A DNA stretch of 64,000 nucleotides, taken from the NCBI GenBank assembly GCA_040387855.1, contig JAZKCY010000001.1, forward strand, positions 445,857 to 509,856, read 5' to 3'. Origin of the DNA: Patescibacteria group bacterium (GTDB lineage: Bacteria; Patescibacteriota; Minisyncoccia; Phycocordibacterales; JAKAEA01). The notes beneath the pieces were generated by a model. That model made no database searches. It was not told where the DNA came from and worked only from the letters and a program-made list of their open reading frames with translations. Each line of letters starts with the position of its first letter. The stretch's first letter is position 1. Below, piece after piece: positions 1 to 64,000 of the stretch. Position numbers and translations under genes: made by a program.

Positions 1-833
1 TATGTTTCTTGAGGAATCAAATGTGTAAATCGTTTGCATGATTGAGAAAAAGATTTACCTTGATGAAGATCTATATATACTGAAAGAAGCATGTGTTTAT
101 ATTGTGAGTTGAATAATGTAGTATTTGTTAGCCGAACTGCAGCATCAAGAGGCAATCCACCTTTAAGCATTACTCCTATTGATCTTGTGATACGAGCTGA
201 TTGATATAAAATAATAAAACTTTTAATACTAGGGGTTTTGAGAAATATAGAATCTTGAATTTTTTTAATGTGAGCATATTTCTTATGAAGAAATCTATAG
301 AGTACCGTGCAAAAAATACTACCTGAGAGAATATATATTCCGTAATGTACTAAAAATGTACTTAGATATATTAGAAATTGAGTCGACCAAGGCAATGCGG
401 TTTTAAATGTCCGAAATAATGGTTGGATTTTGGGGAAAATAACAAAAAGTAAAAATCCAGACAGCACCAAAGTCATACACCCTATAATAAGCGGATAGAA
501 AAGACTGGAAATAATAGTTTGTTGAAGTTTTTGTTGCTTTGCGAGTGTTTCAGATGCATAGAAAATGTTTTCTTTAAGAGTCCCGCTATGTTCCCCTGCT
601 GTAATGAGTGAATAGGTAAGTGGATCATACTTGAAATGATTTTTAAATATTTCAGATAAAGCAGTGCCTTGCTGCAACAATTGAACTGCAGTTGTCATTG
701 ATGTACGTATACGCTCAGAACCGTATTGTGCTTGAGAGGTAAAGCAGTCTTCAAGTGAAATACCTGCGCGTAATAGAATATACATCTTTTTAAGAAAAGC
801 TATTTGTTGGTTTTTATTCATGATTCTATTCAT
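1..833 (-). CDS. pilC: Type IV pilus / T2SS platform protein PilC/GspF family; partial, C-terminus runs off the window start
   Basis: My own translation of the minus strand gives a continuous ORF from ATG at 833 to the window edge with no stop: MNRIMNKNQQIAFLKKMYILLRAGISLEDCF...SGTLKENIFYASETLAKQQKLQQTIISSLFYPLIIG. This is GspF-like (T2SSF), polytopic membrane. It is absent from the ORF track because it lacks a stop. Its start overlaps the stop of the upstream ATPase gene, the typical pilB-pilC arrangement. Confidence 0.6.
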   Translation of the reverse strand, partial: MNRIMNKNQQIAFLKKMYILLRAGISLEDCFTSQAQYGSERIRTSMTTAVQLLQQGTALSEIFKNHFKYDPLTYSLITAGEHSGTLKENIFYASETLAKQQKLQQTIISSLFYPLIIGCMTLVLSGFLLFVIFPKIQPLFRTFKTALPWSTQFLIYLSTFLVHYGIYILSGSIFCTVLYRFLHKKYAHIKKIQDSIFLKTPSIKSFIILYQSARITRSIGVMLKGGLPLDAAVRLTNTTLFNSQYKHMLLSVYIDLHQGKSFSQSCKRFTHLIPQET

Positions 834-1911
834 AGAGCACTCGCGCTAATTCTTCATGTGTAGTGATTCCTTCCGCAACTAATGTGCTTCCATTATCATG
901 CATTGGAGTCATTGCTTCACGCTCGGCAATTTTTTGAAGTTCAGCACTTGATGTTCTGTTCATAATTGCTGCACGTAAAGCATCAGTAATAACTAGTACT
1001 TCATAAATACCAATCCGTTCTTTGTAGCAGGTGAAATTACATTGTTCGCAACCGGTATTGTTTTTACAGTAAGTACATAATTTACGAACTAATCTTTGAG
1101 CAATAACGATCTCTAATGTAGAAGCAACAAGATATGGATCCACGCCCATATCAAGTAACCGTGGTAATGCCGTTACAGAATTACTCGTATGAATCGTAGA
1201 AAGTAATAGATGCCCAGTAAGTGCAGTATGCACCGCAACATGAGCTGTGTCTGAGTCTCTAATTTCACCAACCATAATGATATCCGGGTCTTGGCGAACT
1301 AGTGCACGTAAACCATTATTAAAATGCAGGTGAGGGCTTACGGGGATTTGTCGTATTCCAGGCAAGGTATATTCCACTGGGTCTTCGAGTGTAATTATTG
1401 CCTGAGTAGAGTTATTAAGCTGTTTTAAAATCGTATACAGTGTTGTGGTTTTGCCAGAACCAGTAGGTCCTGTCACCAAAATCATTCCGTGACGCTTCTT
1501 TAGTGCTCGGCTAATTTTTCCTTCATCAATCTTAGATAATCCTAGTGAAGATAAACTCTGTGCAGCAAACGTTTCTTTTAGTAATCTTATAACAGCATTT
1601 TCTCCATAAAAGGTGGGCAATAGAGAAACGCGTGCTTCTATATATAGACTTGTACTTATACTTATTCTAAGTCTGCCATCTTGAGAAGTGAGATGTTCGT
1701 CAGTTCTCAAACGAGCTCGGATCTTTATAAGTAGAATTAGTTGCTCGTGCAAAAATTTGGGAAGGGGATCTTGGGTTATAAGAATCCCGTCAACACGCAT
1801 CTGAATTTTAATATGATGTTCTGTTGGATCTATATGAATATCCGAGGCATTTTCCTCATATGCACGCTTAAAGATAGTATGGAGTACTTCAGATGCTGAC
1901 TGTTCATGCAT
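826..1911 (-). CDS. pilB: Type II secretion/type IV pilus assembly ATPase, GspE/PilB family (short form lacking the N-terminal domains)
   Basis: Walker A GPTGSGKTTT, Asp box, RVSLLPTFYGENAVIRLL, and a C-terminal tetracysteine motif (CTYCKNNTGCEQC...C) typical of GspE/PilB rather than PilT. Immediately followed by pilC. Confidence 0.75.
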   Translation of the reverse strand: MHEQSASEVLHTIFKRAYEENASDIHIDPTEHHIKIQMRVDGILITQDPLPKFLHEQLILLIKIRARLRTDEHLTSQDGRLRISISTSLYIEARVSLLPTFYGENAVIRLLKETFAAQSLSSLGLSKIDEGKISRALKKRHGMILVTGPTGSGKTTTLYTILKQLNNSTQAIITLEDPVEYTLPGIRQIPVSPHLHFNNGLRALVRQDPDIIMVGEIRDSDTAHVAVHTALTGHLLLSTIHTSNSVTALPRLLDMGVDPYLVASTLEIVIAQRLVRKLCTYCKNNTGCEQCNFTCYKERIGIYEVLVITDALRAAIMNRTSSAELQKIAEREAMTPMHDNGSTLVAEGITTHEELARVLYE

Positions 1912-1975
1912 AAAAAAACTTTACCTCAACTGAGATAAAGTTTTCTTAAAGATTTCTACAAATAAATCTAAAGTT

Positions 1976-2443
1976 TTATGCGAAGAGACTTTCTACAACT
2001 TCTTTGATGTCAGATCCTTCAGCAGCTGTGCCTTTCAATTCTTTTGCAACAGCACCAATAAGCATTCCCATTTTTGCTTTGTCTGTAATTCCAAGTTCTG
2101 CCTTCTTTGCTTCTGCTACTTTCTTGATTTCTTCCTTTGGCATTGCAGCAGGGAGGTATGTTTCTAGAATTGCGAGCTCTGCTTTTTCATCTGCAGCAAG
2201 ATCTTCTCGTCCTCCTTCTACGAACTGAGCGATTGAATCTTTTCGCTGCTTTACCTGGCGCTTAATAACAGTAAGTACTTCTTCATCACTCAATTCTGCC
2301 TGAGGTGTTCGGCCGATAGTAACGAGCTCGTTTGTCATTGCTGCAGAGATTCCCTTAAGAACATTTGTCTTAACTGGGTCCTTTGCGAGCATGGCGGTCT
2401 TAATGCCTGCCTTAATATCTGTTTGAAGTGACATATATATCAA
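1976..2443 (-). CDS. GatB/YqeY domain-containing protein
   Basis: 155 aa with a Lys/Glu/Ala-rich YqeY-like profile (LAILETYLP...). Confidence 0.5.
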   Translation of the reverse strand: MIYMSLQTDIKAGIKTAMLAKDPVKTNVLKGISAAMTNELVTIGRTPQAELSDEEVLTVIKRQVKQRKDSIAQFVEGGREDLAADEKAELAILETYLPAAMPKEEIKKVAEAKKAELGITDKAKMGMLIGAVAKELKGTAAEGSDIKEVVESLFA

Positions 2444-2577
2444 TAATTAATGTGGGATTACTATAGCACGTTTTTTGAATTGAGACAGGTGTAGGTATCA
2501 ATTCAAGAGGCTTTTTAAAGCTCAGCTTGACATATTCAGATTAAGTTGTAATATGTGAAATACTTAAAAATAAATAT

Positions 2578-3696
2578 ATGAAACGATATCACTGGACGGG
2601 AGTTATTGGGCTACTTATTGTCATTGTGTTTCTGCTTGCTACAGCTTTAAAACTAAGCAATCCGACAAGTGAATCAGTTCATATAAATGTAGCTACTATT
2701 GTTACCTATTCATTGTGGATTTGTTTTGGGATTTTCTTAATAGTGAATTATTTTAAAGAGAGAGAATTAGAAGAAAAAGGTGTGATTATACCTGTTCCTG
2801 AACTATCTTCTATAGAAGATAAGGAACAACTAAAAATAAAGAGAAATAGAATATTGGGCTATGTAATGATAGTTGAAATCATTTCATCTGTAAGTTCATT
2901 TATACTAAACGATTACTTAGCGGGATTAACGCTTATTAATATTCTTGTTACGTTTGATTTAATTATTAATATTATATTTGTATTCGTTGTAGTTGAGATT
3001 TTTAGACATAAAGATGTTTCAAAATTGCTCAAGTATACTGTGATTATTTACACTGTGGGTGCTGTAATACTTGGCTCTCTGCGAAGTGATTGGATTTTAA
3101 TTGTTTCTCAGATTTTATTTGGTGGGTATTTTATTTTTGCATTATCGGCTCCTCTCAATCGAAAAAATCACAGAATCGCTCACAAAATTATTCTGCCAGC
3201 TATTATAATTATTATGGTTGCATTGGGCACATATGAAGCAGGCAGAATTATGGGAATGTGGAAGAATCAAAATAAGTTAGATAAAGAATTTGCAAACGCG
3301 AATACAGATGCTGGGACAGCATATACAGCATTTATTCAAAGTCAAAATCCTAATCTTGTTGAAATTGAACGTATACGTGATGCTATGAATCGCCGAAATG
3401 AAAGACTTGAAAATCTTGCTGTAGCAACAATTGAACTCCGTGAAGAATACAATAAGCAATCTAAGAGTGAACAACAGCAATTAGCGCTAAAAAATATCAC
3501 TATTATACTTTCTCTTATTGATCTCAATAGAAAACAGGGTAATGTACTTATTGAATTTATGGACTACTGTGAAGGAATTGATTTACAGAATATTTCTGAA
3601 GAAGAAGGTACTATTATTGGTGGTTATATGACAGGAATTGAATCACTAAATAGTGAAATTCGGGATACTGCTCTAAAGCTTGATTTAAAGAAGTAG
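2578..3696 (+). CDS. Hypothetical polytopic membrane protein with C-terminal coiled coil
   Basis: Several hydrophobic segments in the N-terminal 200 aa; C-terminal region rich in heptad-like E/K/Q/L. Confidence 0.4.
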   Translation: MKRYHWTGVIGLLIVIVFLLATALKLSNPTSESVHINVATIVTYSLWICFGIFLIVNYFKERELEEKGVIIPVPELSSIEDKEQLKIKRNRILGYVMIVEIISSVSSFILNDYLAGLTLINILVTFDLIINIIFVFVVVEIFRHKDVSKLLKYTVIIYTVGAVILGSLRSDWILIVSQILFGGYFIFALSAPLNRKNHRIAHKIILPAIIIIMVALGTYEAGRIMGMWKNQNKLDKEFANANTDAGTAYTAFIQSQNPNLVEIERIRDAMNRRNERLENLAVATIELREEYNKQSKSEQQQLALKNITIILSLIDLNRKQGNVLIEFMDYCEGIDLQNISEEEGTIIGGYMTGIESLNSEIRDTALKLDLKK

Positions 3697-3713
3697 TTTT
3701 AATTCAAACACAA

Positions 3714-4595
3714 TTACTTATTAAACATATTTCCCAAATATGTATCGATTTCTCGTTGATCGAGATCGTAGAAAGATTTATTTTCTGTCTTTAATTTAGT
3801 AGCCAATTCTATTCCTACAAAGCGCCAGTGCCATGGTTCGTACACGTAGAACTTATTGTTGGGAGGATATGAAAGTGTGAATCCATATTTGTGAGCATTT
3901 TCTTTCATCCAGGTAAAAGCATCTGTCTTATCAAAACTAGTTACTAAACCGCCGTTTACTTTTGGACTCGTAAAATCCAGTGTGGTTCCTAGTTGATGTT
4001 CTGAGTATCCTTGATCTGCAGAAAATGCATTTGCTCCAGATCCGTATCGGACAGTGTAACTAGATTTCAAAGATTTTTGCTCATCAAAAGATCGGTAGGC
4101 AGACGCAACTTTAATTGTTACATCTGCTTGCTCAGCATCTGTGAGCATCTTTTGGAGAAAGGGAAGCACTTGATAGAGAATCCCTACTTGATAGGTTCGT
4201 TTTTGATCGGTGAGATATTTTGTATCAATAGGAGCAATATCTGCTGGTTCATAATTTTCGTTCAAGAAAAATACTTTTGAATATTTAGCGAGGAGTTGCG
4301 TATCAAGCTGTCGAAGCCATTCAAGCTTATCCGCTTTTTGAGTTACCGCATTAAGCTGGGTAGCAAATGCTGTGTTTTTACTTGCTGCTTCATTTAATGC
4401 ATTTACCAAATCAAGCTTTTCTTTTTCAGATCGATCGAGACGGGCCTGAAGATCTGTGGTTGATGCCTGTAAATTCTCAATAATTTTTTTATCAGAATTG
4501 TTTGTGTCGCGATTTGTTGAATATTTATAACTTCCAAATAATGTAGCCCCTCCTAATGCGAGCACTAAAAGTGCAATAAATAAATATTTTTTCAC
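3714..4595 (-). CDS. M15 family D-alanyl-D-alanine carboxypeptidase (VanY-like) with N-terminal TM and coiled coil
   Basis: C-terminal SYPPNNKFYVYEPWHWRFVG and LDFTSP motifs typical of VanY/M15B. Apparent GTG start. Confidence 0.65.
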   Translation of the reverse strand: MKKYLFIALLVLALGGATLFGSYKYSTNRDTNNSDKKIIENLQASTTDLQARLDRSEKEKLDLVNALNEAASKNTAFATQLNAVTQKADKLEWLRQLDTQLLAKYSKVFFLNENYEPADIAPIDTKYLTDQKRTYQVGILYQVLPFLQKMLTDAEQADVTIKVASAYRSFDEQKSLKSSYTVRYGSGANAFSADQGYSEHQLGTTLDFTSPKVNGGLVTSFDKTDAFTWMKENAHKYGFTLSYPPNNKFYVYEPWHWRFVGIELATKLKTENKSFYDLDQREIDTYLGNMFNK

Positions 4596-4639
4596 AGAGC
4601 AATTATATCATGGGTTTAGTTTGAGATAAAAAACTAGTA

Positions 4640-4926
4640 TAAAAAAACCGATCGTTAACACGAGCGGCGGGCTTTGTGGTGTTACCTCTCACTTTTCTGA
4701 GGGGTGTGAGCTTCTCGTTCCATACGATCGGCTCGTGAGTTCGCTAGAAGGGCAACGAAACCGGTTATACATGCAATCATCAGTAACCGGAGTAGGTTAA
4801 GCTTCCAGCGGGGAATTGGACAGTCCAAAGGTAGTGCTCCAAAAGATATGGTGAACTAGGGCGACATGCATTATGACATGCTCTGTGTATAAGTCAAATC
4901 AATGTGTGTATAAAAAAACCGTCGTG
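4640..4926 (-). ncRNA. Candidate structured GC-rich RNA or leader between two similar terminator hairpins, upstream of the VanY-like gene
   Basis: About 280 bp, ORF-free, GC-rich. On the minus strand there is TTGACT-N17-CATAAT near 4880-4855, and a hairpin plus U-run at about 4640-4665 (CCG.TCG...CGA.CGG then TTTTTTT). A similar hairpin at 4908-4930 terminates the upstream gene. No match recognised to SRP, tmRNA, RNase P or ydaO consensus. Confidence 0.3.
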
Positions 4927-5535
4927 CTAGACGATCGGAATGAATGTGGAACTGGCGAATTGGTGGTCGTCGGTGAACTCGAGTATCACTGATTCGCCGC
5001 AACCAATGAGTGCCCGAAACGGCATCTCGCTCCATGCGTGTTCAGCGAAGCTCACGAGGGGGTTGTGACTGACCAACAGGGCTGTTTCTTCTAAGCCCAA
5101 GCCTTCCACAACCTTCTTTGATCCCTCGTGTACTCGCAAGATGCAGTTGTCGATGAGCCTCGGCCACATTCTCCGAAGATCAGTTGGAGTAAGCATTGGA
5201 GCGGTGAGCATCGGTCTGTCACCCAGCCACGTGGCGTACTCGTGATCCCATTCGTCGGGGTCACAAGGATCTAAGCTCTCGTTTGGGGTACGTACTGCAC
5301 CGACCTTAAGCCCAAGTGTGTGCACCAGAATCTCCATCGAATCAACTGCCCGAGGGTAGGTGGAACAATGAACTTCTGTGATACAGCCCCAAAGCTTGAG
5401 TCCTTGTGCAGCACGCATCATCTTAAGTCGACCAGGGTTGGTAAGCGGAGCATCGCGCTGCCACACCCCATACTTCCGAACATCAGGCTGGAATTCAGCC
5501 TGACCACATCTCATGACGATGAGATACTTTGACAT
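4927..5535 (-). CDS. Histidine phosphatase superfamily (phosphoglycerate mutase-like) protein; GC-rich
   Basis: N-terminus LIVMRCGQAEF resembles the RHG phosphohistidine motif but has Cys in place of His. GC is much higher than in flanking genes. Confidence 0.45.
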   Translation of the reverse strand: MSKYLIVMRCGQAEFQPDVRKYGVWQRDAPLTNPGRLKMMRAAQGLKLWGCITEVHCSTYPRAVDSMEILVHTLGLKVGAVRTPNESLDPCDPDEWDHEYATWLGDRPMLTAPMLTPTDLRRMWPRLIDNCILRVHEGSKKVVEGLGLEETALLVSHNPLVSFAEHAWSEMPFRALIGCGESVILEFTDDHQFASSTFIPIV

Positions 5536-5574
5536 TGGTTCAGTTCTCCTGCACGGGTTTATCGTTCTGACACT

Positions 5575-6726
5575 GTGTCCTCCAGGAATATACTCATAAA
5601 TCTGAGGCTAGTCAACGTATGTTATACTATTTTTATGACTACGATTCTTATAGTTTTAATTATTGTATTAACTGCAATTTTGGGGGCAATGGTTGCTGTT
5701 ATTTTGAATTTAATGAAACGGCAGGATGAACCAAAAGAAGATATTGGAGTAAAACTATTGCTCGAGCAAATTAATGAATTAAACAGGACTGTAGACGGCA
5801 AAATGAGCGATTTGTCTCGCACTATGGACTTTAAAATTACTGAATCTGGCAAAATGATGAATGAATCCGTGCGTATGCAATTTACTGAATCTTCAAAACT
5901 AATTCAGAATGTGACTTCAGGACTCACAAAGCTCGATGAAACCAATAGACAAGTAGTTTCCTTTGCGGATCAACTTCAAAGTTTGTCAGATATATTGAAA
6001 AATCCAAAACAACGAGGGATTTTAGGTGAATATTATTTAGAGACTCTTTTAAAGAACGTGTTGCCACCAGGAAGCTTTCAAATGCAATATGGCTTTACGG
6101 ATGGCACTATTGTCGATGCTGCGGTGTTTGTGAAAGACAAAGTAATCCCAGTAGATTCTAAGTTTTCACTTGAAAACTATAATAGATTGGTTGAAACAAA
6201 AGATGAATTAGAACGAGATAGGCTTGAAAAAGTATTTGTGAGTGATTTGAAGAAAAGAATAGAAGAAACCTCAAAATATATTCAGCCCAAAGAAGGAACT
6301 ATGGATTTTGCATTCATGTTTATTCCTCATGAAGCTATCTACTATGATTTGCTCACAAATAGAATTGGTGTATTAAAAGAAGAATCTGAAAATTTAATCC
6401 AGAGAGCAGCAAGTAAGTATCACGTAATTATAGTTTCCCCAACAAGCTTTTTGGCATATTTACAGACAGTATTGCAAGGATTGAAAGCACTTCAGATTGA
6501 AGAATCAGTAAAGGGTATTATTAAAAATGTGGGTGAGCTTCAAAAGCATTTAAAGACATACGAGGAATATCATGGAAAGATGGGAAATGCATTGGGAACT
6601 GTCGTAAGTCACTTTAATAATTCTCATAAAGAATTTAAAAAGATAGATAAAGATATCTTAAGAATTTCAGGTGAGTCGCTTCAGATAGAAGCTCTTACAC
6701 TCGATAAGCCAGAAATGGAGGAATAA
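5575..6726 (+). CDS. rmuC: DNA recombination protein RmuC
   Basis: N-terminal TM, long coiled coil, and a C-terminal RmuC-like region (HVIIVSPTSFLAYLQTV). The real start may be the internal Met near 5635. Confidence 0.6.
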   Translation: MSSRNILINLRLVNVCYTIFMTTILIVLIIVLTAILGAMVAVILNLMKRQDEPKEDIGVKLLLEQINELNRTVDGKMSDLSRTMDFKITESGKMMNESVRMQFTESSKLIQNVTSGLTKLDETNRQVVSFADQLQSLSDILKNPKQRGILGEYYLETLLKNVLPPGSFQMQYGFTDGTIVDAAVFVKDKVIPVDSKFSLENYNRLVETKDELERDRLEKVFVSDLKKRIEETSKYIQPKEGTMDFAFMFIPHEAIYYDLLTNRIGVLKEESENLIQRAASKYHVIIVSPTSFLAYLQTVLQGLKALQIEESVKGIIKNVGELQKHLKTYEEYHGKMGNALGTVVSHFNNSHKEFKKIDKDILRISGESLQIEALTLDKPEMEE

Positions 6727-6791
6727 AAAAAGCGTACACCAAAGTGTAGCGCTATCCCATTTTGTTTGTACAATATCTTGCTCTTGATGGG

Positions 6792-7691
6792 TTACCAGAG
6801 CTTGATGGTGAGGCCGACGCCGATTGCACCGTCGAACTCCCTCGAGTCCGACATGCTGGTGATGGGCGTGCCCATCTTCCACACGGGGAGATCCAGCGTG
6901 ATGCTGTCGGAGAGCTTCCACGCGACCCCGCCGCTGTAGAACAGCATGAGGCCCGAATCGAATCCGTAGAAGCCAGGGTCAGCTAGCACCGCGAGCCGGT
7001 GCTGAAAGCTGACGCTCTCGTTGACCTGCCAGATGTGGTTGACCCCCACCTGGACCTGGCCCTCGAACCCTTCGTTGGTCGCGTTCGCGGACAGGTAGGC
7101 CTCGGGCTTCAGGAAGGGCTTGATCGTGTGGCCGTTGCCCAGATCGAGATCTAGGCTCAGCTCGCCGTACATGTAGATCAAGTCGCCCTTGGTCCCGCTT
7201 AGAAGCCGGGGGGCGGCGAGATCGAAGTACGACACGCCAACGTTCACGTTGACGTCACGTACTTTGCCGACCCACCCGAGGGTGTAGTCGACCTCGTCCC
7301 CGAAATTGGAGTTGAGGTTGGCGTCGTCGAGCCCGGCGGAGTGCCAGAGATCGATGTAGACGCCGTTAGGGAACGTCACGAACACGTCGGACTGCAGCAC
7401 CGGATCGGTGTGGTAGACCGATCCGTTTGCCCCGTAGTACTGAGACCACAGACGGGTCGTCAGCACGACGGACGGGTGAGGGGCCCCTTTGAACACCTCA
7501 TCCGGCTTCCGCGGTTCGTCGGCCTTCTTCGGCGCGACGGTGGGGTCGGTGTGCTCATGCACTCCGCCGCCAGTCGACTTCTCGGTCTTGATCTGCTCGA
7601 ACCGCTCGAGCCCGTCGTTCTGGTTGCCGTTGCAACCCAACAGGAACGACAGGCCGAGCACCAACGCCGCAACGTACATTCGCGTACGCAT
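6792..7691 (-). CDS. Lipoprotein with outer-membrane beta-barrel-like features; GC-rich (about 60%)
   Basis: Signal peptide with lipobox LLGC, alternating hydrophobic beta-strand patterns (VNVNVGVSYFDL), and a C-terminus ending ...GVGLTIKLW with an aromatic terminal residue as in OMPs. GC is far above the window background. Confidence 0.5.
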   Translation of the reverse strand: MRTRMYVAALVLGLSFLLGCNGNQNDGLERFEQIKTEKSTGGGVHEHTDPTVAPKKADEPRKPDEVFKGAPHPSVVLTTRLWSQYYGANGSVYHTDPVLQSDVFVTFPNGVYIDLWHSAGLDDANLNSNFGDEVDYTLGWVGKVRDVNVNVGVSYFDLAAPRLLSGTKGDLIYMYGELSLDLDLGNGHTIKPFLKPEAYLSANATNEGFEGQVQVGVNHIWQVNESVSFQHRLAVLADPGFYGFDSGLMLFYSGGVAWKLSDSITLDLPVWKMGTPITSMSDSREFDGAIGVGLTIKLW

Positions 7692-7917
7692 AAACGATAC
7701 CTTCTCCCCACAAATGGGGCTTCCGAAACCATAGGGACATTACAAATCCGTTTGTGAAACTAACATAAATCTATAGATGAGTCAATAGTGCCATTCCCAT
7801 ATACGAAAAGGCCCACACAATCTAATGTGTGGCCTCTATTCCTTTCTTTTGTAAAAGGTTGTTTATTGAAACGAAAGAACGATGTAGTGCGTTGAACTTA
7901 CTAGGTTTCTTCTCTTC

Positions 7918-8475
7918 TTAGGCTTTTTCCATCGAGCGCCTGGCGCACAAGGCGAGGACTGTGAAGAATAGGATAGCCACAGCTCCGATCACGAGTACCC
8001 TAACTTGTACGGATGTCAAAATGACCTGAGTGCCGATGACGCTGGTGAGTAGGGTAAGCGGGACGACGAGTCCTGCCACCAACATCATCTTTCCAACTAA
8101 GCTCACGATCTTCATATCGTCTCCACGCGGGAATCCTCCGAGGAAGGTTCCTAACGTGAGGAATCCGAGCATGAGGCCGTAGTGGCCTGATGTGCGGATG
8201 AACATCTCCCACTGATAGTCGTACTGACCGACTATCCATGGAATGAAGACATGCAGAGCTGTGAAGACAAAGAATGTGCCATATAGGGCTTTCATCATCT
8301 TCGAGATAGCGGGGCGCATTCTCATCATCAGAGTGCTCGGCTGGCTTGCTTTTGACTCGGTTTCCTCAGCCGGTTTGAGCATGGCTCTTGTAGCAATTGC
8401 TGCTAGAACTAGCAGAAACGCCATAAAGGCCAAGCCGACGGTCATCGCCATCAAATTCTGATGCTCCTGACTCAT
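7918..8475 (-). CDS. Hypothetical integral membrane protein (about 5 TM); elevated GC
   Basis: Hydrophobic segments throughout; no recognised family. Confidence 0.4.
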   Translation of the reverse strand: MSQEHQNLMAMTVGLAFMAFLLVLAAIATRAMLKPAEETESKASQPSTLMMRMRPAISKMMKALYGTFFVFTALHVFIPWIVGQYDYQWEMFIRTSGHYGLMLGFLTLGTFLGGFPRGDDMKIVSLVGKMMLVAGLVVPLTLLTSVIGTQVILTSVQVRVLVIGAVAILFFTVLALCARRSMEKA

Positions 8476-8639
8476 TGCAAACTCCCATAAATGTGTGAGA
8501 ACGAGAAAATCATTGTGAACTGACTATTGTTGATTATATCATATTTTACATAATGAGTCAAGCGTGATAAATCTTGCTCTTTAATTGATTCAAGATCAAT
8601 ACTTGCGTTTTTATTGAAAATAAGTACAATAGTATCACT

Positions 8640-8954
8640 ATGGAATTTGCAGTAATTCAAACCGGCGGTAAGCAATATAAAGTCTCAGCCGGAGACACTA
8701 TTACCATTGAGAAGCTCATTGGTGATTTTAAGGCGGGTGATACGATTACTTTTAACGACGTACTCCTCACTGATTCTGGTTCTGACACAAAGTTTGGTTC
8801 ACCATTTATTGGCGGAGCAAAGGTTGTAGGGGAGCTTGTACAAATTGGACGAGCACAGAAAGTAACAGTTATTAAATACAAGCAGAAGAGTCGATACTTC
8901 AAGAAAAACGGCCATCGACAGCCATTCTTTAAAGTAAAAATCTCATCAATCTAA
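8640..8954 (+). CDS. rplU: 50S ribosomal protein L21
   Basis: MEFAVIQTGGKQYKVSAGDTITIEKL is the L21 signature; 104 aa. Confidence 0.9.
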   Translation: MEFAVIQTGGKQYKVSAGDTITIEKLIGDFKAGDTITFNDVLLTDSGSDTKFGSPFIGGAKVVGELVQIGRAQKVTVIKYKQKSRYFKKNGHRQPFFKVKISSI

Positions 8955-8963
8955 TTAACAAAA

Positions 8964-8986
8964 GGCCGCTGTAGAGCGGTTTTTTG
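8964..8986 (+). terminator. Rho-independent terminator after rplU
   Basis: CCGCT-GTAG-AGCGG followed by TTTTTTG. Confidence 0.6.
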
Positions 8987-9038
8987 TTGAGCTATATATT
9001 GACTTTTTCATATAAACGTGTAAAATAGTACGCTGTCG

Positions 9039-9323
9039 TTGCGAAATGCACGAAGTGTTCTTTTGTTCTTTCTCGGAGTGTTCGGAATGGTGTCTTCCCC
9101 TCAACCAATGACTGGATCAGACAAACAAAGGTTGGTACGAGAGTACCAGCACGAGCGGCTCAATGAGCTGAGTCTCCAGTCCATCATCAATGACGAGAAT
9201 TCGTCTGCGGCGGAAGTTGCGGCTGCTCGAGAGGTGCTACACAGCATTGAGCAGCAGCAGCAGAACTACCAGAACCATGTCGCGCGGCGGCAGGATCTAC
9301 AAATCGTCATTGACGATTCATAA
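9039..9323 (+). CDS. Hypothetical small protein; elevated GC; start uncertain
   Basis: 94-aa ORF with a Gln-rich tail (EQQQQNYQNH); no recognised family. Confidence 0.3.
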   Translation: MRNARSVLLFFLGVFGMVSSPQPMTGSDKQRLVREYQHERLNELSLQSIINDENSSAAEVAAAREVLHSIEQQQQNYQNHVARRQDLQIVIDDS

Positions 9324-9376
9324 CGCCAAACGAAGCGCCACGGAGCGTTCGAGCAATCGAACCTCTGTGGCAATTT

Positions 9377-9997
9377 TTATTTCCGATTATTTAAAGCGTT
9401 TTTGATAGTATCTGAATCTGAGTATTCTAATTCTGTACCTGTTGAAATTCCTCGGCCTAAGTGTGAGATTTTAATAGAATGCTCAAGTGCTTGAGGTTTT
9501 AACAAATTTTCTAAGTAATCAATAGTATTTTCGCCTTCTGCAGTGGCATTCAATGCCATAATAACTTCTTTGAGCTCACCAGACTGGGCACGAGTTTCAT
9601 ACATACTTAAAAGTTCTCGTTGACGTATACGAGTTTCAGGATTTTTTTCAAGAATTGGTACTGCACCTCCTAATACAAAATAAAGACCTGAGAAAGATCG
9701 AGTTTTTTCTATATTCTCTAAATCCACATCTCGGCTCACGATCATAAGAATACTTCGGTCGCGTGAAGGACTGCAGCAAATATCACAGAGTGTTGCCGGA
9801 GTATGTTGATCTTGAAAAAATCTAAAGCACGAACTACAGATTCTTATATCTCTTTTTAAATCTACAATCATTCTACTCAACTGCTGCAGATATTCAGGAT
9901 TGCGGGTGAGGAGATGGTAGACAAAACGTCGAGCTTGGCGAGGACCAATCCCTGGGAAATCAGAAAAATACTCCGTGAGTTTCTGGATGCTGTTCAT
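9377..9997 (-). CDS. recR: Recombination protein RecR
   Basis: N-terminal HhH (PGIGPRQARRFVYHLL), C4 zinc finger (CSSC...C..C) and Toprim region. Confidence 0.9.
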   Translation of the reverse strand: MNSIQKLTEYFSDFPGIGPRQARRFVYHLLTRNPEYLQQLSRMIVDLKRDIRICSSCFRFFQDQHTPATLCDICCSPSRDRSILMIVSRDVDLENIEKTRSFSGLYFVLGGAVPILEKNPETRIRQRELLSMYETRAQSGELKEVIMALNATAEGENTIDYLENLLKPQALEHSIKISHLGRGISTGTELEYSDSDTIKNALNNRK

Positions 9998-10005
9998 AAT
10001 AGGAA

Positions 10006-11433
10006 TTAGAAATCATCATCACCACCACCGCTACCACCCACATCACCTCGATTTGATGCATCAATAGAAAGGAAGGTCGTCTTCTTATCATCGAAGTACA
10101 ATTCGATAAGACCTGTTGGACCGTTTCGATGCTTTTCAATAAGAATTTCGGCAATGTTTTGTCGAGCACCTTCAGCTTTGTTTTGCTTATCTTCTCGGTG
10201 AATAAACATAACCACGTCGGCGTCCTGTTCGATAGAACCTGAGTCTCGAAGGTCGGATAGTCGTGGACGTCCTCCTCGTTGTTCCACGGCTCGAGAAAGC
10301 TGTGAAAGGGCAATCACTGGTACTTCCATTTCTCGCGCCAGTTGCTTGAGCGATCGAGAAATTTCTGTAACCTGTTGCACCACGTTGTCGTTTTTGCCTG
10401 CATTTGTGGGAGCCATGAGCTGCAAGTAGTCCACAATAATCATACCCAAACCTTTATCGGCTTTGAGTCGTCGAGCAACAGATCGCATTTTCAAAATGTT
10501 GTTTGCAGGCTGGTCATCAATAAAGATTGGAGCTTTTGCCAATCGATCGATAGCACCTCGCATTGCTTCAAAGTCTTGTTCAACAATATTTTTACCGGTT
10601 CGGAGTTTCCAAGAGTCCACACGTGATTCTGCGGCAAGAAGACGGTCTACCAATTGTTGTGAACTCATTTCAAGAGAAAAAATACCTACGGGCACATTGT
10701 GCATCACAGCAGCTTGTCGAGCGATATCGAGGGCGAACGAAGTTTTACCCATAGATGGTCGAGCGGCGAGAATGATGAGATCTGATTTTTGGAATCCTGC
10801 GAGTTTGTTATCCAAATCTTTAAAGCCTGTTGGTACACCGCGCATTTCCTCAGTGTTTTTACTGAGCTTATCGAGTCGGTCCCAGGCTTCACTAAGTGTT
10901 TCATTAAGCTGGATAAACCGCTGAGAACTTGAGAAGTTGGTAACTTCAAAAATTTTCTTTTCAGCAGTATCAAGCATCTGCTCGATATCTATTGTTTCAT
11001 CGTATCCAAGACTAGAAATATCTTCAGCACTTTCAATGAGCTTTCTCATCAAATGCTTTTTCTGCACAATTTCAGCATAGTGCTTTACGTTTGATGCTGA
11101 TGGCACCATGTTTACAAGCTCGGTGAGAAATGTAGCTCCACCTACGTTATCCAACACACCTTGATCACGAAGAACTGCAGAAAGAGAAAGCAAGTCAATG
11201 GGAGTTGATTTCGTAAACAACTCATTCATGTGTTTGTACACAATGCGATGCTTTTGAGAATAGAATGAATCTTCTTTAATGAAGTCCAAAATTTCATGCA
11301 TCACATCAGGACGGAGCATGATAGAACCAAGGAGTGCCATTTCGGCGTCGATACTTTGTGGAGGGACTCGTAGATACGGAGTCTTCTTTTCTTCCTTAGG
11401 AGGATATTTACTAAATTTTTTGAATTCGGCCAT
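10006..11433 (-). CDS. dnaB: Replicative DNA helicase DnaB
   Basis: N-terminal DnaB domain (QSIDAEMALLGSIML) and a RecA-like C-domain with Walker A ARPSMGKTSFAL. Length 475 aa, so no intein. Confidence 0.9.
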   Translation of the reverse strand: MAEFKKFSKYPPKEEKKTPYLRVPPQSIDAEMALLGSIMLRPDVMHEILDFIKEDSFYSQKHRIVYKHMNELFTKSTPIDLLSLSAVLRDQGVLDNVGGATFLTELVNMVPSASNVKHYAEIVQKKHLMRKLIESAEDISSLGYDETIDIEQMLDTAEKKIFEVTNFSSSQRFIQLNETLSEAWDRLDKLSKNTEEMRGVPTGFKDLDNKLAGFQKSDLIILAARPSMGKTSFALDIARQAAVMHNVPVGIFSLEMSSQQLVDRLLAAESRVDSWKLRTGKNIVEQDFEAMRGAIDRLAKAPIFIDDQPANNILKMRSVARRLKADKGLGMIIVDYLQLMAPTNAGKNDNVVQQVTEISRSLKQLAREMEVPVIALSQLSRAVEQRGGRPRLSDLRDSGSIEQDADVVMFIHREDKQNKAEGARQNIAEILIEKHRNGPTGLIELYFDDKKTTFLSIDASNRGDVGGSGGGDDDF

Positions 11434-11515
11434 AAAGGCATTTTAACATACCCCAAAATTCATGTGCACTTGAAAAGTAGATAAGATGTGCTCAAGCTGG
11501 GGATTGCTCTGTATA

Positions 11516-12889
11516 TTAAGAATTAGGAAATACTTGCTGGCCTTTGTCAGTATCTTTTACAATAAATCCTAGCTCGGCAATCGCATTTCGAAGCTCATCT
11601 GATTTTGCAAAGTCTTTATTCTGTCGAGCTTGCGCACGTTCATCTACAAGTTTTTGTACTTCTTCTGGAATTTCTATTTCTATTTTCTTAATATTAGCAA
11701 AGCCTAATCCAAATACTTCATCAAATTTAAGTATAGTTATTTTTTTATCAGCAGGTGATACATGAGGGTCTTTAATAAAGAACCACATAAGTGCAATAGC
11801 TTTTGGTGTATCTAAATCATCATTTATGAGCTCAGTAAAGTTCTTTATATATTCAAGATGAATGATCCCACCATCGTCTGGAAGCTCTCTCATATGCTCT
11901 ACAAGCTTGCTGTACGCATTTTGTGCAGCTTCGAGTGCTTCCCATGTAAAGTTGACGGGAGTTCGGTAGTGAGCAGTAAGGAGCCAATAACGATAGGCTA
12001 GGGGGGATATACCTTTATCAACAATACTTTGGAGTCGCAAAAAGTTTCCTTGAGATTTTGCCATCTTGCCACCTTCTATATTTACGAATGCATTATGAAG
12101 CCACACATTTACGAAGTCATGACCTGATTCACATTCAGACTGTGCGATTTCATTATTATGATGAATAGTAGATAGATCTATTCCTCCAGTGTGAACATCA
12201 AAATGATCGCCTAAATATTTTTTAGACATTGCAGAACATTCAATATGCCATCCAGGAAATCCTTTACCCCAAACACTTTCATATCCTAATTCAGCATTAA
12301 ATTTCCAAAGAGCAAAATCTTTAAAGTTTTTCTTTTCAGAATTTGATTCAACTCTGGCATGACTATCATCAGTGCTGATACCTCCGAGCTTTCCATAATG
12401 AGGATCTTTTGAGGTATCAAAATAAACTCCGTCTGAAATTGTATAAGCAATGCCTTTTACTTCAAGATTTTTTATAAACTCTATGTCTTCAGCAATATGT
12501 TCACTTGCTTTAGGCATATGATGGGGAAGTTGTACATTGAGAGAAACTAAGTTTTCTTTGAATCGTTCTGTATAAAAGTCGGCAAGCTCTTTCATTGCTT
12601 CTAATGTGAGTGGTTTGCCTTCACGCTTTAAACCCTTAGTCATTTTGTCATCGCCATCGTCTCCATCGCCACTTAAGTGTCCTATATCAGTAATATTAAT
12701 AACTTGTGTTACAGCTAGTCCATTAAATTCAAATGTTCGTCGCAACATATCAGCAAGGAGAAAAGCTCGTAGGTTTCCAATGTGTACAAAATCGTAGACA
12801 GTAGGTCCACAGTTGTACATTCCTACTTTTCCGGCAGTAATGGGAATAAATTCTTCTTTTTTTCCAGTAAGGGTATTGGTGAGCTTCAT
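11516..12889 (-). CDS. cysS: Cysteinyl-tRNA synthetase
   Basis: CGPTVYDFVHIGNLRAF (HIGH-type), the WHIECS zinc motif and KMAKSQGN (KMSKS). Confidence 0.9.
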   Translation of the reverse strand: MKLTNTLTGKKEEFIPITAGKVGMYNCGPTVYDFVHIGNLRAFLLADMLRRTFEFNGLAVTQVINITDIGHLSGDGDDGDDKMTKGLKREGKPLTLEAMKELADFYTERFKENLVSLNVQLPHHMPKASEHIAEDIEFIKNLEVKGIAYTISDGVYFDTSKDPHYGKLGGISTDDSHARVESNSEKKNFKDFALWKFNAELGYESVWGKGFPGWHIECSAMSKKYLGDHFDVHTGGIDLSTIHHNNEIAQSECESGHDFVNVWLHNAFVNIEGGKMAKSQGNFLRLQSIVDKGISPLAYRYWLLTAHYRTPVNFTWEALEAAQNAYSKLVEHMRELPDDGGIIHLEYIKNFTELINDDLDTPKAIALMWFFIKDPHVSPADKKITILKFDEVFGLGFANIKKIEIEIPEEVQKLVDERAQARQNKDFAKSDELRNAIAELGFIVKDTDKGQQVFPNS

Positions 12890-12936
12890 ACCAGAATAAT
12901 ATCGCGATTATCTTTGGTTTACAAACATGGGGTTAT

Positions 12937-14205
12937 TTGAGATACTTTTCCCATATGTCATCTTTTGGAAAAAATCTTAGTAAAAATATATTAGTTGCAG
13001 TGCTAGGTGTTGGACTTATTGGAAGTGCTTTTGTAATTGGTGCTCGATATGGTGCAGTAAATAGTACCTTTGCTGGCACAAACGTTGCGCCAAATATTGT
13101 AAATAAGGATAGTGGTCAGCCTGAGAATGTTGACTTCTCATTGTTTTGGAGAGCATGGGATCACCTCAATGAAAAATTTGTGGAGACTCATGGCACAAGC
13201 AGCAAAGCTATAACAGATGAAGATAAAGTGTATGGAGCCATTAAAGGGCTAGCAGAATCTTTGGGCGATCCATACACCACGTTTTTTCCTCCACAAGAAA
13301 ACAAAGATTTTCAAGCTGAAATCAGTGGTAACTTTGAAGGTGTAGGAATGGAAGTAGGAACTCGAGATGATATTCTTACTGTTATTGCACCTCTTAAAAA
13401 CACTCCAGCCTTTAAAGCAGGGGTAAAAGCAGGAGATAAAATTCTTAAAATCGACAATACTGTTTCAACTAATATGAGTGCTGATGAAGCCGTAAGTCTT
13501 ATTAAAGGAAAGAAGGGAACTACGGTAACTCTTACATTGCTTGGAACAAATGATTCACAGCCACGAGAAGTAAAAATCGTTCGAGATCGAATTGAAATCC
13601 CAACGCTTGATACAGAGCTTCGATCAGATGGTATTTATGTAATTAAGCTCTATAGCTTTACAAGTAACTCAGCAAATCTCTTTAGAGGAGCTCTTGAGCA
13701 GTTTGTAAAATCTAAAAATAATAAGCTGATTATCGACCTTAGAGGAAATCCAGGAGGATATCTCGATGCTGCTATTGATATGGCAAGTTGGTTCTTACCT
13801 GCAGATAAAATTGTAGTACAAGAAGATAAGGGATCTAATTCAGAAAAGATAGTATATAAGAGTAAGGGATACAATATATTTAATAATAATCTTAAGGTTG
13901 TTGTTCTTGTAGATGGTGGTTCTGCATCAGCTTCGGAAATTCTCGCAGGTGCATTGCAAGAGAACGGGGTAGGAAAACTTGTAGGAACAAAGACCTTCGG
14001 AAAAGGTTCAGTGCAAGAGCTTGTTAACCTTAATCCTGATACATCATTAAAGATCACTATTGCTCGATGGCTTACTCCAAAAGGCAACACTATTTCAGAA
14101 CAAGGCCTTAAACCTGATGTAGAAGTGAAAGTAACAGATGCCGATATTGAGAAGAAAATAGATGCACAGCTCAATAAGGCGGTAGAATTGCTTTTAGCCA
14201 AATAA
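12937..14205 (+). CDS. ctpA: C-terminal processing peptidase (S41, Ctp/Prc) with PDZ domain
   Basis: PDZ region plus the S41 catalytic region GGSASASEILAGALQENG. Confidence 0.85.
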   Translation: MRYFSHMSSFGKNLSKNILVAVLGVGLIGSAFVIGARYGAVNSTFAGTNVAPNIVNKDSGQPENVDFSLFWRAWDHLNEKFVETHGTSSKAITDEDKVYGAIKGLAESLGDPYTTFFPPQENKDFQAEISGNFEGVGMEVGTRDDILTVIAPLKNTPAFKAGVKAGDKILKIDNTVSTNMSADEAVSLIKGKKGTTVTLTLLGTNDSQPREVKIVRDRIEIPTLDTELRSDGIYVIKLYSFTSNSANLFRGALEQFVKSKNNKLIIDLRGNPGGYLDAAIDMASWFLPADKIVVQEDKGSNSEKIVYKSKGYNIFNNNLKVVVLVDGGSASASEILAGALQENGVGKLVGTKTFGKGSVQELVNLNPDTSLKITIARWLTPKGNTISEQGLKPDVEVKVTDADIEKKIDAQLNKAVELLLAK

Positions 14206-14249
14206 TATTGTAGTATTCGGAAACAATCACATTATAACCAACGACACAC

Positions 14250-14693
14250 ATGAAAGTTATTCTTTTAAAAGATGTAAAGAAAGTAGGTAAAAAGTTTGAA
14301 GTAAAGGACGTTGCAGACGGCTATGCATTAAACTTTCTTATCCCTAATAAGATGGCTGAAGTTTCAAATCCTTCAAATACCAAGAAACTTGATAATTGGA
14401 AGACTTTGGATGCTGCAGAACGAAAGATCCAGGAAGATCTTCTTATGAAGAATCTTAAGGCTCTTGATGGTATTACTCTTGAAATCAAGGAGAATGCTAA
14501 TGAAAAGGGACATCTTTTTAAGGGAGTAAATAAAGAAGAGATTGTTGCAGAACTTAAGAAGCAAGGACATCTCGATATTCCTGCAGAATACATTGATATT
14601 GAAAAGCCATTCAAGGAAGTGGGAGAACACACTGTGGCTGTGAAGATCGGAGAGAAGTCAGCAAAGTTTAAGCTCGTGATCTCAGCTCAATAA
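14250..14693 (+). CDS. rplI: 50S ribosomal protein L9
   Basis: MKVILLKDVKKVGKKFEVKDVADGYALNFLIPNKMAE is the L9 N-domain signature. Confidence 0.9.
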   Translation: MKVILLKDVKKVGKKFEVKDVADGYALNFLIPNKMAEVSNPSNTKKLDNWKTLDAAERKIQEDLLMKNLKALDGITLEIKENANEKGHLFKGVNKEEIVAELKKQGHLDIPAEYIDIEKPFKEVGEHTVAVKIGEKSAKFKLVISAQ

Positions 14694-14714
14694 TCTAAAG
14701 CTAGAAATAAGCAA

Positions 14715-14750
14715 TAAAAAAACCTTCAGAATATTCTGAAGGTTTTTTTA
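14715..14750. terminator. Bidirectional rho-independent terminator between rplI (+) and rpmA (-)
   Basis: A-run, then ACCTTCAGAA-TATT-CTGAAGGT, then T-run. Confidence 0.7.
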
Positions 14751-14761
14751 TGATTTCTTTA

Positions 14762-15034
14762 TTACTTAACGTTTACAATCTTTCTAGTAGAAGTAGAACC
14801 GTCAAAGTTTTGCTTTCGCTTATTTTTGAATTCTACAACTCCGTCTTTAAGAGCGAAGATTGTGTGATCCTTACCCAATCCAACGTTCTTTCCTGGGATA
14901 ACTTCTGTACCACGCTGTCGGACAATGATATGTCCTACACCTACAGTTTCTAGATGGTTTGCCTTTACTCCAAGGTACTTTGGATTTGAATCGTTAAGGT
15001 TTTTGGCTGATCCGCCGGCTTTTTTGGTTGCCAT
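14762..15034 (-). CDS. rpmA: 50S ribosomal protein L27
   Basis: [24 protein letters not shown]...[28 protein letters not shown] is the L27 signature. Confidence 0.9.
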
Positions 15035-15069
15035 AGTTCGTAATTACTACCGTTTGTTGATAATTAAAT

Positions 15070-15474
15070 GTGGTCATGATTATACCTGATAGTCTAGAAA
15101 AACACAAGATTAGCCTTAAAACTCTTGTCTCTCAGGCTTTTTTACCAATCATAGCTGTGTTGCTTATATCAGGCACAATTGGTGCTTGGAAAGTGTATCA
15201 GATATACAAAAATAGGGAACAAATAACTATAGAATACCCAAAAAAAACTCAAGAACCTCAGAATAATGCTGAACTCGGTATGAAATATGTTACTTCTACG
15301 TCAACAATGAGTAGTATAGATAAAGGGTTGTTCGTTGCCTCGCGTGGTGGGAAAAGTTATTATAAACCTACATGCGCCGGTGCTAAAAAGTTGTCTGAAA
15401 AGAACAAAATTTGGTTTCAATCCAAGGAAGAAGCAGAACGTTTTGGATATAAGCTTGCAAAGAATTGCAAGTAG
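15070..15474 (+). CDS. Membrane-anchored protein with Ada-like zinc-binding domain (Ada_Zn_binding-like)
   Basis: C-terminus YYKPTCAGAKKLSEKNKIWFQSKEEAERFGYKLAKNC matches the Ada N-terminal metal-binding pattern (C..C...NV.FF.S..EA...G(F/Y)RPCKRC-like). One TM segment. Confidence 0.45.
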   Translation: MVMIIPDSLEKHKISLKTLVSQAFLPIIAVLLISGTIGAWKVYQIYKNREQITIEYPKKTQEPQNNAELGMKYVTSTSTMSSIDKGLFVASRGGKSYYKPTCAGAKKLSEKNKIWFQSKEEAERFGYKLAKNCK

Positions 15475-15486
15475 CAAAATAGTTAG

Positions 15487-15738
15487 ATGAAAAGAATTGC
15501 ACACAAAACAGCATTACATATAGGCGGATGGCTATTCATAGGAATTGGTCTTCTTGGCTTGATCCTCCCACTTATCCCGGGCTTTGTTTTTATTGCCTTA
15601 GGTGTTTATATTATCTCCTTTGCTTCTTTGTGGTTGTATACTAAAATTGATCATATCAAACTCAGGTATCCAAAAGTTGGTATTCATTTTGATAAAGTAG
15701 ATAAAGCTATAAGCCGGTTTATTAAGAAGGCCCACTAA
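15487..15738 (+). CDS. DUF454/YbaN-like small inner membrane protein
   Basis: GWLFIGIGLLGLILPLIPGFVFIALG is characteristic of YbaN. Confidence 0.5.
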   Translation: MKRIAHKTALHIGGWLFIGIGLLGLILPLIPGFVFIALGVYIISFASLWLYTKIDHIKLRYPKVGIHFDKVDKAISRFIKKAH

Positions 15739-15758
15739 TACTCAGATAGAGTTCCACA

Positions 15759-16037
15759 ATGAAACGACACCATCAGGTATACATTTACACATCTCACGAC
15801 TGCAAAATGTGTGAGCTCACTAAAAACTTTTTTAGAGACGCAGGTATAGAATTCATAGAAATAGACATAACTCACGATAAAAACGCCGAGATTAAAATGC
15901 TGGAAATTAGTAATCAGAACGATACTCCTGTTGTGGAAATCGACGGACGAGCTATTTCAGGCTATCATCCAGAAATCTATGAAACTATATTAAGTAGAGA
16001 TAGGGAAAGAGAAAAGGATAGAGATAAAAAAGACTAA
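15759..16037 (+). CDS. Glutaredoxin/NrdH-like redoxin
   Basis: CKMC (CxxC) near the N-terminus and thioredoxin-fold spacing (TPVVEIDGRAISGY). Confidence 0.6.
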   Translation: MKRHHQVYIYTSHDCKMCELTKNFFRDAGIEFIEIDITHDKNAEIKMLEISNQNDTPVVEIDGRAISGYHPEIYETILSRDREREKDRDKKD

Positions 16038-16040
16038 TAT

Positions 16041-17057
16041 ATGATCCAACCATTTTCACAGGGACTCGCTCAGGATATTTTAAAGGAAATACAGAAAACT
16101 CAGAATATAATAATGCATTGTCATCCAGGTCCCGATGCCGATAGCATGGGAAGCACTTTAGCAATGAAATTTGCTTTGCAGGCAATGGGAAAATCAGTCA
16201 CCCTAATTAAAGGTGATTCTGATCTTCCAAAATATTTATCGAGCTTACCTGGCTACGATTCAGTAGTTCTTAAAAATATATTTGAACTAGATCTTACACA
16301 ATTTGATCTTTATTTAATACTCGATACTGGAGGGATCAATCAGATTTCTAAGATTAAAAATGTAGAATTCCCAGAAAGTCTTCAAACTATAGTTATTGAT
16401 CACCATATCTCAAATAAAGGCTTTGCAAAGATTAATCTCGTAGATGCTACCTATCCTTCTACCTGTGAAATAGTGTTTGAACTATTTAAAGAATGGGGAA
16501 TAGAGATTACTCATGATATAGCACTATGCTTGTATGCCGGAATGTACTCAGATACTGGCGGATTTGTGTATCCCACAACATCGCCTCGCACTATGCACAT
16601 TGCAGCTGCTTTAGCTGATAAAGCTCCTGAGTTTAATAGTATGATTTTTACCATGATGAATAATAATACTCCAGGACGACTCCAAGCTCAGGGTCTACTG
16701 TATTCATCTATTGAAACCTGGTTCTCAAATTCAATTGCTGTATCATCACTAAGCTATGAAGATATCCAAAAGATAGATGCAAAGCCAGATGATATAGCAG
16801 GACTTGATGTTGCCAACAATTTGAAGTCTGTTGTGGGGTGGAATGTTGGGATTTCAATGATAGAAACCGAACCTGGTGTTGTAAAGATAAGCAGTAGAAG
16901 CAGAGATGGGGATGTGTGGGATGTTTCTAAGATTATGACTGCGATGGGAGGAGGGGGACACAAGGCTGCTGCTGGTGGACGAGTAGAAGGAACCATAGAA
17001 GAAGCCAAAACTAAGCTAAAAAGTGCAATTTTAGAGGTATATCCCGACCTAAAATAG
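16041..17057 (+). CDS. nrnA: DHH-DHHA1 phosphoesterase (NrnA-like bifunctional oligoribonuclease/pAp phosphatase)
   Basis: HCHPGPDADSMGS, DHH (VIDHHIS) and DHHA1 GGGH (GGGGHKAAAG). Confidence 0.75.
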   Translation: MIQPFSQGLAQDILKEIQKTQNIIMHCHPGPDADSMGSTLAMKFALQAMGKSVTLIKGDSDLPKYLSSLPGYDSVVLKNIFELDLTQFDLYLILDTGGINQISKIKNVEFPESLQTIVIDHHISNKGFAKINLVDATYPSTCEIVFELFKEWGIEITHDIALCLYAGMYSDTGGFVYPTTSPRTMHIAAALADKAPEFNSMIFTMMNNNTPGRLQAQGLLYSSIETWFSNSIAVSSLSYEDIQKIDAKPDDIAGLDVANNLKSVVGWNVGISMIETEPGVVKISSRSRDGDVWDVSKIMTAMGGGGHKAAAGGRVEGTIEEAKTKLKSAILEVYPDLK

Positions 17058-17196
17058 TGTTCTGTTTCGGAGCTCAAAAAACAGCTGAAAACGCTTAAAA
17101 ATACCTGATGAGCTTTTTGCTCAGTTTGCTCAAATAATATGGCTCTAAAAGGCCATTTTTTGATACATGTATACAACTAAAACATGCTCAAAATCC

Positions 17197-17224
17197 TTGA
17201 CTTTTTGGGTATATATGCTATACT
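17197..17224 (+). promoter_or_regulatory. Sigma-70-like promoter TTGACT-N16-TATACT
   Basis: Near-consensus -35 and -10, followed by a ~190-nt untranslated leader before the 17415 ORF. Confidence 0.55.
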
Positions 17225-17414
17225 AGTATCAAATCAGACATTAGTTCTGGTTTTTTAATTTATTGGTTTTTGGTTCTAGATCGGTACTTAAGTGAGATTC
17301 TGTCGGAGTCTCATGTACTATCTAAGATCAACTATCAGTAACACCATTCGGTTCCCAAGGTTATATGGTGTCTAGTAACTAAAAAACAGGCTTATTTTAA
17401 ATTTAACTGCTAGT

Positions 17415-17855
17415 TTGGCAATTCTTCTTTCTTCAGTCACTGGAGTGAACGGTACAGCAATTGCTACCAATGCCGTTGAAAACACTCCTATCGTTGAAGC
17501 AGCATCTGCTCAGATTCTTTCACAAAAGAATTCACAGAGTAAGTCAGCTGCAGCAACTACTTCTGTTGAAACATACGTTCGAGCATACTTTGAAGAGACA
17601 CCTATTCTCGCCGAAGTTGCACGATGTGAATCTCGATTTCGACAGCATGGTAAGGACGGAGAAGTATTACGAGGAATGATGGTTGATGATGACCTAGGTG
17701 TTATGCAAATCAACGATTACTTCCACGGAAAGACTGCAGACAAACTTGGTCTCGATCTCCACACTCTTGAAGGTAACCTAGCATATGCTAAGTATCTTTA
17801 TGAGAAGCAAGGACTCCAGCCATGGTCAGCATCTGCTCCATGTTGGGATAAGTAA
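17415..17855 (+). CDS. Secreted transglycosylase-like (Rpf/SLT-like) domain protein; start uncertain
   Basis: ARCESRFRQHG...GVMQIN...WSASAPCW resembles the lysozyme-like transglycosylase CES...GL.QI pattern. Paralogous to 24431..25021. The ORF track starts it at a TTG. Confidence 0.45.
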   Translation: MAILLSSVTGVNGTAIATNAVENTPIVEAASAQILSQKNSQSKSAAATTSVETYVRAYFEETPILAEVARCESRFRQHGKDGEVLRGMMVDDDLGVMQINDYFHGKTADKLGLDLHTLEGNLAYAKYLYEKQGLQPWSASAPCWDK

Positions 17856-17876
17856 TCATTCTTGATTACTCAAACA

Positions 17877-17912
17877 AAACCCCGTACTCGAAAGAGTGCG
17901 GGGTTTTGTGTT
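17877..17912 (+). terminator. Rho-independent terminator
   Basis: AAAACCCCGTACTC-GAAA-GAGTGCGGGGTTTT followed by a T-run. Confidence 0.75.
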
Positions 17913-17938
17913 GTCAGATTTTGTAGTACTCTTATTTC

Positions 17939-18397
17939 ATGAACTACTGGATCCTAAAATCAGAAGCCGATTGCTACTCAATCGATGACATGCAGAAAGA
18001 CAAGAAAACTGCATGGGTAGGTATTCGCAATTATCAGGCTCGGAATTTTATGCGCGATAGTATGAAGATAGGGGATTTATGTCTCTTCTATCATTCAAGC
18101 TCTGAGCCTACTGGGGTATTCGGTGTAGTAAAAGTGGTAAGCAAGCCTCATCCTGATGAAACCCAATTTGATCCTAAAGACGATCATTATGATCCAAAAT
18201 CCACACTAGAAAAGCATCAGTGGCAATGTGTAGACGTGCAGTTTGTCTCAAAGTTTAAGAATCCAATAAGCCTTTCTGAGATAAAGATCCGACCAGAACT
18301 AGAGGGCATAGCTCTAGCTCAACGGGGTAGTAGATTGTCGGTAATGCCACTTTCTGAAGCTCATTTTAAGGTCATTGAAAAGCTCGGAACTAAGTGA
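17939..18397 (+). CDS. EVE (PUA-like) domain protein
   Basis: YWILKSEADCYSIDDMQKDKKTAWVGIRNYQARNFMRDSMKIGDLCLFYHSS...QFDPKDDHYDPKS matches the EVE/DUF55 signature almost end to end. Confidence 0.8.
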   Translation: MNYWILKSEADCYSIDDMQKDKKTAWVGIRNYQARNFMRDSMKIGDLCLFYHSSSEPTGVFGVVKVVSKPHPDETQFDPKDDHYDPKSTLEKHQWQCVDVQFVSKFKNPISLSEIKIRPELEGIALAQRGSRLSVMPLSEAHFKVIEKLGTK

Positions 18398-18554
18398 ATT
18401 ATGAAGAAACGAGCGCTAGCATTATAGTGGCTTAATGTAAGCTTAATCTATTCTTTAAGAGATCTTTATACCTTATCTATTTAAATATGGCTGGGCCTGT
18501 AATTTATGGCCGACTTATGCGTCATTTATTCTGTTATACACTAACAGCATATAC

Positions 18555-20051
18555 ATGAAAGTAATTACTACCAACGATTTAATAGGAGCAATACAGCCAC
18601 AGGCTAAGCTTGAAAAACAACTTAAAAATTTCGATCTTTCGTACCTTGCATCATTGGCACAAGATTATGTAGTGAATAAACCTATGGTAGAAATGCCAAA
18701 GGATATTCAGGCTGTTAAGACATACTCACGAAACCCAACACTTAAGCAGCGATCATTCTACAAGAAAGCTGAAATGGCAGGACGAGAACTCGTACGAGAA
18801 GGAAAGGTTGGTGCATTCCTTGTAGCAGGAGGACAGGGAACACGACTTGGATACGATGGACCAAAGGGAGAATATAGTGTTACACCAGTGAAGAACAAAT
18901 CTCTTTTCCAGGTATTTGCGGAACAGCTTCTTTCATATTCAAAGGAAGCAGGAAAGACTATCCCTTGGTATATCATGACAAGTGATATCAACCGAACAGC
19001 AACAGAAAAATTCTTCGTTGAAAACAAATATTTCGGTTACAACAAATCTGATATATTCTTCTTCGAACAAGGAATGATGCCTGCATTTGATATGACAACT
19101 GGTAAGCTTTTGCTCGCAGAGAAAGATAGTCTTGCTCTAAGTCCAGACGGACACGGAGGGTCTCTTAAAGCACTTCGCGTAAGTGGAGCACTAGCTGATA
19201 TGCAGAAACGAGGTATCGAACACCTATCATACTTCCAGGTAGACAACCCAATGGTGCATGCTATTGATTACCGATTCTTGGGAATGCACGCTCTTACCGA
19301 CAGTGAAATGAGTAGTAAAGTTGTGCCTAAGGTAAGTGCAACAGAAAAGGTAGGTAACTTCGTAGTTGCTGATGGCAAAGTACAGGTTATTGAATATTCT
19401 GATATGCCAGAAGAACTTGCAAAGACAACTAACTCAGATGGATCACTTAAATTCAATGCAGGATCAATTGCTATTCATGCTCTCTCAGTAAAATTTATCG
19501 AACGACTTACATCAGATGGAAACCTCAAGCTTCCATGGCACCGAGCAGAAAAGAAAGTTGCTTTCCTCGATGCTTCAGGAGCACTCGTGAAGCCAGAAAA
19601 GCCAAATGCAGTAAAGCTTGAACAATTTATTTTCGACGCACTTCCATTGGCACAAAATGCTTTGGTCTACGAAACAGATCGAGCAGAAGAATTTAGTCCA
19701 GTGAAGAATGCAGAAGGAAATGATTCACCACTTACCTCACGACAGCATCAGGTAGCCCGAGCACAGCGATGGCTTAAGGAATTGGGAGTAGAAGTACACC
19801 CAGAATCAGTTGTAGAAATCGATCCTTTGTTTGCAGCATCACGAGATCAGCTTAAAGCACGAAAGCTTGAAGTAGAACAGATTGTTGCAAGTGAAAAGAT
19901 TTATTTCGGACACACTGGAATCGAAAGTTCAGCAACACAACCAACAAGACTCCCTCTACCATTCGGAATGTTCAAAAAAGTTGGAGCTGTGTTTACAAAG
20001 TTTGCAAAGCGCGCACCGAAAGACACTGGAGCAGCAGGCGCACAAGCATAA
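18555..20051 (+). CDS. UDPGP-family nucleotide-sugar pyrophosphorylase (UDP-GlcNAc/UDP-glucose pyrophosphorylase-like)
   Basis: LVAGGQGTRLGYDGPKG is the UDPGP family signature; 498 aa. Confidence 0.7.
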   Translation: MKVITTNDLIGAIQPQAKLEKQLKNFDLSYLASLAQDYVVNKPMVEMPKDIQAVKTYSRNPTLKQRSFYKKAEMAGRELVREGKVGAFLVAGGQGTRLGYDGPKGEYSVTPVKNKSLFQVFAEQLLSYSKEAGKTIPWYIMTSDINRTATEKFFVENKYFGYNKSDIFFFEQGMMPAFDMTTGKLLLAEKDSLALSPDGHGGSLKALRVSGALADMQKRGIEHLSYFQVDNPMVHAIDYRFLGMHALTDSEMSSKVVPKVSATEKVGNFVVADGKVQVIEYSDMPEELAKTTNSDGSLKFNAGSIAIHALSVKFIERLTSDGNLKLPWHRAEKKVAFLDASGALVKPEKPNAVKLEQFIFDALPLAQNALVYETDRAEEFSPVKNAEGNDSPLTSRQHQVARAQRWLKELGVEVHPESVVEIDPLFAASRDQLKARKLEVEQIVASEKIYFGHTGIESSATQPTRLPLPFGMFKKVGAVFTKFAKRAPKDTGAAGAQA

Positions 20052-20073
20052 TTACATTTATCTACACTATACA

Positions 20074-20106
20074 AAAAACCACTGAGTGATGTCGGTGGTT
20101 TTTTGT
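20074..20106 (+). terminator. Rho-independent terminator
   Basis: AACCACTGAGTGATGTCGGTGGTT plus TTTTTG. Confidence 0.7.
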
Positions 20107-20159
20107 TTGCAATAAAAAATGTTCGTTACCGAGAAGGCAACGAACAATGTCATTCTAAA

Positions 20160-20567
20160 CTACGTCAGATTCCATGCGGCAGCTGCTTCGAATGGCTCCA
20201 GCTTCTTTAAGAGCTCTGGGATATCGCGTGCCACTGCTTCGAGCATCTGAGGCAAGTGTGTGAACACCAACTCCACATACTCACGCGCGATAGTTGGATT
20301 GTTGTTCTTTGTCGACGTTAAGAACAACTCGTTTGCTCCGTGGTGGCAGCTGATTGCTGCGTACCTAGCTCCAGGTTCGAAATACACAGACCAGTACAGA
20401 GTGCCTGTCGTGTATTTGTAGCTGCAACGCTCGGTTCCTGGAAGCTCTAGGAGTAGCCCCATGAGTATCTTTGACGTTGAGCCGATCCGGTACTTCATGA
20501 TGTCGAGGGCGTTAGAACCATCGATCATGACACTCATCAGCTGTTTGCCGTTCATCTTGCTGTGCAT
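20160..20567 (-). CDS. Hypothetical protein; GC-rich islet
   Basis: 135-aa ORF, GC about 50%; no family recognised. Confidence 0.35.
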   Translation of the reverse strand: MHSKMNGKQLMSVMIDGSNALDIMKYRIGSTSKILMGLLLELPGTERCSYKYTTGTLYWSVYFEPGARYAAISCHHGANELFLTSTKNNNPTIAREYVELVFTHLPQMLEAVARDIPELLKKLEPFEAAAAWNLT

Positions 20568-20714
20568 CGTACTCCTTATCTCTAAGGACCCTCTCGGGGA
20601 AGATGAGTGAACACGTTGCCCACAACACTCTTCTGATTGGTAGAGTATTGCAGAGACAATTATTAGTCAAATAAAAAAGCACACTCCTACATCGTAGGAC
20701 TGTGCTGTGGTGAA

Positions 20715-21374
20715 CTATCGTGGCGCATGCTTTACTCCGCCGTACTTGCTCGTAACGAAGGTCACCCAGGATGGATGATCGACATCTCGATCGGCAGCGA
20801 TCCATGCATCGTACCACCGCTGACACAAGGGACTTAGAATTTGTCCGTAGTTTTGGACCCACGGAACCATTCCGTACTCGGAAGTCTTTCCCCAGGTCAG
20901 CCGCTCGTACTCGATGAGAGCTGGGATGTCGCCGGGTGCGCAATCGGTCCAGCCGTTTGCGAGATGATCGAGCTCATGAAGCACACCCATGACGATCACT
21001 GATTGCCACATTGCATCACAGTTGATCCCATCCAACTTCTGCCTGATTGCATACTGTCGTTCAAGGGCAGGCATGTACAAATCGATGATGGGGATTCCGT
21101 TTCGTGCTGTGTTGGACATGCTGATCATCTTCTGATCACCAGCATAGGCCGGATGGTCAACGGCTATCACCTTGAGGTCGATGGGCCTTCCGTAGCACCT
21201 GCTGATCGTCAGGCGGTGGGAATCGAATCGCCGCTGAATCAGCTCGAGCGGGTAGGTGCACGAGATCAGCAGGTTGAGGATGGGCCCGATCCTCTGGTTG
21301 TAGAAATCCAACAACGCTGGGGGGAACACTTGTTCAGACATAGGATGCTTGCACTTTCTTTTTGGGAGTGACAT
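20715..21374 (-). CDS. Hypothetical protein with HExxH motif (possible zinc metallopeptidase-like); GC-rich islet; start uncertain
   Basis: VIVMGVLHELDHLANGW contains HELDH. The ORF track start at 21434 is probably too long; Met candidates at 21374 and 21341. Confidence 0.35.
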   Translation of the reverse strand: MSLPKRKCKHPMSEQVFPPALLDFYNQRIGPILNLLISCTYPLELIQRRFDSHRLTISRCYGRPIDLKVIAVDHPAYAGDQKMISMSNTARNGIPIIDLYMPALERQYAIRQKLDGINCDAMWQSVIVMGVLHELDHLANGWTDCAPGDIPALIEYERLTWGKTSEYGMVPWVQNYGQILSPLCQRWYDAWIAADRDVDHPSWVTFVTSKYGGVKHAPR

Positions 21375-21425
21375 ATCGGCAAGTGCCGAACCAAGGTGGA
21401 AAATAACACAATATTTGTAAAAAGT

Positions 21426-21466
21426 CAAAAACAAAAAACAGCCCCTCCGGGCTGCTTTTGTTTTTC
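21426..21466. terminator. Bidirectional terminator hairpin (CAGCCC-CTCC-GGGCTG) with flanking A- and T-runs
   Basis: Lies downstream of the minus-strand PMM gene and bounds the GC islet. Confidence 0.6.
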
Positions 21467-21487
21467 TTATATTAGTAAAGAAGAAAA

Positions 21488-22781
21488 TTACACCAATGCT
21501 TTCAACTTGGCAATAAACTCCACAATAGAGTCTAAGTTCTTACCTCCACCAATCACTCGTACGATAGGTTCGGTGTTGGATGTGCGCATATTGACCCAAA
21601 CATCGCCTTTATCGAGCGTAATACCCTCTAGGGTCTCTATGGTAGCCCCTTCAGCCTTTGCGAGCTCGTGGACCTTTGGCTCGATATCAGCCCATTTCTT
21701 GTCTCCAAGCTTGATGTCATCGTTCTTTGTGTAGTGTTCTGGAAGACTCTTCACAAATTCTGAAAGCTTGTCTGAAATCTTTGAAACAGTATTTGCTACT
21801 GTAACCATTGTGAAGATTCCTGAATCGTTCTTGAAGAAGTCATCGAAGTAGTAGTGACCAGAAAATTCTCCAGCAGTACTTGCGTTTTGTTCTCGCAAGA
21901 TACTCTTCACATAGAATGTTCCTACTTTTGATCGCAAGAGTTCTGTGTCAGAAAATAGTTTTAGAGACTGGAGTGATTTGTACACCCATTCATCTGCTAC
22001 ATACGGAGGCTTTCGATGTTTGAAAAGAAGAACACAAATCATGTATGAAGGCATGAGTTCGCCTTTTTCATCCACGAAGAATGCTCGGTCTCCATCGGCA
22101 TCAAATGCAACTCCAAAATCTGCTTGCTGCTTAATCACTTCTGCTGCGAGCTGATTTGTTGCTCCTGCGATAAGTGGATTTGGTCCGTGAGCTTTGAAGT
22201 CTGCATCTGGAGTATCGTTGATTACGATAAGCTCAAGATTTGGAATGTCTTTTAATTCTTTCAATACAAGACCAGTTGTTCCGTTTGAACAATCGGCAAC
22301 AATCTTTAATTTCTTTTCAAGAGAGAAACCTTTCTTGATAAATTCTGCATACAGGGGAAAGTAGTCCATAGAATTATGAAAGTTTATCAATAGCTTCTAA
22401 TACCTGAGTACCACTAATCATCACAGCTTCAGGACCTACAACTTTTGCTCCGTTGTATTCCTTTGGATTGTGAGATGCTGTAACCATTGCTCCTCCTGAT
22501 GCTTTGTAATGGCACACTAAGAAATAAAACATTGGAGTTGTAGAAAGGCCCACAGCTCTGACTGTAATATTCTTATTTAGTACTTTTGCTTCAGCCAAAA
22601 TACTGTCTTCTAAAACCTTCATCATTTCTGGTGATCCGTGACGTGCATCATGGGCTACTACTATTTCGCCTTCGTTAAACATGTGTGCACACGCTCGTCC
22701 TACCTGACTAATTGATCCTTCATTAATATCGGTGGGGTATATACCACGAATATCGTACGCTTTGAATATGCTTCGATTCAT
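21488..22781 (-). pseudogene. Phosphomannomutase/phosphoglucomutase (alpha-D-phosphohexomutase) split by an apparent frameshift at about 22374-22390
   Basis: ORF 22374..22781 encodes domain I with the active site TASHNP. ORF 21488..22390 encodes domains II-IV (FDADGDRAFFVDEKGE). They overlap by 17 bp in different frames next to an A-run. Together 135+300 aa matches one normal gene. Confidence 0.6.
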
Positions 22782-22837
22782 ATAATTATAGTATAATATA
22801 GACTCTACAATTAGTATAAGACATAAAAATTACCAAA

Positions 22838-23428
22838 ATGTTACAAGAACATCCAGATCAAATACCGGGTATGCCACAGGAGCCTGAAGGCAATGACGAA
22901 CAGGCAAAAAACACTACAGAACAGGCACCACACGTTGTTACAAACCTTGCTGAATTTGAAGTGGAGCAAACTACCATGTTTGGAAATGCAGTAAAACGTG
23001 CAGGAGAAGTATATGCCAATGTTTCAGAAGCAATGCAACAGAGAGCTCGAATTCTTACCTTCGGAGCAGCTGCTCTTTTGGCTGTCGCAACAGGATGCTC
23101 AAGCAATCATCCATCAAGTGCAAAGAATCCTCATGGGCTTTCTGCTGATAAAGTGTTGCGAGATATTGGACGTAATGCAGAAGAGGCAATTAATGATGCT
23201 ACAGAAGATGCTCAAAGATCGTCACGACCACGAACTACAGTGAACAGACAATATAATGATGGATTTCAAATTAGAGCAGGAGCAAAATTGGAAGGTTTCA
23301 ATGTTATAAAAAAGGAGGGTAAGCACGACCACGATCATGATCACGACAAGCCAAAGGCAAAACCAAAAGCTGAAAAGCCTTCAAAACCTGCTGCTCCAAA
23401 AAATACTAAACGCAATAATAAACTCTAA
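22838..23428 (+). CDS. Putative lipoprotein with C-terminal His-Asp repeat (KHDHDHDHDKPKAKPKAEKP); true start probably the internal Met near 23030
   Basis: The internal MQQRARILTFGAAALLAVATGCSS is a signal peptide plus lipobox. The HD repeat followed by a lysine-rich tail suggests metal binding. Confidence 0.45.
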   Translation: MLQEHPDQIPGMPQEPEGNDEQAKNTTEQAPHVVTNLAEFEVEQTTMFGNAVKRAGEVYANVSEAMQQRARILTFGAAALLAVATGCSSNHPSSAKNPHGLSADKVLRDIGRNAEEAINDATEDAQRSSRPRTTVNRQYNDGFQIRAGAKLEGFNVIKKEGKHDHDHDHDKPKAKPKAEKPSKPAAPKNTKRNNKL

Positions 23429-23433
23429 TTCTT

Positions 23434-23712
23434 ATGTCTACAAATTACGAACGAATTAAAGTATGTGTTGCGTCCTCAACTATTTCCGATACTGACAAAA
23501 AATATATAACTGATCTTTTTGCCGAGGTTGCTGATCAAAACTTAGCTGAGATTGCTGAACTCTTTGAATCAAAGCCAAAATGGGTGGCTATGTTTAACGA
23601 TAATCGAAAGAAAAAGCAAGAAGCATATGCGTCTGGTGATGCAAGTGCATGGCAATCTATACTTGAAGAAGAAAAGAAAATGATGGACGATCTTCTCTAC
23701 GATCGCGATTAG
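23434..23712 (+). CDS. Hypothetical small protein
   Basis: 92-aa ORF in operon position; no family recognised. Confidence 0.3.
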   Translation: MSTNYERIKVCVASSTISDTDKKYITDLFAEVADQNLAEIAELFESKPKWVAMFNDNRKKKQEAYASGDASAWQSILEEEKKMMDDLLYDRD

Positions 23713-23731
23713 TAGTATTGTTGGTATTCAT

Positions 23732-24361
23732 ATGAAAAAAGTAATTACTGTAATTCTGATTATAGCTGTACTTCTTGTTGGTGGGTGGTTTGTGTTTTTT
23801 AGAACCGAGACTCAACTAGCTGCAAGTATTCGCAATTATCCCTCATCAGGGGAAAATATTATTGCTTTTGGTGATAGTTTGGTTTTTGGTGTGGGATCTG
23901 AAAATGGTGGATTTGTCCAAAAGCTTTCAGATCAGATAGGGCAGCCTATTATAAATGAAGGAGTTCCTGGCAACACTACTGAACAGGCTTTGAAGCGAAT
24001 TAATAGTGTATTGGAACAAGATCCAAAGATCGTAATAGTCTTGTTAGGAGGAAATGATGCTCTGCAAAAAGTGCCAGTAAGTGAGACATTTAAAAAATTG
24101 GACGAGATAATTACTAAGATAGAAGAGAGGGGAGCCATAGTAGTTCTTCTTGGAGTCCAAGGTGGAATTTTGAGTGATCCATATAGTGATCAGTTTAAAG
24201 AATTGGCAAAAAAACACGATTCAGCATTCATTCCGCACATCTTAGCTGGGGTATTTGGCAACAAAGAGTTTATGTACGACACGGTGCATCCAAATGATGC
24301 TGGGTATCAAAAAATTGCTGATAAAATTAAACCACTTTTACAAAGTCTTGTAAAGATCTAG
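23732..24361 (+). CDS. SGNH/GDSL hydrolase (arylesterase/TesA-like)
   Basis: GDS block (IIAFGDSLVFG), LLGGNDA block, and DTVHPNDAGYQKIA (catalytic D..H). Confidence 0.7.
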   Translation: MKKVITVILIIAVLLVGGWFVFFRTETQLAASIRNYPSSGENIIAFGDSLVFGVGSENGGFVQKLSDQIGQPIINEGVPGNTTEQALKRINSVLEQDPKIVIVLLGGNDALQKVPVSETFKKLDEIITKIEERGAIVVLLGVQGGILSDPYSDQFKELAKKHDSAFIPHILAGVFGNKEFMYDTVHPNDAGYQKIADKIKPLLQSLVKI

Positions 24362-24430
24362 ACAGAGTTGTAAGGATGGTATAGTCTGCCTCGTCATACC
24401 CTTGTAATCCGCACAGGGAGCACAGCAGTT

Positions 24431-25021
24431 ATGAACAGCATGATTAAAACGGTGATAGTGATGAGTGCGATGGTATTGGCTATCCTCATTCCTATAGGTC
24501 TATCAAAAGTAGACCCGCATAAAGATCAATTTGCCCAAGGCAACCAGACACAAGTACTGGGCACGTCTGAGGTTATTGGCTTTACGCCACCATTCACAGC
24601 GAGCTCAACAACACTCTTTGCTACTACTACACCTCAATCAACTACAACTCCAGCAGTTTCTAAGACTGTAGCGAAGAAGACTCCTGTAGTTCACAAGTCT
24701 CAGTATTCACGACAAACTCTTAATGCTCTCACAACTACTGAAGAGCTTGACTCAGTGCTCTATCATATTGCCTTTTGTGAATCCGGACATGACCCATTGG
24801 CTCGAAATAAAACAAGCTCAGCAAAGGGACTCCTTCAGATAATTGATGGAACATGGAAAAGTTTTGGTTGTACCGGTAGTGTTCTCAATCGAGAAGACAA
24901 TTATGCCTGTGGTGTGAAGATTGCTACTCAATCAGGACTGCATCACTGGGACGCATCTGCACATTGTTGGATGCCTCTTGTGAAGCGAGACCAAATTGCG
25001 GATAATAGAACCTATGAATAA
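24431..25021 (+). CDS. Secreted transglycosylase-like domain protein (paralog of 17415..17855)
   Basis: IAFCESGHDP...AKGLLQIIDGTW...HHWDASAHCW shares the CES / GL.QI / W.AS..CW blocks with the 17415 protein. N-terminal signal or TM, and a Thr-rich linker. Confidence 0.45.
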   Translation: MNSMIKTVIVMSAMVLAILIPIGLSKVDPHKDQFAQGNQTQVLGTSEVIGFTPPFTASSTTLFATTTPQSTTTPAVSKTVAKKTPVVHKSQYSRQTLNALTTTEELDSVLYHIAFCESGHDPLARNKTSSAKGLLQIIDGTWKSFGCTGSVLNREDNYACGVKIATQSGLHHWDASAHCWMPLVKRDQIADNRTYE

Positions 25022-25475
25022 AAGATTTGTTTTTATTGGACTATTACTAATAATTCTTTTTATTGTAGGTACACTCACATTTTCTCAGAATAATTCAGTA
25101 CCACCCATAACCGTTGTTCCAGAAAACCCACTCGCAAGTACAACACCTGCTACAACCACTCCCATAGTACAAGAACCTGAACCTACAAATTATATTGTGG
25201 ATCAGTCGTATCACAACAAAAGTATAACTCTCAAAGTAGGTGATGAATTTTTGCTAGACTTAGCAGATGATATTGATTGGAAAGTTACACTTACAAATTC
25301 TGGAATCGTAGAACAGCTTAAGACATCAGAAGCACTCCAAGGAACACAAGGGATATTTAAAGCTATAAAAGCAGGGGAAACTACTCTAAATGCAGGAGGC
25401 GGCAAGAAGTGCGCCGAAGGGATGGCTTGTATCCTCATTTACGCAGAATTTACTACTAAGATTATTGTGAAATAA
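24996..25475 (+). CDS. Hypothetical secreted protein
   Basis: N-terminal TM or signal peptide and a Thr/Pro linker; no family recognised. Confidence 0.35.
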   Translation: MRIIEPMNKRFVFIGLLLIILFIVGTLTFSQNNSVPPITVVPENPLASTTPATTTPIVQEPEPTNYIVDQSYHNKSITLKVGDEFLLDLADDIDWKVTLTNSGIVEQLKTSEALQGTQGIFKAIKAGETTLNAGGGKKCAEGMACILIYAEFTTKIIVK

Positions 25476-25575
25476 GGCTGGGGAAAGCTCAACAACTAAG
25501 TTTTTAAAACCAAGGTATAATTGTTACGTACCATAGGCTTGCTCGTAGTATAGGTGAGCCTGTGTACATTTACAC

Positions 25576-26133
25576 ATGGAGTATAACGAAAAAGACCTGA
25601 TTATAAGGAGCCAAAAGGGCGAATCTGAAGCCTTTGGCCGATTGTATGATAAATACATCCGTACTATCTATGACTTTGTCTATTACAAGACTCGTCATAA
25701 AGAAACGGCTGAAGATCTCACAAGTCAAACATTTTTTAAGGCATTAAAAAATATGGCTTCGGTAGATTCTAATAAACCTTTTTCTTCGTGGTTGTATAAA
25801 ATTGCGCAGAACACGGTTTTGGATCATTACCGGACCAAGCGCAATAATCAGGATATAGATGATGTCTACGATATAGCTGATGACACAGATATCGTAGGAA
25901 GTTTGGATATTGCAGAAGATAGTAAGCACATCAAAAAATATCTTGAGAAGTTAGCTCCACTCGAACGCGATATTATTATTATGAGAGTATGGCAAGAATT
26001 ATCTTATAAAGAGATAGCACAAATCCTCGGTAAGTCTGAGGCTAGTTGTAAAATGTCATATTCGCGAAGTATTAAAAAGCTCCGTGAATTCCTTCCGGTC
26101 GCACTCCTACTACTTCTCGTTTCCTACATTTAA
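25576..26133 (+). CDS. ECF-type RNA polymerase sigma factor (sigma-70 family, regions 2 and 4)
   Basis: Region 2 (FGRLYDKYIRTIYDFVYYKT...AEDLTSQTFFKA) and region 4 HTH (LSYKEIAQILGKSEASCKMSYSRSIKKLRE). Confidence 0.8.
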   Translation: MEYNEKDLIIRSQKGESEAFGRLYDKYIRTIYDFVYYKTRHKETAEDLTSQTFFKALKNMASVDSNKPFSSWLYKIAQNTVLDHYRTKRNNQDIDDVYDIADDTDIVGSLDIAEDSKHIKKYLEKLAPLERDIIIMRVWQELSYKEIAQILGKSEASCKMSYSRSIKKLREFLPVALLLLLVSYI

Positions 26134-26138
26134 TTACA

Positions 26139-27731
26139 ATGAAACATCTAAAGACAACCGAAGAACGAACAGAGGCAATCATAAAGGATTTATATAAATT
26201 AGATCCAAGCTTCACAAAGCACGCACCAGAATTGCGTACTATTGTTGCTGATTTGATTACGCTCCAACCGGATACTCACTTTGATGAGTCTTTTGCCCAG
26301 CAATTAAAGAGTAGCTTGATGATCGAAGCTCATACTGGCGTTCATACAGCATCTCGATTTGAAAAAATTGTTTCTCCATTTTCATCACTTTTTGCAACAC
26401 GATTGTTTACGGGATTAGCAGGTGCAATGATGGCAATTATTATTGTTGCTCCATTAACATACCTTGCAACAAAGAAAACTATTCAAGTTAGTCCTGAAGT
26501 TGCAGTAAAAAATATTTCATCAGGGTTAAGTCTGAAACAACAAATAAATAATAAGGGAACCAATGCCTTTGGAACTTTGGCATATTTGCCGGTGTCCTCA
26601 AATGCCAATAATACTGCTACAGCTGATGCAATGACAAAATCTGCATCACCTGAAGTTTCAAATCAGTCTATGTCGGCTTTTGGTGCAGCATCTACTGATC
26701 CAACAAATGGAGTAGAGAATTTTACATATATATACAAAGGCGAACCATTAAAACTTTCACAAACTGAAGGCACAGTACTTAAACGAACAAAAGGAATCAA
26801 CGCAGGCAATCAATTAGCCGACTTTATTAAAGGTGCAAATTTTGGACTTACAAATCTTGAATCTTTTTCTCAGCTAAATTTGCAAAATATTCAGTTGTCA
26901 GAGAATAAGGATTTTGGCTATACCGTTAATGTAAATTTTGACGAGGGAAACATGGTCATTATGCAAAACTGGCAGAAATGGAATGTTAAGACTGATCGGG
27001 TAGAACTCCCAGCTTCAAGTTCACTTGATGATGATACTATTCTTTCTATTGCTCAGACATTTATAAAAGACCGAGGCATTGATACATCTATTTATGGCAA
27101 AGCTGTTGTAGAAAATAAAATTTACAGTAATCCCGACGCATCAGGAAAAATGAAAAAGTATGCATACGATACTGTGATTGTAACGTATCCACTTATACTT
27201 GATGGAAAGGAAGTCTATGACGAGGGAGGAATGCGCTATGGTCTCCAGGTAAATGTTGATATTCGAGAAAAGAAAGTTTCAGGAATCAACAATCTTACAT
27301 CTCAGTTATATGAAAGTTCAAAGTATGCATTAGAAACAGATGCTCAAAAGATTATCGATGCTGCAACATCAACTGCAAATCCTTCGGCACAGACACGTGT
27401 TTCTACTACAAAGACTATAGAGCTTGGATCACCAAAGCAGGTGCTCATGCGAAATTGGACTACTGATGCTTCGGGAGTTACAACGGAGATTTATGTTCCT
27501 GCATTATTATTCGGAGTTAAGCAAAATTCAAACCTTTCAAATATTCCACAAAATATTATTGTGCCGCTTATTAAAGATGTCACAAATCAAGTGAAAAATT
27601 CTAAGCCAGATGCAGTACCAATGCCACGCCCTACAGGTGAACCCATAGTAACTGATCCAATTGTTGTGCCTATCGCAACTTCTACAGCGACTACATCTTC
27701 TGAAACATCAGCAACAACAACGACTGAATAA
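26139..27731 (+). CDS. Putative anti-sigma factor: single-pass membrane protein with large extracytoplasmic domain
   Basis: Directly downstream of the ECF sigma gene. Cytoplasmic N-terminal ~100 aa, one TM (LAGAMMAIIIVAPLTYL), and a 400-aa outside domain ending in a Thr/Ser-rich tail. Confidence 0.5.
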   Translation: MKHLKTTEERTEAIIKDLYKLDPSFTKHAPELRTIVADLITLQPDTHFDESFAQQLKSSLMIEAHTGVHTASRFEKIVSPFSSLFATRLFTGLAGAMMAIIIVAPLTYLATKKTIQVSPEVAVKNISSGLSLKQQINNKGTNAFGTLAYLPVSSNANNTATADAMTKSASPEVSNQSMSAFGAASTDPTNGVENFTYIYKGEPLKLSQTEGTVLKRTKGINAGNQLADFIKGANFGLTNLESFSQLNLQNIQLSENKDFGYTVNVNFDEGNMVIMQNWQKWNVKTDRVELPASSSLDDDTILSIAQTFIKDRGIDTSIYGKAVVENKIYSNPDASGKMKKYAYDTVIVTYPLILDGKEVYDEGGMRYGLQVNVDIREKKVSGINNLTSQLYESSKYALETDAQKIIDAATSTANPSAQTRVSTTKTIELGSPKQVLMRNWTTDASGVTTEIYVPALLFGVKQNSNLSNIPQNIIVPLIKDVTNQVKNSKPDAVPMPRPTGEPIVTDPIVVPIATSTATTSSETSATTTTE

Positions 27732-27777
27732 GATATCCCCACACTCAGGTATAGCGTATATGCTATGATTTATATAC

Positions 27778-28365
27778 ATGAAAAGGTTCGGTGTAGGGTA
27801 TATAGTAGTTTTTCTTCTCGTATATTGTTTTCCATTACATAGTGAGGATATAACTCTTGATGTTTCAAAAGTAGCAGAAAAGGCGGTACCTATTGTTTCT
27901 GCAGATATCATCGAACCTAAACGTCTACTTATCCCAGCTTTAAAAGTATTGTCACCAATCGTAGGAATGGGACAAACTCCAGAGGGTAGAATGGCGGTGC
28001 CTGATAATTATACTGAAGTTGGTTGGTACAATCTTGGAACTCGGCCAGGGGCTATTGGTAGTGCTGTTATGGGTGCACATGTTGATAATGGGAGTACTCT
28101 TCATGGTGTATTTAAGAACCTTAAAAAGCTTAAAATAGGAGATGATATTTATGTACTCGATCAGTTTAATAACGCCTTGCATTATAGGGTAACTGAAAAA
28201 ACTATCTATCCTTATAGATCTAAAGATACAGAGAAAGTATTTTCTCGAAATGATGCTCGTAGATTAAATTTAATTACCTGTTATGGTACATGGTTACCAA
28301 AAGAAAACACTTACGATCGGAGATTGGTGATATTTGCTGAGCTTGTTAAAAAACAGAAATTATAA
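27778..28365 (+). CDS. Sortase family transpeptidase
   Basis: N-terminal TM, catalytic His region (MGAHVDNGS) and the LITCYG (TLxTC) active-site cysteine motif. Confidence 0.75.
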   Translation: MKRFGVGYIVVFLLVYCFPLHSEDITLDVSKVAEKAVPIVSADIIEPKRLLIPALKVLSPIVGMGQTPEGRMAVPDNYTEVGWYNLGTRPGAIGSAVMGAHVDNGSTLHGVFKNLKKLKIGDDIYVLDQFNNALHYRVTEKTIYPYRSKDTEKVFSRNDARRLNLITCYGTWLPKENTYDRRLVIFAELVKKQKL

Positions 28366-28548
28366 TTTCTTATCTGAAGGAACGATGAGTGCCAAAATAA
28401 TATAAGCAATAATTCCAGCTCCACCTACAAGAGTAAAGACGACCCAACCAATTCTAACAAGTGTTGGATCTATAGAAAAATACTCTCCAAGTCCACCGCA
28501 TACACCTGCAATAAAACGATCATTTGATGATCTATGTAGTTTTTTCAT
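28360..28548 (-). CDS. PspC domain-containing small membrane protein
   Basis: RFIAGVCGGLGEYFSIDPTLVRIGWVVFTL is the PspC signature. Confidence 0.75.
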   Translation of the reverse strand: MKKLHRSSNDRFIAGVCGGLGEYFSIDPTLVRIGWVVFTLVGGAGIIAYIILALIVPSDKKL

Positions 28549-28653
28549 AATGGAATTATTTTACTCTATATTTTTGTAAGTATCCAGCTATGTGTGCGTC
28601 GGTACAAGTGCATGTAATTAGTGTGCATATTGTTACCTTAAAATTTAACCAGC

Positions 28654-29313
28654 ATGTTTAAACGATTTTTAATACTTTCAGGAATCCTCTCACTGCCAGC
28701 AATTGCGTTACTTATATATTCAAATGTTCAGGTGTCACAGGTTCAAGCTGATGATTCTGTGTACTCTACAAATAACTACAACAATGTTGGCATCTATTAT
28801 GTGTTTGTAGCACCTGACTCATATTATAAGAATCAAGGAGAACATGTTTCATTTAATGGACACAATTTTTATCCTGGTGAAACAGTTCATGTAACTATGA
28901 ATGGTACATCTCTAGGAACTGTACAAGCAAATAGCAGTGGACATATAGCTACAGGTTCATACATGCTTCCATACTCAGCAGGAACAAAGACATTTATGTT
29001 TAAGGGTGATATGAGTAATATTGCTTACAATGTAGATGTTGCCGTATCGGGAGGTCATGCATGGATTGTCTTGAGTAATTATTACACAGGAGTGGGATCA
29101 TTAATACATGTCCAAGGTAATGCATTTGGAAGTAATGAAACTGTAACAGTATGGTTTGATGGAATGAATATGGGTACAGCGCAAGCAAATGCTCAAGGTC
29201 AATTTAGTCATACAATTACCGTACCAAATACTGGAGCAGGACAAAAGACTATTATGGTAAAAGGATCTCAGACAGGAATTACTGCATCACAGGGCTTCAG
29301 TCAGGCATTCTAA
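28654..29313 (+). CDS. Secreted protein with two internal repeats (Ig-like/Big-like)
   Basis: Signal peptide. Repeats around FYPGETVHVTMNGTSLGTVQANSSGH and ETVTVWFDGMNMGTAQANAQGQFSH. No LPxTG. Confidence 0.4.
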   Translation: MFKRFLILSGILSLPAIALLIYSNVQVSQVQADDSVYSTNNYNNVGIYYVFVAPDSYYKNQGEHVSFNGHNFYPGETVHVTMNGTSLGTVQANSSGHIATGSYMLPYSAGTKTFMFKGDMSNIAYNVDVAVSGGHAWIVLSNYYTGVGSLIHVQGNAFGSNETVTVWFDGMNMGTAQANAQGQFSHTITVPNTGAGQKTIMVKGSQTGITASQGFSQAF

Positions 29314-29360
29314 ATCTAAGAAAATTACACAAACAAGACAGCACTAGATTAGATATCTAG

Positions 29361-30110
29361 ATGCTGTTTTTGTATACTGAGCATATTATGAACAATGCTG
29401 AGCTTGTTATAAAAGAATTAAAGAAAGTCTCAAATAAAACTAAAGCTGGTTTTTTGCAGAAATACTTTAAAACGGGTGTTGGTGAGTATGGAGAAGGGGA
29501 TATTTTTATAGGTGTGACTGTGCCAGTGATGCGTTCTGTTGCACGAGTCCATAAAGATATAGAGCTTCCTGAGGTTTTAAAACTACTTTCAAGTGAGATT
29601 CATGAACATAGATTTGTAGCCTTAGAGATTCTTGTTTTTAAATACGAACAAGCTACAAAGCTAAAAAACAGTGCTCAGCAAAAGAAAATTTTTAATTTTT
29701 ATATAAAGAATAAGAAATATATAAACAACTGGGATCTTGTGGATACTTCAGTAGAATATATAGTGGGCGTATATCTTGAACATCTTGATAAAGATATTTT
29801 GTATACGTTAGCAAAATCTAAAAGAATATGGGACAGGAGAATAGCTGTCATTGCTACTTTTGCTTATATCAAAAAAGGAGAGTTTAAAGAAAGTTTGAAA
29901 ATTATAGAAATGCTTATGCAGGATACACATGATCTTATCCATAAAGCATGTGGATGGATGCTTCGAGAAATAGGTAAAAGGTTTAAAGAAACTGAAGTTG
30001 CTTTTTTAGCACAGCATTACAAAACTATGCCGAGAACAATGCTTCGGTATTCGATCGAGCATTTTTCACGCGACGAGCGAGACTTTTATTTACATAAAAT
30101 AAAAATGTAA
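29361..30110 (+). CDS. DNA alkylation repair protein (AlkC/AlkD-like HEAT-repeat glycosylase family)
   Basis: FLQKYFKTGVGEYGEGDIFIGVTVPVMRSVAR and WDLVDTS match the DNA_alkylation family. Likely true start at the Met near 29388. Confidence 0.65.
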   Translation: MLFLYTEHIMNNAELVIKELKKVSNKTKAGFLQKYFKTGVGEYGEGDIFIGVTVPVMRSVARVHKDIELPEVLKLLSSEIHEHRFVALEILVFKYEQATKLKNSAQQKKIFNFYIKNKKYINNWDLVDTSVEYIVGVYLEHLDKDILYTLAKSKRIWDRRIAVIATFAYIKKGEFKESLKIIEMLMQDTHDLIHKACGWMLREIGKRFKETEVAFLAQHYKTMPRTMLRYSIEHFSRDERDFYLHKIKM

Positions 30111-30194
30111 TGCAATATAAGCATCACTACATGCTTATGTACTTATAAAATATGTTTGCTATAATTGAGCAATTAACGATTAAGAGATTATCAC

Positions 30195-30620
30195 ATGAGT
30201 TCAAAAGCACTATATACAACAATAGCGTTAGTTATCATTGCCGGGATTGGTATTTTCTTATTTGCATCATCACAAAAGGTAGATGCACCAGTTGAAGTTT
30301 CAAATACAGAACAGACACAAGGAACTCAAGCAACCACTACAAATTCTACTGAGGCTACAAGCACTGCAGCAAAGTCATTCACCCTAGCAGAAGTTTCAGC
30401 CCACAACACAAAAGCAGATTGCTGGTTGGTCATTAATGCAAAGGTATACGACGTAACAAAAATGATTGCTAATCACGGAGGAGGAGATGCAATCCTCGAG
30501 GGTTGTGGTAAAGATGCAACAACATTGTTTATGACCCGACCTATGGGATCAGGGACACCTCACTCAGCAAAGGCTCAGTCATTCCTTCCAAACTTCCTTA
30601 TTGGAGATCTTAAAATCTAA
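30195..30620 (+). CDS. Membrane-anchored cytochrome b5-like heme-binding domain protein
   Basis: N-terminal TM, then FTLAEVSAHNTKADCWLVINAKVYDVTKMIANHGGGDAILEGCGKDATTLF, the cyt-b5 HPGG-type heme pocket. Confidence 0.7.
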   Translation: MSSKALYTTIALVIIAGIGIFLFASSQKVDAPVEVSNTEQTQGTQATTTNSTEATSTAAKSFTLAEVSAHNTKADCWLVINAKVYDVTKMIANHGGGDAILEGCGKDATTLFMTRPMGSGTPHSAKAQSFLPNFLIGDLKI

Positions 30621-30622
30621 GC

Positions 30623-31951
30623 ATGGGAGGATTTAGCGCTCATAAAGGTAGAATACTTTTTTATATACTTCTCGCAATTATTCCATTACTCTTATGGATG
30701 ATCGGGGAAGGTACACAACTTGTATTTACCAATTATTATTTGACGCTAACTACAATTGCAAAGATAGCAGGTATTGCCGGCATTAGTTTTTTTGCCGGTA
30801 ATCTTGTTTTATCTGGAAGATACAAATTCTTGGATCGATTATTTGGGGGACTTGATCGTGTCTTTCTCTTTCATCGACAAACAGGAATTGTTACGTTTGT
30901 GCTTCTTACAATTCACTTGGTTGCGATAACTTTACGAAACTGGAGGACTTCTTTCTTTTCAGATATCATAGGCTTTACGCTCAACTTCTCAAATTCAACT
31001 ATAAATTACGGCCGTATCTCATATTATGGCTTACTCATTCTTATAGTTATTACGCTCTATATTCGACTCAAGTATGAACGCTTAAAATTTCTGCATTCAT
31101 TTATGGGAGTGTTTATATTTTTTGGTGCACTCCATGCGTTCTTTATCCCTTCAGATATTGCGCGAAACAATTATCTGAGAGTATATGTACTTGGTTTTGT
31201 TGCTTTAGCACTTGTAAGCTACCTATGCAGAACTGTGTTTAAAAGATGGTTGGTTCGAAGAACTATTGCTGATGTTGTAGCTGTAAATAATCTTGGTAAT
31301 TCTATTACTGAAGTTGTAATGAAACCACGTGCTGGTAAAATTGCATTCATACCTGGGCAGTTTATGTTTTTGAAGTTTAAGCAAGCTGGATTTCCTTATG
31401 AAGATCATCCATTCTCAATTACTGCATCAAGTACAGAAGAGACAATTCGAATTTCTGCAAAAGCTTTAGGCGATTTCACATCTATTCTCCCAACCCTATC
31501 TATTGGAGCAACGGCTCATATTCAAGGTCCCTATGGAGGCTTTACGCTCAATAGATCTTCAAAAAAAGAACAGATCTGGATTGCAGGAGGAATTGGAATT
31601 ACTCCATTTACGAGCATGGCTCGATCATTGCGAGACACTATAGAATCAAAACCTGAACTTAAAGAATATTCTATAGATTTGTTTTATTCTGTTAAGACAG
31701 ACGCTGAGCTTGTATACGCAAAAGAGTTTGAAGAGATTGCTGCAAGATATCCAAACTTTAGATTTCATCCATGGGTTGCAGAACGAGATGGTTTTATTTC
31801 TGCTGATGCTATTTCAAAAAAAATTGATATAAAAAATAAGGGAGTATATATCTGTGGACCAAAGCCATTGCTCAATGCGCTCACTACGCAGTTTGTTGCT
31901 GCTGGTACACCTAAGAATGATATTCATTTTGAGCTCTTCCGATTGCTTTAG
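30623..31951 (+). CDS. Ferric reductase/NADPH oxidase-like flavocytochrome (ferric-reductase TM domain plus FAD- and NAD-binding domains)
   Basis: Six TM segments with His pairs, the FAD motif HPFSITASS, the NAD(P) motif GGIGITPF, and C-terminal CGP. Confidence 0.7.
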   Translation: MGGFSAHKGRILFYILLAIIPLLLWMIGEGTQLVFTNYYLTLTTIAKIAGIAGISFFAGNLVLSGRYKFLDRLFGGLDRVFLFHRQTGIVTFVLLTIHLVAITLRNWRTSFFSDIIGFTLNFSNSTINYGRISYYGLLILIVITLYIRLKYERLKFLHSFMGVFIFFGALHAFFIPSDIARNNYLRVYVLGFVALALVSYLCRTVFKRWLVRRTIADVVAVNNLGNSITEVVMKPRAGKIAFIPGQFMFLKFKQAGFPYEDHPFSITASSTEETIRISAKALGDFTSILPTLSIGATAHIQGPYGGFTLNRSSKKEQIWIAGGIGITPFTSMARSLRDTIESKPELKEYSIDLFYSVKTDAELVYAKEFEEIAARYPNFRFHPWVAERDGFISADAISKKIDIKNKGVYICGPKPLLNALTTQFVAAGTPKNDIHFELFRLL

Positions 31952-31977
31952 TCTGATATTCTAATTACTATACTAGT

Positions 31978-32511
31978 ATGAATAAAAAAGTAATCTATGG
32001 ACTTGTAGCATTGCTTCTCCTGCTTATACTAGGAACTTTTGTGTATGTATATATGCAAACTCGAAAGCCAAGTGTTGTCAGAGAAATTCAAGAACCTATA
32101 TTTCAGGAATATACTGATGCGCAGCTTGAAGACATAATTAGTAAAGAAAGTTTTGCACAAGCAAATTTCGGAGGAAAAGCTTTTGTTTCTTTTAAACGAA
32201 TTGGAGAAGAACTCCAGAATCTAGATCATATTATTTATATGTGGGTGCTTGCAGAAGAATATTATAAAGAAAATGGGATTTTAAAAGAGGGAAGTGGTAC
32301 AAGTTTGCCTATCGTTTTGCATATAAGTGGAAGTGGAACAACCAAGATTGTTGTGCCACGTGATGGATCTGCATATACAAATGATATAAAAAGATTATTT
32401 CCAGAGAATAAAGTAGATCATGATTCTATATTTAATACCAAGGTTAATTCTACTATTGTAAAAGATTTGAAAGCTAGAAATACACAGAAAGCACAAGAGT
32501 ATTTTAAATAG
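31978..32511 (+). CDS. Hypothetical membrane-anchored protein
   Basis: N-terminal TM; no family recognised. Confidence 0.3.
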   Translation: MNKKVIYGLVALLLLLILGTFVYVYMQTRKPSVVREIQEPIFQEYTDAQLEDIISKESFAQANFGGKAFVSFKRIGEELQNLDHIIYMWVLAEEYYKENGILKEGSGTSLPIVLHISGSGTTKIVVPRDGSAYTNDIKRLFPENKVDHDSIFNTKVNSTIVKDLKARNTQKAQEYFK

Positions 32512-32532
32512 CTGTGATACTATTTAAGAATC

Positions 32533-33573
32533 ATGCGAAAAACTGTTAAGAAATATATAGGCGCTCATGAGGGTAACGACTATACTCCACATATTCTCCG
32601 TGGGACTTCTATTCTTGTAGCATTATTTTTATTGTTAGGAATGTTTGCTATCTATATATTTTCTCCACAATTAATTTTCATAAACAAATCGAGTTCTGCG
32701 GTATATACATCATTTCTTGTTGATCTAACAAATAAAGAGCGAATAGAAATTGGGGAAGAACCTTTAGAAATTAGTACTCGACTTACCAAAGCTGCAGAAC
32801 TTAAGGCTCAAGATATGGTTGCCAAAGGGTATTTTGCTCATAATAGTCCACAAGGAGTAACTCCATGGTATTGGTTTGGAAAAGCTGATTACGCATTTAA
32901 ATATGCGGGAGAAAATTTGGCTATTGATTTTAATGACTCAGATAAAGTGGTGGAAGCATGGATGAATTCACCAAAGCATCGAGCAAATATTTTAAATGAG
33001 AAATTTACTCAAATGGGAATTGCATTTGTGAAGGGAAGCTGGGAAGGGAGGAATACTATTTATGTAGTACAGATGTTTGGTACTCCTGATCTTACTGTTC
33101 CAGCATTAGCAACTGCTATAAATAATCAACCTCAGGCATATGCAGTTTCAGCTTCTCCAAATACTCCCGCAGTACTATTGCAATCAGGTTCAAATGTTCA
33201 AGGAGCTTCAAGTGATGATGCTATAAAGATTATTGCTGAAACACCAACCTACATTGCTGTGCAATCAGCATACGCGGATCAACCTCAAGCAATCAAACCA
33301 GCAACAACAGCACTTCAAACACCACCGCAAGATGAATCAATATCTGTGTCGGGATTTATTGCAAAATACATTCTTCAGCCTTCGTATGTACTTCAGACTG
33401 TTTATGTACTCGTTGCAGCACTTATTCTAAGTGCTCTATGTTGTGCTCTTTATTATGAACGTAAAAACAAAGAAGCCACCCATATTATTTATGGTTTTCT
33501 CGTACTAGCAACTGTTATTATTCTCTTTGCGTTTGCTCAAACATACTTCAGTCCGTTTGTACTTATAAAATAA
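32533..33573 (+). CDS. CAP/SCP (PR-1-like, YkwD-like) domain protein with N- and C-terminal TM segments
   Basis: GYFAHNSPQG...GENLA...EAWMNSPKHRANIL matches the CAP domain blocks. Confidence 0.7.
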   Translation: MRKTVKKYIGAHEGNDYTPHILRGTSILVALFLLLGMFAIYIFSPQLIFINKSSSAVYTSFLVDLTNKERIEIGEEPLEISTRLTKAAELKAQDMVAKGYFAHNSPQGVTPWYWFGKADYAFKYAGENLAIDFNDSDKVVEAWMNSPKHRANILNEKFTQMGIAFVKGSWEGRNTIYVVQMFGTPDLTVPALATAINNQPQAYAVSASPNTPAVLLQSGSNVQGASSDDAIKIIAETPTYIAVQSAYADQPQAIKPATTALQTPPQDESISVSGFIAKYILQPSYVLQTVYVLVAALILSALCCALYYERKNKEATHIIYGFLVLATVIILFAFAQTYFSPFVLIK

Positions 33574-33591
33574 AATAGTGCATAATTATAG

Positions 33592-36183
33592 TTGAGCATT
33601 ACAAGTCTCATATATTTTATGTATTTTATATTATTTGTTGTTGTATTTATTCTTTATTTTAACCTACGAAATAAGGTAACCCGTTTGGAAAATGAGCTTA
33701 GGTTGGGTGGGTTTATACGAAATGAAAGCCCCCAAGAACAACAGAAAGTAGCGGCTACTCCAGTAAGTACACCTCCAGAAAATACAACAATGCCTGAGCG
33801 CATAATTGAGCCTCAGGTAAGTGCTCCAATTGCAGCTACTACTCCTATAGTTGAAAATCCTGTACTTGAGCCTGCTCCACAAGAAGTAAAGCATGATGAT
33901 GGCCTTGAGTTTAAATTTGGAAGTAAAGTTTTTACTGGTGTAGGAGCACTAGCAATAATTATAGGTCTCGCATTCTTTTTAAGTTATGCATTTCAAGCGG
34001 GAATTATTACTGAAACCATGCGAGTGGTACTCGGTGTAATTGTAGGTATTGTGCTTGTGGGAGTAGGGTACTTCACTCGTGTTAAATATCCATCATACGG
34101 CCAAGTACTTATAGGTACTGGTCTCGGCGTAGAATATCTTTCTATTTATAGTTCATACAATCTTTATAACCTCATTGATCTTCCAGTTGCATTGATTGGA
34201 ATGATTATTGTTACTGCCGTAGGTGTTGCTTCTGCTGTTGCATTAGATTCAAAACCTCTTGCAACCTTTGCTGGAATTGGAGGATTTCTTACGCCGTACC
34301 TTCTTTCATACTCTGGTGGAAATCCACATCTATTGTTTACGTATATCTTAGTATTAGATGCAGGGCTCATTGCACTTTCTTTCTACAAGCTTTGGCGCAA
34401 TCTTGCTATTGGTACTGTTATCGCAACATATCTTGTATTCATTACCTGGCTATCACAATCATATCAACCATCACTCTGGGGAGTTGCAGAAATATATCTC
34501 ACATTATTCTTTGCAGGATTCCTAGCGGTTTCACTTCTTCACTATGCTCGACAAAAATCTAGAGAGGATGAAGGTGATCTAAGCCTTTTATCGCTAAATG
34601 CAGGAGTGTACTTCCTTTTGAGTTTTGGTCTTATTGATCAAAATGCTCCCGATTGGATGGGGCTCTTTACGGTAGTTCTTGGACTGGTCTATTTTGTTTT
34701 ATGGCTTTTTGTTCGAGGACAGAGTGATCGTGATATTCGTTTCAGAAGCTTCTTGGCAGGTATAAGCTTTATACTGTTTATAATCGCGGTACCTATTCAG
34801 TTTGAAAAATTCATGATTACTATTGCTTGGGCTGCACAAGCATTGGTACTTGCATATTTGGCAGTAAAGCTAACATCTAAACATCTAAGATACTTATCTC
34901 AAACATTATTTACAATAGTATTTATAAAACTTGTGTTTAGTGACTCAATGCTTAGTGTTGCTACACCATTTATAAATACACGGTTTATAACATTCGCTAT
35001 TTGTTTGGTATGTTTTGCTGCTGCATTTCTCGTACACTATCTTGCTAAAGATAAAACAAATGACGATGTATCAATAACAAATATTATGATGTTTGAAGTA
35101 GCTGTGATATTTGTAGCAGGAATTAGTCTCGATTTGTTTAAATTCTTTGAACCATCAGCTATGACTGTATTCTGGTTGCTATCTGTGGGTATTCTAGCTT
35201 TAGCTGCATTTACGACACGTAATATCGTGGGAAGAATGACAATGTTTGCATTGCTCGGAATTTCTCTAGTCCGGATTTTGACAGCACATGCTCGTCTAGA
35301 AGAGACATCAGTAGCATTCATAAATATTCGGTCAGGATTATTACTTTTAGCTGTAGTTATTTCTGCGGGAATTTATTATCTCTATACAACAGGGCTGCCT
35401 CAAGAAGACAGAGCAGGGGAACGTGTAAATGCACTTACCCTCATTACTGTTGAAATGTTTATAGTACTTCAGCTTCTCTTCACTTTCGAAATTTCAGATT
35501 TCTTCAAGGCATTTTGGCTTCCAATTGTATGGTCACTCTTAGCATGTGCGGCGTTCTTTATTGGTCTCAAACTTAAAAACTTTGCTCTTCGTTTGTGTGT
35601 ATACATAACATTAAGCATCGCAACTATTCGAGTAATCTTCTTTGATTCAAATATCAGTACATCAAATTATATTCCTGTTATGAATGGGCGAGTGCTCGCA
35701 TTTGTTGTCGTTGCTGTCGTTATGTTTGTCATTGCATACGTGCTCAATAGACAATCAGAATCAGACATTACTCCCGAAGAAAAAACTCAAATCATCCCTG
35801 CATTTGCAATCGCAGGAAATGTATTACTCGTATGGGTATTAAGCAAAGAAGTGCTTGATTATTTCAATCAACAAATCATTGGTCTTACAGACAGAAAAGA
35901 AATCTCTACATTGGAAAGCACAAAGCGTGTGGCCCTTTCTATTAGTTGGTTGTTCTATGCGTTTATCCTCATGGGAATTAGTATTGCAAAGCGTATGAAG
36001 TTTGGACGTGTTTTGGCGATTGTGCTCATTGTCATGACAGTGTTTAAAATCTTCCTCTATGACACAGCAGAGCTCGACAACTTTTACCGATTCGTTTCTT
36101 ACTTTAGTTTAGGTGTACTGCTTCTCGTTACAGGATTCCTCTACAACAAGTTCAAAAACATCATTATTCAGTTCATGAAGTAG
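33592..36183 (+). CDS. Large polytopic membrane protein (DUF2339-like), 863 aa
   Basis: N-terminal TM plus coiled-coil (LENELRL), a Pro/Thr linker, then at least 20 hydrophobic segments. Confidence 0.4.
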   Translation: MSITSLIYFMYFILFVVVFILYFNLRNKVTRLENELRLGGFIRNESPQEQQKVAATPVSTPPENTTMPERIIEPQVSAPIAATTPIVENPVLEPAPQEVKHDDGLEFKFGSKVFTGVGALAIIIGLAFFLSYAFQAGIITETMRVVLGVIVGIVLVGVGYFTRVKYPSYGQVLIGTGLGVEYLSIYSSYNLYNLIDLPVALIGMIIVTAVGVASAVALDSKPLATFAGIGGFLTPYLLSYSGGNPHLLFTYILVLDAGLIALSFYKLWRNLAIGTVIATYLVFITWLSQSYQPSLWGVAEIYLTLFFAGFLAVSLLHYARQKSREDEGDLSLLSLNAGVYFLLSFGLIDQNAPDWMGLFTVVLGLVYFVLWLFVRGQSDRDIRFRSFLAGISFILFIIAVPIQFEKFMITIAWAAQALVLAYLAVKLTSKHLRYLSQTLFTIVFIKLVFSDSMLSVATPFINTRFITFAICLVCFAAAFLVHYLAKDKTNDDVSITNIMMFEVAVIFVAGISLDLFKFFEPSAMTVFWLLSVGILALAAFTTRNIVGRMTMFALLGISLVRILTAHARLEETSVAFINIRSGLLLLAVVISAGIYYLYTTGLPQEDRAGERVNALTLITVEMFIVLQLLFTFEISDFFKAFWLPIVWSLLACAAFFIGLKLKNFALRLCVYITLSIATIRVIFFDSNISTSNYIPVMNGRVLAFVVVAVVMFVIAYVLNRQSESDITPEEKTQIIPAFAIAGNVLLVWVLSKEVLDYFNQQIIGLTDRKEISTLESTKRVALSISWLFYAFILMGISIAKRMKFGRVLAIVLIVMTVFKIFLYDTAELDNFYRFVSYFSLGVLLLVTGFLYNKFKNIIIQFMK

Positions 36184-36230
36184 TATATAGCTGAGCCCGT
36201 TGACAAATCCCTAAATAGTGTTAATGTCTG

Positions 36231-37211
36231 GTGGTCAAACCAACAGATATGGACACTCTCGAATACATAGCAACAAAGATAGATACCATTGAATTTCCTA
36301 AACGAAAGGCCCTTTCTTCACGCTATCCACAGCTTAAAGGCCCAATTTTAGCTCTAAAACGGGCATACTACTCCCTAGGCTATTCTTTAGGTACAGCGAG
36401 TGCAAACAAGCATTCTGATCGATTTTTCCCCGCAATTATAGCTCGAGGTTCTTCGGTGTTAATGCGAAAGCTTGGAGACTCTGATCTTGAACTACAGAAA
36501 CAAAAAATTACCAATTTAAAGTTGGCCGCAGAAAAGCTTAATGGCTTGATTATTGAGCCCGGAGCTACTTTTTCATTTTGGAATACTCTAGGCAATCCAT
36601 CACTCAAAAATGGATATGTAGAGGGAATGCTTTTGTCGGAAGGTAAAGTAGTGCGTGGAGTAGGAGGTGGTCTTTGCCAAATGTCTAATTTGCTTTTCTG
36701 GATGTTTTTACATGCACCTGTGGAAATAGTAGAACGCTTCCATCATTCTCGAGATTCATTTCCTGATAGTGGAAGAACACTACCTTTTGGAAGTGGAGCA
36801 ACCGTTTTTTACAATCTCATAGATCTAAAAATTAAAAATACTTCTGATCAACCAATTCAGTTAAAGATTTGGCTTACAGATACACAGCTCAAAGGACAGA
36901 TTCTCGCACCAATGCCTGAAAAGCAAAAATTTCATATTCATGAAAAAGATCATAGCTTCATAAAGAAAGGGGAGAAGTACTATCGATATAATGAGTTATG
37001 GAGAGACGTTCTTGTAAAAGGTACCCTTATAGAATCAAAAAAAATCTACACAAACTTTGCTCCAATAATGTATGAAGTAGATGAGAAATATATAACAGAA
37101 AGAAATATTCAACTTATAGATTTGGATCTCGAAAATAAAAAAGAAAATAAAAATAATTTAGAAGAAAATAAATCTATAGGATATCCACACCTCATAACTG
37201 TAGGGACTTGA
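36231..37211 (+). CDS. VanW family protein
   Basis: GGGLCQMSNLLFWMFLHAPVEIVERFHHS matches the VanW core (GGGVCQ.S..L). Confidence 0.65.
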   Translation: MVKPTDMDTLEYIATKIDTIEFPKRKALSSRYPQLKGPILALKRAYYSLGYSLGTASANKHSDRFFPAIIARGSSVLMRKLGDSDLELQKQKITNLKLAAEKLNGLIIEPGATFSFWNTLGNPSLKNGYVEGMLLSEGKVVRGVGGGLCQMSNLLFWMFLHAPVEIVERFHHSRDSFPDSGRTLPFGSGATVFYNLIDLKIKNTSDQPIQLKIWLTDTQLKGQILAPMPEKQKFHIHEKDHSFIKKGEKYYRYNELWRDVLVKGTLIESKKIYTNFAPIMYEVDEKYITERNIQLIDLDLENKKENKNNLEENKSIGYPHLITVGT

Positions 37212-37264
37212 TACCCCACTAGAGGGTAGGGGGGAGAGAGGAGAGGGTGACACCCCTTCTCTTT
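37205..37264 (+). repeat. Direct repeat copy 1 (attL-like), overlaps the last two codons and stop of the VanW-like gene
   Basis: GACTTGATACCCCACTAGAGGGTAGGGGGGAGAGAGGAGAGGGTGACACCCCTTCTCTTT; about 88% identical to the copy at 38812..38870. Confidence 0.8.
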
Positions 37265-37294
37265 TTACATTCGGAAGCATCTATTGCATCCCTA

Positions 37295-37310
37295 AAATCT
37301 GCTGATGTAT
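37295..37310. repeat. Left 16-bp inverted repeat AAATCTGCTGATGTAT
   Basis: Perfect reverse complement of 37733..37748; the pair flanks the ORF 37442..37720. Confidence 0.8.
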
Positions 37311-37441
37311 ATTATTTAATAATATCTATGACCGCTTAATAGTTTTCTCGCGACAGTTGATCTACTCATGACTAAGAGTTCAATCCACGATCTTTGTCTC
37401 TCGATAAGCCACTAGTGAGCTTTTTAAGTCAATTTTATTTA

Positions 37442-37720
37442 CTAACTACTGAATCCAAAACTTTTTAATGAAGTATGATCGTCAGGAGGGTTGGAACCCT
37501 TCATAATAATTTCCCCATAACTAGTTTCATACGACTTAACTTGTTTTATGATTAAATTTCTAAGTCTTTTAGCATGAATAGGAGAGAGCAAAAATTGCTC
37601 GGCAGAGTTTCCGGTAATTGTTTGTAAATAAAAATTCATTTCATCAAACAAAACAGCTGCACCACTAAGCCCCTTAGTAATTGGACTAAGAGGAATACTA
37701 GTAACTTTATTTTTTTCCAT
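37442..37720 (-). CDS. Hypothetical 92-aa protein inside the IR-bounded segment
   Basis: ORF start lies 12 bp from the right IR; no family recognised. Confidence 0.35.
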   Translation of the reverse strand: MEKNKVTSIPLSPITKGLSGAAVLFDEMNFYLQTITGNSAEQFLLSPIHAKRLRNLIIKQVKSYETSYGEIIMKGSNPPDDHTSLKSFGFSS

Positions 37721-37732
37721 ATATTTTCACTA

Positions 37733-37748
37733 ATACATCAGCAGATTT
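37733..37748. repeat. Right 16-bp inverted repeat ATACATCAGCAGATTT
   Basis: Perfect reverse complement of 37295..37310. Confidence 0.8.
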
Positions 37749-37885
37749 CAAGGAAGCAAGTTCTGCTGTAATTATAAATCCGAATTTTAATATTAATATC
37801 TTGTGCTTCTTGGATATGTGTGTCGGGGTTTATAACAGAGAATTGGGCTTCTCCACATAAGGTATAATGCATAAAACTAAAAACA

Positions 37886-38776
37886 ATGCCTATACCTAAT
37901 GAATATATTCTCGATTATATCAACTCTAAGGAGAGAGGAGTGAATACTCGACGAAATTATTTAATATGGTTAAATAAATTATCATCATTAATCGAGAAAG
38001 AAATAGATTTGTTCACCGAAAAAGATTATGAGGATATCGGAAATTATCTACTAAAATCAAATTCTTTAGCATATGTATCGTCCTTAATGTGGCAATTACA
38101 AAACATATTAGCATATTTAAGAAATCGAGATATCGTTAAAATCGATTTATATAAGCTTAATAAGTTTACAAATAATTATGCACCAAATATAACAGAACAG
38201 ATTATTTCTCCAGAGGAGTATGAAAAGATTCTTGATTATATAATGGATAAAGAGGAAGTGACTGATAACAGCAAGCGTATTAAAATTAGAAATGAATTGA
38301 TAATACGTATTTTGTGGGATACTGGAATTACAGTAACAGAAGTAATTAATTTGAGATTAAAGAATATTGATTTTGAAAAAAGATACATAATTATTGGTGA
38401 ACTAAATCCCAGAAGATTAGCATTATCAATGAAGACCATAGAAACAGCAAAATCATATAAAAAGCTTTTAGGTCTAGAAAATCAAAATGCTCCATTTATT
38501 CAAAATTTTGTAAAAAAGAGTTTTGATAAAAAATTCAGTGCAAGATCAATTCAAAGGTTTCTAAAGGATATAACTCAGGAATGTAAAATTGAAAGTGTAG
38601 TTACACCAAATTCATTTAGACATACTAAAGCTGTAATGCTCCTAAAGAAGGGAAGTCCACCAGATCAAGTAATGAAAATACTAGGGGTTAATGATTTTGA
38701 AAGTATATCTAAGTATATTGATATTATAAATGGAAAAAATATTGAGGTAAAAGTTTTAGGTCAAGAATATTTGTAA
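37886..38776 (+). CDS. Tyrosine site-specific recombinase (phage integrase / XerD-like family)
   Basis: N-terminal SAM-like domain, and a catalytic domain with R...HTKAVMLL...ILGVNDFESISKYI (R-H-R-Y type residues with terminal Tyr in SKYID). A TATAAT -10 lies about 30 bp upstream. Confidence 0.7.
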   Translation: MPIPNEYILDYINSKERGVNTRRNYLIWLNKLSSLIEKEIDLFTEKDYEDIGNYLLKSNSLAYVSSLMWQLQNILAYLRNRDIVKIDLYKLNKFTNNYAPNITEQIISPEEYEKILDYIMDKEEVTDNSKRIKIRNELIIRILWDTGITVTEVINLRLKNIDFEKRYIIIGELNPRRLALSMKTIETAKSYKKLLGLENQNAPFIQNFVKKSFDKKFSARSIQRFLKDITQECKIESVVTPNSFRHTKAVMLLKKGSPPDQVMKILGVNDFESISKYIDIINGKNIEVKVLGQEYL

Positions 38777-38811
38777 GAAAACTCATCTTAGTGATCAAAA
38801 TACTGACCAGA

Positions 38812-38870
38812 GACTTAATACCCCACTAGAGGGTAGGGGGGGAGAGAAGGGAGTAACACCCCTTCTCTTT
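38812..38870 (+). repeat. Direct repeat copy 2 (attR-like), immediately after the recombinase stop
   Basis: GACTTAATACCCCACTAGAGGGTAGGGGGGGAGAGAAGGGAGTAACACCCCTTCTCTTT. Carries G7 where copy 1 has G6. Confidence 0.8.
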
Positions 38871-39259
38871 TCTTTTTTATTTTTTCACCTACATGGAAAT
38901 ATGAGATCATAAAACCAAAAATAGAAATAAAATATTTTCTATAAATAATTGGTAGAGAAGTTACATTAAGTTCAACATTAAGATGAAGATTAAGAACATT
39001 AAGACGCCTGTGGATAACTTTTGAGGGGACCCCTCTTAATGTTCATATAAGGGTCGCACAATATATCTTTTACGACTCATATATACAAATAAGCTCTATA
39101 TATAGATATATTTTGCCTCTATATAAAGGACCTGCCTGTGGCTTCTTATGTACATATCAATGTATATACTAGTATCTATAATTACATATACAACAAGACT
39201 CAAGAATTTTGCTCTTGAGTCTCCCCTGATCTTTATTTTGATTTTTTAGGCTTCTTAGA

Positions 39260-39499
39260 TTATGTTGTTTTGATTATCTTTTCGTATCGTTCAATTTGAT
39301 CTTCATTGGCGTATTTTTCTATGTCACGTTCGAAGATCTCTTTAGCCACAGATCTATGTACCTCAAACTTTTCACCGAGCTGGCCCCAAGTCCATTTCTT
39401 TGGGTCCTTAATGCGGTGCTGTACGATTTGTTCGTTTCGATGCTCCTTAGGAAGGTATACCATGTCCTCTATTTTATTGAACTCCCTACACCTATGCAA
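39260..39499 (-). CDS. Hypothetical small protein (possible HTH)
   Basis: KWTWGQLGEKFEVHRSVAKEIFER is HTH-like; no family recognised. Confidence 0.3.
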   Translation of the reverse strand: MHRCREFNKIEDMVYLPKEHRNEQIVQHRIKDPKKWTWGQLGEKFEVHRSVAKEIFERDIEKYANEDQIERYEKIIKTT

Positions 39500-39669
39500 G
39501 GGATAACTATTTTTTGTAAAAATTATGGAGAAATTCTTGGGACCGTTAGATAGAAATAAAGTTTCAATGACTACTGTATCATTGAAAAATTTGAAGTCCC
39601 TACACTTGTGTGTGATACATGACTATATATGACAGTAAGAGGAATAGTTGAAATAAAAAAGCTCACGAA

Positions 39670-39864
39670 CTACGAAGATTTCGATGAGCGTTTGGATGTG
39701 CGTTTGTTTTTTGCACGCTTTGGTTTGTGCAGCTTTTTTAGCTTTGAGTAATTTAGCGCTGGTCCTTGTGGAGACCTGCGATCACTCAATTGGCCTTGAA
39801 GCCGACGGACCTTAGCAATAGCATCTTTTGTGAGCATAGAGACCTCCTCATAAAAGTATAGCAC
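39670..39864 (-). CDS. Hypothetical small basic protein
   Basis: Lys/Arg-rich C-terminus; not matched to any ribosomal protein I know. Confidence 0.25.
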   Translation of the reverse strand: MLYFYEEVSMLTKDAIAKVRRLQGQLSDRRSPQGPALNYSKLKKLHKPKRAKNKRTSKRSSKSS

Positions 39865-39915
39865 AGGTATGTTTCACAACTTTATTAACACTAGTACCTT
39901 GCAATACAAAGTACT

Positions 39916-40290
39916 ATGGTGTATGGTATACCTATGAACAAAGAATCAATGAGCAAGGACTCCCCTTTGGAGAATTCCCGATCGCAAATGCGCAAAGGTA
40001 TTTTGGAGTTTTGTATATTATTAATTATCGCCCGTGGTCGTATTTATTCTTCTGAAATTTTGCTCCAGCTCAAGGATGCAGATTTGCTGGTAGTGGAGGG
40101 GACTCTCTATCCCCTGCTCAGTCGCCTAAAGACTCAAGGCTTGCTCGAACATTCATGGGAAGAATCAAAGTCTGGTCCCCCACGAAAATATTTTACCCTT
40201 ACAAATAAAGGCCACGATACATTGAAAGAACTGAAAGCTACATGGAAAATTCTCTCAGCTTCTATACACTCACTCATTAACAATAAATAA
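39916..40290 (+). CDS. PadR family transcriptional regulator
   Basis: ILEFCILLIIARGRIYSSEILLQLKD...EGTLYPLLSRLKTQGLLEHSWEES is the PadR winged-helix signature. Confidence 0.8.
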   Translation: MVYGIPMNKESMSKDSPLENSRSQMRKGILEFCILLIIARGRIYSSEILLQLKDADLLVVEGTLYPLLSRLKTQGLLEHSWEESKSGPPRKYFTLTNKGHDTLKELKATWKILSASIHSLINNK

Positions 40291-40291
40291 T

Positions 40292-41980
40292 ATGAAAAAA
40301 GCTTTAACAATAACTATAGCCGGTACCCTCTTTACTATTGAGGAAGATGCATATCAAAAACTTGATGTGTATTTAAAATCTATTCAAAATTATTTTGGTA
40401 CAAGTGCTGAGGGTAAAGAAATTATAGAAGACATTGAGGCACGAATTGCCGAACAGCTTTTAGAAAATAAAACGGTTGCTGGTGTTGTTACTATTGAAGC
40501 TATCGAAAAGCTCATGACAACGATGGGAAGTGTTGAAGACTTTGGTGACAAGCCAGAATCTACAGGTACAGCATCGGAGAGTTCTAATGAAGACCCTACA
40601 GCGTCACGAAAGCTGTACAGAGATACTGATGATGTGGTGATTGCTGGTGTTGCTTCAGGTATCGCACACTATATAAAAGTTGATCCGCTCTTTGTTCGTC
40701 TTGGATTTATTGTCCTCACACTTATCACTTCTGGATTTTGGATTGTACTCTATATAATTCTTGCACTCATTGTTCCTAAAGCAGAAACAGCAGCAGAAAA
40801 AATGCAGCAGCGAGGAGGACCTGTTACCCTATCTTCATTTAAAGAAACGATAAAGAAAAATAGCGAGGAGTATATGCAGCGGTCATCAAAGCTTCGCACA
40901 ATACTAGAAAGACTTATCAGAGTATTTGGAAAGATTGTTGTAGTGTTTGTTAAAATTATTATAGGTTTAATTGCTATTAGTCTTATTGCTGGTGCATTAT
41001 TTGGATTAATTACTGCAACATTTACCTATGCCAATCTTATCTTCAATAGTAATTCTACGTATGTAGGGTTCCCTATAACAGAAGTTATTGGAGGACTGGC
41101 CCTCTTTGGATTGTCTACATTCTATTTTATTGCTGTAGCAATTCCACTTATTGTTATTGCGCTTTTGGGAGTAATGATGATTCGCCGAAAGAAAGTAGTT
41201 GGTATGCGATCAAGCGCTATCTTAGCTGGTGTGTGGGCATTGTCATTAATTATGGCTGGTACACTTTCAGTTAAATATATTCCACAAATTCATGATCATC
41301 TTGAGTCAATGCCAGAGAATCAAAGAGTAACTGAAACTCAGGCTATTACTCAGCCTTTTACCAAGCTCGATCTTAATGGATTTGAAAAAGTAAAATTTGT
41401 TCAAGCATCTACAACCTCAATTGTAGAAGAAGGACGTCGTGCTGATGTAGATGAGACAAAGTTTGAAGTGAAAGATGGAACACTTACTTTACAACGAGAT
41501 ATTCAAAATGAGTTTTGCTTGTTCTGTGATCGGGATAGTGTCGACATTATTATTTCTGCACCATTTGTAGATCGAATAGATATTACAGATAATATTCGTT
41601 TTCAAAGTGATGATATTCGTGGGGAAAAAGTGACTGTCGTAGTAGAAGATGTAGCACGAGCTGATATGAAAGTAGATGTTCGAGAATTAGTAGTTATAAC
41701 GCAGGGAGTTGCACGTGCTCATATTACAGGAACTTCAACATCGATGGGACTAACTCTAGAAGATGCTTCTCGTTTTGAAGGTGATACTATGAATGTGAGA
41801 GATGCATCTGTTAAGGCTTCTGGAGTTTCTCGTGCGTACGTACATGTAGATGCAACTCTCCATATTGATGCAGAGGATGTAAGCAGAGTTGAATACACTG
41901 GTACAGCAGAACCCACAATCATAGATAGTGATAATGCAAGAGTTGAACGAATGGATGCTGTAGAAGCTAGAACTGATTAA
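40292..41980 (+). CDS. PspC domain membrane protein with C-terminal DUF4097/DUF2807-like (adhesin-head-like beta) domain
   Basis: DVVIAGVASGIAHYIKVDPLFVRLGFIVLTL is the PspC domain. Multiple TM segments, and a C-terminal repetitive beta-rich region (VDVRELVVITQGVARAHITG...). This is the classic PadR-PspC-DUF4097 gene order. Confidence 0.6.
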   Translation: MKKALTITIAGTLFTIEEDAYQKLDVYLKSIQNYFGTSAEGKEIIEDIEARIAEQLLENKTVAGVVTIEAIEKLMTTMGSVEDFGDKPESTGTASESSNEDPTASRKLYRDTDDVVIAGVASGIAHYIKVDPLFVRLGFIVLTLITSGFWIVLYIILALIVPKAETAAEKMQQRGGPVTLSSFKETIKKNSEEYMQRSSKLRTILERLIRVFGKIVVVFVKIIIGLIAISLIAGALFGLITATFTYANLIFNSNSTYVGFPITEVIGGLALFGLSTFYFIAVAIPLIVIALLGVMMIRRKKVVGMRSSAILAGVWALSLIMAGTLSVKYIPQIHDHLESMPENQRVTETQAITQPFTKLDLNGFEKVKFVQASTTSIVEEGRRADVDETKFEVKDGTLTLQRDIQNEFCLFCDRDSVDIIISAPFVDRIDITDNIRFQSDDIRGEKVTVVVEDVARADMKVDVRELVVITQGVARAHITGTSTSMGLTLEDASRFEGDTMNVRDASVKASGVSRAYVHVDATLHIDAEDVSRVEYTGTAEPTIIDSDNARVERMDAVEARTD

Positions 41981-43872
41981 GTACTAAGTGCTTTCAAGAC
42001 TTCGCTTAATTTTATTTTAGCAAAGCATGATACTTTGTCTGCGCCACCGTAATAGATAAAGATATTATCGCCACGTACTACTGCCCCACAAGGAAATACT
42101 ACGTTATTAATTTCTCCAATAAGTTCATATTGTTCAATAGGTTCAAATAAATGATCAGTCATTCGTGCAGTAACGATCATAGGGTCTTTTAGATCAAGCA
42201 TTAATGCACTTGTGCGATAAATGCCATCATCTGAAATGCCATGGTAAAGCATAAGCCAGCCTTGCTTTGTCTTGATAGGAGGACATGAAAGACCAACTTT
42301 TTTGCTGTCCCACATTCCTGGTCGTGGGGTTAGAATCGGTGTGTATTCTTTTACTCTTTTTGGATTCTTTAAATCAATATAACTAGCAACAATATTGTGA
42401 TCAATACGATGAATCATGAGATTCTTGCCATTTTTAGTAAACGGCATAATGCATGAATCTTTATCATCAATTCCCTCTGGAGAAATAAGAACGGGTTTAG
42501 TCCATTCCCAATCGTGATTGAGAAAATCTTCTGTTGAAATGCTACTAAGAGCAACTGCTGGTGCATCTGTTCCGTTGTATGCTGTGTATGTGATATAGAG
42601 TCTGTCACCTATTTCAACTATTCGTGCATCTTCACATCCTGAATTGCCATTGGGTATATTTTTACTTTCAAAGCTTTCTCGTGGGGTGTAAATAGGATAC
42701 GGCAATCGCTCATCAATCTTTGTTCCGTTTTTTGATGATGCATATCCTACTGTTGAAGTATTATCCATAGACCATGCTCTATAGAGAATGTGGATTTTTC
42801 CATCAAGATCAATTGCTGCAGGATTGAATACTGCTCTATCTTCCCACTTTTCTTTTGTTGGAGAAAGAATTGGGTTGGAAGGCAATCGTAATATCTTTTT
42901 TGAAGGATGATCCAACATTGTTTGCAGTAAATCATCAACATTCACATATGCAACTGCTGTTGTCGTATCTGTAGCTCCATAAAAGATATAAAGTGTCTCA
43001 TCTTCTATTAATGCACCGGATGGAAAAATTGTTTTCGGTACAGTTCCGTATATTTCATAATGCTCTTCTGGAACAAGAAGTGGACCTTTTGTGCGAGCAA
43101 TAACTTTTTGTGGATCTTTGAGATCAAGTAAGACAGCTTCAATACCGAATATCTTTTCTTCAGAATAATAATTTTGAATGTGAGAATAAATAATAAGCCA
43201 GCCGTGTTTAGTCTTGATTGGTGTTGATCCTACTTCAATCTGATCGGTTGGTTTTCGTTTGAGATCCGTAATAAGGTGATCATCTATTTTGTCATGCCAT
43301 GTATTCCAAAATTTCTCTGACCACATATCTTCTTCTTTTGAAAATTGTGCAATTGCAATCTTTGAAGGCGGTTCATCAGTATGAGCAGAAAGAATAACCG
43401 TATATTTGCCGTTAATCTTTTCCGGGAAGAGGGCCATTGCTTTTGCATTAAATGGCGTAACTAAATGTTTTTCTCGTACTGTTTCTAGATCATCACTCAA
43501 TGCTACGGCAACTTTAATTCCCCGAGCGCCAAATGGAAATGTAGAAAGTGCAGTATAAAACGTGTAGTAAGTCTTTCCTAATTTTGTTACGCGAGGATCT
43601 TCGCATCCATAACGTTCCCAAGCTTCTGTAGGTTCTATAAATACCTGTCTGTTTTTATAATCCGCGCCATTGGTACTTACTGCCTTATAAATAGTGGATA
43701 AAGAAAAGTTCGTATTCTCAAATCGCTCTGGAGTAGTCTGTGCTCGATACAAAATATGAGTACGAGTTCCAATTTTGATTGGACTCGCATTAAATGCAGC
43801 ATATGCTTCATGAGCATTTGTTGTGTCGGGAGAAAGTATGGGATTTTGTTTTGATCGATGGACCGTATACAT
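41977..43872 (-). CDS. Tandem double-domain GH130-like (DUF377, beta-mannoside phosphorylase-like) glycosidase
   Basis: Two copies of the (F/A)FN(P/A)..I..(D)G..HILYRA block (AFNASPIKIGTRTHILYRA; VFNPAAIDLDGKIHILYRA). 631 aa. Confidence 0.5.
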   Translation of the reverse strand: MYTVHRSKQNPILSPDTTNAHEAYAAFNASPIKIGTRTHILYRAQTTPERFENTNFSLSTIYKAVSTNGADYKNRQVFIEPTEAWERYGCEDPRVTKLGKTYYTFYTALSTFPFGARGIKVAVALSDDLETVREKHLVTPFNAKAMALFPEKINGKYTVILSAHTDEPPSKIAIAQFSKEEDMWSEKFWNTWHDKIDDHLITDLKRKPTDQIEVGSTPIKTKHGWLIIYSHIQNYYSEEKIFGIEAVLLDLKDPQKVIARTKGPLLVPEEHYEIYGTVPKTIFPSGALIEDETLYIFYGATDTTTAVAYVNVDDLLQTMLDHPSKKILRLPSNPILSPTKEKWEDRAVFNPAAIDLDGKIHILYRAWSMDNTSTVGYASSKNGTKIDERLPYPIYTPRESFESKNIPNGNSGCEDARIVEIGDRLYITYTAYNGTDAPAVALSSISTEDFLNHDWEWTKPVLISPEGIDDKDSCIMPFTKNGKNLMIHRIDHNIVASYIDLKNPKRVKEYTPILTPRPGMWDSKKVGLSCPPIKTKQGWLMLYHGISDDGIYRTSALMLDLKDPMIVTARMTDHLFEPIEQYELIGEINNVVFPCGAVVRGDNIFIYYGGADKVSCFAKIKLSEVLKALST

Positions 43873-43878
43873 AGAATT

Positions 43879-45744
43879 TTAGATTGCGATTGATTTTTCA
43901 GGCTTGAGCGTAAACTCTTTGTTCTTTATTACTTTATCGAGTAATTCTTGAAGTGGTGCTGTTGCTACACAGATATGCTTATCTCCGCCACCGTAGTACA
44001 CATAGAGTGTATCGTTTTCTATAACTGCACCACAGGCATACACCACACCTGGCTTCCAATCATTTTCATACCAGGCATTTGGTTCAAGCAATGGTGCGGG
44101 TGCTCGAGCAAGTATTTTCTTTGGATCTTTAAGATCAAGCAACATTGCACCCAATTTATACTGATCAGGCTCGCGCTTATCTATGGCATGATATAAGACT
44201 AGCCAGCCCTTATCTGTTTTTAATGGTGGTGGACCAACTCCTCGTACATAAGTATCCCATGATGCTTGAGGCTTTCGTTTACCGAAATTACTTTTGATTT
44301 CTACTTTACCTGTAGCTAGATCCTCAAGCTTGTTCACATAATCAACTTCAATAGTTGGTGAAATATTGTGTAAGATAGCAAATTTGCCGTTAATCTTTTC
44401 TGGAAATAACACCCAGTTTTTATTTATTTTTTGAAGAGGAGAAATCAAAAGTGGTTTACTCCATCGCCACTTTTTACTTAAGAAATTCTTTAATGAAATA
44501 GAAGAAACTCCAATGCGAATACTGTCCCATCCCTCAAAGGCACTAAAAGTTACATAGACTTTGTTATCTATAGCAACCATGCGTGGATCTTCACATCCTC
44601 CCCAGCTTCCGCCAGATGGATACATTACAGGATCATATTTTCTAAATTCTGGATCTACATTGAGTCGTGGGTTTTCCATCGCGAATACAGCTTGTTCATG
44701 ATGGTCATCAAACATGAGTCCATCTGTACTTCCTGAATATCCCAAACGAGATACTCCATCAGCTCCTACCGCTCGATAGATAAGGTGTACTTTGCCTTGT
44801 GAGTCGCGAAATGCCGCAGGATTAAACGTCCCACCTGCAGTCCACTCTAAGTGGAGTGCGGGAGATAAAACAGGGTTTTTATGATGCTTTTTAAGCTCTG
44901 ATTTATCTACCTTTGGATGAGTGTGAAGTGAGTGAGTGAGTGCATGCGTTGGTACATCAAGTCGAGTACTCAAAATATAACCTTCTGCAGAGGTCCAAAA
45001 TAGAGATACTGTTGCATCAGTATGTTCTACTAAACCTAACGGCCGCATGTCGGTAAAGTGCTCGGTGGTAAGTGTTGCTTTCCATAGTGGGTCAAATGCA
45101 CGCCACAATATTTTTGTTGGAGTATGTTTATCCAAAAGCACTGCTCCTACTTGGATTACCCATTGCTCATCCTTGAGATATGAAGAATCGTAAAATAGTA
45201 GAGTCCCTCGCAATGTCTCATATGAACCCATGAGTTTTATCACATCTTGGTCAAAGAAATCTTGACGATAGGTCATGATGAGTCCAGGAGCTTTTACCCA
45301 AGTATGCAGATTTTTTGAATATGCCAAACGAGTAAAAGTGCCACCTGAAAACATATGATATTTGTGAGTATGATCGGAAGATTCTGCGAGTACTACATCA
45401 TCTGACGTTGCTGCTACTTCAGACACAATGAGCCATTTTATAAGATCGATAGATGTAGCGATAACGCGCTCTCTCGTGCCACGTTTGATGCGAATATAAG
45501 TAGCTGTCCACATTTTTTCATGTTCAGAAATGGAAAAAGTACTGCAATGGGCAGGATTTTCTTTTGTTCCATGAGGTAAAGAGATACTTATATCTTCAAA
45601 TTCTAGAGACTCTGCAAAAGATCCATCTTTTTGTTTCCAAAGAATTATAAACTTTGATGAAGCAGCATCAGTACGCGCAAAAATACCAACAGAATCTTGG
45701 TTCCCTAGTATTCCAAGTGGTATATAAGGCGTTTGTTTCGCCAT
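43879..45744 (-). CDS. Tandem double-domain GH130-like glycosidase (paralog of 41977..43872)
   Basis: TFNPAAFRDSQGKVHLIYRA plus a second beta-propeller-like half; 621 aa. Confidence 0.5.
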   Translation of the reverse strand: MAKQTPYIPLGILGNQDSVGIFARTDAASSKFIILWKQKDGSFAESLEFEDISISLPHGTKENPAHCSTFSISEHEKMWTATYIRIKRGTRERVIATSIDLIKWLIVSEVAATSDDVVLAESSDHTHKYHMFSGGTFTRLAYSKNLHTWVKAPGLIMTYRQDFFDQDVIKLMGSYETLRGTLLFYDSSYLKDEQWVIQVGAVLLDKHTPTKILWRAFDPLWKATLTTEHFTDMRPLGLVEHTDATVSLFWTSAEGYILSTRLDVPTHALTHSLHTHPKVDKSELKKHHKNPVLSPALHLEWTAGGTFNPAAFRDSQGKVHLIYRAVGADGVSRLGYSGSTDGLMFDDHHEQAVFAMENPRLNVDPEFRKYDPVMYPSGGSWGGCEDPRMVAIDNKVYVTFSAFEGWDSIRIGVSSISLKNFLSKKWRWSKPLLISPLQKINKNWVLFPEKINGKFAILHNISPTIEVDYVNKLEDLATGKVEIKSNFGKRKPQASWDTYVRGVGPPPLKTDKGWLVLYHAIDKREPDQYKLGAMLLDLKDPKKILARAPAPLLEPNAWYENDWKPGVVYACGAVIENDTLYVYYGGGDKHICVATAPLQELLDKVIKNKEFTLKPEKSIAI

Positions 45745-45752
45745 AGGATTAA

Positions 45753-46124
45753 TTAAGAGCGTCCATACTTATCCTCGAGTCGGATAATGTCGTTTTCATC
45801 AAAATCGCCAGTTGATATCTCGAGTATCAATGCGTTTTCTTGTGTCGTTGCAATACGATGCTGCAAGCCAGCAGGAATTGTAAATTCGTCTCCAGGTTGT
45901 GCTTCAATATGTTCTTCGCCAATCGTGAGTGTAGGTGTGCCAGAAATAACCTTCCAAAATTCTTCCCGTTTTGCATGGGTTTGCAAACTCAGCTGCTCTC
46001 CAGCCTTCACAAAAATAGTTTTAACTGTAGATAGTTCGTTGTGTGTAAATTGTGTAAATGATCCCCATGGTTTATCGGTCGTAGAAGATTTCATAGATAG
46101 GCTTATTATACATGGTATCTTCAT
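45753..46124 (-). CDS. Cupin domain protein (mannose-6-phosphate isomerase type II C-terminal cupin-like)
   Basis: PWGSFTQF...LQTHAKREEFWKVISGT...GDEFTIPAGLQHRI is the cupin two-motif pattern. Confidence 0.65.
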   Translation of the reverse strand: MKIPCIISLSMKSSTTDKPWGSFTQFTHNELSTVKTIFVKAGEQLSLQTHAKREEFWKVISGTPTLTIGEEHIEAQPGDEFTIPAGLQHRIATTQENALILEISTGDFDENDIIRLEDKYGRS

Positions 46125-46219
46125 GAAAGGTTCATCAAAGTATCTTCAAACTGTGGATATGTATGAACTCGCTCTAATTGATGGTTTTTTTCAGGTGCAA
46201 AATATGATATAGATATAGT

Positions 46220-47221
46220 ATGAAATTCCTTCGGAGGAGTGTCTTTTTAAATATAAGTATCTTTCTTTGTGGGATTATTCTTGGAGGAAGTGTAATATAC
46301 AGTATATTTACTTCAAGAACCCCAGCAAATACATCTAAACTCATTAGAGAAAATTCCAACGAATATACGTATATAAATCCACTTCTTTTTACAGAAATCA
46401 GTAGTAAGAATACCTTTAACGAATTCACTTCTCTTGAGAAAAAACTGAGAACCTCAATCGATCAATTCACAAAAGATAAAAAGGCTGATTCAGTCTCAGT
46501 ATATATTCGTAGTCTAAATAGCGGCCACTGGACAGGTATAAATGAAGATGTGCTCTACGCTCCTGCAAGCATGCTTAAGGTTGCTCTTATGATCGCTTAT
46601 CTAAAAGAAGTTGAATCAAATTCAGAAATTCTAGATAAAAAAATTCTATATAAAGTCATAAGTAATGAAAAACAGTTTTATTCACCACATACAACTTTTG
46701 AAGATGGGAAATATTATACAGTCCGGCAATTGATTCAGGATATGATAGTCGAATCGGGTAATAATTCAAATCTAGCACTTCTTAATGCAATCGATCAAGA
46801 AGAATTAATAAAGGTATATACAGATCTACGTATCCAGATTCCAATAAAAGACATGCCTGAATTTCTTTCAGTAAAATCCTATTCTACACTATTTAGGACG
46901 CTGTATAGTTCAACATACTTAAATAGAAATATATCGGAATTGGCTCTGGATCTTTTGGCCCATGTTAGTTTTAATGATGGACTGAAAGGTGGAGTTCCAG
47001 ACATAATTCCTGTTGCTCATAAATTTGGCGAAAGGTCATACATCAATAACGATAATCATGAAGTTAAAGAGTTACATGACTGTGGAATTGTATACTATCC
47101 GCAGGATCCATATTTTATATGTGTTATGACTCGAGGTAATGACTTCCCTTCATTAAGTAACGTTATTCAAACTATTTCGAAAGAGACCTATACTTGGTTT
47201 TCATCTAGAATCTCTTTCTGA
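46220..47221 (+). CDS. Class A beta-lactamase-like / PBP-like serine hydrolase
   Basis: SMLK (SxxK) in PASMLKVALMIAYL, ESGNNS (SxN) and HKFGE (KTG-like); N-terminal TM. Confidence 0.6.
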   Translation: MKFLRRSVFLNISIFLCGIILGGSVIYSIFTSRTPANTSKLIRENSNEYTYINPLLFTEISSKNTFNEFTSLEKKLRTSIDQFTKDKKADSVSVYIRSLNSGHWTGINEDVLYAPASMLKVALMIAYLKEVESNSEILDKKILYKVISNEKQFYSPHTTFEDGKYYTVRQLIQDMIVESGNNSNLALLNAIDQEELIKVYTDLRIQIPIKDMPEFLSVKSYSTLFRTLYSSTYLNRNISELALDLLAHVSFNDGLKGGVPDIIPVAHKFGERSYINNDNHEVKELHDCGIVYYPQDPYFICVMTRGNDFPSLSNVIQTISKETYTWFSSRISF

Positions 47222-47412
47222 ATTTCTTTAAACTCATTTTCAATCTTAGCCAAACGAGCTTTGCAGGCTTTAATAAGGTCGGCACCTTCTCGAACCTTAG
47301 TAAGTCCTAGTTCTACATCAATCTCTCGTTCATTTTCAAACCATTTTACGATTTCTGAGAGTTTGGAGAGTGATTCTGTGAGATTTATCTTATTTTCAGT
47401 TTTTGTTGTCAT
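47188..47412 (-). CDS. xseB: Exodeoxyribonuclease VII small subunit
   Basis: LSKLSEIVKWFENEREIDVELGLTKVREGADLIKACKARLAKIENE is the XseB signature. Confidence 0.85.
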   Translation of the reverse strand: MTTKTENKINLTESLSKLSEIVKWFENEREIDVELGLTKVREGADLIKACKARLAKIENEFKEIQKEILDENQV

Positions 47413-47423
47413 GTTCTTTATTG

Positions 47424-48707
47424 TTATTTTAATATTTCTTTAACTTCTGTTTTTAGCTCACCCTGGTATGTTTTAATATCTAGCTCATCCCCTATTTTCA
47501 CATTTCCAGTATCTCTCAGAGCTTTACCCTTTAATCTCACAATGCTATACCCTAGTTTTAGCTGCCGTTCTGGATTGAGGAGTTCTAATTCTTTCTCTCG
47601 GCTATTTAAAAATGTATTTATGTTTGTTGTTGCTTTTATAAAGCTGTTTGAAAGATTTTTTGCCTGAGTCTCTACACGCGTCTGTAATTCTTTTATTCTA
47701 TAGCCTATTTTACTTATTCCACCTGTGAAAGAATTTTGCATCATCTTAAACCTCTCAAAAATAGTCGTAAACTTATCTTGCATAAGTCCAGCTGCTCGTT
47801 CTAAATATATTTTTCGTTTTGCCAGAATTTGTGTGAACGAATTTAAGATCTGCTTTTCTTGAAGGAGTACTCTAGACAATGCCTGTTCCCATGATTTATT
47901 TAACAGCTGGGTTACTGCAGTAGGAGTTGATACCATATGGTCAGCCACAAGACTCACTAAACATATATCTTTATCATGGCCAATACCTGCAATTACCGGT
48001 GCTGGGAAATCTGCTATTTCTCGTACAAGCATTTCATTATTGAATGCAGCAAATGATTCGAGTGACCCTCCTCCTCGCATGATTACTAACACATCTATGT
48101 CTTTATTTTTTAATGTTCTCACAGCAGCTATTAAGTCAGTAATAGCAATCTGTCCTTCTACTCGTGAATTAACAAAACTAATTTCATAGCCAAATTTTCC
48201 AATATTAGTTGTGAAATCACTAATCACCGCTCCATCTTTAGATGTGATCACTCCAATTTTGTGAGGATACTCAGGAACAGGTCGCTTCTTTTCAGCATTC
48301 ATGAGCCCTTCTTTCTCAAGCTTTTGTTTCAACTTATCATATGCTTTCTTGAGTGCGCCTTCTCCCACTAATGCAATAGTCTCTGTCTGGAAAGAAATAG
48401 ATCCGTTAGGTTCATAGATTTTTGTAAATCCAGAAATCGCTACTTCAAGTCCATCAGCTAATTCAATTCCAGAAATATCAAGACTTCGCTTCCACATGAA
48501 GCAATTCATGACAGCATTGGCTTCTTTATCTTTAATAGAAAAATATAAATAACTACGGCCAGAATATAATTTGAGATTTACTACTTCACCAATGACTTTG
48601 CCCTTAATATTTTTAAGGTTGTTGTTGAGCATTGTTAAATACTCAGCCACAGTCATATTTTGTGGCTCGTTTGATTCGTCAAAATTGAAACTCAGTCCGG
48701 AATTCAT
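47424..48707 (-). CDS. xseA: Exodeoxyribonuclease VII large subunit
   Basis: N-terminal OB-fold, catalytic region (VIMRGGGS-like GGGSLESF), C-terminal coiled coil; followed by xseB. Confidence 0.85.
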   Translation of the reverse strand: MNSGLSFNFDESNEPQNMTVAEYLTMLNNNLKNIKGKVIGEVVNLKLYSGRSYLYFSIKDKEANAVMNCFMWKRSLDISGIELADGLEVAISGFTKIYEPNGSISFQTETIALVGEGALKKAYDKLKQKLEKEGLMNAEKKRPVPEYPHKIGVITSKDGAVISDFTTNIGKFGYEISFVNSRVEGQIAITDLIAAVRTLKNKDIDVLVIMRGGGSLESFAAFNNEMLVREIADFPAPVIAGIGHDKDICLVSLVADHMVSTPTAVTQLLNKSWEQALSRVLLQEKQILNSFTQILAKRKIYLERAAGLMQDKFTTIFERFKMMQNSFTGGISKIGYRIKELQTRVETQAKNLSNSFIKATTNINTFLNSREKELELLNPERQLKLGYSIVRLKGKALRDTGNVKIGDELDIKTYQGELKTEVKEILK

Positions 48708-48743
48708 GGGCTTATTATATAGGTTTTTAAGGATTATTTATAT

Positions 48744-48772
48744 TTGACTATAAGTAATATATATGCTATAAT
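48744..48772 (+). promoter_or_regulatory. Consensus sigma-70 promoter TTGACT-N17-TATAAT
   Basis: Perfect hexamers 27 bp upstream of the 48799 ORF. Confidence 0.65.
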
Positions 48773-48798
48773 ACAGACCGTTACATTTTGGAGGGAAC

Positions 48799-49074
48799 GT
48801 GAAGGATAGCACCTCAAAATGGATGGCTGTAACGGGTGCAATGGGGGTTTCATTTTTCCTCATCGCAAACTTTACCTCCATCTTCCATGGATCAGCTGTA
48901 ATTGCTGGAATGATTCAACTCTGTGTGAATGCATGTGTCTTCTTAGTTTGGACCAAAGCTTTTAGAAACAGGTCTGGAAAAAGAAGATGGTTTGCATTCT
49001 GCGGAGTTATCTTTCCAGTGATCATGGCAAGCATTACTATATGCCGAGTACTGCTTCCCTGGATGTCCAAGTAA
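48799..49074 (+). CDS. Hypothetical small membrane protein
   Basis: Three hydrophobic segments; no family recognised. Confidence 0.4.
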   Translation: MKDSTSKWMAVTGAMGVSFFLIANFTSIFHGSAVIAGMIQLCVNACVFLVWTKAFRNRSGKRRWFAFCGVIFPVIMASITICRVLLPWMSK

Positions 49075-49106
49075 GGCATTCGCTCTTTAGAAACTCAAAC
49101 TGAGGA

Positions 49107-49460
49107 TTGGTCATGAAAACCAAATCGTTCGTGTTGGCGCCTCATCAGGTGAACTCCGGTACGGGCCAGACCATGATCAACCAGTGGCTCGCTGAACAGC
49201 AGCTCAAGATCACCAGCGTTCAGCTCACCGAGTTCAACGGTGATCTCATCGTGATCCTGATCTACAAGCCGCGCCTGACGCCGGCCAGGAACTTCGTCGA
49301 GGTGATGTCGTTCTCGATGGCCACGGTCAACGCGTACCAAATCGACACGAAGGTCGAGGCGGTCCAGCGCGAAAAGGGTGAATTTCACCACATCGAGTCC
49401 ATCGCCTTCAACGGCGAGCTCGTCATGGTGCTGCAGTACTCGAGAGTTGTTCCTCGTTAA
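49107..49460 (+). CDS. Hypothetical small protein with two ~35-aa internal repeats (DUF4177-like?); GC-rich islet
   Basis: The repeats end in ...FNGDLIVILIYKPR and ...FNGELVMVLQYSR. Confidence 0.4.
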   Translation: MVMKTKSFVLAPHQVNSGTGQTMINQWLAEQQLKITSVQLTEFNGDLIVILIYKPRLTPARNFVEVMSFSMATVNAYQIDTKVEAVQREKGEFHHIESIAFNGELVMVLQYSRVVPR

Positions 49461-49545
49461 ACAAGCAACAAGGTTTATGCATACCATTGAATGCATACGG
49501 TGCCAACGACGTTACTTGGCTGCTCTCGAGATGTAGTCTCGACTG

Positions 49546-49968
49546 ATGAGTCCAACAGGACGAAAGCAGAGTTTAGACCCGTTCTTTTATTTCAAGTGTT
49601 TCAGGAAAGGTAGGCATCGCGTGCCCGCAACGGATACGAACAAGAAGCAGACTGCTTCTCGCCCGAAGACCGACCGATATGGTATCGTGCTCGGTCAACC
49701 GCATCCCGATTTCGAGCAGGTCCGAGACCTGGCTCGGGAGCTCGGTGTGAAGATCGAGCAGGACGGCAAGCTGTGGACCATGACCGGATTCGACCGGAAG
49801 GTCTGCTACTACGCGCACAACCGGTGCGTTCGGCTCGAAAACGATGAGATGGGAAACCGCGAGGGAGACTTCGCGATCGCCATCACGCTGGTCCTGACGG
49901 GCAAGTACCCGCTGACCAACGACGAGCTGCGTCTCAGCCGCACGATCCGCCACATGCTCTACAAGTAG
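49546..49968 (+). CDS. Hypothetical protein; GC-rich islet
   Basis: 140-aa ORF followed by a hairpin plus T-run at about 49980-50003. Confidence 0.35.
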   Translation: MSPTGRKQSLDPFFYFKCFRKGRHRVPATDTNKKQTASRPKTDRYGIVLGQPHPDFEQVRDLARELGVKIEQDGKLWTMTGFDRKVCYYAHNRCVRLENDEMGNREGDFAIAITLVLTGKYPLTNDELRLSRTIRHMLYK

Positions 49969-50124
49969 TAGAATCTGACCAAGGTATGTACAACCTTTTT
50001 TGTACACGGTTTCGGAGTGCCGTTTCACTCCTACCCCCGCGCTTAATTGTGCGGGGTTTCGTTTTATATACACTTGATTTTGAGATAACGCTGTGTAGTA
50101 TGCTTAAGAGAGGAGGCTTGCCCA

Positions 50125-50294
50125 TGAAAAGTGAAGTCTTTGTATTCCCCATTGCCACACTCGTACTTGATGAGGTAGGCTGTGCCGTCGTTGATTGGCT
50201 CAATAAAAACGGAGGCACATTCGTGACGGCCTACGGCATGAATCACAACGGGAACATGCTTCTCATTGTGATTTATGATCCAGCACCGACTTAA
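50125..50294 (+). CDS. Hypothetical small protein carrying a single copy of the 49107-type repeat; GC-rich islet
   Basis: MKSEVFVF...AVVDWLNKNGGTFVTAYGMNHNGNMLLIVIYDPAPT aligns with both repeats of the 49107 protein. Followed by a terminator at 50287..50318. Confidence 0.4.
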
Positions 50295-50327
50295 GGAGTA
50301 ACCTTAGTCGGTTTTTTATTTGGAAAA

Positions 50328-51581
50328 CTATACTGCCTCTCCCCAATACGGAATTCCCATGCGAAGCCATAGTGCATCTTGTTTCATTTTTTTTGATTCA
50401 GGATTTTGTTTTGAGAATTTGTTGCGAGATGCAAGGCTTGCTGCCAAAAAGATAGATCCTTTCCCCCATTTTTCAAACACGCTATCAACTGTTTTATAGA
50501 GTTCTAGTTTTACATCGCTTTCTTCTTGCATTCCAAATAAATCAAACTGGTACACAGAAGCATCACGAATACTATGAAGCACAATTCCTGTAGCCCTATA
50601 TGTATATTCTTTCCTTAAAATAGCATCAAATTCTTTTCCAATTGCGTTCATAATGTGTGAAGGAGTTGCTATCGGTGCAGTAAAAGTAATTTCTTTTCCA
50701 AAATATCTAAACGTTTCTTGAGTCTTTATATAAAAAGACACAGCCTTTGCTTTCAAATTATTTCTCCGTAATTTAAGACATGCTTTTTCAGCATTTTTTG
50801 CGAGCTCTGAAAGCAGCGCATTTTTATCATTAGTATGAGGTCGAAATGTTCGCGTTGCTCTAATGGATTGATGCTTTTCATGATGACCATCACGCACTCT
50901 ATGCATAGTAATCCCATTGAGCTCATACCAAAGTTCTTGTGAAGGCTTGGCTAAGTGTTCTTCAACCCAATTTTGCGGTTTCATCGCAAATTCTAAAGCT
51001 GTAGCAACCTTCATTTTTTGAAACCAGGCTGATAGGCTTGAGCCAATCCCCCATACCGCACCAATAGGTACTTTTTCCAGAAATGCTGCAATATCTTGTT
51101 GTTGCATTGCAGTAAAGCCTGCAGGCTTTTTCCATTTTGAAGCAACTTTTGCAAGGGTTTTTGTATGTGCCAATCCAAGAGAAAATGTCATGCCCAAGTC
51201 TTGTTCGAGATCTTGTTTTATTTTATGAGCAATTACAGTAAGCTCTTCCCAGGTCTCACCTGAAAGAATTCCAAAGCATTCATCAACACTATATTCTTCT
51301 ACCAACAGCGCATGACGTTTCACTATAGAGTACATTCTTCGAGAGTAGACTTTATATAAATCATAATTGCCAGGCATGATAATGACATTTGGAATGAGTT
51401 TTTTAATTTCACTCATGAGCATGCCGCGACTTACTCCCAACGCTTTTGCCTCATAGGTAAGAGCAATGGCCATGCCCTTTTCTTGTCCCGTTACTACAGG
51501 TTTACCACGAAGTCGTTCGTTTTGGGCAACTTCACATGAAGCAAAAAATGCATCTCCATCAATATGGACAATCGCTTTCAT
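50328..51581 (-). CDS. dinB: Y-family DNA polymerase IV
   Basis: MKAIVHIDGDAFFASCEVAQNERLRGKPVVTG is the UmuC/DinB N-terminus. Start chosen at the Met that abuts the upstream gene's stop. Confidence 0.85.
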   Translation of the reverse strand: MKAIVHIDGDAFFASCEVAQNERLRGKPVVTGQEKGMAIALTYEAKALGVSRGMLMSEIKKLIPNVIIMPGNYDLYKVYSRRMYSIVKRHALLVEEYSVDECFGILSGETWEELTVIAHKIKQDLEQDLGMTFSLGLAHTKTLAKVASKWKKPAGFTAMQQQDIAAFLEKVPIGAVWGIGSSLSAWFQKMKVATALEFAMKPQNWVEEHLAKPSQELWYELNGITMHRVRDGHHEKHQSIRATRTFRPHTNDKNALLSELAKNAEKACLKLRRNNLKAKAVSFYIKTQETFRYFGKEITFTAPIATPSHIMNAIGKEFDAILRKEYTYRATGIVLHSIRDASVYQFDLFGMQEESDVKLELYKTVDSVFEKWGKGSIFLAASLASRNKFSKQNPESKKMKQDALWLRMGIPYWGEAV

Positions 51582-52117
51582 GAAATTTGAATATAATCTC
51601 GTTTCAAACGCATTCGAAGTTCTTTGTAGTGTGGGAGAACTTGAGCTACCAATGCCCAAAAGTTTTTACCATGATTCATTTCTTTTAAGTGACACAATTC
51701 ATGGACAACAATATAGTCTGCTAAATCTTGAGGGATTTTTACTAATCCATAATTAAAATTGAGATTACCCTTAGCAGAGCAACTTCCCCATCGAGAACTT
51801 TGATTTTTAATCCGAATATCTTTAAAGGGAAACTTATATATTTGATTAAAATACAGCACTCGTTCGGTAATCATTTTTCGGGCCGCTTCTTTGTGAGCAA
51901 GATAATCAGCTCTTGTTTGTTTAAGCGTGGTTTTGCCTTCAAATTGCTTTTTAAGACGTGCTTGTGCTTGAAGTATCCAAGGTTCCTTCTCCTTCAAAAA
52001 ACGCAAAGCAAGAGCCTCTGGAGCCTTTAAAGGCATGGTGACAACAACCTCACCGCTAGCCTTTACGCTGATGCTAATTCTTCGAGATCTTTTGGTTTTT
52101 TTGAGGGTATATTCCAT
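51578..52117 (-). CDS. YgjP/DUF45 (SprT/WLM-like) HExxH metal-dependent hydrolase
   Basis: YIVVHELCHLKEMNHGKNFWALV is the DUF45 signature. Overlaps the dinB start by 4 bp (operon). Confidence 0.65.
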   Translation of the reverse strand: MEYTLKKTKRSRRISISVKASGEVVVTMPLKAPEALALRFLKEKEPWILQAQARLKKQFEGKTTLKQTRADYLAHKEAARKMITERVLYFNQIYKFPFKDIRIKNQSSRWGSCSAKGNLNFNYGLVKIPQDLADYIVVHELCHLKEMNHGKNFWALVAQVLPHYKELRMRLKRDYIQIS

Positions 52118-52189
52118 GGATGAGCTCGCTATTGACTAATTGTTATATAAATTGTAGGATATTGATCGGTTCGTTTCAGGAGACCACGG

Positions 52190-52546
52190 ATGGTTGATAC
52201 CGTTCACATAGATCGCGGTGAAATTCATGACTGGGAAGAGCAGTTCCTAAAGGATCTGCTGGGATCTCTCTACAAGGACTACAAGGATCGAGATCTGCTG
52301 CCCAAGACTCGCAACCAGATGTCGGATGGTTTTGCTCGATTGAGGAGCCATCTGACTCCGCGCCAGTGGGACATTCTTCAGTCCAAGTATGGCATCAATG
52401 CGTATGCCTGGGGTCATGAAGACTCTGATGTTGCGGAAGAGTTTGAGTGCACGATCGATCATGTGAGATCTATCATCGCCCAAGCCTTCCAAAAACTTCG
52501 GCACCGATATGCCCCCTTGGACTGTTTGTTGGTCACCCCGGAGTAA
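52190..52546 (+). CDS. Small protein with sigma-70 region-4-like HTH; GC-rich islet
   Basis: LTPRQWDILQSKYGIN...EEFECTIDHVRSIIAQAFQKLRH resembles sigma region 4 / LuxR-type HTH. Confidence 0.4.
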   Translation: MVDTVHIDRGEIHDWEEQFLKDLLGSLYKDYKDRDLLPKTRNQMSDGFARLRSHLTPRQWDILQSKYGINAYAWGHEDSDVAEEFECTIDHVRSIIAQAFQKLRHRYAPLDCLLVTPE

Positions 52547-52574
52547 TCCGCAGGCTTCCCAGCTTTCGGATTTT

Positions 52575-53741
52575 TTATTTGGTTTCTTTTTTAGGTGCAT
52601 CGGGTTTTTTATAATACGTCTTCCCTTTCAATTCATCTGGCAACAAATCTTCTTTTGTATACCGCTCGTATCCCTTTCCATATCCTACCTCTTTCATAAG
52701 TTTTGTGGGAGCGTTTCTTATTTTCATTGGTATCGGCAAATTGCCGTGAGCTTTCACATCATCGAGTGCTTCAAAGTATGCTTCATAAGCATGCTTACTT
52801 TTGGGAGACTTTGCCATGTAAACCGTACCGTGAGCAAGATTGATTTGGGCTTCAGGCATGCCAATAGTATCAACAGCCTGAAACACTGCATTAGCAAGTG
52901 TAAGCGCATGAGGATTTGCCATTCCAATATCTTCTGAAGCAAATATAACTAATCTGCGAGCAATAAATTTTGGATCTTCTCCAGCATCAGTCATGCGGGC
53001 TAAATAATGCAATGCTGCATCTGGTTGTGATGCTCGCATACTTTTTATAAATGCACTAATAGTGTTGTAGTGTTCTTCGCCTTTTTTATCAAATCTAAGA
53101 AACTTACTTTGGAGAGTGTTTTTTAAGTTTTCGAGAGTAATAGTATCTGCATAGAGTCGCCCAGTATTTTCAATCATTGTAATAGCTTGGCGGGCATCAC
53201 CATTGGCCATGCCTATGAGCCATTCTCGAGCTTCAGGATCGAGCTTCTTCCCTGTTCTATCTATGATCTTTTGCATGTCTTCATCACTGAGTTCATTTAA
53301 AATGAAAACTCTACATCGTGATAGAAGCGCTGGGATTACTTCAAAGCTTGGGTTTTCTGTTGTTGCTCCAATGAGTGTGAGTTCTCCTGATTCAACAAAA
53401 GGCAGCAAGAAATCCTGCTGAGCTTTATTAAATCTATGAATCTCATCTAAGAATAAAACTTTAGGTTTTATAGTAAGTAAACTTCTTTGTTCTGCTATCT
53501 TTCTAATATCATCTTTGCCTGCAGATACGGCTGAGAGCTCATAGAAATCAGCGTTCAGTGCATTTGCATAGATGCGGGCAATAGTTGTTTTCCCTACCCC
53601 TGGCGGTCCCCATAAGACAAAAGAAAATAAGTGCTTACCTTCTATAGCTTTCCGTAATGGTTTGTTGGGACCAATGAGATGTTGTTGGCCAACATACTCG
53701 TGAAGTTCTTTTGGTCGAATTTTTGATGCTAAGGGTTCCAT
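52575..53741 (-). CDS. rarA: Replication-associated recombination protein A (AAA+ ATPase)
   Basis: LWGPPGVGKTTIARIYANAL, Walker B LFLDEIHRFNKAQQD, and the MgsA C-terminal domain. Confidence 0.85.
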   Translation of the reverse strand: MEPLASKIRPKELHEYVGQQHLIGPNKPLRKAIEGKHLFSFVLWGPPGVGKTTIARIYANALNADFYELSAVSAGKDDIRKIAEQRSLLTIKPKVLFLDEIHRFNKAQQDFLLPFVESGELTLIGATTENPSFEVIPALLSRCRVFILNELSDEDMQKIIDRTGKKLDPEAREWLIGMANGDARQAITMIENTGRLYADTITLENLKNTLQSKFLRFDKKGEEHYNTISAFIKSMRASQPDAALHYLARMTDAGEDPKFIARRLVIFASEDIGMANPHALTLANAVFQAVDTIGMPEAQINLAHGTVYMAKSPKSKHAYEAYFEALDDVKAHGNLPIPMKIRNAPTKLMKEVGYGKGYERYTKEDLLPDELKGKTYYKKPDAPKKETK

Positions 53742-53743
53742 AG

Positions 53744-54004
53744 CTAAAATTTATGTATGTCCCTATTCATTTTTGCTATGAGCGCCTCTCGAATCGACTC
53801 ACTCTCTTGGATGATGGGTTCACGTTTTTCATCATCACTATTTGTAGAGAGACTTTCAATAAGTTTTTTAGACGCATCAAATAAGTTGTTCGCATAATGG
53901 TGTATTTTTTGGTTCCGTGATAATAATTTAATTTTCCAGATGGGCTTCTCTATGTATGACGCTTCAATGTACATTTTCTGTATGATAATTATTATGTAGT
54001 CCAA
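53744..54004 (-). CDS. Hypothetical small protein
   Basis: 86-aa ORF within the lexA-rarA co-directional string. Confidence 0.3.
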   Translation of the reverse strand: MDYIIIIIQKMYIEASYIEKPIWKIKLLSRNQKIHHYANNLFDASKKLIESLSTNSDDEKREPIIQESESIREALIAKMNRDIHKF

Positions 54005-54453
54005 CCGACTTCAGAATAAAATACTTTATTCTTGTAGCACTCAATCATGTGTTTTACATAATCAATAGTTTGTTCAGGAATTTCATTCAGATCTACCCAT
54101 AGAAGTTCATCACATTTATCTGGTTCCATTATTGTAGGTTCACCCTGCCATGTGCTTACCGTAAAGAAGAAGTCGATATATTCTCTGGGAATATTGTCTG
54201 CTTGGATTGGTGAATATCGATCCATAATATGAACACAAGTGAGATCTTTTGCACGCACTACAATCCCAGCTTCCTCCCGAGCTTCTCGTATTGTTGCGTC
54301 TGTAGCTGGCTCATTTCCATCAATATGTCCTGCAACCAAACTATACCAACCATCCATATATCCAGTATTAAATCTTCGAGATAATAAAACCTTATTGTCT
54401 TTTATAGGAAGTAGGTATACAGCAGCATATGGACGAAATTTATCATTCCTCAT
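53992..54453 (-). CDS. NUDIX hydrolase
   Basis: Nudix box GHIDGNEPATDATIREAREEAGI. Confidence 0.8.
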   Translation of the reverse strand: MRNDKFRPYAAVYLLPIKDNKVLLSRRFNTGYMDGWYSLVAGHIDGNEPATDATIREAREEAGIVVRAKDLTCVHIMDRYSPIQADNIPREYIDFFFTVSTWQGEPTIMEPDKCDELLWVDLNEIPEQTIDYVKHMIECYKNKVFYSEVGWTT

Positions 54454-54461
54454 TGTAAAAA

Positions 54462-54920
54462 TTAGTTAGTACCAAGTTCTTCTAATGCCTTACGTGCGTA
54501 GAACTCTACATCAGGATTGAGATCCATGCTACTGAGCTCATCTGCACTCACCCACTTCCATAAGTCTTCTTTCTTTTCTGGAACTACCTGATCAGAATCA
54601 CTTGTTGCAAAGTAGACAAGTGAAATATGTTCATGCGAAGCATTGATTGCATGCCGGTTCATATAGCGAGGTGGTAGAAGCTCTTTCCGTTCAGGATTGG
54701 AGTACTGTGGTAGTTCTAAGTGAGGGATAAGTGTAATCTGTAATCCCACTTCTTCTTCTACTTCTCGAAAGGCTGCTTCTACAGGATCTTCATCGAGTTC
54801 TATATGCCCTCCAATACTCAACCAAATTTTATACTTATCATGCATCCGCAATAAGACGGTATTCTTGTGAACAATAAATACTTCTACCGTCATATCTATC
54901 TTCTCGTGAATATGAGGCAT
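54462..54920 (-). CDS. NUDIX hydrolase
   Basis: Nudix box GGHIELDEDPVEAAFREVEEEVGL. Confidence 0.8.
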   Translation of the reverse strand: MPHIHEKIDMTVEVFIVHKNTVLLRMHDKYKIWLSIGGHIELDEDPVEAAFREVEEEVGLQITLIPHLELPQYSNPERKELLPPRYMNRHAINASHEHISLVYFATSDSDQVVPEKKEDLWKWVSADELSSMDLNPDVEFYARKALEELGTN

Positions 54921-54968
54921 GATGTTGTGTGATTATTGGTTGTAAATATTTGGATTAGTAAGAGAACT

Positions 54969-55169
54969 CTAGAACATCATTGTTGCCATCACTCGCATTG
55001 ATCGAGCAAGGAAGCTACTCTTCTTCATTATTGAAAGTCGTGAAAGAAGAATTTTGTGATGTCGAGCTTCTGCTGTGTAGTTCTTACCTTCAAGAATCTT
55101 TTGATCAATAAGCTTATTAAGTCTTTTGATCTCTACTTTTAGCTGGTGCTTTAATTCTGATTTACTCAT
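54969..55169 (-). CDS. Hypothetical 66-aa protein immediately downstream of lexA (YdcH/DUF465-like?)
   Basis: Coiled-coil N-terminus and a hydrophobic C-terminus; first gene after lexA in the same transcription unit. Confidence 0.3.
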   Translation of the reverse strand: MSKSELKHQLKVEIKRLNKLIDQKILEGKNYTAEARHHKILLSRLSIMKKSSFLARSMRVMATMMF

Positions 55170-55188
55170 ATATTTTTTGAATTAGTTT

Positions 55189-55764
55189 TTAGTATTTTCG
55201 AATGACTGCTTTTACAACTGCCATAATTTGAAGTTCTTCATTTTCCGCGGGGACTATTGGTTCAAAGTTTACGTTTGCGGGATCGAGCCATATCTTGCCA
55301 TTTCTTTTCCGTAAGAACTTTACCGTATATCCTCCATCTATGAATGCCACCACTATGTCACCATCTTTTGCATCATTTCTCCGTTCTACTATCACCATGT
55401 CTCCGGGTTGAATTCCTGCTTCTATCATTGACTCACCGCTGACTCGTAACATGAATGTTGCTTCCCTATTTCCTATCAGATAATTGTCGAGGCTCATCGT
55501 TTCTGAAAGATCTTCTTCGGCTGGTGTTGGGAATCCGGCTTCAACTGCTCCGAGAATTTTTAATCCTCCTAAGAGCTTTTGCTCTGGCATCAGGCGTCCG
55601 TATGAGTCTTTAGAAACGAATCCGCCTTCTACCAACTTCGCTACTAATTTGAATACTGCGTTCTTAGATTTGAGCCCAAACATATCCATCATTTCGCGAT
55701 ACGAAGGCATGATTTTATTTTCTTCGTAAAACTTTTTTATTTTTTGTTTATATGTCTCGATCAT
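55189..55764 (-). CDS. lexA: LexA repressor (S24 peptidase)
   Basis: N-terminal wHTH, cleavage-site region and the S24 catalytic domain (GESMIEAGIQPGDMVIVERR...GYTVKFLRK). Start chosen at MIETYKQKIKK; the ORF track's longer start would run through the operator. Confidence 0.85.
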   Translation of the reverse strand: MIETYKQKIKKFYEENKIMPSYREMMDMFGLKSKNAVFKLVAKLVEGGFVSKDSYGRLMPEQKLLGGLKILGAVEAGFPTPAEEDLSETMSLDNYLIGNREATFMLRVSGESMIEAGIQPGDMVIVERRNDAKDGDIVVAFIDGGYTVKFLRKRNGKIWLDPANVNFEPIVPAENEELQIMAVVKAVIRKY

Positions 55765-55810
55765 GTTTTTTGTGATGATATGTGGCTCTTTTGTTATGTT
55801 GTAAGTATAG

Positions 55811-55826
55811 GTGAACGATCGTTCAC
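55811..55826. promoter_or_regulatory. LexA operator (Cheo-box type) GTGAACGATCGTTCAC, in the spacer of the lexA promoter
   Basis: A perfect 16-bp palindrome containing GAAC-N4-GTTC. On the minus strand it sits between TTGACG (-35) and TATACT (-10), about 45 bp upstream of the lexA start. Confidence 0.75.
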
Positions 55827-55905
55827 CGTCAATGTTAATAACGCATTGCAACACAAATTCTTACAAATAAAAAATCGCGCAGAGGCAGAATGCTTCTGTG
55901 CGATG

Positions 55906-56259
55906 TTAGACTCGGCTCGCGCCGCTGTCGAGCGCGTTGAGCTTGTTTCCTTCGTCACTTCTGTCGAGGATGACTTGCTCACCGCCATCACGTTGTACCA
56001 GCCGCTTCCCGCTGGACTTCTTGCCGCCGGCGCGACCGATCTTGGAGAAGTGTGGCGAGCCATACTTCTCCTTCACCCGCTGGCCACCTTTCTGACCGGC
56101 TGCTCGTGCCTCGTCGGGCGTGAACTCGTGGGCTGTGCCCTGGGCGTGGGCGGCGCGACCACCCAGACGGGCGATCTCTCTGTGCTTGTCGATGTGCATG
56201 GCAGCGAAGCCCCGTTTTGACCGTGGCGTTTCATCTTCTTGTTCGTCTGGCATATCCAT
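55906..56259 (-). CDS. KGG-repeat general stress protein (YciG/Con-10-like); GC-rich (about 60%)
   Basis: GFAAMHIDKHREIARLGGRAAH, GQKGGQ and RAGGKKSSGK are KGG-domain repeats. Confidence 0.6.
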   Translation of the reverse strand: MDMPDEQEDETPRSKRGFAAMHIDKHREIARLGGRAAHAQGTAHEFTPDEARAAGQKGGQRVKEKYGSPHFSKIGRAGGKKSSGKRLVQRDGGEQVILDRSDEGNKLNALDSGASRV

Positions 56260-56583
56260 CCTCGTACGAGCTATGGGACTGACACGACGGTGTCTCGAGA
56301 AACCCTATCACCAAGTATTATGCTCGTCAACAAAAATCACAGCAGCTTACCTGGGGGAAAGCTGCTGTGATTTGGTTGGGATTATTGAGTTGTTTTATTG
56401 TGAGAGAGTAAGTTTCCAAAGGTTTTCTGGAAATGATACGTTCTGCTTTTTACCGATACTGAAGAGAGTTGAAAAGAATTTTTTGATATCAAACATATGT
56501 TGTTTAATTAAGTATGTAATGTGAACTACATTCATCTTACCTATACAACATTAATAACGCATGAATCTGCTTTTTCTTACAAC

Positions 56584-58245
56584 TTAATTCTTCTTCTTAA
56601 TAGCTTTTTTTATATCTTCAAATGTTCCTCCCACTTTTTTGCCGGGATTAAATATATTTGTAGGATCAAACATAGTTTTTGTTTGCTTGAATAGCTCAAC
56701 AATGTCTGGTCCAAATTGTTGCAAGAGATACGGCGTTCGGATAATTCCGTCATTGTGCTCTGCTGTAATAGAACCTTTATATTCTTTTACAAGATCGTAG
56801 ATTTTTCCAGAAAGCTCGAGAATAATATCTGCTGAAAACGGAGAGTTGAGATCCATCAATGGAATAATGTGGAAGTTTCCGTTGCCCAAGTGACCCTGAA
56901 CTGTATAGTCTAGTTTGTATTGATCAAGAAGAGCTTTTACTTTTGGTAGAAATTCTGGAAGGTACTGTGGCTTCACAATAATGTCATCAATAAATGGTGC
57001 TGTTCTTTTATTCTTAACATGTTTTCTAAGCAAGTTGAAACTCTCATGTCGGATTCTCCAATACTTCTCTGCCTCTCCGCTTGAGTGAGCGATATGCATA
57101 TGGAACCCAAAGTGTTTGATATGATCATATACTTCTTGAAGTTCGCGTCGTACTTCTTCTTCTGTCTCACCGGTAAACTCAATCATGAGAATAAGTTTAG
57201 GTACACCTCCAGCGGCAATCATCCATGTTTCAGGAAGAAACTGAAGTCCAAGTTTCATTGCTCCCCAGAATCCCAATTGCTTGAAGAAATCGAAGAAGAA
57301 TCGTACCGCAAGGATCATACTCTTATCATCGAAGGTTTCGAGACTATCAGGCTTAAAAGGCACAATTTCTGTAACGAGTTTACTTACATCATCAAGTGAT
57401 GGAAGGAATACTACTAATATATTAGAAAAAGGCTGTGTTGGAACTATTTTAAAGGTAATTTCAGATACTATTCCAAGTGTGCCCTGAGATCCAACAATAA
57501 GCTGACAGAGATCAAAAGTTCCAGTCTCTTTGTTGTAGACATTCCACAAATAATATCCAGCAGAATTTTTTGAAACATCAGGTTTTGCCGCAACTATTTT
57601 TTCATAGTTATTTTGAATAAGTGTATTGAGGTCTTTGTAAAGATTTGTTTCAAATTCTGATTGTGTGTTTTGACCAGCAATTTTTGCTTCAAGTTCTGAT
57701 TTGGTGAGTGGCTTTATAGAATACTCATTTCCGTCAGCTAAAACTACTTTAAGTGCATTTATGTAATTTTCTGTTTTACCGTATTTAATAGCTTTTTCAC
57801 CCCCACTATTATTACCCACCATTCCTCCTACTGCATTGATTTCTCGTGATGCAGTAAAAGCTGGCATGAATCGGTTTATCTTTTTTGTCTCAGCATCAAA
57901 ATCTCGATAAAAACATCCTGGCATTACTACTGCATATTCAGGAGTAACTTCCTTAATAACATTCATGTAGCGAGTAAAATCGACAATGATAGAACTACCA
58001 ATAGCTCCTCCAGACATGTCTGTCCCTGCTGATCGAGCTGTAATAGAAAGAGTTGGATCTTCTTTTTTATGAATATTCACCCATTTCACCATTGTTTTAA
58101 TATCCTCAGCATCCTTTGGATACAAAACTACACGTGGTCGAATTTCAAAAAGACTGGCGTCATGAGAATACGTATCAAGGGTTGTATCTAATCCATCAAT
58201 GTCACCTTTAAAATCAGGTTTAAGCGATTCAAAAATAGAATTCAT
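56584..58245 (-). CDS. FAD-linked oxidase (FAD_binding_4 plus FAD-oxidase C-terminal; GlcD / D-lactate dehydrogenase-like)
   Basis: N-terminal FAD-binding PCMH domain (SARSAGTDMSGGAIG) and a C-terminal oxidase domain. Confidence 0.7.
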   Translation of the reverse strand: MNSIFESLKPDFKGDIDGLDTTLDTYSHDASLFEIRPRVVLYPKDAEDIKTMVKWVNIHKKEDPTLSITARSAGTDMSGGAIGSSIIVDFTRYMNVIKEVTPEYAVVMPGCFYRDFDAETKKINRFMPAFTASREINAVGGMVGNNSGGEKAIKYGKTENYINALKVVLADGNEYSIKPLTKSELEAKIAGQNTQSEFETNLYKDLNTLIQNNYEKIVAAKPDVSKNSAGYYLWNVYNKETGTFDLCQLIVGSQGTLGIVSEITFKIVPTQPFSNILVVFLPSLDDVSKLVTEIVPFKPDSLETFDDKSMILAVRFFFDFFKQLGFWGAMKLGLQFLPETWMIAAGGVPKLILMIEFTGETEEEVRRELQEVYDHIKHFGFHMHIAHSSGEAEKYWRIRHESFNLLRKHVKNKRTAPFIDDIIVKPQYLPEFLPKVKALLDQYKLDYTVQGHLGNGNFHIIPLMDLNSPFSADIILELSGKIYDLVKEYKGSITAEHNDGIIRTPYLLQQFGPDIVELFKQTKTMFDPTNIFNPGKKVGGTFEDIKKAIKKKN

Positions 58246-58252
58246 GAAAAAA

Positions 58253-58477
58253 TTAATTAGGAATTATTTTATGCCAATTTGCTGCGAGGAAATCCTGCGC
58301 GTATGCCCAGCCATGTTGAGCCCCTTCGAGTGTCATTGTCCAAAAGTATTCTAAATTACTTCGTACAACTGGTCCTGAAAGAAGATTTTTAATATCAATA
58401 TTAAAATATCCCAAAATGATGAGTGCAATGACTACCAGAACTATGGTATCGATAAAGCCAGAAGATTTTCTGTTCAT
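58253..58477 (-). CDS. Hypothetical small membrane protein
   Basis: Start trimmed to the Met that abuts the upstream gene's stop; one TM. Confidence 0.3.
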   Translation of the reverse strand: MNRKSSGFIDTIVLVVIALIILGYFNIDIKNLLSGPVVRSNLEYFWTMTLEGAQHGWAYAQDFLAANWHKIIPN

Positions 58478-59775
58478 TAGAGGTATGATAGTGGGTTTAA
58501 ATACGCTTTCAAGTCGGCAATTGGCATAACATAGGTTCCTCCACATGCTGCACTTTTACGAGATACTATTTGTACACCTTGTGATGCGTATACAGTGAAA
58601 TGGAGATGCGGTCCTGTTGAGTATCCTGTGTTACCACTATAGCCTATCACATCTCCTGGATTCACGTTATCCCCTTTGCTCACCTGAATTGAGGATAAGT
58701 GAGCATACAGCGTTGAAAGACCATTGGTATGAGTAACCATTATCCATTTACCAAATGATGCACCAGGACATACCGTATCTGTATCACCTGATCCTGCAAC
58801 TGTTCCTACACCAGCTGACATAATTTTAGTTCCGACAGGAATTCCAATATCAATTCCGTTGTGACCTTTACCACTATAGGCATTGGTTGTTCGAGAAAAT
58901 GCAGTGTCACCGAATGTTTGAGTTACCGTTCGTTTTGCTGTGGGCCATGCGAGTACTCCAGGCTTTGCCCCAGGAATACTTGCTGGATCAATGGCAATTT
59001 TGAGCTGAGATTCAAAATTAAGAAGTTCTTTTTCGAAAGCTGCACGTGCTGCCTTTTTATTTGCAATTATAGTTTTATAATTTGATTCCTGATTTTTTGT
59101 CTGAGCTAAAACCTTATCTTTCTCATTTTTTGTTAATGTAACTGATGTTTTTTGACTTGAAAGATCAGACTGGAGTGTGAGTAATTCTTTTTTCTGGGCT
59201 TCAGTGAGCTGCTTATTTGTTTCAAGTCCTACTTTTAATTTTTGAAGCTCAAGTAGATGTTCTTGTATTTTTACTCTAAATTGTCCCTGTGTTTCTATTT
59301 CATTTGAAAAATCAGAAAGATTTCTATACTTAAACAGTGATTCAATAAGAGATACACTGTCATTTTCGCTCATTCGCTTAAGTGACTGTGCTAGTACCTC
59401 TCTACTACGCAAGATACTACTTTCTTGTTTTGAAATGTCAGATGTTAAAACCTGAATTTGGTTATTAGTCGTACCAATCTTAGTCTGTGTGAGTTCTATG
59501 TCTGTGGCTAGTTTTTTGCTGTTGAGATCAAGCTCTCTAATACTTCTTTGCAAGCTCAAAGCCTGGGCACTTGTTTTATCAAGTTCCTGGTTGTATTGAG
59601 CAATTTCTGCTTCAAGACGTTTTATAAGATCGCCATGAGTATCAATCTTGTTTTTTAAGTCTTCTACATCACTTGTTTGTGCCTGAGAATACTTAGCTAC
59701 AACAAAACTACCAATAGCAAACGTACTTATTAATATGAATATAAAAGATAGTAGAGCTTTACGATACATGAGCAA
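58477..59775 (-). CDS. M23 family metallopeptidase with N-terminal coiled coil (EnvC-like)
   Basis: Long coiled coil, then GHNGIDIGIPVGTKI...GYSGNTGYSTGPHLHF (the HxxxD...HxH LytM motifs). Confidence 0.8.
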   Translation of the reverse strand: MLMYRKALLSFIFILISTFAIGSFVVAKYSQAQTSDVEDLKNKIDTHGDLIKRLEAEIAQYNQELDKTSAQALSLQRSIRELDLNSKKLATDIELTQTKIGTTNNQIQVLTSDISKQESSILRSREVLAQSLKRMSENDSVSLIESLFKYRNLSDFSNEIETQGQFRVKIQEHLLELQKLKVGLETNKQLTEAQKKELLTLQSDLSSQKTSVTLTKNEKDKVLAQTKNQESNYKTIIANKKAARAAFEKELLNFESQLKIAIDPASIPGAKPGVLAWPTAKRTVTQTFGDTAFSRTTNAYSGKGHNGIDIGIPVGTKIMSAGVGTVAGSGDTDTVCPGASFGKWIMVTHTNGLSTLYAHLSSIQVSKGDNVNPGDVIGYSGNTGYSTGPHLHFTVYASQGVQIVSRKSAACGGTYVMPIADLKAYLNPLSYL

Positions 59776-61216
59776 CTTTTTCTAGTGCTCTCTTGAGACG
59801 AATGATGGTCTCTTCTTTTCCTAGTAATTCAGCAAGGACAAATGGATCTGGTGATTTGTCTTTTCCAGAAAGTGACACTCGTGTGGGCCACAATACTTCA
59901 CCTTTTCCTTCTTCAGTCGCATAATTCCAGAGAGCGTCTTTAATTATATCTTTTTTGAAGTTATTTTCATCCACAGTTTCAATAAGTTCAATCACTTTTT
60001 GCAAACGACGGCTTGTTGCATCAGTATCTACTGTTCCTTTCCAATACAACATTTCTGTTTTATACTCAGGTGCAGCAAAAACATAGTCTATTTCACCTGT
60101 TTCAATCATGGCACTTATTTCTCCAAAAGTATGAATTCGTTCAAGAATAATTGGAGTTATTTTTTCAAGCATATCTTGTGAAAGTTCTTTCTTTGCATCA
60201 AGTCTCTTCTTAACTTCAGCAATAACAGTCTCCTTTGGGAGCATAGTTATATACTCTTTATTGAACCACTTTAGTTTTTCTTCATTAAATTTCCCTCCAC
60301 TCACCTGAATTTTAGAAATATCAAATGTCTTTATGAGATCTTCTTGTGAAAAGACTTCCTGTTCTGTTCCTGGATTCCAGCCAATAAGTGCCAAAAAGTT
60401 CATCATTGCTTCTGGAAGCACTCCTTCATTTTTATAATCAAGAACATCTTTGGCACCATCGCGCTTTCCAAGCTTTTTCTTTCCATCTGGGCCCATAATT
60501 GGAGGTAGTGTCGCAAATGCTGGACGATCTATTCCAAGAGCATCATAAACAGATAAGAATTTTGGAGTTGAAGAAATAAATTCATCAGCTCGAAGAATGT
60601 GAGTTACACCCATTTCAAGATCATCAATAATGTGAGCAAAATTGTAGGTGGGATATCCATCACTCTTAATAAGAATAAAGTCATCAATGGCTTCTTCACC
60701 AGCTGTAAGTTCACCACGAACTAAATCAGTCCAAGCATGAGACTTTACTTCAGCTTTAATTCGCAATGGCTGTGTGCCATCCCATGCTGGAGGATTCTCT
60801 GGACGATATTCTCTATATAAAAATGGCTTTTTAGATTCCTCAGATTTTTTTCTGAATTCATCAAGCTGTTCTTTTGTATATGGATCTGCATATGCAAGAC
60901 CCTTGTCTACAAGAATCTGTGCATACTTTTTGTATGATTCTAATCGTTGAGACTGAATATATGGACCGTGCGGACCTCCAATATCAGGACCTTCTTGCCA
61001 TGTAATTCCAAGCCACTTTAAGGACTTTATAATGTGTTCAATAGATCCTTCTACTTCTCGTTCTTTATCTGTATCTTCGATTCGGAGGATGAAAGTACCA
61101 TTATTTTTCTTAGCAAAAAGCCATGCAAATAATGCTGTTCGTACGCTTCCCACATGCATAAATCCGGTAGGACTTGGGGCAAAACGTGTAACTACTGGTT
61201 TAGATTCTGAATTCAT
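59759..61216 (-). CDS. gltX: Glutamyl-tRNA synthetase
   Basis: RFAPSPTGFMHVGSVRTALFAW (HIGH region) and KLGKRDG (KMSKS-like). Confidence 0.9.
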   Translation of the reverse strand: MNSESKPVVTRFAPSPTGFMHVGSVRTALFAWLFAKKNNGTFILRIEDTDKEREVEGSIEHIIKSLKWLGITWQEGPDIGGPHGPYIQSQRLESYKKYAQILVDKGLAYADPYTKEQLDEFRKKSEESKKPFLYREYRPENPPAWDGTQPLRIKAEVKSHAWTDLVRGELTAGEEAIDDFILIKSDGYPTYNFAHIIDDLEMGVTHILRADEFISSTPKFLSVYDALGIDRPAFATLPPIMGPDGKKKLGKRDGAKDVLDYKNEGVLPEAMMNFLALIGWNPGTEQEVFSQEDLIKTFDISKIQVSGGKFNEEKLKWFNKEYITMLPKETVIAEVKKRLDAKKELSQDMLEKITPIILERIHTFGEISAMIETGEIDYVFAAPEYKTEMLYWKGTVDTDATSRRLQKVIELIETVDENNFKKDIIKDALWNYATEEGKGEVLWPTRVSLSGKDKSPDPFVLAELLGKEETIIRLKRALEKVAHVS

Positions 61217-61245
61217 AGACCTGTACTATACCACAACTATTTAAA

Positions 61246-61758
61246 TTAGGGATTGCTATAACAACCAGGTTGATCCCAATAACTTGTATATCCTGCACTT
61301 CCCATTCGCTCAGAAGTTGCACCACCACTACCCACACAAAAGTATGCGCCCTTACTTGGCAGCCATGCCATTACTGAGTAATAAGAATTAAAGTTTATTG
61401 CGGTTCCTATATGCAATTTATATTGACCACCTAATGGACTTGTTGCGGCAGAATTTGTAACAATAGCATTGCAAAGTTCTATCGCTTTTGCAGCATAGGT
61501 ACCAGCAATACCTATACCCGAACAAGAACCAACATCTGCCCATCCTTTCTGAAGGTTTGCATAACTTCCTGTGTCATTAAATTCTTGTTCCAATAAAGTA
61601 CGGTATTGGATAACTGCAGACTTTATCGCTGTATCTCGAGCCTTAAGTCGTGCTGTATTTAAACTAGCGAGCACCACAGATGAAAGCAATCCAATAATCG
61701 CTATTACTACTAATAGTTCTATGAGGGTAAAACCTTTTTGATTATTACGCTTACTCAT
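61246..61758 (-). CDS. Type IV pilin (prepilin with N-terminal methylation site)
   Basis: MSKRNNQKGFTLIELLVVIAIIGLL is the class III signal. Confidence 0.85.
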   Translation of the reverse strand: MSKRNNQKGFTLIELLVVIAIIGLLSSVVLASLNTARLKARDTAIKSAVIQYRTLLEQEFNDTGSYANLQKGWADVGSCSGIGIAGTYAAKAIELCNAIVTNSAATSPLGGQYKLHIGTAINFNSYYSVMAWLPSKGAYFCVGSGGATSERMGSAGYTSYWDQPGCYSNP

Positions 61759-62035
61759 TAGATGTATTCATTCTAACTCTATCTAATTCCATTTGACGAA
61801 TAACTTCAGGATTAGCATCTGGTGTACTTCTAATTCCAATTACAAAATACACAAAAATAAAAATAGAAAGAACTACACATGCAATAATAATTCCAATAAG
61901 TGTATGGTGCGCATACGCTTCTTTTACTCCCATTTTTTTAAGACCGCGAATCATTGCCGGAGTCTCAGGTGCTCCAAAGATCTTTCTTGATGAATACTGA
62001 TTAAGTTGTTCTTCAGATTCAAATTCTACAGACAT
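61751..62035 (-). CDS. Hypothetical small membrane protein
   Basis: One TM; no family recognised. Confidence 0.3.
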   Translation of the reverse strand: MSVEFESEEQLNQYSSRKIFGAPETPAMIRGLKKMGVKEAYAHHTLIGIIIACVVLSIFIFVYFVIGIRSTPDANPEVIRQMELDRVRMNTSNE

Positions 62036-62037
62036 GA

Positions 62038-63165
62038 TTATTTTTCGTGACTAAGTGCAATAGATACAATTTCTTTAGCAATAGTATGAGCTGCATCAGT
62101 GCGTGCAAACTTTTTTGCTGAGTCTACCATTTTTTGATGGAGACCTTCTTTAGTCATAATTCGTTCAACTTCTGCTGAAAGTATATGTCCAGTAAGATTA
62201 TTTTCTTCAATTACAACGCCTCCTCCTTCACGGGCATAGCTATATGCATTGTTGTGTTGATGATTGCCATTTGAACTAGAAATTGGAATGAGAATTGCTG
62301 GTACTCCCCAAACAGCAATTTCAAAGATTGTAGATCCTGCTCGAGAGATAATTACGTCAGCAATTCCTGCAAGCATTCGGAGTGTTAGACTATCAACATG
62401 ACCAACTGCGTGATAGCGGGTTTTGTTGGGATTGTTTTGTAGAATAACTTTTGCAGTTTCTTGAACTGGAATCAAATTGTTTTCTCCTGTTTGATGATAT
62501 ACCTGATATTTCTGTAAAAGTTGGGGTAATGCATCAATAATAGTTTCATTGATGATCTGTGAGCCTTGTGAGCCTCCTAGGATGAGAATTAATGGCAGAC
62601 TGTTGTCGAGTTTTAGAAATTCATGAGCACCTTCTCGAGCTGTATGGATAACTTCCTGACGAACAGGATTTCCCGTAAATGCAACTTTTTCTGGTTTGAA
62701 ATATTGTGCAGCATCTGGATATGATACGGCAACACGTTGTGCAAATTTTCCTGCCCATGCATTTACTCGTCCAGGTACACTATCTGATTCATGAATAACA
62801 ACAGGAATTCTTAAAAATCTCGCAGCAAAGAGTGCTGGAAAGCTTACGTATCCACCTTTTCCAAATACAACATCTGGGTAAATCCAAAAGAGTTTCCATA
62901 CTGCCTTAAATGCTCCCCATGCTGTCTTAAACATATCGAGATAATTCAATAAAGAAAAATATCGTCGAGACTTTCCTGCAGCACATGGTACAAATGTCAT
63001 CTTGTTTTCAAATAACAATTCGCGATCGTATGGCTGTGGTGCCATGTAAAACAAATGCACTTCTGCGAGCTTTTCTTCTTTAGCTATTTGATTGATTGCT
63101 TGAGCAACAGCAATTACTGGATAAAAGTGTCCACCCGAACCACCTCCTGTTAGCAGAATTTTCAT
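62038..63165 (-). CDS. murG: Undecaprenyldiphospho-muramoylpentapeptide beta-N-acetylglucosaminyltransferase
   Basis: MKILLTGGGSGGHFYPVIAVA plus the C-terminal GT-B domain. Confidence 0.9.
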   Translation of the reverse strand: MKILLTGGGSGGHFYPVIAVAQAINQIAKEEKLAEVHLFYMAPQPYDRELLFENKMTFVPCAAGKSRRYFSLLNYLDMFKTAWGAFKAVWKLFWIYPDVVFGKGGYVSFPALFAARFLRIPVVIHESDSVPGRVNAWAGKFAQRVAVSYPDAAQYFKPEKVAFTGNPVRQEVIHTAREGAHEFLKLDNSLPLILILGGSQGSQIINETIIDALPQLLQKYQVYHQTGENNLIPVQETAKVILQNNPNKTRYHAVGHVDSLTLRMLAGIADVIISRAGSTIFEIAVWGVPAILIPISSSNGNHQHNNAYSYAREGGGVVIEENNLTGHILSAEVERIMTKEGLHQKMVDSAKKFARTDAAHTIAKEIVSIALSHEK

Positions 63166-63180
63166 ATGAATATAGTATAG

Positions 63181-64000
63181 CTAAGTTTTTTGAAATTTAG
63201 AAATGCTTAAAATGATACCTGCTTCTGCCATAGCAAAAAGCATTGCCGATCCTCCATGACTTACGAATGTGAGAGGAATTCCTGTAAGCGGAATCACCCC
63301 AATCATGGCGCCCATATTTATAAACGCTTGAGCGATAATGATTGTTACCAATCCCACACACAGCGTCATTCCAAATGTATCAGGAATACGTGCTGCAATT
63401 TTAAACCCACGCATTGCATAAACTAAAAATAATACAATCAGAAGTACTCCTCCAATGAAGCCGAATTCTTCAGATGCTACTGCAAATATTGAATCTCCAA
63501 TTGGTTCTGGGAGAAAGTTGAACTTTTGAATACTCTGACCAAAACCTCTCCCAAATACTCCTCCCGATCCAATAGCAATCATGGACTGCTGAATTTGATA
63601 ACCAGAACCAAGGGCATCTCGTGATGGATCAATAAAAGTAAGGATTCGGCCCATAAGATATGGTCGCATAAGTGCAAGGAGTGCAATACCAGCTATAGCT
63701 CCTACAAACAATAGAAATACATACCTCCATTTACCTCCTGCAGAAACAAACATCGCAAGTAGTGATGCGAAAATTACCATGAATGTTCCGGTGTCTGGTT
63801 GCTTGAGAATCAGAGCACCACAAATAAAGAGAATAATAAACAATGGCAATGCTCCCCATTTAAATGTTGTAATTTTATCTTTAACTGCTGTAATCCATGC
63901 TGCAAAGTAGATTACCGCACCTAGTTTAAGCATTTCGGACGGTTGAAACGTATATGGTCCAATATGAATCCAACGTGATGCACCTCCGTGACTAAAACCA
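63181..64000 (-). CDS. ftsW: SEDS family peptidoglycan glycosyltransferase FtsW/RodA; N-terminus beyond the window end
   Basis: Polytopic, with C-terminal GGSAMLFAMAEAGIILSISKFQK. Upstream of murG as in dcw clusters. The in-frame sequence continues to position 64000. Confidence 0.7.
   Translation of the reverse strand, partial: GFSHGGASRWIHIGPYTFQPSEMLKLGAVIYFAAWITAVKDKITTFKWGALPLFIILFICGALILKQPDTGTFMVIFASLLAMFVSAGGKWRYVFLLFVGAIAGIALLALMRPYLMGRILTFIDPSRDALGSGYQIQQSMIAIGSGGVFGRGFGQSIQKFNFLPEPIGDSIFAVASEEFGFIGGVLLIVLFLVYAMRGFKIAARIPDTFGMTLCVGLVTIIIAQAFINMGAMIGVIPLTGIPLTFVSHGGSAMLFAMAEAGIILSISKFQKT

What the first reader, a model, noticed from the sequence alone, without database searches (positions are those of the whole stretch)
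37295..37748. Perfect 16-bp inverted repeats flank a small ORF next to a tyrosine recombinase: candidate invertible switch
AAATCTGCTGATGTAT (37295-37310) and its exact reverse complement (37733-37748) bracket a 422-bp segment containing the minus-strand 92-aa ORF. The ORF's start lies only 12 bp inside the right IR, so any promoter must sit outside the IRs, in the 37749-37885 region shared divergently with the recombinase. Inversion would therefore uncouple the ORF from that promoter, an ON/OFF geometry like Fim-type or Bacteroides-type invertons. Alternatively, the IRs could be arm-type recombinase binding sites or the ends of a MITE. I do not know of such a switch described for this kind of organism.
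Basis: partly seen in the sequence, partly recalled or inferred. Interest (0 to 1): 0.7.

Follow-up and report, generated by a model that had tools for sequence, protein, structure and literature searches.

The report
Inverted repeats beside a crippled recombinase
A small gene in a Patescibacteria genome is flanked by a real, non-random pair of inverted repeats next to a recombinase gene, the layout of a flip-switch, but the recombinase lacks most of its catalytic residues and no second orientation could be found, so an active switch is unproven and rather unlikely.

Summary
AAATCTGCTGATGTAT (37295-37310) and its exact reverse complement (37733-37748) exist and extend to 24/27 nt. They enclose 422 bp holding a 92-aa minus-strand ORF, a weak DUF3467 match, whose ATG lies 12 bp inside the right arm. 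Only 2 of 200 shuffled windows give so long a perfect repeat. The divergent neighbour (37886-38776) is a true two-domain tyrosine recombinase by Pfam and a confident AlphaFold model.

1. The recombinase is an orphan, at most 28% identical to anything among 1.8 billion representatives. It has replaced Arg-I (T149), the hairpin Lys (N174), His-II (N242) and His-III (V268), yet keeps every other highly conserved column.
2. The two-gene unit is AT-shifted and bracketed by 64-nt direct repeats at the VanW terminator, so it looks like an inserted cassette.
3. Neither gene nor either repeat occurs anywhere else searchable, so orientation variants could not be tested.

Best reading (about 0.4): an inverton-type cassette whose recombinase-family protein now mainly binds its two sites, leaving it locked or regulatory. 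An active switch scores about 0.15. Rivals are an att-flanked mini-element, an mRNA 5'-3' stem, and a MITE or chance. Interest is modest.

The parts
37284..37310 (.). Left inverted-repeat arm (perfect 16-nt core 37295-37310; 27-nt arm matching 24/27)
   Evidence: (I1)
37733..37759 (.). Right inverted-repeat arm (perfect core 37733-37748; 27-nt arm). It overlaps the -35 of the best promoter-like site for orf92.
37311..37732 (.). 422-bp segment enclosed by the repeat cores. It contains all of orf92 plus 131 nt of its 3' region, with no plus-strand ORF of 40 aa or more.
37442..37720 (-). orf92: 92 aa, pI 9.0, no signal peptide. Coding-like only in this frame. Weak partial match to DUF3467. An orphan.
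   Evidence: (PF11950, E = 2e-4, 21.7 bits, below the cut-off of 25)
37723..37776 (-). Candidate orf92 promoters. P1 is TTGAAA (37751-37746), 17 nt, GAAAAT (37728-37723), and straddles the right arm. P2 is a perfect -10 TATAAT at 37776-37771, outside the arm.
   Evidence: consensus matches only
37863..37868 (+). Perfect -10 TATAAT, 17 nt upstream of the recombinase ATG
   Evidence: read; consensus match only
37886..38776 (+). Simple (core-binding plus catalytic domain) tyrosine-recombinase-family protein, 296 aa. It is an orphan with 27% GC. Arg-I is T149, the hairpin Lys is N174, His-II is N242 and His-III is V268. Arg-II (R245) and Tyr (Y277) are kept.
37202..37265 (+). Left copy of the 64-nt direct repeat. 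It overlaps the VanW stop codon and carries a degenerate terminator hairpin.
   Evidence: (D2, D3)
38809..38871 (+). Right copy of the direct repeat, 33 nt after the recombinase stop. It is the better intrinsic terminator (17-pair stem and a long T run).
36231..37211 (+). VanW-family gene whose 3' end and terminator form the left boundary of the unit

Best explanation
The two arms are most likely the paired cognate DNA sites of the neighbouring tyrosine-recombinase-family protein. That makes this an inverton-type cassette: site, then a 422-bp segment carrying a DUF3467-like gene, then site, with the recombinase gene next door and both promoters in the shared divergent spacer. The cassette sits on a 1.67-kb, compositionally foreign two-gene unit that is bracketed by 64-nt direct repeats at the VanW terminator.

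The protein keeps the whole recombinase fold, Arg-II and the tyrosine nucleophile. It has replaced Arg-I, the beta-hairpin lysine, His-II and His-III. I therefore think that today it mainly binds, and perhaps synapses, the two sites. On this reading the segment stays in the present, promoter-coupled orientation, and orf92 and the protein's own promoter are probably repressed. Flipping at an appreciable rate seems unlikely.

Shown: the repeats and their non-randomness, the genes, the fold, the substitutions and their specificity, the foreign composition, and the uniqueness of the unit.

Inferred: that the protein binds the repeats, and that the outcome is locking or regulation rather than inversion.
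For: - The repeat is real and non-random. Only 2 of 200 shuffles reach 16 nt, it extends to 24/27 nt, and it is the only long-range repeat of this size in the window.
- It lies within 140 bp of the only tyrosine recombinase gene in 64 kb. That adjacency makes a functional or historical link much more likely than coincidence.
- The protein is a bona fide two-domain recombinase. PF00589 matches at E = 2.4e-21. The AlphaFold model has pLDDT 88.4 and pTM 0.80. The best Foldseek matches are XerA, Tn1549 Int, IntI4, XerH and Cre.
- It has no arm-binding domain. Such 'simple' recombinases act on simple core sites (PMC8138268).
- Four catalytic positions are replaced. In 146 nearest relatives, Arg-I is R in 127, the Lys is K in 82, His-II is H in 128 and His-III is H in 131. 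Here they are T149, N174, N242 and V268.
- The loss is specific to the active site. Among columns conserved at 80% or more, 3 of 5 catalytic ones are lost and 0 of 13 non-catalytic ones (Fisher p = 0.012). This argues against random pseudogene decay and for a retained fold and DNA-binding role.
- The ORF is intact and coding-like only in its own frame.
- The right arm overlaps the best promoter-like site of orf92, so a bound protein would be placed to repress it.
- The unit looks foreign. The recombinase has GC 0.272 against 0.374 +/- 0.024 for 24 reference genes. Both proteins are orphans. In a relative whose VanW is 56% identical, VanW and the PadR-PspC operon are separated by one small gene.
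Against: - There is no binding or orientation data of any kind.
- There are no relatives, so neither conservation nor covariation of the sites can be examined.
- The arms show only weak internal dyad symmetry. The best arrangement is 11-8-11 with 8/11 matches at the right end and 7/10 at the left, no better than expected by chance. A clear core-site structure is therefore not demonstrated.
- The direct repeats, rather than the inverted repeats, could be the protein's real sites.
- Retention of both Arg-II and the Tyr nucleophile may mean residual or non-canonical chemistry. CTnDOT integrase works without a canonical Arg-I (PMC8138268).
- Repurposing of a dead tyrosine recombinase as a regulator has little precedent, to my knowledge.
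- Two of the three arm mismatches become G.U pairs on the sense transcript, which hints at an RNA-level role instead.
Confidence: 0.4

Rival explanations
1. Active phase-variable inverton. The adjacent recombinase, or another one acting in trans, inverts 37311-37732 by crossing over within the identical core. This couples or uncouples orf92 from the promoter at the right junction.
For: - The architecture and repeat length are typical of invertons.
- The perfect 16-nt core is preserved, although the enzyme's catalytic substitutions must be old.
- A flip changes the -35 TTGAAA to CTAAAA.
- The Tyr nucleophile and Arg-II are retained.
- There is precedent for a relocated Arg-I in CTnDOT integrase.
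- Xer-like simple recombinases do run whole-gene inversion switches in Mycoplasma (PMC2268961).
Against: - Four of the six catalytic residues are replaced, including Arg-I and the hairpin Lys. From my own knowledge, single Arg-I substitutions are the standard way of inactivating these enzymes.
- The promoter scores of the two states differ little, 9/12 against 8/12.
- The segment carries a whole ORF and no alternative ORF to switch to.
- More than 75% of known invertons are shorter than 300 nt.
- No second orientation could be found, because no other copy exists in any searchable collection.
Confidence: 0.15
2. Minimal integrated element. The 64-nt direct repeats are attL and attR left by site-specific insertion of a 1.6-kb circle (orf92 plus integrase) into the VanW terminator. 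The inverted repeats are then internal features, such as operators or remnants, and not recombination sites.
For: - The direct repeats bracket exactly the two-gene unit. They match at 57/64 positions with an identical 24-nt core, and chance predicts 0 copies of that core.
- The integrase gene abuts one repeat, which is typical of integrated elements.
- The right copy, with its flank, is the better terminator and the left copy is degenerate. This is as expected if the original VanW terminator now lies at attR.
- The recombinase gene has low GC.
- The unit fills a lineage-specific gap between VanW and PadR.
Against: - Simple recombinases are rare as integrases of mobile elements (27 of 437 phages and 12 of 223 ICEs).
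- The repeat core has only a 5-bp dyad and does not look like a core site.
- No empty site and no second copy of the element exists anywhere searched.
- The repeats contain terminator hairpins, so they could be duplicated for that function.
- The same catalytic defects apply.
- This reading leaves the non-random inverted repeat unexplained.
Confidence: 0.15
3. RNA-level element. A transcript starting at the outside promoter (-10 at 37776-37771) contains both arms. They pair as a 27-bp 5'-3' stem enclosing the whole orf92 message. This would occlude the start region 12 nt away or create an RNase III-type processing site. The recombinase would then be irrelevant.
For: - No terminator is predicted between the orf92 stop and the left arm.
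- The long-range stem dominates the predicted fold, although that follows trivially from the repeat.
- On the sense strand, 2 of the 3 arm mismatches become G.U wobbles, giving 26/27 paired positions. On the antisense strand none do (derived).
Against: - The wobble argument rests on two transitions, with p of about 0.25.
- The best-scoring promoter lies inside or over the right arm and would exclude it from the RNA.
- There is no Rfam match.
- This reading does not explain the adjacency to the recombinase gene.
Confidence: 0.1
4. The ends of a MITE or IS remnant, or a chance repeat.
For: Terminal inverted repeats of 16-27 nt are typical of IS and MITE ends. The genome outside the window could not be searched, because it is absent from genome contigs.
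Against: - No target-site duplication flanks either the 16-nt or the 27-nt boundaries.
- No further copy, exact or degenerate, exists in 64 kb.
- The repeats enclose a coding-like ORF that is not a transposase.
- Chance is disfavoured by the shuffles and by the adjacency to the only recombinase gene.
Confidence: 0.05

Closest known systems
Invertons (E. coli fimS with FimB/FimE; Bacteroides and Clostridioides invertible promoters)
   Same: Short inverted repeats of about 9-30 nt bound a few hundred bp. A tyrosine recombinase of the simple two-domain type is often encoded next door. Orientation decides whether a promoter and a gene are coupled.
   Different: In those systems the invertible piece carries the promoter and the gene lies outside. 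Here the piece carries the whole gene, and the promoter lies at or outside the junction. Most known invertons are shorter than 300 nt (PMC11602134). Their recombinases have the canonical catalytic set. None is reported from Patescibacteria in the searchable literature. Inversion is not demonstrated here.
Mycoplasma agalactiae vpma locus with Xer1 (also the vsp and vsa loci)
   Same: A Xer-like simple tyrosine recombinase encoded beside the locus moves whole genes relative to a fixed outside promoter, by inversion between short sites (PMC2268961). The host genome is small and reduced.
   Different: That locus holds a family of several alternative surface-lipoprotein genes, each with a recombination site. 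Here there is one non-surface gene, no paralogue and no alternative ORF. Xer1 is catalytically canonical.
Acinetobacter dif modules (genes flanked by inversely oriented 28-bp pdif XerC/XerD sites)
   Same: A discrete small gene module is bounded by inverted copies of a recombinase site of about 28 nt (PMC6449649). The arm length here is 27 nt.
   Different: pdif sites have a clear 11-6-11 palindromic structure and are recombined by the host XerC/XerD. They occur in many copies on plasmids. Here the internal dyad is weak, the copy is single, and the unit is chromosomal with its own recombinase-like gene.
Small integrated elements with attL/attR direct repeats and an integrase next to one end
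   Same: 64-nt direct repeats bracket the unit. The integrase gene abuts one repeat. The composition is foreign. The insertion is at the 3' end and terminator of a gene.
   Different: The unit is only 1.67 kb with one cargo gene. The recombinase is simple, with no arm-binding domain and no Xis. No empty site or second copy is known.
CTnDOT integrase (IntDOT) and the IntDes subgroup: tyrosine recombinases with non-canonical catalytic sets
   Same: The canonical Arg-I is absent (S in IntDOT, T here). In IntDes, His-II is replaced (PMC8138268).
   Different: IntDOT lacks only Arg-I and supplies it from another position. The protein here lacks Arg-I, the hairpin Lys, His-II and His-III together, and is unrelated to those subgroups (no more than 28% identity to anything).

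Membership tests
Tyrosine recombinase superfamily (PF00589) | Catalytic-domain fold preceded by a core-binding domain | tested here: met
   PF00589 matches at E = 2.4e-21 and 76.7 bits, above the cut-off of 27.1. The AlphaFold model has pLDDT 88.4. Foldseek gives probability 1.00 to XerA, Tn1549 Int, IntI4, XerH, Cre and lambda Int.
Tyrosine recombinase superfamily (PF00589) | Catalytic set R-K-H-R-H/W plus the Tyr nucleophile | tested here: not met
   Only Arg-II (R245) and Tyr (Y277) are present. Arg-I is T149, the Lys is N174, His-II is N242 and His-III is V268. The loss is specific to catalytic columns.
Inverton / DNA-inversion phase switch | A pair of inverted repeats bounding a short segment, beyond chance | tested here: met
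   The core is 16/16 and the arms 24/27, 422 bp apart. Only 2 of 200 shuffles reach this length.
Inverton / DNA-inversion phase switch | Both orientations present in a population | not testable with these tools
   No reads are available. The source genome and its proteins are absent from the contig index and from the genome and metagenome collections.
Inverton / DNA-inversion phase switch | A catalytically competent site-specific recombinase | tested here: inconclusive
   A recombinase-fold protein is adjacent, but four of its six catalytic residues are replaced. A trans-acting enzyme elsewhere in the genome cannot be excluded, although there is only one recombinase gene in this window.
Inverton / DNA-inversion phase switch | Orientation changes promoter-gene coupling | tested here: inconclusive
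   A simulated flip changes the -35 TTGAAA to CTAAAA and drops the best promoter score from 9/12 to 8/12. These are consensus matches only.
Xer chromosome-dimer resolvase (XerC/D/A/S/H) | Score above the family cut-off, with conserved orthologues in related genomes | tested here: not met
   XerA scores 94.8 bits against a cut-off of 220, XerD 75.5 against 329.6, and XerC 69.2 against 335. The best relative among 1.84 billion representatives is 28% identical.
Integron (IntI plus attI and attC cassettes) | IntI-type integrase above the cut-off, and attC-type imperfect palindromes of 57-141 nt at cassette ends | tested here: not met
   The integron integrase model scores 58.5 bits against 265. 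The repeat arms are 422 bp apart and enclose the ORF, rather than forming a compact attC.
Integrated element with att direct repeats | Direct repeats bracketing an integrase-containing, compositionally distinct segment | tested here: met
   The repeats at 37202-37265 and 38809-38871 match at 57/64 positions. The recombinase GC is 4 SD below the reference genes.
Integrated element with att direct repeats | An empty target site or an excised form seen elsewhere | tested here: inconclusive
   The closest VanW is only 64% identical, so no DNA-level relative exists. The repeat core has no hit in the viral or metagenome collections.
MITE / IS | Multiple copies, target-site duplications, or a transposase | tested here: not met
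   There is no other copy in the window, no flanking duplication and no transposase. The rest of the genome could not be searched.
DUF3467 (PF11950), for orf92 | Score at or above the Pfam gathering threshold | tested here: not met
   The score is 21.7 bits against a cut-off of 25, and only profile positions 60-90 of 92 are matched. This is a resemblance, not membership. The single-sequence model was too poor to test the fold.

The most novel reading that the evidence does not exclude
This would be the first DNA-inversion phase switch in Patescibacteria (CPR). It would be run by a tyrosine recombinase that works with only Arg-II and Tyr of the canonical catalytic set, and it would flip a whole DUF3467-like gene relative to a junction promoter. 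The switch would sit on a 1.7-kb self-contained cassette that can itself insert at a terminator.
Probability: 0.1. Interest if true: 0.7.

Novelty: new member of a known kind. Interest (0 to 1): 0.35.

Why it matters
If the segment really flips, it would show programmed phase variation in an ultra-small episymbiotic lineage where none is described. It would also reveal a tyrosine recombinase active site far outside the known range.

If the protein only binds, which I think more likely, it is an example of a recombinase fold kept for DNA recognition after loss of catalysis. About 7% of its nearest relatives show the same correlated loss in independent lineages. That recurrence may deserve a systematic look.

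As it stands, this is a single orphan locus with no comparative or read support. It is a lead for one cheap read-mapping test, not a discovery.

Tried and rejected
1. Searching for relatives of either protein. The word-indexed search of 5.8 billion proteins returned only the proteins themselves, plus one 25%-identical recombinase. Exhaustive HMMER over 1.84 billion representatives gave nothing above 28% identity and 75 bits. tblastn of orf92 against phages and plasmids gave nothing. blastn of the unit against phages gave nothing.

2. Looking up the encoding contigs, in order to see Logan assemblies and possible contig breaks at the repeats. The proteins are not on record.

3. Copy number and mobility of the repeats.
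- The 16-mer in viral contigs gave only single chance hits.
- The 21-nt arm pattern gave 12 single hits in the genome collection and 11 in the metagenome collection, all in unrelated organisms.
- The direct-repeat core gave 0 hits in the viral and metagenome collections.
- One apparent second arm, in seven viral loci, lies inside a single large ORF of one virus family and was dismissed as coincidence.

4. Synteny through VanW homologues. The closest is 64% identical and sits on contigs of about 2 kb. A 56%-identical relative shows VanW next to PadR-PspC. This is useful only as a weak hint that the intervening 2.7 kb is lineage-specific.

5. The long C-terminal tail of VanW as a sign of insertion. 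Rejected, because tails vary among homologues.

6. Structure of orf92. The single-sequence model had pLDDT 57 and the Foldseek matches were meaningless.

7. Integron, Xer and arm-type-site readings. Rejected on scores and domain content.

8. Internal dyad symmetry of the arms as proof of a core site. It was not better than chance.

9. Rfam, at gathering threshold and at E-value up to 1. Nothing credible.

10. A clade of active-site-degenerate relatives. They do not cluster with this protein or with each other.

Full report
**Observation**

AAATCTGCTGATGTAT lies at 37295-37310 and its exact reverse complement at 37733-37748. The repeat finder extends the arms outward to 27 nt, 37284-37310 and 37733-37759, with 24/27 complementary positions. 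No other exact copy exists in the 64-kb window, and the three matches with 3 mismatches are at chance level.

The arms enclose 422 bp. A 92-codon ORF lies on the minus strand at 37442-37720, and its ATG is 12 bp from the right arm.

In 200 Markov shuffles of the window, only 2 produced any perfect inverted repeat of 16 nt or more within 1 kb. In the real window this is the only long-range repeat of that size. The other perfect repeats of 15 nt or more are short-loop hairpins.

The repeat lies within 140 bp of the only tyrosine recombinase gene in the window. Coincidence is therefore a poor explanation.

**The organism and the genes**

Both proteins are annotated in a Patescibacteria MAG as MES2436897 and MES2436898, on a contig of 981,549 bp.

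orf92 scores as coding only in its own frame (+0.13 bits per codon, all other frames negative). It has a weak, sub-threshold match to the C-terminal third of DUF3467 (21.7 bits against a cut-off of 25). It has no paralogue in the window and no relative in any database tried. Its single-sequence structure model was too poor to use.

The divergent neighbour at 37886-38776 is a genuine tyrosine-recombinase-fold protein:
- PF00589 matches at E = 2.4e-21.
- The AlphaFold model has pLDDT 88.4 and pTM 0.80.
- The top Foldseek matches are XerA, Tn1549 integrase, IntI4, XerH, Cre and lambda Int.
- It has only core-binding and catalytic domains, so it is a 'simple' recombinase in the sense of PMC8138268.
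- Its best curated models are Xer families, but at a quarter to a half of their cut-offs. It is not the housekeeping Xer.

**The recombinase is an orphan with a remodelled active site**

An exhaustive HMMER search of 1.84 billion representatives found nothing closer than 28% identity and 75 bits.

Three alignments agree on the catalytic positions. They are the alignment to solved XerA structures, to the 26 best relatives and to 146 relatives.

| Position | Residue here | In 146 relatives |
|---|---|---|
| Arg-I | T149 | R in 127 |
| Hairpin Lys | N174 | K in 82 |
| His-II | N242 | H in 128 |
| Arg-II | R245 (kept) | R in 145 |
| His-III | V268 | H in 131 |
| Tyr nucleophile | Y277 (kept) | Y in 144 |

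Among columns conserved at 80% or more, 3 of 5 catalytic ones are lost and 0 of 13 non-catalytic ones (Fisher p = 0.012). This looks like selective loss of chemistry with a retained fold, not random decay.

About ten of the 146 relatives show a similar correlated loss. They do not form a clade with this protein or with each other.

The one well-studied exception I could document is CTnDOT integrase. It lacks only Arg-I and supplies it from another position (PMC8138268). From my own knowledge, single Arg-I substitutions are the usual way to inactivate these enzymes. I therefore put the chance that this protein still catalyses recombination at about 15%.

**A second layer of repeats**

A 64-nt direct repeat, 37202-37265 and 38809-38871, brackets exactly orf92 plus the recombinase gene. 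The two copies match at 57/64 positions and share an identical 24-nt core, for which chance predicts no copies.

The left copy overlaps the VanW stop codon and forms a degenerate hairpin. The right copy, 33 nt after the recombinase stop, is a much better intrinsic terminator.

The recombinase gene has 27% GC, against 37.4 +/- 2.4% for 24 reference genes.

In a relative whose VanW is 56% identical, VanW and the PadR-PspC operon are separated by a single small gene. Here they are 2.7 kb apart.

Together these points suggest that the two-gene unit is an inserted cassette. Whether the direct repeats are att sites cannot be decided. Simple recombinases are rare as integrases of mobile elements, the repeat core has only a 5-bp dyad, and no empty site or second copy exists anywhere searchable.

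**Promoters and the effect of a flip**

The best sigma-70-like match for orf92 straddles the right arm: TTGAAA at 37751-37746, 17 nt, then GAAAAT at 37728-37723. A perfect TATAAT lies outside the arm at 37776-37771 on the minus strand. Another lies at 37863-37868 on the plus strand, ahead of the recombinase gene (and reading).

Simulating inversion within the core turns the -35 into CTAAAA and lowers the best promoter score from 9/12 to 8/12. It places orf92 just downstream of the VanW terminator. The geometry is compatible with a switch, but the predicted contrast is modest. There is no alternative ORF to switch to.

**What could not be tested**

The source genome is absent from genome contigs, and its proteins are absent from the contig index. 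Neither genome-wide copy number nor alternative assemblies could be examined.

Scans of the viral, genome and metagenome collections with the arm gave only single chance matches. Scans with the direct-repeat core gave none at all. No reads are available.

**Interpretation**

The most economical reading links the repeat to its neighbour. On that reading, the arms are the paired sites of the recombinase-family protein, in an inverton-type layout.

Given the active site, I think the protein now mainly binds, and perhaps bridges, the two sites. The segment would then be locked in the present orientation, and orf92 and the protein's own promoter would probably be repressed (confidence 0.4).

The rivals are:
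- An active switch, about 0.15.
- A mini integrated element whose direct repeats are the true sites, about 0.15.
- An RNA 5'-3' stem, about 0.1. Two of the three arm mismatches become G.U pairs on the sense strand only, which is weak evidence.
- A MITE or chance, about 0.05.

**Comparison with known systems**

It works most like invertons, and especially like the Mycoplasma Xer1/vpma type, where whole genes move relative to a fixed promoter (PMC2268961). Its arm length recalls Acinetobacter dif modules (PMC6449649).

It fails the tests for Xer, integron, MITE and, strictly, for a catalytically canonical tyrosine recombinase. The defining test for an inverton, two orientations in a population, could not be run. 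No inverton from Patescibacteria appears in the searchable literature.

**Verdict**

The locus is an orphan with no comparative support. One read-mapping experiment would settle the main question.

Noticed in passing
window 37202-37265 and 38809-38871: A 64-nt direct repeat (57/64 matching, identical 24-nt core ATACCCCACTAGAGGGTAGGGGGG) brackets orf92 plus the recombinase gene. The right copy is a strong intrinsic terminator and the left copy is a degenerate one that overlaps the VanW stop codon.
   Followed up: yes
window 38962-39043: An iteron-like cluster of five AACATTAAG motifs (four direct, one inverted) within 82 bp, just right of the right direct repeat. The window-wide density of this motif is about one per 4.4 kb. 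It could be a binding array or an origin-like element.
   Followed up: partly
window 39478-39491 (-), 39592-39605 (-), 37198-37211 (+): The motif GTGTAGGGASTTCA occurs twice, 114 nt apart, upstream of a small HTH-like ORF. A copy with 2 mismatches lies in the opposite orientation at the VanW stop codon. It could be an operator, or the ends of a larger 2.4-kb element.
   Followed up: partly
window 39260-39460 (-) and 39670-39837 (-): Two small unannotated-looking minus-strand ORFs lie between the unit and PadR. One is a 66-aa HTH-like protein with only a weak spurious Pfam match. The other is a 55-aa very basic protein with a strong GAGGAGG ribosome-binding site, divergent from PadR.
   Followed up: partly
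window 37284-37310 and 37733-37759, read as RNA on the minus strand: Two of the three mismatches between the arms are transitions that become G.U wobble pairs on the orf92 sense transcript, giving 26/27 paired positions. None do so on the antisense strand. This is a weak hint of selection on an RNA stem.
   Followed up: partly
window 37739-37768: A local 11-8-11 dyad, CAGCAGAACTT-GCTTCCTT-GAAATCTGCTG, lies at the right arm, with a weaker equivalent at the left arm (AGCATCTATT-GCATCCCT-AAAATCTGCT). The layout resembles a recombinase core site but is not statistically better than chance, and the two 8-bp 'spacers' differ at 2 positions.
   Followed up: yes
proteins P0132, P0155, P0194, P0198, P0205, P0211, P0219, P0221, P0257, P0264 (relatives, not in the window): About 7% of the 146 nearest Xer-like relatives independently show the same correlated replacement of Arg-I, His-II and His-III while keeping Arg-II and Tyr. 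This may be a recurrent class of recombinase-fold proteins with altered or lost chemistry.
   Followed up: partly
window 7001-8000, 20001-21000, 49001-50000: High-GC islands (56%, 50% and 54%) in a 37% GC window. ORFs there have no Pfam match, among them a lipoprotein-like 299-aa ORF at 6792-7691 (-), and there is no Rfam or tRNA hit. They may be foreign genes.
   Followed up: partly
window 36231-41980 compared with locus L133: VanW and the PadR-PspC/DUF2807 operon are neighbours both here and in a relative whose VanW is 56% identical, but in opposite relative orientation. A rearrangement breakpoint therefore coincides with the recombinase unit.
   Followed up: partly
window 14714-14751 and 56334-56373: A perfect 19-nt zero-loop palindrome and a 15-nt hairpin with a 10-nt loop. 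These are the only other perfect inverted repeats of 15 nt or more, and they are probably terminators.
   Followed up: no
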